A DNA stretch of 37,528 bases from positions 1 to 37,528 of the IMG/VR virus record IMGVR_UViG_3300012933_000191. The stretch is one strand, 5' to 3'. This stretch comes from a virus. Its lineage: Duplodnaviria; Caudoviricetes. The translations under genes and the position numbers were made by a program. The notes under the pieces were generated by a model. It was not told where the DNA came from. It saw only the letters and a list, made by a program, of their open reading frames with translations, and did not search any database. Each line of letters opens with the position of its first letter. Positions within the stretch are counted from its first letter, which is position 1. This document shows, piece by piece, positions 1 to 37,528 of the stretch.

Positions 1-122
1 CTGTCCGTTCACAAACTCAATACAAGCAAGAGTTCTTGGCTAACTTGTTCACATCGGACATGCTGTACGGCACTAAGGTGCTCCGTGCTGACGCTGGTGT
101 GTTGTTGGCTGTAGGCGCTTAA
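1..122 (+). CDS. Major capsid protein, C-terminal fragment (partial)
   Basis: Frame +3 reads VRSQTQYKQEFLANLFTSDMLYGTKVLRADAGVLLAVGA*, typical of the C-terminus of P22-like/podoviral coat proteins; followed by a terminator. Confidence 0.8.
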   Translation, partial: VRSQTQYKQEFLANLFTSDMLYGTKVLRADAGVLLAVGA

Positions 123-128
123 TAGAAC

Positions 129-161
129 AGAGAGGCCCTCACAAGGGGCTTCTCTTGTTTT
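129..161 (+). terminator. Intrinsic terminator after the capsid gene
   Basis: GAGAGGCCCT-CACAA-GGGGCTTCTC hairpin followed by TTGTTTT. Confidence 0.75.
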
Positions 162-218
162 GCAAGAGGCTTTGTCTGTTATAAACATACAAGGCCTTTT
201 CCATAACAAGGAGACTAC

Positions 219-2672
219 ATGGGAATTTACCGTGGTATTGGTGGAACAGGTGATTCCACTCCTGATGCTAACTATGCAGCAGTGACAGCTAAGGCTGTAG
301 AGGCCGCTGCTAGTGCTGCTGCTGCTGACGCAAGTGCTGACGCTGCTGCTATTTCTGCTTCTGATGCCGCAGCTTCTGCAAGCGCTGTAAGTGATGATGC
401 TGATGCAGCTGCTGCTAGTGCTTCGTCTGCTTCTGCCAGTGCGTCTGCTGCGTTAGCCGCTAAGACAGCTGCTGAGACAGCACAGACACATGCAGAGACA
501 GCTGAGACTAATGCTGAAACAGCTGAAACAAACGCAGAGACAGCACAGGCTGCTGCTGAAGCTGCTAAGGTGTTGGCTGAAAGCGCACGTGATGATGCTG
601 CTACTTCTGAAGCCAATGCTTTGCAATATGCAAGCGATGCTGCTGATAGTAATACAGATGCTGAGAATCATGCAACCGCTGCTGCTGCTTCTGCCAGTGC
701 AGCCTCTTCTTCTGCTAGTTCTGCTTCTACCTCAGCAAGCACAGCTACCACACAAGCATCTAATGCTTCTACTTCAGCAACAAATGCTGCCTCCAGTGCT
801 TCGTCTGCTTTATCGTCTAAGAATGCAGCTGCTACTTCTGAGACCAACGCAGCTTCTAGTGCTTCTTCAGCATCAAGTTCAGCTTCTACAGCAACTACAC
901 AGGCAGGCATTGCCACAACTAAAGCAGGTGAAGCTTCTACGTCAGCAAGCAATGCAGCTGCTTCTGCTTCCACCGCAACAACTCAAGCCTCAACAGCTAC
1001 CACTCAAGCTGGCATAGCCACCACTAAGGCTAGTGAGGCAGATGCTTCTGCTACTTCTGCTTCCACGTCTGCCTCTACAGCTACAGCTGCTAAGGATGCT
1101 GCATTGGCAGCGTTGGACAGCTTTGATGATAGATATTTAGGAAGCAAATCTACAGCCCCCTCTGTTGATAATGACGGCAATGCCCTTGTCTCTGGTGCTT
1201 TGTATTTCAATTCAACAACAAATGAGATGAAGGTGTATGACGGCACACAGTGGCTTAATGCCTATGCCTCTTTGTCTGGTGCTTTGCTTGCAACCAGCAA
1301 CCTTTCTGATTTAAATAACGTAGTAACAGCTAGATCAAACTTAGGCCTTGGAACAGCAGCCACAACAGCAGCCACGGACTATGCCACCGCTGCTCAAGGT
1401 ACTTCTGCTGATACAGCTTATGCTGATAGGTTGAAGTGGGACGGCGGTGCTACAGGCCTTACAGCTTCAACAGGTAGAACATCTCTTGGATTAGGCACAG
1501 CAGCTACCACAGATAGTACAGCTTATGCAACAGCTGCTCAGGGAACTAAAGCGGATACAGCTCATGGCTGGGGCAATCACGCCTCTGCTGGTTATTTAGC
1601 ATCTAGCAGCTATACAGCTTCTGATGTCTTGTCTAAACTATTAACAGTAGATGGAGCAGGCTCTGGTTTAGATGCTGATTTGTTGGACGGTAACAGCAGT
1701 GCTTATTTTTATCCAGCTTCAAACCCAAGTGGATACACAACGAATACAGGCACAGTGACATCAGTTGGTGGAACTGGTACAGTAAACGGCTTGACTTTGA
1801 GTGGCACTGTTACATCATCTGGAAACTTAACACTTGGTGGGTCGATTACAGGCTTCTTGCCATCAAGTGGTGGCACTCTGACTGGTAACTTGACAGGCAC
1901 ATCATCGTATTTTTCTTCCTACGTAAACACGGGAGGTCCCTACTATCGTGTTGCTGCTGGTACGGGGTATTTGAACGGGCAGTATCCTTCGGCTGAAAGT
2001 TCAGGCACATCTGGTGCAATTTACAGCATTGGTGGCTCATACGTTCCCGGGACAACAAACCTAGGTAACATGTATGGTATTGGCTATACGTACTCTCAGA
2101 CAGCAGGGAATCCCGGAGGTGTGCCTAGTTCAGTGTGGGGTCTTTATGGTGCGTCTGGCGGAACTGCGCGTTGGTTTTTAGATAGCGATAACGGTCGCGG
2201 CTATTTCAGCGGTGCGTTATACAGCAGCGGCGGTAATCTCGTTCTTAACGCAAGCAACTATACCTCATACGCCCCGTCTACAACAGGCTCAGGCGCCTCT
2301 GGAACTTGGGGCATTAACATCTCCGGAACTTCCAGCAACGGCATCACAACCACTGGCGGCTCTCCTCCTTATTACGGCGCAAGAGCTTGGATCACCGTTA
2401 ACGGCACTGCTTTTACTATTTACGCAAGTGCTAACGTAAGTAGTTTGACAAACTTGGGTACAGGTAACTACCGAGTAAACTTTTCAACAGCCATGCCTGA
2501 TGCTAATTATGCAATTGGCGCTTTAAGTAAACTAAACCCGAATAACACTTACAACTTGAAAGTGATTCTTGAAAACTACTCAACCAACACAACAACAACC
2601 TGCCAAATTAAAACAATGGACGGCGGTAGCACTCGAAGCGCAGAGTGGTGGTCGGCTGTATTTTTCAGATAA
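219..2672 (+). CDS. Long tail fibre / receptor-binding protein
   Basis: 817 aa; RBS AGGAG; Ala/Ser/Thr-rich repeat stalk (lambda Stf-like), duplicated LGLGTAATT..YATAAQGT.ADTA, GSGLDADLLDG motif, C-terminal ARAW...NVSSLTNLGTGNYRVNFSTAMPDANY fibre domain. Confidence 0.85.
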   Translation: MGIYRGIGGTGDSTPDANYAAVTAKAVEAAASAAAADASADAAAISASDAAASASAVSDDADAAAASASSASASASAALAAKTAAETAQTHAETAETNAETAETNAETAQAAAEAAKVLAESARDDAATSEANALQYASDAADSNTDAENHATAAAASASAASSSASSASTSASTATTQASNASTSATNAASSASSALSSKNAAATSETNAASSASSASSSASTATTQAGIATTKAGEASTSASNAAASASTATTQASTATTQAGIATTKASEADASATSASTSASTATAAKDAALAALDSFDDRYLGSKSTAPSVDNDGNALVSGALYFNSTTNEMKVYDGTQWLNAYASLSGALLATSNLSDLNNVVTARSNLGLGTAATTAATDYATAAQGTSADTAYADRLKWDGGATGLTASTGRTSLGLGTAATTDSTAYATAAQGTKADTAHGWGNHASAGYLASSSYTASDVLSKLLTVDGAGSGLDADLLDGNSSAYFYPASNPSGYTTNTGTVTSVGGTGTVNGLTLSGTVTSSGNLTLGGSITGFLPSSGGTLTGNLTGTSSYFSSYVNTGGPYYRVAAGTGYLNGQYPSAESSGTSGAIYSIGGSYVPGTTNLGNMYGIGYTYSQTAGNPGGVPSSVWGLYGASGGTARWFLDSDNGRGYFSGALYSSGGNLVLNASNYTSYAPSTTGSGASGTWGINISGTSSNGITTTGGSPPYYGARAWITVNGTAFTIYASANVSSLTNLGTGNYRVNFSTAMPDANYAIGALSKLNPNNTYNLKVILENYSTNTTTTCQIKTMDGGSTRSAEWWSAVFFR

Positions 2673-2684
2673 TAGGAGTAACAT

Positions 2685-2879
2685 ATGGAAAACTTAAGAA
2701 TTATTTATCCACTTGAAGATGGAGGTGTTGCGATTGTAATTCCAGCCCTTGATTGTGGATTAACTGTTGAGCAAATCGCACAGAAGGATGTACCAAGTAA
2801 CACTCCTTACAAAATCATTGATGTTAACACCCTTCCTCAAGACGTTGAATTTCGTGATGCATGGGAGATGTCTGAATGA
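2685..2879 (+). CDS. Putative tail fibre assembly/chaperone protein (part 1)
   Basis: RBS AGGAG; directly after the fibre gene; GGVAIVIPA...KDVP...FRDAWE pattern of fibre-associated small proteins. Confidence 0.6.
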   Translation: MENLRIIYPLEDGGVAIVIPALDCGLTVEQIAQKDVPSNTPYKIIDVNTLPQDVEFRDAWEMSE

Positions 2880-3106
2880 TTACAGTGAATATTACCAAAG
2901 CTAAGGCTATTGCTCATACCATTAGACGTGATGCAAGGGCTGAAGAGTTTAAGCCTTTGGATGAAGTGATTATGAAACAAATCCCGGGTACAGACGTTGC
3001 AGCTGTAGAAGTTGAACGTCAGGCTATTCGGGAGAAATATGCAACTATGCAAGCAGCCATCGACTCAGCACAAGCTCTAGAAGAGATTAAGGCTGTGCTT
3101 CCATGA
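2876..3106 (+). CDS. Putative tail fibre assembly/chaperone protein (part 2)
   Basis: ATGA overlap with the previous gene; ITVNITKAKAIAH..RR.AR.EEF.PLD pattern. Confidence 0.6.
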   Translation: MITVNITKAKAIAHTIRRDARAEEFKPLDEVIMKQIPGTDVAAVEVERQAIREKYATMQAAIDSAQALEEIKAVLP

Positions 3107-3297
3107 CAGACCACGTGACAACAGAAACAGGCATAGCCCTTGTAACTAAAGCAGCTCCTCCTGTCACTATAAGCCTAGCAACAGTGGCAGGTTATCAGGT
3201 AAGTGAGTTGGTCTTATGGGCCACCCTGATATACACAGCTTTGATGATTGGTCATAAGCTTATTCAGATATATAAGGATATTCGTAAGGAGAAGTAA
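3103..3297 (+). CDS. Putative holin / small membrane protein
   Basis: 64 aa, hydrophobic segment(s), basic C-terminus, first gene of the lysis cluster; ATGA overlap. Confidence 0.55.
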   Translation: MTDHVTTETGIALVTKAAPPVTISLATVAGYQVSELVLWATLIYTALMIGHKLIQIYKDIRKEK

Positions 3298-4022
3298 TGC
3301 CTTTAGCCATTCTTGCTGCTGCTAATGCAGCTGTAAAAGCAATTCAGCAAGGATGTGACCTTTACAAGGAATACAAAGGAACGGTCCTAGAAGCCAAGAA
3401 AACCATTGACACTGCTCTAGGTATTGCCAAGGAAGTTTCAGGGGCTTCTAGAGGCTTCTGGAGCTTCCTAAAGGGTAAGTTGTTTGGGGAAGAAGAGGAG
3501 AAACCACCAGATGTCAGTAAGCAGGAGATTGTACAGGAGAAGAAAGTTGTTAAGAAAGCTCCTCCTCCAGACCAAGACGAACTATCAATCACCTTAGACA
3601 TCATTGCTCAGCTGAAGATATTCTTCACATGTATGACACAGCTCAAACAGAAGCTGGCAGACGCTGAGCTACACAGCCTTGATGCTAAGAGTGATGCTGA
3701 GCTATTAAGCAGCTCAGTGGACATTGAATATGCCATGACTGAGGTGGCTAAGCTTCAGAAGCAGATTAGAGAGACGATGGTGTATCAGATTGGGGGAGAC
3801 CTCGGAGACTTATACACCAAGGTGGTCAAGAGGGTTGGCATCATTCAAGAACAACAAGAAGCAGCTAGGCTGGTGGCCTTACGTAAAAAGAAGGAAGAGC
3901 AATGGCTACGAAACAAACGAGCAGCCAAGCGTCACAAGCGTATGGCAATAGCAGCAATAGCAATATTAGTGGTGGCAGAAACATGGGGACTGATGGCGGC
4001 GATAGTGATAGCAAATACATAA
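3297..4022 (+). CDS. Coiled-coil protein with C-terminal transmembrane anchor, function unknown
   Basis: 241 aa; TAATG overlap; helical charged body; C-terminal MAIAAIAILVVAETWGLMAAIVIA. Confidence 0.7.
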   Translation: MPLAILAAANAAVKAIQQGCDLYKEYKGTVLEAKKTIDTALGIAKEVSGASRGFWSFLKGKLFGEEEEKPPDVSKQEIVQEKKVVKKAPPPDQDELSITLDIIAQLKIFFTCMTQLKQKLADAELHSLDAKSDAELLSSSVDIEYAMTEVAKLQKQIRETMVYQIGGDLGDLYTKVVKRVGIIQEQQEAARLVALRKKKEEQWLRNKRAAKRHKRMAIAAIAILVVAETWGLMAAIVIANT

Positions 4023-4135
4023 GCTTTCTCATTCTAATGACATTGCTATGGTTTATTGTTATGCCCTTTGAGCTTTACCTTTATATCAAAGTGAACAAGG
4101 CAACAGAGATTTGTTTAAAACAGGAGAGCAAATGA
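3983..4135 (+). CDS. Small membrane protein (alternative start 3902)
   Basis: YISFLILMTLLWFIVMPFELYLYI transmembrane segment; ATGA overlap with the next gene. Confidence 0.55.
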   Translation: MGTDGGDSDSKYISFLILMTLLWFIVMPFELYLYIKVNKATEICLKQESK

Positions 4136-4389
4136 ACGAAGAATATAAACAAAGATTTCAATGGTTAATGGGTCGTGTATATGCAGCTATTTGTTTAGCT
4201 GACTTTGTGCTGTTCCCAATTATGTTTACTATTGTCCAATTCTGGGAAACAGAAGCAACTAATGATGCCTTCCGTCAATGGAACCCGTCTACCCTTCAGA
4301 ACGGTGGTTTCATTCACTTAGCCTTTGGTGCTATCTTGGGTATCTCTGAGTTCATTAAGAAGGACAAGAAAGAAGAGAATGCTTCGTAA
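4132..4389 (+). CDS. Two-TM membrane protein, holin-like
   Basis: RBS AGGAG; two hydrophobic helices (VYAAICLADFVLFPIMF; GGFIHLAFGAILGI) and a charged tail; upstream of spanin and endolysin. Confidence 0.6.
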   Translation: MNEEYKQRFQWLMGRVYAAICLADFVLFPIMFTIVQFWETEATNDAFRQWNPSTLQNGGFIHLAFGAILGISEFIKKDKKEENAS

Positions 4390-4774
4390 TGTCTTTCTGT
4401 TCGTCTGCTGCCTATTGATGGCCTTCTTTGCTGGAAAGCACAAAGCAAGGTTAGAGATACAAGAAGAGGTGACACGCATTGAGACAAAGATGCAGGAAGT
4501 GACAGCAGAGGCTGATGAGAAACTAAAGAAAGAGAAGAAAGACAATGAAATCAAGATTAGCTCCCTTAAGTCTGCTGTTGCTGATGGCTCTCTCAGGCTG
4601 TATGTCCGTACCAGTACAGATTCCACCTCTGCCACAGGAGCTTCAGAAAATGGAGCCGAACTTGACAGACAGGTTGCTCAAGACCTTATCAGCATCACCG
4701 CAGACGGCGACAAAGCCATAATTCAGCTAAACAGCTGTATTGATTTATACAACAACATTAGGACAATCAAATGA
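4379..4774 (+). CDS. rz: i-spanin (Rz-like)
   Basis: N-terminal TM helix then coiled coil; contains an embedded lipoprotein gene in another frame. Confidence 0.8.
   Translation: MLRNVFLFVCCLLMAFFAGKHKARLEIQEEVTRIETKMQEVTAEADEKLKKEKKDNEIKISSLKSAVADGSLRLYVRTSTDSTSATGASENGAELDRQVAQDLISITADGDKAIIQLNSCIDLYNNIRTIK
4545..4721 (+). CDS. rz1: o-spanin (Rz1-like lipoprotein) fully embedded in Rz; absent from the ORF track
   Basis: Hand translation: MKSRLAPLSLLLLMALSGCMSVPVQIPPLPQELQKMEPNLTDRLLKTLSASPQTATKP* (58 aa); lipobox LSGC and Pro-rich mature part. Confidence 0.85.
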   Translation: MKSRLAPLSLLLLMALSGCMSVPVQIPPLPQELQKMEPNLTDRLLKTLSASPQTATKP

Positions 4775-5223
4775 ACCTCTCAGAACATTTCACCCTCGAA
4801 GAAGCCACACATAGCGACACGGCTATCCGTCAAGGCATTGATAACCAGCCCTCCACTGTCCAGTTGGAGAACATGAAGATTGCTGCTGCTGGTTTGGAGC
4901 AGCTCAGAGCCATTACAGGCCCTTTAAACATCAACTCATGGCTGCGTCTGCCTGCCGTTAACGTGGCTGTAGGCGGTTCTAAGGTGTCTTCACACATGGA
5001 TGGTTGGGCCATTGACGTGTCTAGCTCCAAGCTTACACCATATCAGCTGTGCCAAGAGGTGAAGAAGGCTGGTATTAAGTTTGATCAAATCATCCATGAG
5101 TTTGGCAGATGGATGCATATCAGCTTTGCCCCTGAGATGAGACAACAAGAACTAACCATCTTCAAACCAGAAGGTAAGTACAAACCCGGCATCTTGACAG
5201 AAGCTGAATATCATAAGGCTTGA
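4771..5223 (+). CDS. Endolysin, peptidase M15 (Zn D-Ala-D-Ala carboxypeptidase-like)
   Basis: LSEHFTLEE, NSWLR...N.AVGG...SSHMDGWAID and WMHIS motifs (H, D, H zinc ligands). Confidence 0.9.
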   Translation: MNLSEHFTLEEATHSDTAIRQGIDNQPSTVQLENMKIAAAGLEQLRAITGPLNINSWLRLPAVNVAVGGSKVSSHMDGWAIDVSSSKLTPYQLCQEVKKAGIKFDQIIHEFGRWMHISFAPEMRQQELTIFKPEGKYKPGILTEAEYHKA

Positions 5224-5224
5224 T

Positions 5225-5395
5225 ATGAAACAAACCAAGAAACAATCAGCCAAGGTGGGTAAGGTGATGCATGAATATAAAACAGGCACTCTTCACTCAG
5301 GCAAAGGTGGCAAAGTGGTCACTTCTCCTAAACAAGCCATAGCCATTAGCCTGTCAGAAGCAGGTATTTCAAAGAAAAAGAAGAAAAAGGCTTGA
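5225..5395 (+). CDS. Small basic protein (DUF6496-like); absent from the ORF track
   Basis: MKQTKKQSAKVGKVMHEYKTGTLHSGKGGKVVTSPKQAIAISLSEAGISKKKKKKA*; KVMHEYK.GTLHSG...KQAIAI.LSEA pattern. Confidence 0.75.
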   Translation: MKQTKKQSAKVGKVMHEYKTGTLHSGKGGKVVTSPKQAIAISLSEAGISKKKKKKA

Positions 5396-5420
5396 CAAAA
5401 TACCTCTATGGTGCTATAAT
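5392..5420 (+). promoter_or_regulatory. Consensus sigma70 promoter for tail genes
   Basis: TTGACA(5392-5397)-17 nt-TATAAT(5415-5420) with extended -10 TG. Confidence 0.9.
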
Positions 5421-5497
5421 AGTAACTATAGAGGTACTTAACAAGCCTTTTTAACATAATTAAGATAATAAGCTTATAAGGCTTATAAGGAACATAG

Positions 5498-6148
5498 ATG
5501 ACATACTTAGAAGCTGTCAATAGTGTACTAAGAAGACTAAGAGAAAGAGAAGTTAATTCTGTTTCTGAGACTTCCTACAGTAAACTGATTGGCGATTTTG
5601 TTAATGATGCAAGACAAGAAGTAGAGAACGCTTGGAACTGGAGCGCCCTTCGTACAACTATGTCTGTGTTTACAACAGCCGATGTGTTTAACTATGCATT
5701 GACTGATAGTCGTAATAACTTTACTGTCATTGACGTTATTAACGACACAACCAACCACTTCATGGAATATAAATCAGGTGGTGAGTTTGATAAGCTGTTC
5801 TTGCTTCCATCAGCTGTGCCTACCGGTGCTCCATTATACTATAACTGGAACGGTGTTAATAGTGATGGTGATTCTCAAGTAGATATTTTCCCAATCCCTG
5901 ATGGTGCTTATACATTGAGATTTAACCTTGTTCTACGTAATGTAGACTTAGCGGGTGATAGCGATGTAATTAAACTTCCACCAAAGCCTATTGTATTGTT
6001 AGCCTTGGCTAGAGCAATTGAAGAACGTGGCGAAGATGGTGGCAATAGCAGCCAATATGCTTTTGGTTCTGGCATGAGAGCTTTGGCAGATGAAATTGCT
6101 TTTGATGCAGCACGTAGACCAGAAGACGCTGTTTGGTATCCAGTATGA
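5498..6148 (+). CDS. Head-tail adaptor / tail tubular protein A-like
   Basis: MTYLEAVNSVLRRLRE, W.WS.LR and IFPIPDGAYTL motifs; position in the tail module. Confidence 0.75.
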   Translation: MTYLEAVNSVLRRLREREVNSVSETSYSKLIGDFVNDARQEVENAWNWSALRTTMSVFTTADVFNYALTDSRNNFTVIDVINDTTNHFMEYKSGGEFDKLFLLPSAVPTGAPLYYNWNGVNSDGDSQVDIFPIPDGAYTLRFNLVLRNVDLAGDSDVIKLPPKPIVLLALARAIEERGEDGGNSSQYAFGSGMRALADEIAFDAARRPEDAVWYPV

Positions 6149-7749
6149 GCAAAGAACTTAAATCTGCATCAGTAGGCGCTCCCGGCTTCTTTGGACTAAA
6201 CACTCAAAGCTCGGGGGCTTTGTTGTCTGACGGATTTGCCCTTGTTGCTAACAACTGTGTAATTGATAAGTATGGTCGCTTAGGTGCTCGTAAGGGCTGG
6301 ACAATGCGTACAACAAGCGGCAGCTCTGCTTTGTCTGACAACCCCATCAAGAGCATCTTTGAATATGTTAATGCTGATGGCACTATTGACTACATCAGTG
6401 GCGGTAATAACAAGTTGTTTAGAGCAGGTGTTGCAGGTGCATTGACAGACATTACACCAGCTGGCTACACTGTCACAGCTAATAACTGGCAAATGGCTTC
6501 TCTGTATGACCATTGCCTCATTGTACAGAAAACACATGAACCAATCTTATTCTCAAGAGAAACAGGAAGCCTTGTTGTTAATAAGCTGGTTAGCCATACT
6601 GGACATAGCGGCGCTTCCTATAGTAGCCCTGTCTTTGGTACAGGTACAGCTAATGGCCCTAATGCCGTTCTAGCGGCTTATGGTCGTTTCTGGGTGTTAG
6701 GTACAGACAGTAATAAAACAACTCTCTATTGGTCTACAGACATTGCTGATCTTCACTTTCCTACATTCAATACAGGAGCAGGAAGAACTTCAGGCAGCAT
6801 GAACATGTCTGCTAAGCTTCCTAATAACGTAGACGAAGCTGTCGGTATTGCTGCCCATAACGGATACATCATTGTGTTCTTTAAACAGAACATTGTCATG
6901 CTTCGTGGTAATGATGATAATTTCTCTGATCCTTCCACCATGTATGTGCAAGATGTCTTGCCCGGTGTTGGCTGCATCTCTAGAGACTCCATCCAGAAGA
7001 CAGGTAATGATGTATTGTTCCTCTCTTCTTCTGGCGTAAGAAGCCTTGGTCGTACTGTTCAAGAGAAGAGTATGCCAATGAGAGACCTCACAGCTAATGT
7101 ACGTGATGACATCTTCTCATACATTGAAGCAACGAACATGGACGAGGTGAGAAGCTGCTATTCAGAGAAGTATGCCTTCTACTTGCTTAGCTTCCCTTCT
7201 ACTGCTTCTCCTGCTGTCTATTGTATTGACCTTAGAAAGCCTTTAGAGGACGGTGCTGCACGTGTTACTTCGTGGCTTGGCTATACAGCCCCTGCTCTGT
7301 GTTCGTGTAGAAGCGGTGTGCTGTACATTGGTAAGACTAATGGTATTGGTGAATACTACGGCTATCAGGACAACGGTGTTAAATATCAATTCACATATTA
7401 CACCAACCATTTCAACTTTGAACAGCCTACAACTAATAAGATTGCTAAGAGCTTAGGTATTGTGCTTATTGGTGGCGGTGGTCAACGTCTGGTTGCTAAA
7501 CTTGGCTTTGACTTCTCCAATACATACAGCTCCTATCCTATCTCAATCTCTCAAGGAAGTTATTCGGAATATAACATAGCTGAATATAACATTGGTGAAT
7601 ACAGCTCTGGCGTGTTCATTGAGAACTCTAAGACAGCTGTTGGTGGTCAAGGAAAGACTGTCCAGATTGGCTTTGAAGCAGAAGTAAACGGTGCTCCTTT
7701 GAGTATTCAGAAACTAGATTTGTTTGTTAAAACAGGAAAGAGTTATTAA
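6145..7749 (+). CDS. Tail nozzle / stabilisation protein (P22 gp10- or T7 gp12-like)
   Basis: ~534 aa, beta-rich; GFFGLNT N-terminus and GVGCISRDSI...DVLFLSSSGVRSL motif; ATGA overlap. Confidence 0.75.
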   Translation: MSKELKSASVGAPGFFGLNTQSSGALLSDGFALVANNCVIDKYGRLGARKGWTMRTTSGSSALSDNPIKSIFEYVNADGTIDYISGGNNKLFRAGVAGALTDITPAGYTVTANNWQMASLYDHCLIVQKTHEPILFSRETGSLVVNKLVSHTGHSGASYSSPVFGTGTANGPNAVLAAYGRFWVLGTDSNKTTLYWSTDIADLHFPTFNTGAGRTSGSMNMSAKLPNNVDEAVGIAAHNGYIIVFFKQNIVMLRGNDDNFSDPSTMYVQDVLPGVGCISRDSIQKTGNDVLFLSSSGVRSLGRTVQEKSMPMRDLTANVRDDIFSYIEATNMDEVRSCYSEKYAFYLLSFPSTASPAVYCIDLRKPLEDGAARVTSWLGYTAPALCSCRSGVLYIGKTNGIGEYYGYQDNGVKYQFTYYTNHFNFEQPTTNKIAKSLGIVLIGGGGQRLVAKLGFDFSNTYSSYPISISQGSYSEYNIAEYNIGEYSSGVFIENSKTAVGGQGKTVQIGFEAEVNGAPLSIQKLDLFVKTGKSY

Positions 7750-7751
7750 AC

Positions 7752-8660
7752 ATGAGTAACTATACAAAACTTACAGCATACGATACAAAGGATGCACTGT
7801 CAACTGGTGATCCTTTAAAGCGTATTAAAGGCACTGAGCTGGATGATGAATTTGATGCCATTGCTACAGCCATTGCAACTAAGGCTGATACCACTAGCCC
7901 TTCTTTTACAACACCAGTGCTTGGTACTCCTACTTCCGGCACTTTGACAAACTGTACAGGTCTTCCAATTGTGGACGGCACTACAGGAACACTGTCTGTG
8001 GCACGTGGCGGTACAGGTGCAACGTCTCTTACGTCTGGTGCTTTGCTTAAAGGCGCAGGCACAGGTGCTATATCTGTTGCTTCAGCTGCTGACATTGTGG
8101 CTCAGATTGGCTCAACAGCTGTGGCAAATGCAACAAACGGCGGTGTTACAAGCGTGAATGCAAAAACAGGAGCTGTTCAATCAGTTATTACGCAAGGTAC
8201 ATCTACATCTGCGTCAGGCACTGTGGTTGATTTCACTGGGATTCCATCTTGGGCAAAGCGTATCACTGTAATGTTCAATAGCGCTTCTACAGATGGTACA
8301 AGTGTGGTTGTTGTACGTCTCGGTACATCATCTGGAATTACCGACAGTGGGTATACGGGTGTGGGTATTACAGCTTCAAGTGGCGGCTCTTGGAACATTG
8401 CGTCAAATACTACAGGTCTTATTATTGAATCTGGCTCAAACAATAGCGCTTCTTACGCAAGGATTGGTTCTGCTGTATTTGTAAACCAAGGCGGTAATAA
8501 CTGGGTTGGTAATTATCAAGGCGTTCAAACGTCAGCAAACTTTGGTCAATTGGGTACAACAATTGTTGGCCTGTCTGGGGTTCTTGATCGAGTTAGGATT
8601 ACCACAATCAATGGAACAGATGCATTTGATGCTGGTTCAATTAATATTTTATATGAATAA
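7752..8660 (+). CDS. Second tail fibre / tail needle-like protein
   Basis: N-terminal YTK...KD.L..GD..K.IKGTE.DDEF.AI anchor, GTL.VARGGTGAT and VTSVN.KTGAV fibre motifs, Gly/Ser/Thr-rich head. Confidence 0.75.
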   Translation: MSNYTKLTAYDTKDALSTGDPLKRIKGTELDDEFDAIATAIATKADTTSPSFTTPVLGTPTSGTLTNCTGLPIVDGTTGTLSVARGGTGATSLTSGALLKGAGTGAISVASAADIVAQIGSTAVANATNGGVTSVNAKTGAVQSVITQGTSTSASGTVVDFTGIPSWAKRITVMFNSASTDGTSVVVVRLGTSSGITDSGYTGVGITASSGGSWNIASNTTGLIIESGSNNSASYARIGSAVFVNQGGNNWVGNYQGVQTSANFGQLGTTIVGLSGVLDRVRITTINGTDAFDAGSINILYE

Positions 8661-8705
8661 GAAGTCAAAGATGGAATCATATATTAACGGAACGGTAAGC
8701 ATGTA

Positions 8706-9035
8706 ATGGATGCCTATCAATATATTACAGAAGGCATCACTCATCATTTCTCCGATGGGTTGTATGCTAAGGAAATGACATTCCCAGCAGGGGCCGCTGT
8801 TGTTAAACATGTCCATGAATTCAGCCATTTGTCCATTTTAGCTAAAGGCAAAGTGGAAGTGCTGTTAGAGAATGGCGATAAGAGAACATTCACAGCTCCA
8901 GCTTGTATTGAAATTAAAGCAGGTGTCTATCACGGTGTAACAGCTTTGACAGAATGTACATGGTTTTGTATTCACGCTACAGATGAGAAAGACCCAAACA
9001 AAGTGGATAACGTATTAATTAAAGGAGCAGCGTAA
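8706..9035 (+). CDS. Cupin-domain protein
   Basis: HHFSDGLYAKE...H.H...H.SILAKG...H cupin metal-binding pattern. Confidence 0.75.
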   Translation: MDAYQYITEGITHHFSDGLYAKEMTFPAGAAVVKHVHEFSHLSILAKGKVEVLLENGDKRTFTAPACIEIKAGVYHGVTALTECTWFCIHATDEKDPNKVDNVLIKGAA

Positions 9036-9910
9036 TGGCTATTACAGCAGCAGCAATTGTAGGAGGTAGTTCCATTCTTGGTGGGATGATGGCAAACGAA
9101 GCAGCAGGCAAGAGTGCAGCAGCTCAACTGGAAGCTGCCCGTATAGCAGCAGACAGTGCTAAGTTTAAACCATACAGTATTACATCTGGTTTTGGTACAG
9201 GCTATTTCGATACAGCGAATAATAAGGCTAGTTATGAAATTGATCCACGTTTAGCTGCCTTTAGAGATCAGCTATACGGTCAAGCAACACAAACATTAGC
9301 ACAGCTTGGGAGCACAAATCCAGAAGCTGAAGCACAGAAGTATGTCGAGCAGCAAATGGGCTTGTTACAGCCTACCAGAGCTGCCGAAGACTTGGCTAGC
9401 AGACAACGTGCTCTAGGCTCAGGCCGTATTGGTCTTGGTGTTTCTTCTGGTGTTGTTGGTGGTGACGGTGCTGGCTTAGTTAATCCAGACCAGTTTGCTA
9501 CACAGCTTGCACGTGAAAGAGCCAATGCTGAAATTGCAGCACAAGGTACTACATATGGTCAGAATATAATTGATAAGCTTATTGCTCGTGGCACTGGCTT
9601 ATTCAGCTCTGGCGCTGGTATTGAAGAGCTTGGCATGAAGCCTTTGACAATGGGTGCTGATATTGGTAACAAAGCAGCCGTGTCTGGTGCTAATGCTGGT
9701 CAGTTGTTATTGTCAGGCGCAACAAGCGCAGCTAATACTAACTTGGCTGGTAACTTGTCAACTGCTAATATGGTTCAATCAGCAGGTAGAACAGCCGGTG
9801 GTATGTTGTATCAACCACAACAGCAGCCTACATGGAATAGTCAGTGGACTCCTAATTATGGTCAATATACACCGGGCAGCGATGCCTATGTTGGCCCAAT
9901 GCCTCAATAA
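9035..9910 (+). CDS. Internal virion / DNA ejection protein
   Basis: Gly/Ala/Gln-rich with hydrophobic N-terminus; first of three genes at the end of the late arm. Confidence 0.6.
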   Translation: MAITAAAIVGGSSILGGMMANEAAGKSAAAQLEAARIAADSAKFKPYSITSGFGTGYFDTANNKASYEIDPRLAAFRDQLYGQATQTLAQLGSTNPEAEAQKYVEQQMGLLQPTRAAEDLASRQRALGSGRIGLGVSSGVVGGDGAGLVNPDQFATQLARERANAEIAAQGTTYGQNIIDKLIARGTGLFSSGAGIEELGMKPLTMGADIGNKAAVSGANAGQLLLSGATSAANTNLAGNLSTANMVQSAGRTAGGMLYQPQQQPTWNSQWTPNYGQYTPGSDAYVGPMPQ

Positions 9911-9918
9911 GGAATAAT

Positions 9919-11019
9919 ATGGCAAGCGATGTTTTAACACTATTCAACATGCCTTCTTCTAAAGAGATTGGCATGAACTATTTAGACAGTCAATCAATTA
10001 GCCCTGCTCAAATGGGCAACCAAGGCTTGCTACAGCAGGTTGTTTCTATGGGCGGTAATGCTGGTGCTGGTATTGGTTATGCTGGTGGCAGGCTCTTCGG
10101 TGGTATGGCTCCTCAAGAAGCACGTGCTAGAGGCATTGAAGAGGCTATGGCTAAGGTGCAAGGCATGGGCATTACAGACGAAGCAGATATGTATGCTTCT
10201 TTGGCTCAGGAGCTTGGTGCTAGAGGTCTGTCTCAAGATGCTATGCAGGCACAACAAGCTGCCCGTAAGGTGCAGGCTGCTAAGAGTCAAATGGCTCTGG
10301 AAGCTGCTCGTACAGCTAAGGAAACAGCTCTTGCTGATAAGGCCCTGAGAGACGAGAAGCTGCCCAGCTTTGGTGCTGAAAGAGAAGCCATTGCAGCTGA
10401 GTTGTATGACACAACCTTTGCTAAGCTCTCTCCTTCACAAAGAGCTGAAGTTAACAAACGTGCTGATGCCTCTGCTGCAAGCAAGAGACAAGTTATTGTC
10501 ATGGGTGAAGGCACACCAAAGCTGTCTGATCTCAACCCAACAGTGTCTCAAGTGCGTAGTGAGTTGAAGCCTTATTCCTCTGCTTATGAAACAGCTGCTG
10601 GTGGCATTAAGCTGCTTGATAGCGGTTCTCCAAAGGCTGAGGCTCAGGTGGACAGAGCATTGGCTACCTTGTCTGGTGATAAACAGCTGTCACAAGCTGA
10701 AGTGATGTCTGTTGTCAGTGCTGGTACATTGCCACAACGTGTTGTTGACAGTGCTTCTAAGTTCTTCGCTGGTACATCGGGTAAACAATCTATTCAAGAG
10801 AAGCGTGATGTGTTGGAAGCCTTTGCTGCGGCAGCTGCTGCTAAACATAACACAGAGCAGGCTAAGCTTGGTCGCATCTATAGCACCTCTCAGCTGTCTA
10901 AAGAACAGGTAAGCTCTCTTATTGGTGAACCTATTAAATTCACTGCCAAGTCTGTTGTTAATAAGCCTCTTACTACTAAGAGTGGTGTAAAATATCAGAT
11001 TTTAGATGAAGGACAATAA
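9919..11019 (+). CDS. Internal virion / ejection protein
   Basis: 366 aa, helical, Ala/Gln-rich; synteny. Confidence 0.55.
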   Translation: MASDVLTLFNMPSSKEIGMNYLDSQSISPAQMGNQGLLQQVVSMGGNAGAGIGYAGGRLFGGMAPQEARARGIEEAMAKVQGMGITDEADMYASLAQELGARGLSQDAMQAQQAARKVQAAKSQMALEAARTAKETALADKALRDEKLPSFGAEREAIAAELYDTTFAKLSPSQRAEVNKRADASAASKRQVIVMGEGTPKLSDLNPTVSQVRSELKPYSSAYETAAGGIKLLDSGSPKAEAQVDRALATLSGDKQLSQAEVMSVVSAGTLPQRVVDSASKFFAGTSGKQSIQEKRDVLEAFAAAAAAKHNTEQAKLGRIYSTSQLSKEQVSSLIGEPIKFTAKSVVNKPLTTKSGVKYQILDEGQ

Positions 11020-13631
11020 TGGCAACATATCTCATTGAAGGCAAGAGAGTACAGGTAGAAGGTCAACTTTCAGAATCAGAAATTGATGAGATTGGTGCTT
11101 CTATCCGTGCTACAACAAAGCCTAAACAAGGCAGCATTGTAGGGGACATTATGCAGGCTGCTAAGATGGGCCTGACTAACCTTCCCTCATTCCTCACAGC
11201 AGGCCAAGCAGAAGCTCAGGGAACATTCGCTGGTGCTTTCCCTTCACAGCCTGAGCTGGCTCCCATCTCCACTGTAGAGGGTGCTAGAAAGGCTATGGGC
11301 GTGCAACGTCAGCCTGCTACAACAGAAGCTGGTAAATATGTTATGCCAATGGTGGAGGCTGTTGCTGACCCATTGAGCTATGCCTATCCCGGCTCCATTC
11401 TACAGAAGGCAGGCACAGCTGCCATTTCAGGTCTTGGAGGCGAAGTTGGTGGTGAACTTGGTGGCATGGCTGAGAAGGCCATTACAGGCGCAGAGAGCGG
11501 TGTTGGTAGAGGCATTGGTGCTGTTACTGGTTCTGTGGGGGCTCCCCTTGCTGGTGCTCCTTTCAAAGTGGCAACAGGTGCGGCTACTAACTTAGGCAAG
11601 CAGCTCTGGTCTAAATATCAAGCAGTGAAGATTGACCCAGCTGGTGCTGAGAATGCCGTGGCTGCTGGTGCTGCTAAGCGTCTCTTGGAGCAGGCAGCTA
11701 AGGCTCAGGGTGCTCAAAACATTGATCAAATCATTGACGACATTAACAAAGCTTCTCAATATGTGACAGGTGATGTATCTCCCTTGCTGGTTAGCATGAG
11801 TACAAACCCTATCATCAAGGAGCAAATTGTACGTCTGGCTAAGACCAATCCACAATATAGAGCACAACTGCAAGACGAGCTGAACAGGGTGGCTCAGGCC
11901 ATTGATAGTAAGGCTAACACCATCTTTGGTGATCGTTTTGCTCCTGTTACAGACACTGGTTTAAACATTGGGAACATTGCCAAGCGTAAAGAGGCTATTA
12001 ATGCTCGTTTAGAGGCCCTTACAGACCCTTTTACAGTGCCGTCTAAGGGAGACATAGGCAAAGCTGTTGAGAACGTTGTAGAGGCTAAAAAGGCCATTGT
12101 AATGAAGGAGATGTCTCCTCAATATGAAGCCCTTAAAACCTCGGCAAGAGAAGCCAATGTGACAATGCCTGCTGACGCTACAGAAGCCTTGTACAGCTTT
12201 GTTGAGACTAACCGCCTGAGAGACATCTTCGGTAGAGGCTCTGCTGCTGATAACAAGGTGTTGTCCATCCTGCGTCCAAAGGAAACCCCTTTGACAGGCG
12301 TAGATGCCAACATTGCTGCCCTTGAGAAGGCTGCTGGTAATGCTCCTGAGACAAACAAAGTGTTTAAGGAGATGACCTTTGATGACGTGGACAGCTTGAA
12401 ACGTCTGATTAACGAGCAACAACGTAAGGTGAGAGACCCTGCTCAGCTGCGTAAGCTTGATGTACTTGAAGAGCAACTGGATGCTGTACGCACTCAGAAC
12501 ATCCCTGAATGGAGTGATAAGCTTAAGAACATTGACTTACAATATTATGAGAAGGTTGGTGTTCCATTCAGTCAAGCTCAGGGCATTAAGGACATTGACA
12601 GTGCTAAGTATGCCTCACAGGTGGCTAACGTCATTGTGAAAGACAGACAAGCCTTGCGTGACTTCGTTAAGGTGGCTGGTAAAGACGGTGTACAGATTGC
12701 TGAGAATGCTGTCATTGCCAAGGCTTACGAAGCTGCTGTTAAGGATGGCTTGTTGTCTGGTAGCAGCCTGTCAAGCTTCATCAAGAAGAATGGCGATGTG
12801 CTCAATGAGATGGAGAAGAACGGCAGCAAGGTTAAAGAGCTGTTGAATAATTCTCTGTTAGATGATAGAGCATTGAAGGCTCAACGAGCACGTCTCGATG
12901 TGCAAGCCAAGGCAGCTGAGAAGCGTGTTGCTGATAACTATTTAACAAAGAACATGGATGAAGGAAGTGCTATTCCTGACTATGCAACTCTGTTAACTGG
13001 TGTATTAAACACAGGCTCTACACGTAATAAGGTGTTGAGAGACCTCAAAGACCTGTCTCCAGAGGCTTCACAGGCCGTTAGAGGCTCTTTGAGAGCTGAG
13101 CTGGCTGATAAGGCTTTGAACGACCCTAGAGGCGGTGTAGCCTTCTTACAAGACCCTAAGAACAGAGCGGGTATTGATGCCATTATGGGCTCAGGCTATC
13201 AAGAGAGCTTGATGAAAATCTCTAAGCTGTCTGATAACTTGAAGAAGGCTGATATTGAACGCCTGTCCTTGGAGCTTGAGAAGAGCAAGGTGGACTCAGT
13301 GGGTTCTAGACTTGCTCAAATGGGAGCGCCGGGCTTGGACATTCCATACATCACATCAACATTACGTGACCGTATTGCTTCTCCAATCCAGAAGGGTGTA
13401 CGTTTGTTGTCTAGAGTTAACGTGGCAAGAACACAAGAGCAGTTTGACCAACAGGTTATGCAGCTTTTGACAGATCCTAATGGGGTTAAGAAGCTTGCTG
13501 GTGTGGCTCAGACAATGGACTTCACCATTAAGAACCCTGTCCAGCTGGAGAAGGTTATGAGCACCTTGTTTGATAGTATGCCAGCTAGTGTGTACATCGG
13601 CCTGCAAGGGGAACAAGGACCAGCTGAATAA
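11019..13631 (+). CDS. Large internal virion / ejection protein
   Basis: 870 aa; glycine-zipper-like N-terminal segments and a long helical body; last late gene. Confidence 0.6.
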   Translation: MATYLIEGKRVQVEGQLSESEIDEIGASIRATTKPKQGSIVGDIMQAAKMGLTNLPSFLTAGQAEAQGTFAGAFPSQPELAPISTVEGARKAMGVQRQPATTEAGKYVMPMVEAVADPLSYAYPGSILQKAGTAAISGLGGEVGGELGGMAEKAITGAESGVGRGIGAVTGSVGAPLAGAPFKVATGAATNLGKQLWSKYQAVKIDPAGAENAVAAGAAKRLLEQAAKAQGAQNIDQIIDDINKASQYVTGDVSPLLVSMSTNPIIKEQIVRLAKTNPQYRAQLQDELNRVAQAIDSKANTIFGDRFAPVTDTGLNIGNIAKRKEAINARLEALTDPFTVPSKGDIGKAVENVVEAKKAIVMKEMSPQYEALKTSAREANVTMPADATEALYSFVETNRLRDIFGRGSAADNKVLSILRPKETPLTGVDANIAALEKAAGNAPETNKVFKEMTFDDVDSLKRLINEQQRKVRDPAQLRKLDVLEEQLDAVRTQNIPEWSDKLKNIDLQYYEKVGVPFSQAQGIKDIDSAKYASQVANVIVKDRQALRDFVKVAGKDGVQIAENAVIAKAYEAAVKDGLLSGSSLSSFIKKNGDVLNEMEKNGSKVKELLNNSLLDDRALKAQRARLDVQAKAAEKRVADNYLTKNMDEGSAIPDYATLLTGVLNTGSTRNKVLRDLKDLSPEASQAVRGSLRAELADKALNDPRGGVAFLQDPKNRAGIDAIMGSGYQESLMKISKLSDNLKKADIERLSLELEKSKVDSVGSRLAQMGAPGLDIPYITSTLRDRIASPIQKGVRLLSRVNVARTQEQFDQQVMQLLTDPNGVKKLAGVAQTMDFTIKNPVQLEKVMSTLFDSMPASVYIGLQGEQGPAE

Positions 13632-13647
13632 GCTGTACCAAGCAACT

Positions 13648-13679
13648 AAAAAGGGGACTATTAAGTCCCCTTTCTTTTT
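13648..13679. terminator. Bidirectional intrinsic terminator at the convergence of both arms
   Basis: AAAAAGGGGACT-ATTA-AGTCCCCTTTCTTTT, with an A tract before and a T tract after. Confidence 0.9.
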
Positions 13680-13857
13680 ATCCCTCTAAGTCGTAGAAGT
13701 CTCCAATGTAGATGGAGAAGAAGGGAATCTTAATTAAAATCCCTTCAAAAGCCACCACTTCTTCCTCTTCTGTATCATCGGCTATAACAATGTGGCAAAT
13801 GTCATCGTTATATTCAATGTCAAAGCCAATACCAACACGTAGGTTAAATACTATCAC
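13678..13857 (-). CDS. Hypothetical acidic protein
   Basis: ORF track 13678..13872; GTG start at 13857 after AAGGAAG. Confidence 0.6.
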   Translation of the reverse strand: MIVFNLRVGIGFDIEYNDDICHIVIADDTEEEEVVAFEGILIKIPFFSIYIGDFYDLEG

Positions 13858-14008
13858 TTTGCTTCCTTTCACATATATTTAAATATGCTGTTACGATTTC
13901 ATTCAGTATCAGAGGACCATATACAATAGCTTCTCTTAATTCAGCCATAAGTTTATCCTCAGCAAGTTGTTGTAAGGCTTCTTCAAGGGCATCGGAATCA
14001 ATTTTCAT
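13844..14008 (-). CDS. Hypothetical protein (54 aa); absent from the ORF track
   Basis: MKIDSDALEEALQQLAEDKLMAELREAIVYG...; GGAGG RBS; fills the gap. Confidence 0.6.
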   Translation of the reverse strand: MKIDSDALEEALQQLAEDKLMAELREAIVYGPLILNEIVTAYLNICERKQSDSI

Positions 14009-14183
14009 CCGTCACCTCCATATAAGGAACTGAACGTACAAAGGGAAACTTCTCTTTAAACGCTTCGATTGTCATGTCCCTGCCTAAGTGAACCTCAACA
14101 AAGTCAATCCCTTCCGAGGCTAGCTTTGTCTTCAGTTGCACACACGCTGGACAGTTGTCTTTTGTGTATACTATTGTCTTCAA
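13998..14183 (-). CDS. grx: Glutaredoxin
   Basis: IVYTKDNCPAC (CxxC) and RSVP cis-Pro motif; near the RNR gene. Confidence 0.9.
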   Translation of the reverse strand: MKTIVYTKDNCPACVQLKTKLASEGIDFVEVHLGRDMTIEAFKEKFPFVRSVPYMEVTDEN

Positions 14184-14371
14184 TGTTTGTTTCCTTTACG
14201 TTTCTGATTGTGCTCATACTCAAGACGAGCTGACATGCCTTGGTAACTTTCACCTGTCACTTTATGAACCATAGGCCCGTGAAAGCCGGGCTTATCTGAT
14301 TTCAGTTCAAACTGTGACATGAAGTCACGCCTTGATTGCTCGTAGTGTGGTACTTCATGTCCCTGTTCCAT
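14180..14371 (-). CDS. Hypothetical protein
   Basis: Start overlaps the RNR stop (TAATG); 63 aa. Confidence 0.55.
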   Translation of the reverse strand: MEQGHEVPHYEQSRRDFMSQFELKSDKPGFHGPMVHKVTGESYQGMSARLEYEHNQKRKGNKH

Positions 14372-16272
14372 TAGATTTCGCAGCCTCCAGCAGTGCAAGC
14401 CAAGGTTTGAACACCTTCAACATTATCATCCATTTCAATCAGGCTATCCCAATCAATAGTGTGTGGTGTTGTGGCTAACAAAGCTTCGTATTGCTCTTGT
14501 GTGCAGTCCTCATAGGGGGCTTGTCGATAACTACCACCATCATAAGGCAAGAAGGAAACACCAGACATTTCATCGAAATATTTCCATACAAAAGCACCAA
14601 CTTCAGGCCACTCATGCTCTGAGACAGAGATGGTGACAGAAGGCTTATGCTCACACCAGTGACGTTGATATGTCAACCAGAGACGCAAATGCTGCAAGGC
14701 TGTCAAGTCTTTACGCAACAAAGCACCTTCTGGAGCCTTCTTGGGGAATGTAAACACAACCGTCTGGTCAGGTTTCATCACACAAGGCTCAGATGTTACT
14801 CCTGCTTCGATGAGGTGTTGAGTAAGCGGGTCTTTTCGGTCTCCACGTACTCGGCGATAGTAGTATTCAGCGTGACGAGCATGAATGCCAGATGCGCTAT
14901 CTGTGAGCTGAGAAACTGTGCCGCTAGGCTTAACACAAGTAATAGCAGCACTGGCAGGAATACCAAGACGCTCAGCCATAAGGGCATTTGTTGCAATACA
15001 AACAGTTTTAATTTCATTTAACAAGGTCTCCAAACGAGGGTCATCAGGGTTGTTCAACAAAGCATTATCAAGAATGCCTGTCATGGATACACCGAGCAAA
15101 CGCTCTTCTTCAGTGTTCTTTTGCCACACCTTACGTAGGTATGGGAAGTGTGTCAATGTGCTCTGGAATGTACCCAGAAGCGATGCTAGACGTGCTTTAC
15201 GCTTCAAGCTCTCAAGGTTGTCTTCGGCACGGACAATGATTTCAGACAAGTTACAGAACTGGTAAGGACGCAGAATGATTTCAGAACATGGATTGGTTCC
15301 GAAGTCAAAGTCAGCATTGCGTCTACCGTTCTGCTTAACCACCTTCTTAGCTGCTTCACGGTTAAAGATGCCACGTTCACCGCTCTTGCTCTCATACAAA
15401 GCATTCCACTCTTGCATGAAAATACCAACATCAGGACGCTCTGTATAGCAGGCACTGTTGTTAGCCAAGGCACGTTGACCGTTCTTCTCCCACCATGCAC
15501 CGCTCTTAGCGTGACGCATACGATCATCAGACAGGTTAGACAAGCTAATCATGGCTGAGCGGCGTACACCGCCTACAACAACAACTTCACCAATCTTACA
15601 CATGATGTCGTGACACTCAAGGCTATTCAGTTTACGGCCCTTAGCACCTTTGAAGATGGCAGAAACAAACTGAAACAACTCAATCAATGGCTCGGGACCA
15701 GAAGCACGACCACCGAAGGTCTTCAAGCGAGCACCTTTAGGACGAACCTTAGACACATCCCATTTTGGGACTTCGCCTGCATAGAGCAAGGCAATGATTT
15801 GACGCAAGCTCTTAGCCCAGCCTTCTTTGCTGTCTGACACTACAACAGTCGTGTTGCTTTCAAACAGCTCTTCTGGAATGTCGGGCAGCTTTTGAATGCT
15901 CTGACGCTCAACAGAGAAACCAACACCAGTACCGCACAGAAGAATATACATAGCCTCGTCAAAGGCTTTAACATCATCAATAGGCAAATAACTGCAATTG
16001 TAACCAGCTGTGTTATCACGCTCCAATGCCTTCCCTGCTGTCATCAAACTACGCATAGAGGGCATCACCTCCATGTTAATCACGGCACTCTGCAACTCAT
16101 CACGCATTGTGTCGCTCAGCGTGTAGTCGTGGTTCTTCTTCAATTGCTCTGACATGAAGTCAAAGTAACGTGAAACGGTTTCTTCCCAGTCCTCACGGCG
16201 TTGTTCACTATCCATGTAACGAGCATATCGACTCTTAGCGATGTATTGCTCATAACTTCCCATATATTTCAT
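14371..16272 (-). CDS. nrdJ: Class II (adenosylcobalamin-dependent) ribonucleotide reductase, monomeric RTPR type
   Basis: YNCS, VVVGGVRRSA, TNPCSEI, CVKPSGTVS and C-terminal ACTAGGCEI; no beta-subunit gene present. Confidence 0.93.
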   Translation of the reverse strand: MKYMGSYEQYIAKSRYARYMDSEQRREDWEETVSRYFDFMSEQLKKNHDYTLSDTMRDELQSAVINMEVMPSMRSLMTAGKALERDNTAGYNCSYLPIDDVKAFDEAMYILLCGTGVGFSVERQSIQKLPDIPEELFESNTTVVVSDSKEGWAKSLRQIIALLYAGEVPKWDVSKVRPKGARLKTFGGRASGPEPLIELFQFVSAIFKGAKGRKLNSLECHDIMCKIGEVVVVGGVRRSAMISLSNLSDDRMRHAKSGAWWEKNGQRALANNSACYTERPDVGIFMQEWNALYESKSGERGIFNREAAKKVVKQNGRRNADFDFGTNPCSEIILRPYQFCNLSEIIVRAEDNLESLKRKARLASLLGTFQSTLTHFPYLRKVWQKNTEEERLLGVSMTGILDNALLNNPDDPRLETLLNEIKTVCIATNALMAERLGIPASAAITCVKPSGTVSQLTDSASGIHARHAEYYYRRVRGDRKDPLTQHLIEAGVTSEPCVMKPDQTVVFTFPKKAPEGALLRKDLTALQHLRLWLTYQRHWCEHKPSVTISVSEHEWPEVGAFVWKYFDEMSGVSFLPYDGGSYRQAPYEDCTQEQYEALLATTPHTIDWDSLIEMDDNVEGVQTLACTAGGCEI

Positions 16273-16424
16273 GTTAATTCCTTTTCTATTTTCTCTGCTT
16301 TGTCATCAATTACATCCATGAACCTGTCTACAAGATCATCACTACTAATGTCTAGTAGTTCCAATATTGTAACACAGTCTTCTCGTCTTAGCAAGTCTGC
16401 AATGTCATTTACAGTGAGACTCAT
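16269..16424 (-). CDS. Small acidic hypothetical protein; absent from the ORF track
   Basis: MSLTVNDIADLLRREDCVTILELLDISSDDLVDRFMDVI...; ATGA overlaps on both sides. Confidence 0.7.
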   Translation of the reverse strand: MSLTVNDIADLLRREDCVTILELLDISSDDLVDRFMDVIDDKAEKIEKELT

Positions 16425-17185
16425 TGTGAATACTTTCGTTGTAAATATTCAATGCTTAAGAACATTTCGTCAAAGTGACCATCTTCCACCTCATTTAACA
16501 CCAACAAGCCTCGCCAATGACGGTTGCTCAGTTGGTCCATATAAGACTCATCATGAAGATAGTAACTACCAGCAATGATAGCACATATTGGCTTACCATC
16601 AGCTCTTTTTCCGTAAGCGATTTGTTTGCCTTGCTGATGCCCAGCAATGCATGACATATGAAGCTTGTTAATAATTGCACCAGCAGTCCCAGCAGGCCTC
16701 CCCATAGCACCAACAGGCCAGTAATGACTAAAGCCAACGCCGTTGATAAATACAGGGTGTAAGAAAGGATGCACTTCCCAATCTTTTTCATATTCTAAGT
16801 CTTTCGTCTTAATTAGGCCTTCAAGCATTGGGTTGTTGTTCACAGCCCTGTCAATGCGATTCTCGTGGTTTCCAAGGGTGAGAACCATGCGGGGCTTATA
16901 CACCTTATGCTTAGTCTCTTTCTGGGTCTTCTGGAGCGTTTTAAGAGGTTCTAGGAGCATTCTCATGCCCTCTTTAGCTGCCTCAATGTCTTTCTGGTAA
17001 CGTAAGCCTTCAAAATACTTACTGCCCTTAATGTCATGGCTTGAGAGACTAGGCATGTCTGCATGGTCTCCCAAGTGGATAACAACATCAGGCTTGTATT
17101 CACAGATTGCTTTACCAGCCCATGTTAGGTGCTCCATTGGAACGCCTTCTTTGACCTGAGTGTCTGGAATAACTAAGATTCTCAT
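16421..17185 (-). CDS. Calcineurin-like metallophosphoesterase
   Basis: IPDTQ, LGDHAD, GNHE and GHQ motifs. Confidence 0.9.
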   Translation of the reverse strand: MRILVIPDTQVKEGVPMEHLTWAGKAICEYKPDVVIHLGDHADMPSLSSHDIKGSKYFEGLRYQKDIEAAKEGMRMLLEPLKTLQKTQKETKHKVYKPRMVLTLGNHENRIDRAVNNNPMLEGLIKTKDLEYEKDWEVHPFLHPVFINGVGFSHYWPVGAMGRPAGTAGAIINKLHMSCIAGHQQGKQIAYGKRADGKPICAIIAGSYYLHDESYMDQLSNRHWRGLLVLNEVEDGHFDEMFLSIEYLQRKYSQ

Positions 17186-17439
17186 TTGTTTACCTCTACC
17201 TTTTCAATTGCAAGCTTCAAGTTAATCAGTTCATCAATGATGAGACCAAGCTTCTTAACTCGTTCAGCTTTCCCTTTATTGTTATGAAAGCTAAGGTCAA
17301 TTGACACAGTTTTATGACAGTCTGCAAGTTTGAAACCAAAGTCTTTATAACTGCTTAAGTCATTAGAAGCAGCACATTCAATGTATGCTGTACCTTCTTT
17401 TGAATTGAGCCACTTACGTGAATAGAATTTCTTATTCAT
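17182..17439 (-). CDS. Hypothetical protein
   Basis: MNKKFYSRKWLN...LADC...L.F; GGAG RBS. Confidence 0.65.
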   Translation of the reverse strand: MNKKFYSRKWLNSKEGTAYIECAASNDLSSYKDFGFKLADCHKTVSIDLSFHNNKGKAERVKKLGLIIDELINLKLAIEKVEVNK

Positions 17440-17680
17440 CAAATTCTCCAATGTGGTAAGGGAAATAGGTCTCGTAGTCATACACATCACCTCCTAAAAG
17501 CTTTGACATCTGTTCAACAACACCAATATAACCAGCACCTTCAAGGAAGTGCAAGAAGAATGGAATCATTTTATCCCATGCAACATCGCTGTCCAGATAG
17601 GTGACTACTTGCGTGTCCTGAACTGACTCGTAGTTGTCATCTACTTCTTTCATTACCAATGTTAAGATTTTCTTTCCCAT
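17432..17680 (-). CDS. Hypothetical protein
   Basis: AAGGA RBS; FLHFLEGAGY motif. Confidence 0.65.
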   Translation of the reverse strand: MGKKILTLVMKEVDDNYESVQDTQVVTYLDSDVAWDKMIPFFLHFLEGAGYIGVVEQMSKLLGGDVYDYETYFPYHIGEFDE

Positions 17681-17689
17681 GTCTTTCCT

Positions 17690-18010
17690 TTAAATAAGTT
17701 TCCACCATTTACCGCTTGCATCTTCATACATGTCATCGTATGTATTTAACAGCCATTCAGTGTTGTCTGCTGGATCAATACAAAACGGTTGACCATTCTC
17801 TTTAAACTTACGTTCAAGAGGGGGTAACTGATCAATTGTAATAATAGGAGGCTCCTCCACAACGGTGGTTGTAGTGGTGGTTGTAGTGGTGATAGTTTCT
17901 TCTTCAACACCACCATCAAAATAAACAGTTTCATTCATAATGCGTACCAAGAAAGTGACAAGAATAATGACAAATAGGATGAGCGCCACAGCAATGAGAA
18001 AGTTAATCAT
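17690..18010 (-). CDS. Membrane-anchored protein with poly-Thr linker
   Basis: MINFLIAVALILFVIILVTFLV TM, poly-Thr linker, small aromatic C-terminal domain; ATGA overlap. Confidence 0.7.
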   Translation of the reverse strand: MINFLIAVALILFVIILVTFLVRIMNETVYFDGGVEEETITTTTTTTTTVVEEPPIITIDQLPPLERKFKENGQPFCIDPADNTEWLLNTYDDMYEDASGKWWKLI

Positions 18011-18675
18011 AAGAAAAGACCTCGCAAAAAGATGATTAGAATAACAATGACCAAGATTAGTGCTGTGAATAATAAAATGTCTTTCATCCATTCACTCACT
18101 GTTTTCTCACGTTCAGCAGGAGGGTGTAAAGCATCTTGAGGGACGGGCTGTGCAACTACAGGACCGTTTGGTGTCTCAGTGAACTGACCGTTCTGGTATG
18201 TACCAACTTGCTGCCCTTGTTGATTAACAACACGACCATCAGGATAGAGCAAAGCGTTGTTACTGTGTGCGCCTCCTCCAGCATACACCACAGTGTTATG
18301 TGGGTGCATCATATTACCAATAATCATGCCTGTTAATAGGCCATTACTGTAACCATAACCCATTCCCATGCCGCCGTAAGCAACACCACCGCCTGACACA
18401 TAGCGTGAAGAAGTGTTCACAGATCGTGTTGTTGTGGTAGTTGTTGTAGTTGTCTTAGGAGCTGCTGTTGGAGCAGGAGATGTAGACGGACGAGGAGCTA
18501 CAGATGGTGCAGGTGCAGGACGTGACACAGACGATGATGACATGCTTCGTCCACCACCTGAACTAGCGTGACCACCACCACCATGACCGCCCCCTCCAGA
18601 AGAGCCGCCACCTTTAGCATCTGCATTGATGATAATGCAGCTTGCTAGTGACAATAAAAGTAAAAGCTTTTTCAT
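18007..18675 (-). CDS. Exported Gly/Ser/Pro/Thr-rich protein with C-terminal TM anchor
   Basis: Signal peptide MKKLLLLLSLASCIIINADA, low-complexity region, glycine zipper and C-terminal ILLFTALILVIVILIIFL. Confidence 0.75.
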   Translation of the reverse strand: MKKLLLLLSLASCIIINADAKGGGSSGGGGHGGGGHASSGGGRSMSSSSVSRPAPAPSVAPRPSTSPAPTAAPKTTTTTTTTTRSVNTSSRYVSGGGVAYGGMGMGYGYSNGLLTGMIIGNMMHPHNTVVYAGGGAHSNNALLYPDGRVVNQQGQQVGTYQNGQFTETPNGPVVAQPVPQDALHPPAEREKTVSEWMKDILLFTALILVIVILIIFLRGLFL

Positions 18676-18688
18676 GTTTTCCTTTGTT

Positions 18689-18765
18689 TGGCCTGCCCTG
18701 TTGGAGTTGAACCAACAACCTACGCCTTAGAAGGGCGTTGCTCTCTCCGTTTGAGCTAAGGGCAG
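18689..18765 (-). tRNA. tRNA-Arg (anticodon TCT)
   Basis: Minus strand CTGCCCT...AGGGCAG-G-CCA acceptor stem; anticodon arm ACGCC-CTTCTAA-GGCGT; T-arm GGTTCAACTCC; 77 nt with encoded CCA. Confidence 0.95.
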
Positions 18766-18771
18766 ATATTG

Positions 18772-19059
18772 TTAATCGTAATTATTCCATTCAGTCACTA
18801 CAAATTGTAGCTGGTAATAGGGCTGTCCTTCAAATGTTTCTTTACGCACATGAAAGCCGCCTGTTGCCGTTACAAATTCATCGTGTCCAATGCAATATTT
18901 CATTAGGCTTCTTGCTCGTTTACGAAGCTGTCCTAGAGAGGGAACTTCAGGGGGACTATCAAGACCTCCCCACTTCCAATCTAGATGCTCCATCACTTGC
19001 ATTACTTTTCCAAAGTCAAACTCATCTAGGATGTCATCAATGATTTGCTCTTCAGTCAC
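18772..19059 (-). CDS. Hypothetical protein
   Basis: GGAGG RBS, GTG start; FDF.KV..VM..LDW.W...ATGGF pattern. Confidence 0.7.
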   Translation of the reverse strand: MTEEQIIDDILDEFDFGKVMQVMEHLDWKWGGLDSPPEVPSLGQLRKRARSLMKYCIGHDEFVTATGGFHVRKETFEGQPYYQLQFVVTEWNNYD

Positions 19060-19681
19060 TTAGCACCTCCTTGATTGCCGGAAACTGTTCATAGATTATA
19101 CCACGAACTTTCTCTGCAACTTCACGATGTTCCTTTTGTGTTGCTTTATCACAACGGATTTCAATGAAATGAAGCCATGAACGAAGAGTTCCATTCATGT
19201 ACATGCGGCTTTGTGTCATTCCTTCTGGGAGCAGCTTACGGGCCTGCTCTTTAGCAATGCCTTTAGCCAAAGCACTTTCATACATAAACTGAGCCTCTGT
19301 CAACACACGTCTTTGAGCGCCTTCCCACCAATAAGCCAATTGACGGTCTTCTGTCTCTAGGCTGTTCTGGCGGTTCTTATCATCTTGTAGACGAGCCTCG
19401 CTTAGTTCAAAGCCTGTAGCAACAGCATAACGCTGGCTAAACTCCTGAAAAGAGAAGCTTCGGTGACGCAGGATTTGACGGGCAATGTCACGTGTGGTTT
19501 CAATCTCAAGACAAACATTCACCATTTCAAAAGGAGACCAGTGTTTGTTCTTAATAAGGTACTTGAGTAGTTTCGGAGCAGATGCAGGGTTGTTCTGGTT
19601 TGCCGGATTTGATACACGGGCCATACGAGCAACTAGCTCCTCTGCATTTGGTGTCACCCACACTAGGCTGACTTGTGACAT
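19052..19681 (-). CDS. thyX: Flavin-dependent thymidylate synthase
   Basis: HWSPFE, RHRSFSFQEFSQRY (RHRX7S) and ARKLLP motifs. Confidence 0.95.
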   Translation of the reverse strand: MSQVSLVWVTPNAEELVARMARVSNPANQNNPASAPKLLKYLIKNKHWSPFEMVNVCLEIETTRDIARQILRHRSFSFQEFSQRYAVATGFELSEARLQDDKNRQNSLETEDRQLAYWWEGAQRRVLTEAQFMYESALAKGIAKEQARKLLPEGMTQSRMYMNGTLRSWLHFIEIRCDKATQKEHREVAEKVRGIIYEQFPAIKEVLSD

Positions 19682-19820
19682 ATTGTTTTCCTTCTTCAAT
19701 TGCTTGTTTCAATACACTGATAAGGCCAAGATTAACCAAGGCCTCTACTTCCATTGGAGAGATGGTTAGGTCAAAGTCTGCACTACCATCCTCATTCTCC
19801 TTCTTTAGCATAAGCTCCAT
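19551..19820 (-). CDS. Hypothetical protein; 3' end overlaps thyX
   Basis: AGGAG RBS; ENEDGSA motif. Confidence 0.6.
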   Translation of the reverse strand: MELMLKKENEDGSADFDLTISPMEVEALVNLGLISVLKQAIEEGKQYVTSQPSVGDTKCRGASCSYGPCIKSGKPEQPCICSETTQVPY

Positions 19821-20038
19821 TAGGCTTCTCCTAAGAGCTGATGTGCTCGTTTAATCTGCTCCAGAGAGTAACTTGTTTTTAAAGAACTACCTACCTTTTG
19901 AATAGGTGACTCTTTACTAACTTTTTCTCTAGCTTCTCGTTCTAAAACATCATAAACAAGATCAGGCAGGATAGGCTCTGATAAAACATAGTAGAGATAG
20001 CGATGAGCCATCACTTCAGTTTCTAAGTCTTGTTCCAT
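19820..20038 (-). CDS. Stand-alone NAD+-dependent DNA ligase domain Ia-like protein
   Basis: HRYLYYVLSEPILPDLVYDVLE...SPIQKVG resembles the LigA N-terminal H...YY....P.I.D.EYD...SPT..VG. Confidence 0.7.
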   Translation of the reverse strand: MEQDLETEVMAHRYLYYVLSEPILPDLVYDVLEREAREKVSKESPIQKVGSSLKTSYSLEQIKRAHQLLGEA

Positions 20039-20039
20039 C

Positions 20040-20276
20040 TTACCACAAACCTTTCTTTTTTGGTTCAAAGAATTTAGCTTCAGGACCGCATCCCCATCTA
20101 CGCTCATTATCACAATATGCGTTTTCATAAATAGTTGTTTTTTTACCACTTACAAAGTCTACATTGGAGATGACACGTACTCTACACTTGCCAAATTCCC
20201 AACCGTAAAGCCAATCACGTTTACTGTGTTTACAGTCTTTACAGAATTTAATGGTTTCTTCTTTATTGTCTGTCAT
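20040..20276 (-). CDS. Cys-rich hypothetical protein
   Basis: CKDCKH...C...C..ER...CGPEAKFFE pattern. Confidence 0.65.
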   Translation of the reverse strand: MTDNKEETIKFCKDCKHSKRDWLYGWEFGKCRVRVISNVDFVSGKKTTIYENAYCDNERRWGCGPEAKFFEPKKKGLW

Positions 20277-20593
20277 GTTTCAAAGCTCCTTACTACACCT
20301 GATGGATTATCACCTTTGATTTCATACCGTGTTGCCTTCTTGATACGAGCCTTGATGAGTTCCTCATGGTCTTTTTGATGACGAATAAGGTTCTCACTAT
20401 GCTTCTTGATCAGCTCATAACACTCAGCATCATCAGAGGCCAATACAGCCTGTAAGCCGCCATATTCACTAGCAGGGAATGGAACCCAGTAGTTAACCAA
20501 ATAGAGGGTCTTAGAAGGCTCATTTAACGGCTGTACGGGTGCTTCTTTTAGCTTTGGGGGTCTTCCCTTCGGTTTCTTTTCTGCTTGTGACAT
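20273..20593 (-). CDS. Hypothetical protein with N-terminal KGRPPK (AT-hook-like)
   Basis: LYLVNYWVPFPASEYGG motif. Confidence 0.65.
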   Translation of the reverse strand: MSQAEKKPKGRPPKLKEAPVQPLNEPSKTLYLVNYWVPFPASEYGGLQAVLASDDAECYELIKKHSENLIRHQKDHEELIKARIKKATRYEIKGDNPSGVVRSFET

Positions 20594-20969
20594 GTTCTTT
20601 CCTTTCAAGTTTCTCTTCTTGTGTCTTTATAGAATGACAGGGCTTACACAGCACCTGTAAGTTCTCTTTCTCACAAAACATGTTGTTGATATATTCTTCC
20701 CACGTTGTAAAGCCTGTCTTGGTGTTAACAACAGGGAGGATGTGATCAACTTGAACATCAGCTGCTACAAACTCTTTCTTGCAACATGCACATTTATAAT
20801 GCATAGCCAGCTTGTTCGTCTTCTTGTTGGTCTTCCTGCCTATGTAGGCCTCTTTCAAGGCTTTATATTTAGGAGGCCATCTACGGGTTGCTGTACGAAG
20901 AGCAGACACTACAAAGCTTCTAAACCTTGCTGGTGTCCATTCTCCACAATTATATTTACGTTCTTTCAT
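20520..20969 (-). CDS. HNH endonuclease
   Basis: CACC...VQVDHILPV...NLQVLCKPCH. Confidence 0.88.
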   Translation of the reverse strand: MKERKYNCGEWTPARFRSFVVSALRTATRRWPPKYKALKEAYIGRKTNKKTNKLAMHYKCACCKKEFVAADVQVDHILPVVNTKTGFTTWEEYINNMFCEKENLQVLCKPCHSIKTQEEKLERKEHVTSRKETEGKTPKAKRSTRTAVK

Positions 20970-21232
20970 TGTCCTCCTCTTGCTCGGATTGCTTCAGCGC
21001 ATTTGTTTGGAAATACCACAACATACGGATAACTGTTGCTGTCCAGTTCATCACACAACTTTGCACACGCCTCACGCTCTTTAGCAGAAGCCTTGGCTTC
21101 CACCAGTTTGGCAAAGGCTTCAAGTTCTTCTGTGCATATACCGTCATAGCCAGGTGCGTGAACGTATTCAGGATCTCCTGCAATACCAAAGCCAGCTTCG
21201 TCCGCGAGCATGATGATTTCGTCTTGTGTCAT
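20966..21232 (-). CDS. Hypothetical small phage protein
   Basis: MTQDEII.LA.EAG...LEAFAKLV...EREACAKLCD...AIRARG pattern; ATGA overlaps. Confidence 0.7.
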   Translation of the reverse strand: MTQDEIIMLADEAGFGIAGDPEYVHAPGYDGICTEELEAFAKLVEAKASAKEREACAKLCDELDSNSYPYVVVFPNKCAEAIRARGGQ

Positions 21233-21903
21233 ACAGGAGGATTCCACATTTGACGAGGCTCTCTACGAAGCCACAGAAGTCTGCCATTCTCTAGCACTCT
21301 CTCTGCGCCCATTGCCTCCAAGCACACAGCATACAGCTCTTCTTCTGTCTTGGCCTTTGCAAGCATCTTCTCTGCTTTCACTGGACCAATCCCACGAATG
21401 CCTACAATGTTGTCTGCCTTGTCTCCCATCAAGATTTGCTTGTAAAAGAAACGCTGTCCTTCCTCTGCGGAGACATAATACTTTTTCTGTTTCACAAAAT
21501 TGTAATGCCATCCTTGCACCTGATCAAAATCTTTATCAAGGGAAACGATGATGGATTCATCACCGAGCTTTGTTGCACGAATAGCAATGAGATCATCGGC
21601 TTCTTCGTTGCTGCTTGTCTCTGCTGACCAAGCTGTTGTTAAGTATTCTCTGAGCAATGGAAGATGCACTGGCTTGTCAACATCCTTACGGTTTCCCTTA
21701 TAAGGAGTTGTCACAGCTATCTCTGTTCTGAAGTTGGTGTGTCCTGTTAAGAACACTTCCCATTCATCCAAATCAAGCTGTGACATCAACACATCTTCAA
21801 GAAAGGTAGCCATCGTCTTGATAGCTACGCTTTCAGGCTCGTTCTTACAGGCAAATGCTATGCGGTAGCACATCATGTCGCCATCAACGAGAGCAATGGA
21901 CAT
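21229..21903 (-). CDS. 5'-3' exonuclease (T7 gp6 / PIN-like)
   Basis: LVDGD, YKGNR, EADD, SLDKD and GDKADNIVGIRGIGP motifs. Confidence 0.92.
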   Translation of the reverse strand: MSIALVDGDMMCYRIAFACKNEPESVAIKTMATFLEDVLMSQLDLDEWEVFLTGHTNFRTEIAVTTPYKGNRKDVDKPVHLPLLREYLTTAWSAETSSNEEADDLIAIRATKLGDESIIVSLDKDFDQVQGWHYNFVKQKKYYVSAEEGQRFFYKQILMGDKADNIVGIRGIGPVKAEKMLAKAKTEEELYAVCLEAMGAERVLENGRLLWLRREPRQMWNPPV

Positions 21904-22052
21904 TAGGCTTCCTGCGGAGGTGTAGGAGGCAGTTGTGCCTTCACTTGTTGATCAATGTTAGCCAGCAAGACATAAGCTCCTGTCTTAGTTGGCAATTCAC
22001 CAAGCACTTGCAAGATGAAATCAACTTCGTTTTGGTTTAGTTCAATCTTCAC
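21903..22052 (-). CDS. Hypothetical protein (49 aa); absent from the ORF track
   Basis: GTG start; MKIELNQNEVDFILQVLGELPTKTGAY...; overlaps both neighbours by 1-4 nt. Confidence 0.65.
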   Translation of the reverse strand: MKIELNQNEVDFILQVLGELPTKTGAYVLLANIDQQVKAQLPPTPPQEA

Positions 22053-22498
22053 AGAACAACCTCGTCTTCTTCTTGAGCTGCCTCAGCGGCAACCATAGGA
22101 GCAACCAAGTCTTTAATCTTGATGGCTGGGTATTTATCACTGTGCATCAAAGAAGGAGCATTACCATGCATAGCTGTCATCTTGTGTGCATAGCTGCTCA
22201 CGGTCAATTCAGCCACTGTGCCATTACCAATCAAGGAAGGGTCAACTTCTTTGCCTTCGGCATCAACAGCTTTGATTTCCCATTTGGTCTTGACAATGAT
22301 GTACTTGCCACGATTGTATTTGTCATCAGCTTTCTGTTTCACCTTCACATTAAGCTCATTCTGCAAACGTGCAACGAGGCTGTCAGACAGGTCTCCGATG
22401 CAGATTTCATAGCGAGTCTCAGCAGGGTTGAACTCAGTGTTAGGCTTAGTCATGTGATGAGCCCAGAAGAGTTTACCAACCAGTTTTACTTGTGTCAT
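22049..22498 (-). CDS. Single-stranded DNA-binding protein (T7 gp2.5-like)
   Basis: G.LFWA, IGNGT motif and acidic C-terminal tail EEDEVVL; lies between polymerase and exonuclease. Confidence 0.7.
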   Translation of the reverse strand: MTQVKLVGKLFWAHHMTKPNTEFNPAETRYEICIGDLSDSLVARLQNELNVKVKQKADDKYNRGKYIIVKTKWEIKAVDAEGKEVDPSLIGNGTVAELTVSSYAHKMTAMHGNAPSLMHSDKYPAIKIKDLVAPMVAAEAAQEEDEVVL

Positions 22499-22578
22499 TT
22501 TAGTTTCCTTTGTTTATAAAAATGCTGTCTTTCCAGCTGTCAACTTGTAGCGTAAGCAAATACGAACGCTAGTGAGTG

Positions 22579-22779
22579 TTATTGTAACAGGTTTCCGCTG
22601 GCTTTGTCAATAGCCCCACGATAAATTAAATTAGATACAGCATTGTTTAGAATGTTTAGTACCTCATCTTCACTATCAAATGGGCTATGAACTAAGAACA
22701 GCTGATTGTCTTTAACAAAGAGATGGACTGATGTGTCGCATTCCTCTGCCAGCTTTCGCATTGTCTCTTCATCATTCAT
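22579..22779 (-). CDS. Hypothetical protein
   Basis: 66 aa; start overlaps the polymerase stop. Confidence 0.55.
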   Translation of the reverse strand: MNDEETMRKLAEECDTSVHLFVKDNQLFLVHSPFDSEDEVLNILNNAVSNLIYRGAIDKASGNLLQ

Positions 22780-24569
22780 CAGTGTGTCTCCTTCCAGTTA
22801 GCTCCAATGCTGTATTCACCAGACACAGGGCAGAACAGTTTCAATTCTATGCCTGCTTCTTGGATGGATTGTACAGCAAGTTTGCCTACAGCATCAGCAT
22901 ATTGTTTCTTTGTTTCAATCTGCCATTCATCATGAACATTAGCACAGAAGCCATGTGGTATTTTATGAACACGTAGGTGCTTATCAAGAAGTACCAACGC
23001 TTTCTTCATAACAATGGCTCCAGCTCCTTGTAGCAGGCTGTTAAGGGCAGCGTGTTGGCTTCTAACCCATATCTTCCTGCCGTCTAAGCCCCGCACAAAG
23101 CCTGCCTGTGCAGCAACAGCCACCTTCTCAAGCAATGCCTTCAGAGAAGGGGTTTGTTCAAGGAACTTAGCTTTAAGTTTTGCACCCTGCACCGAGCTTC
23201 CTCCAACAATACTTCCAATCTTTGCATCTCCCGCTCCATAGAGGAAGGCATAGATGAATGTCTTTGCAGAGTCTCTTGTATCAAGTCCCGCAGCTCGCTG
23301 GTTAACTGTATGCACATCTGTTCCGTCTTTGCTGCTTCCATCGCATACTGTTTTGACATAATCATCATCTTTCATGTAATGGGCCAACATACGCAGCTCA
23401 AGGCCACTAGCATCAGCACCAACAAGCACATTGTCCTTATCCACTGTCCACAGCTCACGACACTCAGGGCCGTAGATGGAGCCACTGTTAGGCACTTGGG
23501 CCATGTTAGGGCTGCTGTGTGTCATACGGCCTGTTACAGCCCCATTGGTGTTGACACGTCCATGTACACGTCCATCAGGCTTCACCTCTTCTAGCCAGCT
23601 TGACACCTGTGCTACACGCTTCTGTAGCATCAAATATTCAAGCAAAGCCTTAGCCTCTGGCAGGTCAATCTTCTCTAGCACCTTTTCATCGACAATGATG
23701 GAGCCTTTGTCTGTAGTCTTAGAGAACTTAACACCCAACCCTTGCAACCGTTCAGCAATTTGTTGTCGAGAACCAGGGTTGAAGGGAATGATACGTTTCT
23801 TCATGGGGCCTGCCACCGCTTCATCTGCTAATGAAGATTTAAAGCCTGCTTCTTTAAGAATACGTTTCAACTCTGACTTAGTCTCAGCTTGACAATCCCC
23901 AATCTGCCAATAAGCAGGCTTCTTCATCTCTTCGATGATAGGAGGGAATATGCTCTGTAGCTGATTTTCAATATCAACCATCTTACCAGTAAGAGTCGCC
24001 AATAGGCCCTGAGCTTTCGGAATGTCGAGTTTAAAGCCATGTTGGTGTTGTCGTTGTAAAATGATTGCTACATCGTGTTCCAGCTTACGGCAGTCTTGTG
24101 AGAACTTCTCTTGATCAAGCATTTTGTCAATGAGCTTCTCAACTTTGACCAACACAGCCACGTCCTGTTGACAATATTCAATCATCAAAGGAAGAGAAGG
24201 GTTGTCATAGCAGTTGCCTTCTAAGCCAAGCTCTTTCCAGCGTTGCTCATAGTCAATCTTGCTCTCCCCTACCCTTTCGCCCCATGCCTTCAAGCTGTGG
24301 CCTCCTTCGATATTTGGATTGTATAGACGAGACAAGATCAAGGTATCTTTCGCCTTCTTCGCTGGTATCGTCACGCCCCAGCACTTCTTCAGGACTGGAC
24401 CATCGAAGCCTATCAAGTTGTGTGCGATCACTGTTTCTGAGTTTTCGATTAAGGGTGTGAGTGTATCCGGCTTTGTGTGACATACATATCCATTGTTTTC
24501 ATCATACGTGAAACAACACCAAATCTTATCGTGAGTTGTTGTTGTCTCAATGTCTAAGAAGAGTTTCAC
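22779..24569 (-). CDS. polA: DNA polymerase family A (T7 gp5-like) with 3'-5' exonuclease
   Basis: ExoI DIET, ExoII HNLIGFD, motif A DASGLELR, motif B RDSAKTFIYAFLYG (Tyr at the 762-equivalent position, as in T7), motif C VHDE. Confidence 0.96.
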   Translation of the reverse strand: MKLFLDIETTTTHDKIWCCFTYDENNGYVCHTKPDTLTPLIENSETVIAHNLIGFDGPVLKKCWGVTIPAKKAKDTLILSRLYNPNIEGGHSLKAWGERVGESKIDYEQRWKELGLEGNCYDNPSLPLMIEYCQQDVAVLVKVEKLIDKMLDQEKFSQDCRKLEHDVAIILQRQHQHGFKLDIPKAQGLLATLTGKMVDIENQLQSIFPPIIEEMKKPAYWQIGDCQAETKSELKRILKEAGFKSSLADEAVAGPMKKRIIPFNPGSRQQIAERLQGLGVKFSKTTDKGSIIVDEKVLEKIDLPEAKALLEYLMLQKRVAQVSSWLEEVKPDGRVHGRVNTNGAVTGRMTHSSPNMAQVPNSGSIYGPECRELWTVDKDNVLVGADASGLELRMLAHYMKDDDYVKTVCDGSSKDGTDVHTVNQRAAGLDTRDSAKTFIYAFLYGAGDAKIGSIVGGSSVQGAKLKAKFLEQTPSLKALLEKVAVAAQAGFVRGLDGRKIWVRSQHAALNSLLQGAGAIVMKKALVLLDKHLRVHKIPHGFCANVHDEWQIETKKQYADAVGKLAVQSIQEAGIELKLFCPVSGEYSIGANWKETH

Positions 24570-25003
24570 TTTTTCTCCAATTGTTTCTCTACCAGTGTAG
24601 CATAACCACAGATGTCATGCCAGCTATCGTCATAATAAGGGTTGCCATTGACAATGCGTGACATCTTGTTACAAATCATATCAAGACTCTCTTGCATGTA
24701 AGGCTCCATGCTATGCCAGCTCTTTGAATAACGCAAGGTTTTCTTCAGCTCTTGTGCTGCATATGCAACATCACGGTAGTCGCCGTAGTTGTTGCCACGT
24801 TGTTCAAGGGTTTCATCAATAGTTTTGTTCATGTTTGTCTTTCTTCCAATCATTACAGGGGCAATTTTCTTCAGCTCGTCAGTGTCACAACGAATAGGGA
24901 TGATACCAGCATCTAAGCGTTGACGCAAGAGCTGACCAAGGTTATTGTTAGTTCCATCAAGGGCATCGCCCCAATCGTCTGTGTTGTGGTCTTTCATCTT
25001 CAT
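24566..25003 (-). CDS. DUF6378-like protein (possible internal start at 24832)
   Basis: TLEQRGNNYGDY...ESLDMICNKMSRIVNGNP.Y.DSWHDICGYATLV. Confidence 0.7.
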   Translation of the reverse strand: MKMKDHNTDDWGDALDGTNNNLGQLLRQRLDAGIIPIRCDTDELKKIAPVMIGRKTNMNKTIDETLEQRGNNYGDYRDVAYAAQELKKTLRYSKSWHSMEPYMQESLDMICNKMSRIVNGNPYYDDSWHDICGYATLVEKQLEKK

Positions 25004-25422
25004 ACAAAGTCTTTCAGGTTAGGAGCACGGTAGTTAGGGCCTTTGGAGATTTTACCATAAGGAGTGAAGATGGGTTGACCTGTTTCTTGGTCAAACTTGC
25101 TCCAATTGCTTCGGTTCACTTCCTCCACTGCTTCGGCTGTACGCATTTTAGCACAATGCCCAACACCAATAGCAGTAACAACTTGATCAGCCAAACTATC
25201 GAGGAATGCTTGACGGTCTTTAATAACGACAACTGTTTCTCCTTGTTTCAAACGTGTTGCAAGGAGACCTAGTTCATCAGCCAGAGCAGCCCAGCTGTGG
25301 TGCATCTCTAATGCATCAAACATCTCCACAATCTCTTCAATATGACAGCCAATCTGCACCTGCAAGTCATCAGGGGTTGGCTCTGGTCTAGCACGTTTGT
25401 GCCATAGTTCTACGTTACGCAT
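25000..25422 (-). CDS. MazG/PRA-PH-like nucleotide pyrophosphohydrolase
   Basis: EEIVE, DSLADQVV and EVNRSNWSK...GKISKGPNY..P.L. Confidence 0.8.
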   Translation of the reverse strand: MRNVELWHKRARPEPTPDDLQVQIGCHIEEIVEMFDALEMHHSWAALADELGLLATRLKQGETVVVIKDRQAFLDSLADQVVTAIGVGHCAKMRTAEAVEEVNRSNWSKFDQETGQPIFTPYGKISKGPNYRAPNLKDFV

Positions 25423-25609
25423 TGTCTGTCCTTTGATAATGTATGTTAGGAGGGGTGTTAATCAAATGTTTTTCTTCATTAAGAAGGAGGCGAACCTTGT
25501 CACAAATACTAGCCATTAGATCATGTCTATGTGCGTCACTATAGCTTTTATGCATTACAACATCAAAAGTTATAGACACTTTGTTGTGTTCAAAATGCTT
25601 TCCTGTCAT
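25415..25609 (-). CDS. Hypothetical protein
   Basis: AAGGA RBS; 64 aa. Confidence 0.5.
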   Translation of the reverse strand: MTGKHFEHNKVSITFDVVMHKSYSDAHRHDLMASICDKVRLLLNEEKHLINTPPNIHYQRTDNA

Positions 25610-25764
25610 TGCTTTTTCCTTGGTTTTAATGTTAGCAGCTTTTCTGTCACTTTAACATAGCTGCGTCCGTCTCTGTCTTTTCTTTCCACCCCATGCATTG
25701 TCTTTACAGGGGTGTTGGGAAAAGGCCACTTATCATCAGGCTCAAAGGGCTTCTTGTTTGTCAT
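25606..25764 (-). CDS. Hypothetical protein with WPFP motif; absent from the ORF track
   Basis: MTNKKPFEPDDKWPFPNTPVKTMHG...KPRKKQ*; fills the gap; ATGA overlap. Confidence 0.55.
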   Translation of the reverse strand: MTNKKPFEPDDKWPFPNTPVKTMHGVERKDRDGRSYVKVTEKLLTLKPRKKQ

Positions 25765-26074
25765 TATAAGTCTTGCCAATCTCTGCCGCTGCTCTTACGA
25801 TTGCTCGGCGCATCTCTGCATACTTATCTTCACGTTTATGAGAAAAATGCATATCAAACAATTCCATGTTTTCCCAAAACAAATCTAATTTCACAGCCAA
25901 CCGCAGCGCATCACCATCGTCTAACAAAGGATTCCATTCCGAATTAAAACAGTCTCCACCAGAATGAAAACAAATAAAACTTTCATCCGTAAAAACGCTA
26001 AATTCAATATCAACATTAGCCGCCTTTGCAGCCAGTTCTAGCAGCGTCCTATCGGACATGTTTTTATCTGTCAT
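25742..26074 (-). CDS. Hypothetical phage protein
   Basis: LLELAAKAA...WNPL.DDGDALRLAVKL...RRAIVRAAAEIG pattern. Confidence 0.75.
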   Translation of the reverse strand: MTDKNMSDRTLLELAAKAANVDIEFSVFTDESFICFHSGGDCFNSEWNPLLDDGDALRLAVKLDLFWENMELFDMHFSHKREDKYAEMRRAIVRAAAEIGKTYNDKQEAL

Positions 26075-27672
26075 AAGGCCTCCTCTTGTCGTTCGTTCAT
26101 ACGTCCTGTGTGTTTATTGTACAACAGCTTACAAGCAGGGCCTGTAGTGCCGCTGAATCGGTTCTTAAGTACTCTCACCTTGGTTGTGTTGCGCTCTGTC
26201 AGGTCTTCATGCTGACCATTACGCTCAAGGCCAATAACCATGTCTGAGAGCTGTGCAATGGAGCCTGAGCCACGCAGCTGAGCCAATGATGTAGCAGCCC
26301 CCTCTTCATGGCCTTTGTCGCTTGGGCGCTTCAAATGGCTCACAACAACTAGGGCAATGCCTGTCTCTTGGACCAGCATACGCAGCTTGGTCATGATTTC
26401 ATCAATAGCCTTACGTTCATCCCCTCCTTCTTGTGCTGACACAATGATGGAGATGTGATCAAGGAATACATATTTACAGCCCATGCCCTTAGCCAAGAAG
26501 CGCACACGGTTGAGAATGTTATCAATGGAGGTGCTGCCAAAGTGATCAAACAAATAGAGACGGCCTGTCCCCAATGTGGCATCAAAGGCTTCCTTGCGTT
26601 GCTCCTGTGACACTTCCACGTCTGGCAGGTGCAGCGGTGTGTTAGCAGACATGCTCATGATGGACAAAGCTGTCTTCTTAACGCTCTCTTCCAAGAACAT
26701 AAGGCCAATGTTGTCTTGTGTCTTTTGCAGGATGTGCCACACCAGCTCACGCAGGAATTGACTTTTGCCTAAGCCAGAACCAGCTGTCACTGTCACCAGC
26801 TCGCCTGTACGAATACCGTAGGTTAGGTCATTCAAGCCTTCCCAAGGGTAGTCACAGTCAGCCTTCACCATAGGGGCAGACACTTCCTCCCACAGAGAAG
26901 AACCAGCCACAATGCCATCAGGGGTTTCCAGCTCAGCAGCCCACCAACGATCAATGAATTCCTTCTCCTTGCCTGCCAACAAGAAGTCACAGCCATCCTT
27001 GTAGCCGTCAATGCCCTTAAACACCTTGGCCTTGCCTGCAAACACAGCTGCCACCTGTTGTGCTGCCTGCTTGCCCACCTCGTCATTATCAAAACAAATG
27101 ACAATGTTCTCAAAGGAGGAGAGCCATTCATATTGCTCTTTACAGTCTTTAGCAGCTCCACCAGCACCATTGCGTACAGACACTACAGGCCACTTAGAAC
27201 CAAGCATTTGATAGACAGCCAATGCGTCATATTCACCTTCCACCACAGTGACATACTTGCCACCCTTGGTGAACAGCTGCTGACCAAACAAGCCGCTGCC
27301 TTTCCACTCGCCTGCTGTGCTAAAAGCCTTCTCGGCAATGCTTCGCTTCTTGGCAGCTACAAGAACATCCTCCTTAAAGTAGGGGAAGAATACATTACTA
27401 GTGTCAGCAACTACACCATACTTCTCCACAGTGGCCTTAGCAATGCGTCTAGAGGCAATAGAAGGACTTGGAAGGCCTGCTAATGAGCTTCGTAGGGCAG
27501 CAATGGCTTCGATGTGTTGTGGCTTGTTCTCTTCGACAAATGTTTCAGTCATTTCAGTGCTTCTTGTGAATGTGTTACAGACAAAGCAAAAGGTGCTTCC
27601 GTCTTCGTTGATTGATAAGCCGTCACTGCTTTGGCAGCTTGGGCATGGTAGGTGTGTCTTTATGAACGACAT
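26071..27672 (-). CDS. Primase-helicase (T7 gp4-like)
   Basis: Zn finger CPSC..CFVC, TOPRIM EGEYD and FDND, Walker A AGSGLGKS, LDHIS and LRGSGSIAQLSD. Confidence 0.96.
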   Translation of the reverse strand: MSFIKTHLPCPSCQSSDGLSINEDGSTFCFVCNTFTRSTEMTETFVEENKPQHIEAIAALRSSLAGLPSPSIASRRIAKATVEKYGVVADTSNVFFPYFKEDVLVAAKKRSIAEKAFSTAGEWKGSGLFGQQLFTKGGKYVTVVEGEYDALAVYQMLGSKWPVVSVRNGAGGAAKDCKEQYEWLSSFENIVICFDNDEVGKQAAQQVAAVFAGKAKVFKGIDGYKDGCDFLLAGKEKEFIDRWWAAELETPDGIVAGSSLWEEVSAPMVKADCDYPWEGLNDLTYGIRTGELVTVTAGSGLGKSQFLRELVWHILQKTQDNIGLMFLEESVKKTALSIMSMSANTPLHLPDVEVSQEQRKEAFDATLGTGRLYLFDHFGSTSIDNILNRVRFLAKGMGCKYVFLDHISIIVSAQEGGDERKAIDEIMTKLRMLVQETGIALVVVSHLKRPSDKGHEEGAATSLAQLRGSGSIAQLSDMVIGLERNGQHEDLTERNTTKVRVLKNRFSGTTGPACKLLYNKHTGRMNERQEEAL

Positions 27673-27790
27673 GTTCTTCCTTTTTTTGGGTTTCTGGCTT
27701 CTTATTAAAGATTAGGTCCCAATTGTTTAATATGGCTTGAGCGTTTTCCTTGCGTCTTGCGCTCCCTTTGCCTCCGTCACTATGTGTCAT
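27623..27790 (-). CDS. Small hypothetical protein
   Basis: SDGGKGSARR...NWDLIF.KK pattern. Confidence 0.65.
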   Translation of the reverse strand: MTHSDGGKGSARRKENAQAILNNWDLIFNKKPETQKKEEHVVHKDTPTMPKLPKQ

Positions 27791-28011
27791 GCTTTTCCTC
27801 TCGATTTCCAGTATGCGTCTGTATTGCCTAGCTTTTGCCAAAGTGCATCTGCTTCCCACATTGCATCTGCCCAATAAAACAAATACAGCCAAAGCTGCAA
27901 ATCACGGTCACCACCTTTGCTACATAGCTTGTGGAACTCTTGAGCATTCAGCAAGTGCGAGATTTGGTATTGACGCAAGTTGTAATATAAGCGTAGCTCT
28001 TGAAGTGTCAT
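27787..28011 (-). CDS. Hypothetical Trp-rich protein
   Basis: ATGA overlaps; GGAG RBS. Confidence 0.55.
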   Translation of the reverse strand: MTLQELRLYYNLRQYQISHLLNAQEFHKLCSKGGDRDLQLWLYLFYWADAMWEADALWQKLGNTDAYWKSRGKA

Positions 28012-28181
28012 GCTTCTTTCTCCAAAGGGATGTCTTTCCATTCACCCCGTGTCATTGGGTATTGAACATCATAAGCAAACCATTGTTGCAACACTTTTAT
28101 TGTCTGTGAATAGGCTCCAATAGTGCCAGTTGACAATAAAACTTCTCGCTCAACAAAGCGAAGTCTTGGTGTTGGGTTCAT
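28008..28181 (-). CDS. Hypothetical protein (57 aa); absent from the ORF track
   Basis: MNPTPRLRFVER...VLQQWF...GEWKDIPLEKEA*; ATGA overlaps on both sides. Confidence 0.7.
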   Translation of the reverse strand: MNPTPRLRFVEREVLLSTGTIGAYSQTIKVLQQWFAYDVQYPMTRGEWKDIPLEKEA

Positions 28182-28657
28182 GTGTTCTTCTCCGTTGAGT
28201 GAAAGCCATTCTTGGCTTTTAGTTTGGCTTCAATTGCTTCAGCTAATGCCATCAAACTGTCGCCTTCTTCCCAATTAATTTCATCTTCATCATCCATCCC
28301 AACCCATGTGCGTTGTTGTGGTGTGGTGTAAAGATCAGCGACTTGTTCTTGATAATGATCGTGCGCCAGACCCAATTCGTAACGAATGTAATCCCACCAC
28401 CAACCCACGTTTCCACCACCGTAATCATTAAGCAAACCAGCATCATACTCAGCCAACGCCACAGGCTCACCCTGCTCTTGCTTGATAACAGGGTCAAACA
28501 CAATCCCACCACATCGAGCGCATACATTGCCGTCTTGCTCTTGCTTGGCTAGTGCTTCTTCTAGGGCTTTGATTGCCTTGTCAATACGAATTTCTGGTTT
28601 ATCGTAATAAGCGTCTTGTAATACATCAAGCGCCAGCTTCATTGCTTCTTTACTCAT
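28178..28657 (-). CDS. Modular hypothetical protein (KLAL...EALAKQEQ type), paralogue A
   Basis: MSKEAMKLALDVL...ALEEALAKQEQ...KQEQGEPVA...LYTTPQQRTWVG...AIEAKLKAKN. Confidence 0.75.
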   Translation of the reverse strand: MSKEAMKLALDVLQDAYYDKPEIRIDKAIKALEEALAKQEQDGNVCARCGGIVFDPVIKQEQGEPVALAEYDAGLLNDYGGGNVGWWWDYIRYELGLAHDHYQEQVADLYTTPQQRTWVGMDDEDEINWEEGDSLMALAEAIEAKLKAKNGFHSTEKNT

Positions 28658-28973
28658 GGCTTTTCCTTTGCTTCTTTTGCTCGGCACTCTTTTTTGGCTG
28701 AGGCATAACCCCTTTTCCATGCGTTCTTTACATCTTCTAAAGTCCACACGGCTTGGGCTTTGCAGTTGTCATAACCTGATTTCCACGCATTGTTTAAATC
28801 TTCTGTGCTATATACGCCAAACGGATATTCATGCTCTTGCTTGGCTAGTGCTTTTTCTAGGGCTAGTTTTGCTTTTGCTTGCAAAGGATAGTCGTTTGAC
28901 CATTCAAACTCGCAACCAGAGCAATCGTCTTTGATGTCTTCCAACGCCTCAAGCGCCAGCTTTAATGCTTCTT
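28536..28973. repeat. Dispersed direct repeats shared by the two paralogues
   Basis: 28536-28568 vs 28832-28864 (32/33 identical); 28626-28650 vs 28949-28973 (23/25). Confidence 0.9.
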
Positions 28974-28983
28974 GGTTTGTCAT
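28654..28983 (-). CDS. Modular hypothetical protein, paralogue B
   Basis: MTNQEALKLALEAL...ALEKALAKQEH; internal duplication ED..NAWK.GY. Confidence 0.75.
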   Translation of the reverse strand: MTNQEALKLALEALEDIKDDCSGCEFEWSNDYPLQAKAKLALEKALAKQEHEYPFGVYSTEDLNNAWKSGYDNCKAQAVWTLEDVKNAWKRGYASAKKECRAKEAKEKP

Positions 28984-29181
28984 TTAATGCTTCCAGTTGT
29001 TCAAAAGCTCTTGCATAAAAGCCTTCTCTTGTTCTGTAAACTCACGGGCCTCATTGCTTGCATTCAACACAATGCCAATGGCCTGTAAGAACCCATCATA
29101 TCCAATGTGCTTGATTAGATCACGAATGTCCATCATGGTGAACATCAAATGAGCCTCTAGCTCTTCAACATTAGCCTTCAT
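28984..29181 (-). CDS. Hypothetical protein
   Basis: GGAG RBS; MKANVEELEAH... Confidence 0.6.
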   Translation of the reverse strand: MKANVEELEAHLMFTMMDIRDLIKHIGYDGFLQAIGIVLNASNEAREFTEQEKAFMQELLNNWKH

Positions 29182-29368
29182 AGCTCTCTTCTCCTTCATG
29201 TTCAACATCATCTTCCTCGTGTCTCAAATCAATACGTTCAATTGTACAAACATCTTCCTTGATGTGATAGTAACACCCATTACAAACATCTAAGAATTGT
29301 CCTGTTGTAGCACTCTTACGTGTGGCTTCAAAGTCAGACAGTTCAACATTACAACAATAACATCTCAT
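29171..29368 (-). CDS. Small zinc-finger protein
   Basis: MRCYCCN..LSDFEATRK...LDVCNGC; GGAG RBS. Confidence 0.75.
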   Translation of the reverse strand: MRCYCCNVELSDFEATRKSATTGQFLDVCNGCYYHIKEDVCTIERIDLRHEEDDVEHEGEESYEG

Positions 29369-29466
29369 AGGCTCTCCATATAGGTTACATATAAGTCTAC
29401 TTATAAGTTACATACTATGTTAATTATCATTGTATGTCTACCTATATGAAGACCTCATAAGGTCTT

Positions 29467-29494
29467 ATTGTACCTTGTAATGACAATCTGTCAA
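29467..29494 (-). promoter_or_regulatory. sigma70 promoter for the middle/replication genes
   Basis: Minus strand TTGACA-16 nt-TACAAT in the intergenic gap. Confidence 0.65.
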
Positions 29495-29501
29495 CACATT
29501 G

Positions 29502-29744
29502 TTAAACATCTTCTTTGTTATGTTGTTTATACGCAACAAGCAGGTCTTCCAATGTCTCTTCTGACAATAGGCTTACAAACTCATGGCCTCCAACTAACAC
29601 ACTTTCCACATAGGCAATTGGCTCTTCATACTCACGGCCTGTATGTGGGTCCATACGTTCTATCGTGATGGTGTCAACTGCCACCATGAAAGGCACACCA
29701 GCATGGCTCAGGAGTTCATACACGGGGTTGTAAATGTTTTTCAT
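29502..29744 (-). CDS. Hypothetical protein
   Basis: 80 aa; ATGA overlap. Confidence 0.65.
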   Translation of the reverse strand: MKNIYNPVYELLSHAGVPFMVAVDTITIERMDPHTGREYEEPIAYVESVLVGGHEFVSLLSEETLEDLLVAYKQHNKEDV

Positions 29745-29956
29745 TGCTCCCTCGCTTTCATCATTGCGTCGGCGTACATATAGGCCTCTTGAGCCATATC
29801 ACGCGCATCATCTCCAACGCCCCATGTGGTTCTAGCTAGTTGAGCTTGCATCGCCTTAGCAGCAAAGTAGTCACGCAAAGTCATACCTTCATCATCTGTT
29901 GTCGATACGTTGTGATATTGTGCTCGTTTGATTGTTGGAAAAGCTGGTTTGCTCAT
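29741..29956 (-). CDS. Hypothetical phage protein (PAFP...GMTLRDYFAAKAMQ type)
   Basis: Pattern recognised as common in proteobacterial phages; ends AY.YADAMMKARE. Confidence 0.8.
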   Translation of the reverse strand: MSKPAFPTIKRAQYHNVSTTDDEGMTLRDYFAAKAMQAQLARTTWGVGDDARDMAQEAYMYADAMMKAREQ

Positions 29957-30020
29957 GGTTTTGCTCCAAGAATGGTTTCAATAATGTGTTTCAGTGTCAA
30001 ATAGATGGCTCTAAGGTCGC

Positions 30021-30194
30021 TCATACATCCTCACAAAGGGAGGCCAACACGCCTGACACAACTACCACCCACATCAAACCCCCTAGAATGCCTCCAAAAG
30101 CCTCTACAAGGCCTGTTAAGGAGGCACAGAAGGCCCAGATAAGGAAACACACGAAAAGCCCGTGTAAGGCCCAATTTGCTGCTCTTGTTTTCAT
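30021..30194 (-). CDS. Small two-TM membrane protein
   Basis: GGAG RBS; two hydrophobic segments. Confidence 0.55.
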   Translation of the reverse strand: MKTRAANWALHGLFVCFLIWAFCASLTGLVEAFGGILGGLMWVVVVSGVLASLCEDV

Positions 30195-30239
30195 ACAAAC
30201 TCTCCAATAAGTGTTGTTTTTATACAACATGTTACACAT

Positions 30240-30392
30240 TCAGTCCATCAGCTCCGCATACACGGGTCCAATGTCTACATATCCACTCATCTCATACGCT
30301 TTGTCGATGGCTTCTTCCATGCTTTCGGCTTCCACTTCAAATTCATAGCCATAACCTGCATCATGATCCACGTATATCATGTAAGTTTTCAT
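30240..30392 (-). CDS. Small acidic hypothetical protein
   Basis: MKTY...FEVEAESMEEAIDKA pattern; GGAG RBS. Confidence 0.65.
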   Translation of the reverse strand: MKTYMIYVDHDAGYGYEFEVEAESMEEAIDKAYEMSGYVDIGPVYAELMD

Positions 30393-30393
30393 A

Positions 30394-30510
30394 TCAAATG
30401 CTCCACATTGGTGCATCAGGCAGGGTTGCCCTTTGCTGTTGTTCATATTGCCTCACCTGTTCAGGGGTCCAAGGCTTCGCAGGGAAAGAAGGGAAAGGCC
30501 ACGCTGTCAT
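30394..30510 (-). CDS. 38-aa peptide with WPFP motif; absent from the ORF track
   Basis: MTAWPFPSFPAKPWTPEQVRQYEQQQRATLPDAPMWSI*; GAGGAG RBS; ATGA overlap. Confidence 0.6.
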   Translation of the reverse strand: MTAWPFPSFPAKPWTPEQVRQYEQQQRATLPDAPMWSI

Positions 30511-30704
30511 GCGTTTAACTCCTCTTCAACGATTCGATCAATCTGACACATTGCCAAGGGGTCTAAAATGTCCGTGATTGTATCCCCAGCGTGCCGCACC
30601 TGTTGCGTGTACACCCAATGCCTCCCGTCTAACATGGATTTTCCACGCTTAACGTCTACATCAAGGCCTACGCCCTTATATTTAATGCTAAAAGTTGTTT
30701 TCAT
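30507..30704 (-). CDS. Hypothetical early protein
   Basis: 65 aa ORF within the early operon. Confidence 0.65.
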   Translation of the reverse strand: MKTTFSIKYKGVGLDVDVKRGKSMLDGRHWVYTQQVRHAGDTITDILDPLAMCQIDRIVEEELNA

Positions 30705-30707
30705 TGT

Positions 30708-30941
30708 TCAACCCCCAATATGTATAACCTGAAAATGCTCACGCATGAACGTGTCGATTTCCTTATGCTCTGCGACAATGCGCTCATGCACCACACGTCC
30801 CAAGCGAATCAAATCGTTTGCTTCATCCCCCGTAAGCCCCTTATGCTCTGCAAAGGTTGTTATTGTGAGATAGTCGTTCACATATTCCAGATATTCGGCC
30901 TGAATTGTCTCTTTAAGTGTCTGTGTTTTACGTTTAGCCAT
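30708..30941 (-). CDS. Hypothetical early protein
   Basis: YLEYVNDYLTI..FAEH.GL pattern. Confidence 0.7.
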   Translation of the reverse strand: MAKRKTQTLKETIQAEYLEYVNDYLTITTFAEHKGLTGDEANDLIRLGRVVHERIVAEHKEIDTFMREHFQVIHIGG

Positions 30942-31147
30942 TATTTAACCCCTTTGATCAAACCGTTTTCCATTGTCACATTGGCAAAGAATTCACGCCC
31001 CCTCCCTGTAATATGGGGACGGTTTGCGCCCGTAAGCACCCCATTGTCTAAGTATTCAGGGCCAAAAATGGACGTTTCAATATAGCGCAAGGGTTTGCCT
31101 ACATTTTCTTTCAGTTGTTTTTTTGAGTCGTAATTGAACACTAACAT
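30941..31147 (-). CDS. Conserved-looking hypothetical early protein
   Basis: Y.SKK.LKE.VGKPLRYIETS.FGPEY...REFFA.VTM.NGLI..V; AAGGGG RBS. Confidence 0.75.
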   Translation of the reverse strand: MLVFNYDSKKQLKENVGKPLRYIETSIFGPEYLDNGVLTGANRPHITGRGREFFANVTMENGLIKGVK

Positions 31148-31232
31148 ATGAACCCCTTTTCTAGGTGTCAGACAGTGCGACAATGCACCCAGCAAGGCCC
31201 GTAATAGGCCCTATAAGCTGAATTGTGGCAAA

Positions 31233-31388
31233 TTAATAGCGTGCTAGCCATTCTAGCGTAATGCCAGCGTGAGTGTATTCTCCTGTCTTGATTAGATTGT
31301 TAATATATTCTGTTCTTTCCGTCATTGTCTCACAACAATATACGTTGAAATAGTTTCTTTTGAAATTGTAGGCTTGAATTCTGTACAC
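31233..31388 (-). CDS. Hypothetical early protein (51 aa); absent from the ORF track
   Basis: GTG start after AAGGGG; MYRIQAYNFKRNYFNVYCC...WLARY*. Confidence 0.55.
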   Translation of the reverse strand: MYRIQAYNFKRNYFNVYCCETMTERTEYINNLIKTGEYTHAGITLEWLARY

Positions 31389-31399
31389 AATGTTTCCCC

Positions 31400-32107
31400 T
31401 TAAACAACAAAACCTGTAGTGTCACGTTTTGCAGCGCCCTTAGCATATAGGCCTACAATAACCCCTTGATTATCTAAATGTCTCACATCACTGTTATCAC
31501 CTGACACCACGTGCATACCCTGAAACACCACTGGAATGCTGGCTAGCGTCCTAAAAACAACTGCTAAGCGCATTCCCTTAGCCTTAGCCTTTGAGACATA
31601 AGGGGAAAAGCCACTCACACCACTGTATGAAAATGTTAAATCATAATTATCGGGTATGTTCTTACGGTTTGCGTCCTTCGTATAGTCATAGAATTGAACA
31701 TTAGGAAAGGCTTCAAAAATGTTTGCATGTGATTCAAACGGGACATTTTCCCAGCGAATATCGGACGTGCCGTTAAGTCTAACCAATGGGGTTAGCCCCT
31801 TGCGCTCTGCTTTTTTGATCAAGGCCTTAATGTTCTTAAACAATTGGGCCATAAAAGCATCCCGTGCTTCATAGAAAAACAATGTCTTGTCTATGCGGCT
31901 TTGTTGCACATTGTTAAATGCACCACGTCCCGCAGTGTATAAACATGCTTTAGCACACCCAGCTTTTTCGGCCATTGAACACGTATTGTATTTTGTGGTG
32001 TTTGCAGGTGCTAGATAGAGAATGCCAGTTAGATAACCCAGCTTTTCCCCTTTTACTGTTTTAGTATCGGCACTAATGGAAAGAAGATTTTTAGATTGTT
32101 TGAACAT
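31400..32107 (-). CDS. Gp88-like Cys-motif protein (radical-SAM-like fold, inferred)
   Basis: LYLAPA..C.....GC...CLYTAGRG, VRLNGTSDI, VQFYDYTK, LTFSYS and GD.SD.R..D motifs. Confidence 0.75.
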   Translation of the reverse strand: MFKQSKNLLSISADTKTVKGEKLGYLTGILYLAPANTTKYNTCSMAEKAGCAKACLYTAGRGAFNNVQQSRIDKTLFFYEARDAFMAQLFKNIKALIKKAERKGLTPLVRLNGTSDIRWENVPFESHANIFEAFPNVQFYDYTKDANRKNIPDNYDLTFSYSGVSGFSPYVSKAKAKGMRLAVVFRTLASIPVVFQGMHVVSGDNSDVRHLDNQGVIVGLYAKGAAKRDTTGFVV

Positions 32108-32116
32108 ATTAGCCCC

Positions 32117-32233
32117 TTAGAGAGTGAAACCAGTTAACAAAGCCATAAGGCCTAGAATAGCTACAGTGTAAACAATGCCTAAGCAAAGCCACAAAGCAGC
32201 ATTAAGGGCCAATTGTAGTGGTGTGTGTGTCAT
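32117..32233 (-). CDS. 38-aa single-TM peptide; absent from the ORF track
   Basis: AAGGA RBS; MTHTPLQLALNAALWLCLGIVYTVAILGLMALLTGFTL*. Confidence 0.55.
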   Translation of the reverse strand: MTHTPLQLALNAALWLCLGIVYTVAILGLMALLTGFTL

Positions 32234-32270
32234 GGTGTGTATTCCTTTTAAAGCCCCGAAGGGCATTGGG

Positions 32271-32441
32271 TTAGTAATTGTAAGCCTTAGCGCCAAGAGC
32301 CTTAGCCATTGCCTTAGCTTCGGGCTTAGTGGTAAAGAATAATTCTGTCTCTTGGTCTACAATGCTTGGTGATGTGCTAATGATTAGACAGTATTTGAAA
32401 CCGCTAGATTTGCGTGCATTGAATATGTGGGCGTATTTCAT
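32271..32441 (-). CDS. First early gene, hypothetical (56 aa); absent from the ORF track
   Basis: MKYAHIFNARKSSGFKYCLIIST...KPEAKAMAKALGAKAYNY*; followed by a GCCC-TTCG-GGGC hairpin (32253-32264). Confidence 0.6.
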   Translation of the reverse strand: MKYAHIFNARKSSGFKYCLIISTSPSIVDQETELFFTTKPEAKAMAKALGAKAYNY

Positions 32442-32482
32442 AGTGAGTCACTTTGAAGGTTTGGTTAGGATAGTTAATATAT

Positions 32483-32499
32483 AGCAAACAGTGTGCCAA
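32483..32499 (-). promoter_or_regulatory. sigma54 (RpoN) promoter facing the early operon
   Basis: Minus strand TTGGCACACTGTTTGCT = TGGCAC-N5-TTGC with exact GG-N10-GC spacing; ~40 nt upstream of the first early ATG. Confidence 0.8.
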
Positions 32500-32585
32500 C
32501 TCTGCTTTTGTAATGCTTATTGTTTATTTACTTATTATTCTCTAACATTATTAAACCTTTTATCTTCTTGTGCCTATTATTTAAG

Positions 32586-32643
32586 CGCCTTATATTGGTG
32601 CATCAATCACTATTGTGGTGCATTAATGCACAATGATGGTGCT
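32586..32643. promoter_or_regulatory. Three NtrC-type enhancer boxes
   Basis: CGCCTTATATTGGTGCA (32586), ATCACTATTGTGGTGCA (32606) and TGCACAATGATGGTGCT (32627) vs consensus TGCACCA-N3-TGGTGCA; 20 and 21 bp apart. Confidence 0.75.
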
Positions 32644-32648
32644 TTTGG

Positions 32649-32665
32649 TTGGCATAGAATGTGCT
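32649..32665 (+). promoter_or_regulatory. Second, rightward sigma54-like promoter
   Basis: TTGGCATAGAATGTGCT, GG-N10-GC. Confidence 0.55.
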
Positions 32666-32754
32666 TATGCTTGGGGTTTGTGTGCTATGTGTGTGCCTAT
32701 TAGGTGTCTAATAGGTGTCTAATAGGGGTGCATCATAGACCCTCACACCTAGCC

Positions 32755-32960
32755 TGTGGATAACTCTGTGGACAACCTGTGGATAACTTTTACTGACTAA
32801 CGAGTCATTAAGGCCAATGCGAATGATTATCAATTAGGGGCGGGGGAGGGGACAAGGGTGGGTGAACTTTTGGTGTACCCTCCGAGATACAAAAAAGAGA
32901 GAAACTGACTAAAAAGGTTGGTTATTAATAAGGGACAGGTTGTGGATAACTTGTTGATAA
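32755..32960 (-). promoter_or_regulatory. Five co-oriented DnaA boxes in two clusters
   Basis: Plus strand TGTGGATAA (= TTATCCACA) at 32755, 32778 and 32941; one-mismatch copies TGTGGACAA at 32767 and TGTTGATAA at 32952. Confidence 0.8.
32816..32834. promoter_or_regulatory. Fur box-like site
   Basis: AATGCGAATGATTATCAAT vs AATGATAATNATTATCATT (3 mismatches). Confidence 0.6.
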
Positions 32961-33015
32961 CATTAAAGAAATTGGTAAAACATGCTAAGTTAGTAACCAC
33001 TAACATAAATAGTGC

Positions 33016-33044
33016 TTGACAAACAACAAAAAGTATGCTATAAT
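33016..33044 (+). promoter_or_regulatory. Consensus sigma70 promoter for the packaging genes
   Basis: TTGACA-17 nt-TATAAT with extended -10 TG. Confidence 0.9.
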
Positions 33045-33249
33045 GAAGACATAGTAAGTAATTAAGGAAGACTTACTGGATGACCACTAAGGATGGTTAC
33101 ATTAATGTAGACCCTCTATGTCTTAGAAATAAACATAATAATGTTAATAACAAATATGCCTCTATCTCCTAGGAGAACATTAAAGTAAGCCTTAATTCCA
33201 TTCTGGACTGTTGGTCCATAGAAGCTGTCCTGAATAGCTATAGATGTTT

Positions 33250-33302
33250 TGTTATAAACATGTTATATTTTTATGCTTGTTATAAACAGGCTGTTATAAA
33301 CA
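33250..33302. repeat. TGTTATAAACA x3 upstream of terS
   Basis: Exact copies at 33250, 33278 and 33292; a fourth exact copy at 177-187. Confidence 0.85.
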
Positions 33303-33312
33303 ATAGGCCCAT

Positions 33313-33702
33313 ATGGACACCCTAAACACTGAAATTAAAAAGAGAGGCAGAGGTCGTCCCAAAAAGGGAGAGATTGTTGCCAAGAAGAAGCCCGGCAAAC
33401 TGGGCAGACCCCTAGGAGAAGCTGGCATCATTGCTGAATATAGAGCAAGGATGTTAACTAGCCCTAAGAGCAAGCTTGTCTTGGAGAAGGTGTTTGATGC
33501 AGCCCTAGAGGATGGTCATCCACACCAAGCAGCAGCTTGGAAGCTTGTTATGGACCGTATTGTCCCTGCCAGTGCTTTTGATCCCCAGAAGGCTGGAGGA
33601 GCTAAGCCAATGGTAAACATCACCATTACAGGGGTTGGAGGAGAAACCACCATTGTTGGTGAAACAGGTGATGTAGAGGACGTGGAGTTTAAGGATGTCT
33701 GA
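33313..33702 (+). CDS. terS: Terminase small subunit (putative)
   Basis: 129 aa directly upstream of and overlapping terL; KRGRGRPKK N-terminus; HQAAAWKLVMDRI.P. Confidence 0.75.
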   Translation: MDTLNTEIKKRGRGRPKKGEIVAKKKPGKLGRPLGEAGIIAEYRARMLTSPKSKLVLEKVFDAALEDGHPHQAAAWKLVMDRIVPASAFDPQKAGGAKPMVNITITGVGGETTIVGETGDVEDVEFKDV

Positions 33703-34948
33703 ACTTAAGATTGAACTCCTCCCTTGGCAGCAGAAGGTATGGAATGATGATACACGTTTCAAAGTGGTTGCTGCTGGTCGTAGAACAGGAAAGTCTAGAC
33801 TAGCTGCCTATTTGCTCATTGTTAACGCCTTGCAGGCAAACAAGGGCCATGTGTTTTATGTTGCTCCAACACAAGGACAGGCCAGAGACATTATGTGGCA
33901 AACCTTGTTGGAGGTGGGCCATCCAGTGATTAGTGGAAGCCATATTAACAACTTACAGATTAAGCTTGTTAACGGAGCCACCATTAGCCTTAAAGGAGCT
34001 GATAGACCAGAAACAATGCGTGGTGTCTCGTTGAAGTTTTTGGTAATGGATGAATATGCAGATATGAAGCCAGAGGTGTGGGAACAAATCCTCCGTCCTG
34101 CTTTGGCTGACCAGAAGGGCTGTGCCTTGTTCATTGGAACACCAATGGGCCGTAACCACTTCTATGACCTCTATCAACATGCCTGTAAGGGAACTGATGA
34201 AACATTCAAGGGATGGCATTTCACTTCGTATGACAACCCAATTCTAGACCCAAATGAAATCGAAGCCGCCAAGAAGAGCATGTCTAGCTTTGCATTTAGA
34301 CAAGAATTTATGGCTTCATTTGAAGCACAGGGTGGTAATCTATTCAAAGACGAATGGGTTAAGTTTGATTCGGAAGAACCGAAGAAGGGTGATTATTACA
34401 TTGCTTGTGACTTAGCTGGCTTTGCAGACGAGAGCAAGGGAAGCAAGAGCAAGAGACTAGATAACAGCTCCTTTGCCATTGTTAAGACTAACGAAGATGG
34501 CTGGTGGGTTAAGGACATTGTGTTTGGACGTTGGACTGTTGAAGAGACAGCCCGTAAGCTGTTCCAAGCAGTTAAGAAGTATGAACCATTAGCCGTAGGC
34601 ATTGAACGTGGTATTGCTAAGCAAGCCGTGATGCCCTACCTAACAGACATCATGCGTAAGAATCAAACATTCTTTAGAGTGGAAGAACTTACACACGGAA
34701 ACAAGAAGAAGAGTGATCGTATTGTTTGGGCCTTACAGGGCCGCTTTGAACACGGACAGATCAAACTAAACAAAGGGGAATGGAATGCTGAGTTCTTAGA
34801 TGAACTGTTTCAGTTTCCAAACCCAATGGTGCATGATGACTTGATCGACAGCTTGTCATACATCGAGCAGCTTTCTAAACAGGCATATGTGTCTGATTGG
34901 GAAGAAGAAGAAGAATATGAACCAATTGACAGCTGGTCAGGCTATTAA
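33695..34948 (+). CDS. terL: Terminase large subunit
   Basis: Walker A AGRRTGKS, Walker B LVMDE, coupling motif IGTP, nuclease DLA...HDDLID. Confidence 0.95.
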   Translation: MSELKIELLPWQQKVWNDDTRFKVVAAGRRTGKSRLAAYLLIVNALQANKGHVFYVAPTQGQARDIMWQTLLEVGHPVISGSHINNLQIKLVNGATISLKGADRPETMRGVSLKFLVMDEYADMKPEVWEQILRPALADQKGCALFIGTPMGRNHFYDLYQHACKGTDETFKGWHFTSYDNPILDPNEIEAAKKSMSSFAFRQEFMASFEAQGGNLFKDEWVKFDSEEPKKGDYYIACDLAGFADESKGSKSKRLDNSSFAIVKTNEDGWWVKDIVFGRWTVEETARKLFQAVKKYEPLAVGIERGIAKQAVMPYLTDIMRKNQTFFRVEELTHGNKKKSDRIVWALQGRFEHGQIKLNKGEWNAEFLDELFQFPNPMVHDDLIDSLSYIEQLSKQAYVSDWEEEEEYEPIDSWSGY

Positions 34949-34963
34949 TATCTAAGGAAACCT

Positions 34964-36922
34964 ATGCTAGAAAAAGAAGACATTCAAGAAACATCTAAGC
35001 TTGCTGGCTGGGTGATTGAAAAAGCCGATAAGTGGCGTGATCATTACACAAGCAACTACTCAGAGAAACATGAGGAATATTATCGCTTGTGGAGAGGTCA
35101 ATGGGACGCTCAGGACAAGACACGTGAGAGCGAGCGTAGTAAGCTCATTGCTCCTGCCTTGCAACAAGCTGTGGAGAGCAGCGTGGCTGAGGTGGAAGAG
35201 GCTACGTTTGGTCGTGGCAAATGGTTTGACATCAAGGATGATGTAGCAGACAAAGAGAACGAAGACATTGTAACAATGCGTAGAAAGCTTGACGAAGAGT
35301 TCAAGTTTAACAAAGGCCGTAGACAAATTGCTGAAGCTTTGTTGAATGCTGCTGTCTATGGTACAGGCTGTGTGGAGCTTGTATTGGACGAAGTGACAGA
35401 CTTGGTTCCTGCTACACAGAGCGTTCTTGATGGCGCTATGAAAGCCGTTGGTGTTATGCAGGAGCAACGCACCGTGGTTAGATGGAGACCTATTCTCCCT
35501 CAGAACTTCCTGATTGACCCAGCAGCTCCAACCATTGAAGAAGCCTTGGGTGTTGCCATTGATGAGTTTGTTCCTAAACATCAAGTTCAACAAAACATTG
35601 AGAAGGGTGTCTATAACGATGTAGACATTGAACAAGCAGCTCCTGACCAAGAACTTGAGCCAGACCAAGACCTCGTTGTCTATGCTGACGACAAGGTGAG
35701 ACTGACCAAATATTATGGCTTGGTTCCTACAGACTTGTTTAAAGAAGCAACGATGGGTGAAGACTACGTTGAGCCTGTTGATGATGAAGCAGAAGACGAG
35801 AAAGAACCTGAATATACAGAAGCCATAGTTATTGTGGGTAATGGTGGTGTGTTGTTGAAGGTTGAAGCCAACCCATACATGATGCAAGACCGTCCTGTTG
35901 CAGCTTTCCCTTGGGATGTGGTTCCCGGACGCTTCTGGGGCCGTGGTGTTTGTGAGAAGGGCTACAACAGCCAGAAAGCCCTCGATGCAGAGCTTCGTGC
36001 TCGTATTGATGCCTTGGCTATGACTGTCCATCCAATGATGGCTATGGACGCTACACGTATGCCTAGAGGTGCTAAGCTGGAAGTGAGACCCGGTAAGAAC
36101 ATTCTCACTAACGGTAATCCAAACGAAGTGTTGATGCCCTTTAAGTTTGGCAGCATTGATCAGATTACATTTGTTCAAGCAGAACAGCTCCAGAAGATGG
36201 TACAGATGGCTACAGGTGCTGTAGACGCTGGTGGCATGTCTGGTGTGATTAACGGGGAAGCAGCGGCAGGCGCTGTCAGCATGTCTTTAGGGGCCATTAT
36301 TAAGCGCCACAAACGCACCCTTATTAACTTCCAAGACAGCTTCCTCATTCCTCTCATTGAGAAGACAGCCTATCGCTACATGCAATATGACCCAGAAAAC
36401 TTCCCAGCTAAAGACTTTAAGTTTGTAGCAAGCAGCTCATTGGGTGTGATTGCTCGTGAATATGAAGTGACCCAACTGGTCCAGCTCTTGCAGACACTAG
36501 GCCAAGATTCTCCAATGTACCCAATGTTGGTTGAAGCTGTCATTGACAACATGTCCCTGTCTAACAGAGAAGACCTGATTAAACAGCTCAAATCAATGAA
36601 TCAGCCTAATCCAGAGGCTCAGAAGGCTCAACAAGCTCAGATGGAGATGCAGATTGCTACACAGCAGGCTCAAATTCAGCTGTTGCAGAGCCAAGCCCAA
36701 GAGAGCCAGAGCAGAGCAGGTAAGTATCAGATGGAAACTCAGGCAATTCCTGAGAAAGTCCAGAATGACCGTATCAGAGCTGTCTCTAGCAACATTCAGC
36801 CGGGCAACCAAGACGACAAAGAGTTCGAGAAACGGGCTAGATTGGCTGAATTGGTGCTCAAAGAGCGTGACATTGTGAGCAAAGAGCGCATGGTGGACAA
36901 GCAGATGACACCAAATAACTAA
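34964..36922 (+). CDS. Portal protein
   Basis: 652 aa after terL; YGTG, FLIDP and PGRFWGRGV motifs; Gln-rich C-terminal barrel. Confidence 0.9.
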   Translation: MLEKEDIQETSKLAGWVIEKADKWRDHYTSNYSEKHEEYYRLWRGQWDAQDKTRESERSKLIAPALQQAVESSVAEVEEATFGRGKWFDIKDDVADKENEDIVTMRRKLDEEFKFNKGRRQIAEALLNAAVYGTGCVELVLDEVTDLVPATQSVLDGAMKAVGVMQEQRTVVRWRPILPQNFLIDPAAPTIEEALGVAIDEFVPKHQVQQNIEKGVYNDVDIEQAAPDQELEPDQDLVVYADDKVRLTKYYGLVPTDLFKEATMGEDYVEPVDDEAEDEKEPEYTEAIVIVGNGGVLLKVEANPYMMQDRPVAAFPWDVVPGRFWGRGVCEKGYNSQKALDAELRARIDALAMTVHPMMAMDATRMPRGAKLEVRPGKNILTNGNPNEVLMPFKFGSIDQITFVQAEQLQKMVQMATGAVDAGGMSGVINGEAAAGAVSMSLGAIIKRHKRTLINFQDSFLIPLIEKTAYRYMQYDPENFPAKDFKFVASSSLGVIAREYEVTQLVQLLQTLGQDSPMYPMLVEAVIDNMSLSNREDLIKQLKSMNQPNPEAQKAQQAQMEMQIATQQAQIQLLQSQAQESQSRAGKYQMETQAIPEKVQNDRIRAVSSNIQPGNQDDKEFEKRARLAELVLKERDIVSKERMVDKQMTPNN

Positions 36923-36947
36923 TTTTCAAGGAAAACAGCCATAGGTA

Positions 36948-36976
36948 TTGACAAAAAGCATTACCTGTGGTATAAT
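36948..36976 (+). promoter_or_regulatory. Consensus sigma70 promoter for the head genes
   Basis: TTGACA-17 nt-TATAAT with extended -10 TG. Confidence 0.9.
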
Positions 36977-37010
36977 AACAACATAGCATCCACAAATAAG
37001 GAGAAATGCT

Positions 37011-37238
37011 GTGTCAGATAGAGAATATTACGATCATCTTATCGGTTTGTTTGCAACACAAGGGTGGAAACTCTACCTAGAAGACCTAGAGGATAACCTA
37101 AAGGGCTTACAGGACGTATCAACCATTGTAAGTGCAGAACAATTCTGGCAAAGAAAGGGACAAGTCGAGCTACTCAGTCGTCTTATTGGCTACCAACCTC
37201 TTATTGAACAACATTATGAGGAAACGTATGGCAATTAG
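37011..37238 (+). CDS. Hypothetical head-module protein
   Basis: TAAGGAG RBS, GTG start; LF.T.GWK...KGQ pattern. Confidence 0.75.
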   Translation: MSDREYYDHLIGLFATQGWKLYLEDLEDNLKGLQDVSTIVSAEQFWQRKGQVELLSRLIGYQPLIEQHYEETYGN

Positions 37239-37461
37239 GGCTTTTGATTATGCCTGTCCCACAGGTCATGTGACAGAACACTTTACCTCAAGCATGGAAG
37301 AGGAAATAAAGTGTCCTGAATGTGGCCTTCTAGCGTCAAGACGCATCTCCACGCCTCAAGTAAAACTTGAAGGTCTCTCTGGTGACTTCCCCGGGGCATA
37401 TAGAAAATGGGAAGCAGTTAGAAGAGAAAAGATGACGATAGAAAACAAGCGGAACTCGTAA
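37228..37461 (+). CDS. FmdB-like zinc-ribbon protein
   Basis: FDYAC..GH..E...CPECG..ASR.IS.P; GAGG RBS. Confidence 0.75.
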   Translation: MAIRAFDYACPTGHVTEHFTSSMEEEIKCPECGLLASRRISTPQVKLEGLSGDFPGAYRKWEAVRREKMTIENKRNS

Positions 37462-37508
37462 GGGTTCTTTTAAAACTTTTCCATAATGCTATTAAGCACG
37501 GAGACTAT

Positions 37509-37528
37509 ATGGCACAATTTATTGACGA
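37509..37528 (+). CDS. Start of the probable scaffolding protein (truncated by the window)
   Basis: GGAG RBS then ATG GCA CAA TTT ATT GAC; synteny between portal and capsid. Confidence 0.45.

What the first reader, a model, noticed from the sequence alone, without database searches (positions are those of the whole stretch)
32442..33312. Non-coding control panel tiled with host master-regulator sites (sigma54/NtrC, DnaA, Fur, SlmA-like, TetR-like) at the early/late divergence
Seen: within ~560 bp, in order, a sigma54 promoter (left), an AT-rich spacer, 3 NtrC-type boxes, a sigma54 promoter (right), 3 DnaA boxes, a TGACT-N4-AGTCA palindrome, a Fur box, a G-tract, 2 more DnaA boxes, an SlmA-like site and a consensus sigma70 promoter. 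I recognise none of these proteins, nor an RNA polymerase, repressor or integrase, among the phage genes. Established: these consensus sites report nitrogen status, replication-initiation state, iron and nucleoid occlusion in Proteobacteria. Inference, three models: (a) an integrated sensor that gates the start of infection on host physiology; (b) a DNA sponge that titrates DnaA/Fur/NtrC/SlmA as genomes replicate; (c) a first-injected end where abundant host proteins bind to protect or ratchet in the DNA (DnaA boxes are known near the T5 injection-stop region). I know of no description of such a multi-regulator array in a small lytic podovirus.
Basis: partly seen in the sequence, partly recalled or inferred. 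Interest (0 to 1): 0.9.

Follow-up and report, generated by a model that had tools for sequence, protein, structure and literature searches.

The report
Swappable host-regulator cassette at phage ends
The gene-free gap of this uncultured phage is packed with sequence matches to binding sites of host master regulators: it likely holds the genome's terminal repeat, a predicted nitrogen-controlled promoter for the first genes, and a cassette of DnaA, Fur and other sites that close relatives swap freely and that would soak up host regulators as the phage DNA multiplies.

Summary
The motifs are real. In 3000 shuffles of the region none reached its 3 perfect DnaA boxes, and the sigma54, NtrC and sigma70 sites are also well above chance. 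In 36 lineages of relatives, perfect DnaA boxes occur in 20, perfect sigma54 sites in 12, NtrC in 8 and Fur in 5; shuffles give under 0.4 each, and CRP, FNR, PhoB and NrdR are not enriched. The panel is three things, not one logic gate. (1) A conserved motif pair probably brackets a ~147-bp direct terminal repeat (about 32730-32876), with an IHF site nearby; this is inferred from contig ends, not mapped. (2) A sigma54/NtrC module is the only good promoter for the first early genes. (3) A cassette between the motifs holds DnaA, sigma54, Fur, SdhR or TGAC-palindrome sites depending on lineage; phages with identical terminase carry 7 DnaA boxes or 3 sigma54 sites. Cultured T7-like phages also fill their repeats with DnaA boxes. 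Best reading: decoy sponge plus a nitrogen-linked early promoter. No binding or function was tested.

The parts
32271..32441 (-). first early gene, 56 aa, unknown function; ATG 41 nt after the sigma54 element
   Evidence: (3 close homologues only)
32483..32498 (-). sigma54 -24/-12 element, perfect; the only perfect one in the window; predicted promoter of the early operon
   Evidence: consensus from PMC8743547
32499..32585 (.). AT-rich spacer (75% AT); best IHF match has 2 mismatches
32586..32643 (.). three NtrC-type boxes (32586 half-site, 32606 with 3 mismatches, 32627 with 2); predicted enhancer about 124 bp from the sigma54 element
32650..32665 (+). second sigma54 element (1 mismatch), facing the terminus with no gene close behind; also in L093, L098, L095
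32701..32729 (+). two and a half 11-bp tandem repeats beside the predicted repeat boundary; L002 has a similar run
   Evidence: (D7)
32725..32749 (+). second boundary motif, a degenerate direct repeat of the anchor motif; predicted terminase cut near 32730
   Evidence: position by analogy
32730..32876 (.). predicted direct terminal repeat, about 147 bp, holding the swappable cassette
   Evidence: inferred; weakened
32755..32786 (-). three DnaA boxes (32755 and 32778 perfect, 32767 with 1 mismatch), spaced 12 and 11 bp, same orientation
32794..32807 (.). TGACT-N4-AGTCA palindrome; TGACY-N4-RGTCA in 4 of 36 lineages; binding protein unknown
32818..32832 (.). Fur box, 7-1-7 form (recalled consensus), 2 mismatches, best in the window
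32837..32851 (+). G-tract, conserved part of the family-wide terminus motif
32872..32897 (+). anchor motif (GTACCC-N6-GATAC-A-run); predicted terminase cut near 32876
32941..32960 (-). perfect DnaA box (32941-32949) overlapped by a perfect IHF site (32947-32959, recalled consensus) and a 1-mismatch DnaA box
   Evidence: 9 of 12 perfect IHF sites lie at +40 to +79
32985..33004 (.). SlmA-type 20-mer, 14 of 20 identical to E. coli SBS17 by eye; near-consensus copies in L002, L093, L098, L095, L001
33016..33044 (+). perfect sigma70 promoter for the packaging operon
33249..33302 (+). three TGTTATAAACA repeats before terS; not conserved family-wide; role unknown
   Evidence: (D4)
33313..33702 (+). 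predicted small terminase (by position and basic N-terminus; no family hit)
33695..34948 (+). large terminase

Best explanation
The region is likely the junction of the phage's two genome ends: a predicted direct terminal repeat filled with a swappable set of host-protein sites that would act as decoys, flanked by a predicted NtrC-activated sigma54 promoter for the first genes and a consensus sigma70 promoter for the packaging genes. How it would work: on entry, host sigma54 polymerase and phosphorylated NtrC start the early operon, so early expression is tied to host nitrogen status (inferred from geometry). As genomes multiply, each copy adds DnaA, Fur, SlmA, sigma54 or SdhR sites and drains or relocates those proteins: host replication starts are delayed, division is hindered, and iron-uptake or TCA-cycle genes are freed (inferred by analogy with multicopy plasmids). 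Terminase, helped by IHF, cuts at two look-alike motifs to make the ends (inferred). Shown: the motifs, their excess over chance, their positions and their swapping. Not shown: any binding, transcript, end position in this phage, host identity or phenotype.
For: Motif excess here and in 36 lineages, with 10 other regulator or landmark motifs and 3 reversed controls as a check; only KOPS was high, and it is part of the G-tract used to pick loci. Promoter: the one perfect sigma54 site in the window and the one in G002 lie at this spot; 35-53 nt to the first ATG in 10 of 19 loci; NtrC-to-sigma54 distance 116-127 bp in 4 of 9 lineages with both; no leftward sigma70 match above 9 of 12 until 29494. 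A distant clade has sigma54 + perfect IHF + a different palindrome pair. Terminal repeat: two-arm convergent layout as in cobaviruses, whose repeats lie in the ORF-free gap and have a conserved G+C-rich end (PMC6775973); anchor motif in 175 loci; second look-alike motif; contigs L014, L041, L089 start and L116 ends within about 2 nt of one motif position, and L134 ends at the matching position of the anchor. Cassette: the DnaA label needs 15 changes on a 43-row TerL tree, like shuffled labels (14.3); L078 and L079 have identical TerL but 7 DnaA boxes against 3 sigma54 sites plus Fur; shared flanks with a replaced interior; 5 SdhR-motif copies in L198; a site 18 of 20 identical to SBS17 in L207. 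Deposited repeats of phiEap-1 (195 bp) and Kp7 (238 bp) each hold 5 perfect DnaA boxes; T7 has none. Plasmid-borne DnaA boxes titrate DnaA and raise initiation mass (PMC5835720). [quoted passage not shown]
Against: All 56 perfect DnaA boxes in the 36 representatives point the same way and 25 of 49 neighbour spacings are 11-12 bp; a plain sink needs neither, which suggests a structured DnaA complex. The adapter-joined start of L014 is not specific, because the other end of the same contig is adapter-joined at an internal place. Only 2 of 20 contig starts within 340 bp of the anchor fall on the motif position, by my reading. SBS plasmids still needed extra SlmA. Titrating NtrC would not obviously help the phage. 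Three of the four lineages with the 116-127 bp spacing are close kin. Some 'no DnaA' tree rows are truncated contigs. The host is unknown, so motif identities are carried over from E. coli.
Confidence: 0.45

Rival explanations
1. End cap or entry aid: any tight-binding host protein loaded near the DNA ends shields them from exonucleases or end-sensing defences, anchors them, or ratchets the DNA in; the identity of the protein matters little.
For: Sites crowd the predicted repeat (43 of 56 perfect DnaA boxes lie 41-160 bp left of the anchor) and are interchangeable. Uniform orientation and 11-bp phasing fit a DnaA filament. DnaA boxes were proposed to hold T5 DNA during injection (10.1101/866236, in silico).
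Against: Several chosen proteins are local or scarce regulators (SdhR, SlmA, sigma54; abundance from general knowledge), poor for instant capping, while CRP and FNR sites are not enriched. 9 of 36 lineages have none of the main sites, and T7 has no DnaA box in its repeat.
Confidence: 0.22
2. DnaA-assisted replication origin: a phage with its own polymerase and primase-helicase but no RNA polymerase uses host DnaA and IHF to open the duplex at the repeat.
For: Phased, co-oriented boxes plus an IHF site; cumulative GC skew bottoms at about 32000; no phage initiator or RNA polymerase found.
Against: 16 of 36 lineages have no perfect box; phages with identical TerL differ; T7-like phages with their own RNA polymerase carry the arrays too; the skew minimum coincides with the switch in gene direction; it does not explain Fur, SlmA, SdhR or sigma54 sites in the same slot.
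Confidence: 0.12
3. Integrated sensor or copy-number timer: all sites feed one decision; bound host proteins hold back early transcription, the late sigma70 promoter or terminase cutting until the host state is right or genome copies outnumber the proteins.
For: No phage repressor or sigma factor seen, yet the late promoters are perfect sigma70 matches; the SlmA-type site is 12 bp upstream of the -35 here and in a like place in L001; enhancer-free sigma54 holoenzyme can repress (PMC8743547); precedents Spo0A in phi29 and CtrA (PMC9437464).
Against: No site overlaps a promoter core; positions relative to the promoters vary between lineages; the other two perfect late promoters (5392, 36948) have no perfect DnaA or sigma54 site or good Fur box near them; combinations are freely swapped.
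Confidence: 0.15
4. The sites are real but neutral or bound by phage proteins: terminal repeats expand by slippage and pick up host promoter scraps.
For: The region is full of short tandem repeats; non-coding space is scarce elsewhere.
Against: Perfect matches to several unrelated host consensus sites, reversed controls at background, DnaA arrays recurring in unrelated phage families.
Confidence: 0.06

Closest known systems
T5 injection-stop (iss) region with 8 DnaA boxes (Davison, bioRxiv 10.1101/866236; abstract, introduction, methods and passages read)
   Same: DnaA boxes in the non-coding part of a terminal repeat of a lytic phage; function untested
   Different: T5 has a 10-kb repeat and a fixed arrangement in all 25 phages compared; here the predicted repeat is roughly 110-310 bp, the content is swappable and includes sigma54, Fur, SlmA and SdhR sites
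Cobavirus genome ends (PMC6775973; passages read, supplementary DTR alignment not read)
   Same: about 40-kb podovirus, two converging arms, repeats of 159-173 bp in the ORF-free gap, conserved G+C-rich end
   Different: no cobavirus among the 40 best TerL or 30 listed portal hits; no host-regulator sites mentioned in the passages seen
E. coli NtrC-activated sigma54 promoters (glnAp2/glnHp2 type; consensus from PMC8743547 passages, layout recalled)
   Same: -24/-12 element, AT-rich spacer, tandem 17-bp NtrC boxes about 100-160 bp upstream
   Different: on a lytic phage, ahead of genes of unknown function; no consensus IHF site in the spacer of this genome; activity untested
datA locus and plasmid-borne DnaA-box or SBS titration (PMC5835720, PMC4117426; passages read)
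   Same: co-oriented DnaA boxes next to an IHF site; multicopy sites that drain or relocate DnaA or SlmA
   Different: datA needs the IHF site between boxes 2 and 3; here IHF overlaps two boxes and lies about 160 bp from the main array
Host-regulator sites in phage DNA: Spo0A in phi29, LexA in GIL01, CtrA lytic deferment (PMC9437464; passages read)
   Same: phage DNA reads host proteins it does not encode
   Different: one regulator per phage group, tied to promoters; here several regulators, mostly not tied to promoters and exchanged between sister phages

Membership tests
T7-type direct terminal repeat junction | physical ends at fixed positions with a short repeat at both ends | tested here: inconclusive
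   no raw reads available; five contig ends at motif positions but adapter joins are not specific
T7-type direct terminal repeat junction | conserved cut-site motifs bracketing the repeat, G/C-tract inside | tested here: met
   anchor in 175 loci, second look-alike motif in most lineages; resemblance to the T7 and phiEap-1 junction by eye
NtrC-activated sigma54 promoter | -24/-12 element with GG and GC | tested here: met
   perfect match at 32483-32498
NtrC-activated sigma54 promoter | tandem NtrC boxes about 100-160 bp upstream | tested here: met
   32586-32643; 116-127 bp in 4 of 9 lineages
NtrC-activated sigma54 promoter | IHF site in the spacer (glnHp2 type) | tested here: not met
   best match has 2 mismatches; perfect in L012 and L211
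NtrC-activated sigma54 promoter | transcription needing rpoN and ntrC | not testable with these tools
   no RNA holder listed
oriC-type origin | DnaA arrays required for replication, hence kept in all members | tested here: not met
   absent in 16 of 36 lineages
oriC-type origin | phased boxes and IHF site | tested here: met
datA-type DnaA sink | IHF site between two co-oriented DnaA boxes | tested here: inconclusive
   IHF overlaps the boxes here; boxes flank IHF in L003 and L095
SlmA binding site (SBS) | 12-bp palindrome GTGAGTACTCAC with G1, T2, A4, G5 critical (PMC3020112) | tested here: inconclusive
   3 mismatches here, not above chance; 1 mismatch in L002; 18 of 20 to SBS17 in L207
Cobaviruses / Zobellviridae | sequence kinship of packaging proteins | tested here: not met
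   best cultured TerL hits about 36-44% over part of the length, portal 21-26%, none a listed cobavirus
Temperate phage or plasmid-prophage | tyrosine integrase or repressor | tested here: not met
   PF00589 in 0 of 5 near-complete relatives with controls ringing; no such family; ORFs under 70 aa of G002 not scanned

The most novel reading that the evidence does not exclude
Terminal repeats of small lytic phages serve as exchangeable, protein-free takeover modules: DNA decoys that drain DnaA, SlmA, Fur, SdhR or sigma54 to stall host replication and division and free iron and carbon flux, swapped between sister phages like auxiliary genes, while a sigma54/NtrC enhancer makes the start of infection depend on host nitrogen limitation.
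Probability: 0.3. Interest if true: 0.9.

Novelty: new variant of a known kind. Interest (0 to 1): 0.72.

Why it matters
It points to a layer of host takeover written in non-coding DNA that gene-based annotation misses, in a large uncultured family (about 2200 stored stretches match its terminase patterns). It makes the old question of why phage terminal repeats carry DnaA boxes testable in small cultured T7-like phages whose deposited 195-238-bp repeats hold five boxes each. A working sigma54/NtrC early promoter would tie lytic infection to nitrogen limitation. The motif sets may also hint at the hosts of uncultured phages.

Tried and rejected
Mapping ends from reads: only contig-type runs with small shares were listed, no RNA holder listed, no end pile-ups. 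Host: 4 hits in genome bins of unrelated taxa, likely binning strays; not used. Cultured close relatives: none. A match of the sigma54/NtrC block in cultured phages: only short chance hits. Structured RNA: nothing near Rfam thresholds. A hidden gene: only short ORFs; the two longest (70 and 58 aa) had no PHROGs hit. G-tract as KOPS: GGGNAGGG in 23 of 36, but loci were picked by the G-tract, so this is uninformative. Chi sites as end protection: 6 sites, none in the region, all along the gene direction. CRP, FNR, PhoB, NrdR, PurR, matS, CtrA: background; LexA at one mismatch also background (2 of 36), so the perfect LexA box of the L207 clade is a single-lineage observation. PilR as binder of the GTGACA palindromes: search found nothing. 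The RNA-polymerase family search had no ringing control and is not used. No per-lineage tally of sites inside against outside the predicted repeat was made; those statements rest on positions. Ten literature searches listed no paper on multi-regulator arrays in phage terminal repeats or on sigma54/NtrC phage early promoters; the library lacks most subscription papers, and supplements were not read.

Full report
Context. The window is most of the genome of an uncultured podovirus-like phage. Structural and lysis genes run on the plus strand from 33313, and metabolism and replication genes (family A polymerase, primase-helicase, ribonucleotide reductase, thymidylate synthase) on the minus strand from 32441; the arms converge near 13650. 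No capsid gene is among the 65 ORFs scanned; the circular relative G002 (39,939 bp) has it just past the point where the window stops. No cultured phage is close. Five near-complete relatives lack a tyrosine integrase. The host is unknown.

The observation. Every listed motif is there. In 3000 dinucleotide shuffles of 32442-33312, three perfect DnaA boxes were never reached, and the rest of the window has none; the perfect sigma54 site was reached 5 times, two NtrC boxes once, the Fur box 56 times, the sigma70 promoter 4 times, and the four main kinds together never. The sigma54 and NtrC consensus come from PMC8743547 (passages), SlmA from PMC3020112 (passages); Fur and IHF are recalled. The SlmA-like site is weak alone. 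The fifth DnaA box overlaps a perfect IHF site.

The family. Searches with TerL, the primase-helicase and DNA patterns gave 175 loci with a shared anchor: a G-tract, then GTACCC, then an A-run, upstream of the predicted terS. The 130 with enough flank fell into 36 lineages by shared 14-mers; these are not fully independent. Lineages with a site, against the mean of 150 shuffles: perfect DnaA 20 of 36 (0.37), perfect sigma54 12 (0.17), NtrC 8 (0.31), Fur 5 (0.19), IHF 12 (1.63), SlmA-type 6 (0.98), TGACY-N4-RGTCA 4 (0.03); 27 had at least one main site and 15 had two kinds or more. CRP, FNR, PhoB, NrdR, PurR, matS, CtrA, Chi, LexA at one mismatch and three reversed motifs stayed at background. 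Pattern hits with a low anchor score and no TerS or TerL match were left out before counting, except L252, kept by eye.

Part 1, the ends. Cobaviruses have the same two-arm layout, with 159-173-bp direct repeats in the ORF-free gap and a conserved G+C-rich end (PMC6775973, passages). Here a second motif, a worn direct copy of the anchor, lies roughly 110-290 bp to its left in most lineages. Contig L014 begins with a sequencing adapter joined at position -10 of that motif, L041 begins at -9, L089 at -8 or -10 depending on alignment, L116 ends at -9, and L134 from the same assembly as L014 ends at -12 of the anchor, sharing 113 identical bases with L014. Against this: the other end of the L014 contig is also adapter-joined, at an internal place; only 2 of the 20 starts examined and 2 of 5 mapped early-arm ends fall on the motifs; and no raw reads exist. 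I put the repeat at about 70% likely, and by analogy at 32730-32876 in the window. An IHF site lies 40-79 bp right of the anchor in 9 of 12 cases, as at lambda cosB (recalled).

Part 2, the early promoter. The leftward sigma54 element is the only perfect one in the window, and G002 has its only one at the same place. It is 41 nt from the first ATG; 10 of 19 loci checked have 35-53 nt. No leftward sigma70 match exceeds 9 of 12 until 29494. NtrC boxes sit 116-127 bp away in 4 of the 9 lineages with both, three of them close kin; the other five give 71-189 bp. A distant clade has sigma54, a perfect IHF site and a pair of GTGACA palindromes instead, which looks like another enhancer protein. This module lies outside the predicted repeat, so it would be only at the early end. 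It is optional: most lineages lack NtrC boxes, and some have a good leftward sigma70 match.

Part 3, the cassette. On a 43-row TerL tree, having two or more DnaA boxes needs 15 changes, no fewer than shuffled labels (14.3), while the sigma54 label needs 8 against 14.6 (a few rows are truncated contigs). L078 and L079 encode identical TerL yet carry 7 DnaA boxes or 3 sigma54 sites with a Fur box; their flanks align and the interior does not. L093 and L098 carry a second TGAC palindrome where the window has its three DnaA boxes. L198 has five copies of the SdhR motif printed in PMC4494728 (passage). The L207 clade has three SlmA-type sites beside the G-tract, one 18 of 20 identical to E. coli SBS17, and a perfect LexA box; the second motif was not found in that clade. 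All 56 perfect DnaA boxes point one way, 43 of them 41-160 bp left of the anchor, and 25 of 49 spacings are 11-12 bp. Outside the family, the deposited repeats of phiEap-1 and Kp7 hold five perfect boxes each and T7 none; similar arrays occur in T5-like, actinobacterial and microvirus genomes.

Mechanism. One logic gate is unlikely when the inputs are swapped between near-identical phages. What the interchangeable sites share is that they bind host proteins, and the proteins chosen control replication, division, iron and carbon flux. Plasmid-borne DnaA boxes titrate DnaA and raise initiation mass (PMC5835720, passages), and multicopy SBS sites make SlmA block colony formation at a tenth of the excess (PMC4117426, passages). 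I therefore favour decoys that act as copy number rises (0.45), beside a real nitrogen-linked promoter. The strict orientation and phasing of DnaA boxes are not explained by this and keep the end-cap (0.22) and origin (0.12) readings alive; a copy-number timer or sensor gets 0.15.

Known and new. Single-regulator cases are known: DnaA boxes at the T5 injection stop (10.1101/866236, in silico; first part and passages read), and Spo0A, LexA and CtrA sites (PMC9437464, passages). PMC11512268 (passages) only predicts an origin by software; 10.1101/141812 (passages) gave no sequence. Ten searches listed nothing on swappable multi-regulator repeats or sigma54/NtrC phage promoters; supplements were not read. 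Unchecked notes of this scan report both DnaA arrays near terminase genes and sigma54/NtrC modules in other phages, so the parts seem widespread; the swapping within one slot is what this locus adds. Verdict: real, a new variant of a known kind, interest 0.72.

Noticed in passing
window 31400-32107 (-): GP88-family protein (PF17338) with a C-x7-C-x3-C motif, possibly an iron-sulfur protein; similar proteins stand near the head of the early operon in several relatives.
   Followed up: partly
L211, L215, L221, about -150 to -95 from the anchor: Pairs of GTGACA-N5-TGTCAC-type palindromes behind sigma54 + IHF: likely sites of an unidentified enhancer protein.
   Followed up: partly
L207, L217, about -165 to -50 from the anchor: Perfect LexA box and three SlmA-type sites beside the G-tract.
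   Followed up: partly
L198, L022, L029, left of the anchor: Tandem SdhR motifs, up to five copies.
   Followed up: partly
L081 71-174; L360 63-222; L359 22-135; L082 19-198: Four to six perfect DnaA boxes at the ends of cultured T7-like phages phiEap-1, Kp7, A7 and ZK1; 34 records resemble the phiEap-1 array.
   Followed up: partly
hits H75, H79, H82, H129 (microviruses); H45-H49 (Arthrobacter phages, last 110 bp): DnaA-box tandem matches in small ssDNA phages and at actinophage right ends.
   Followed up: no
window 3869, 10081, 10597, 27158, 34500, 36227: Six Chi octamers, all along the direction of transcription; may reflect codon use.
   Followed up: no
window 5392-5420, 36948-36976: Two more perfect sigma70 promoters in the structural arm; what delays late expression is unexplained.
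   Followed up: no
window 30399-30415: NtrC-type 17-mer with 1 mismatch inside a small early ORF.
   Followed up: no
window 13645-13680: Strong two-way terminator-like hairpin where the arms meet (by eye).
   Followed up: no
window 33080-33172 (+): 30-aa ORF behind the sigma70 promoter; not seen by eye in L002.
   Followed up: no
L020, L256, L003, L259, L232, left of the anchor: Other tandem repeats fill the same slot in lineages with few known sites; they may bind further host proteins.
   Followed up: no
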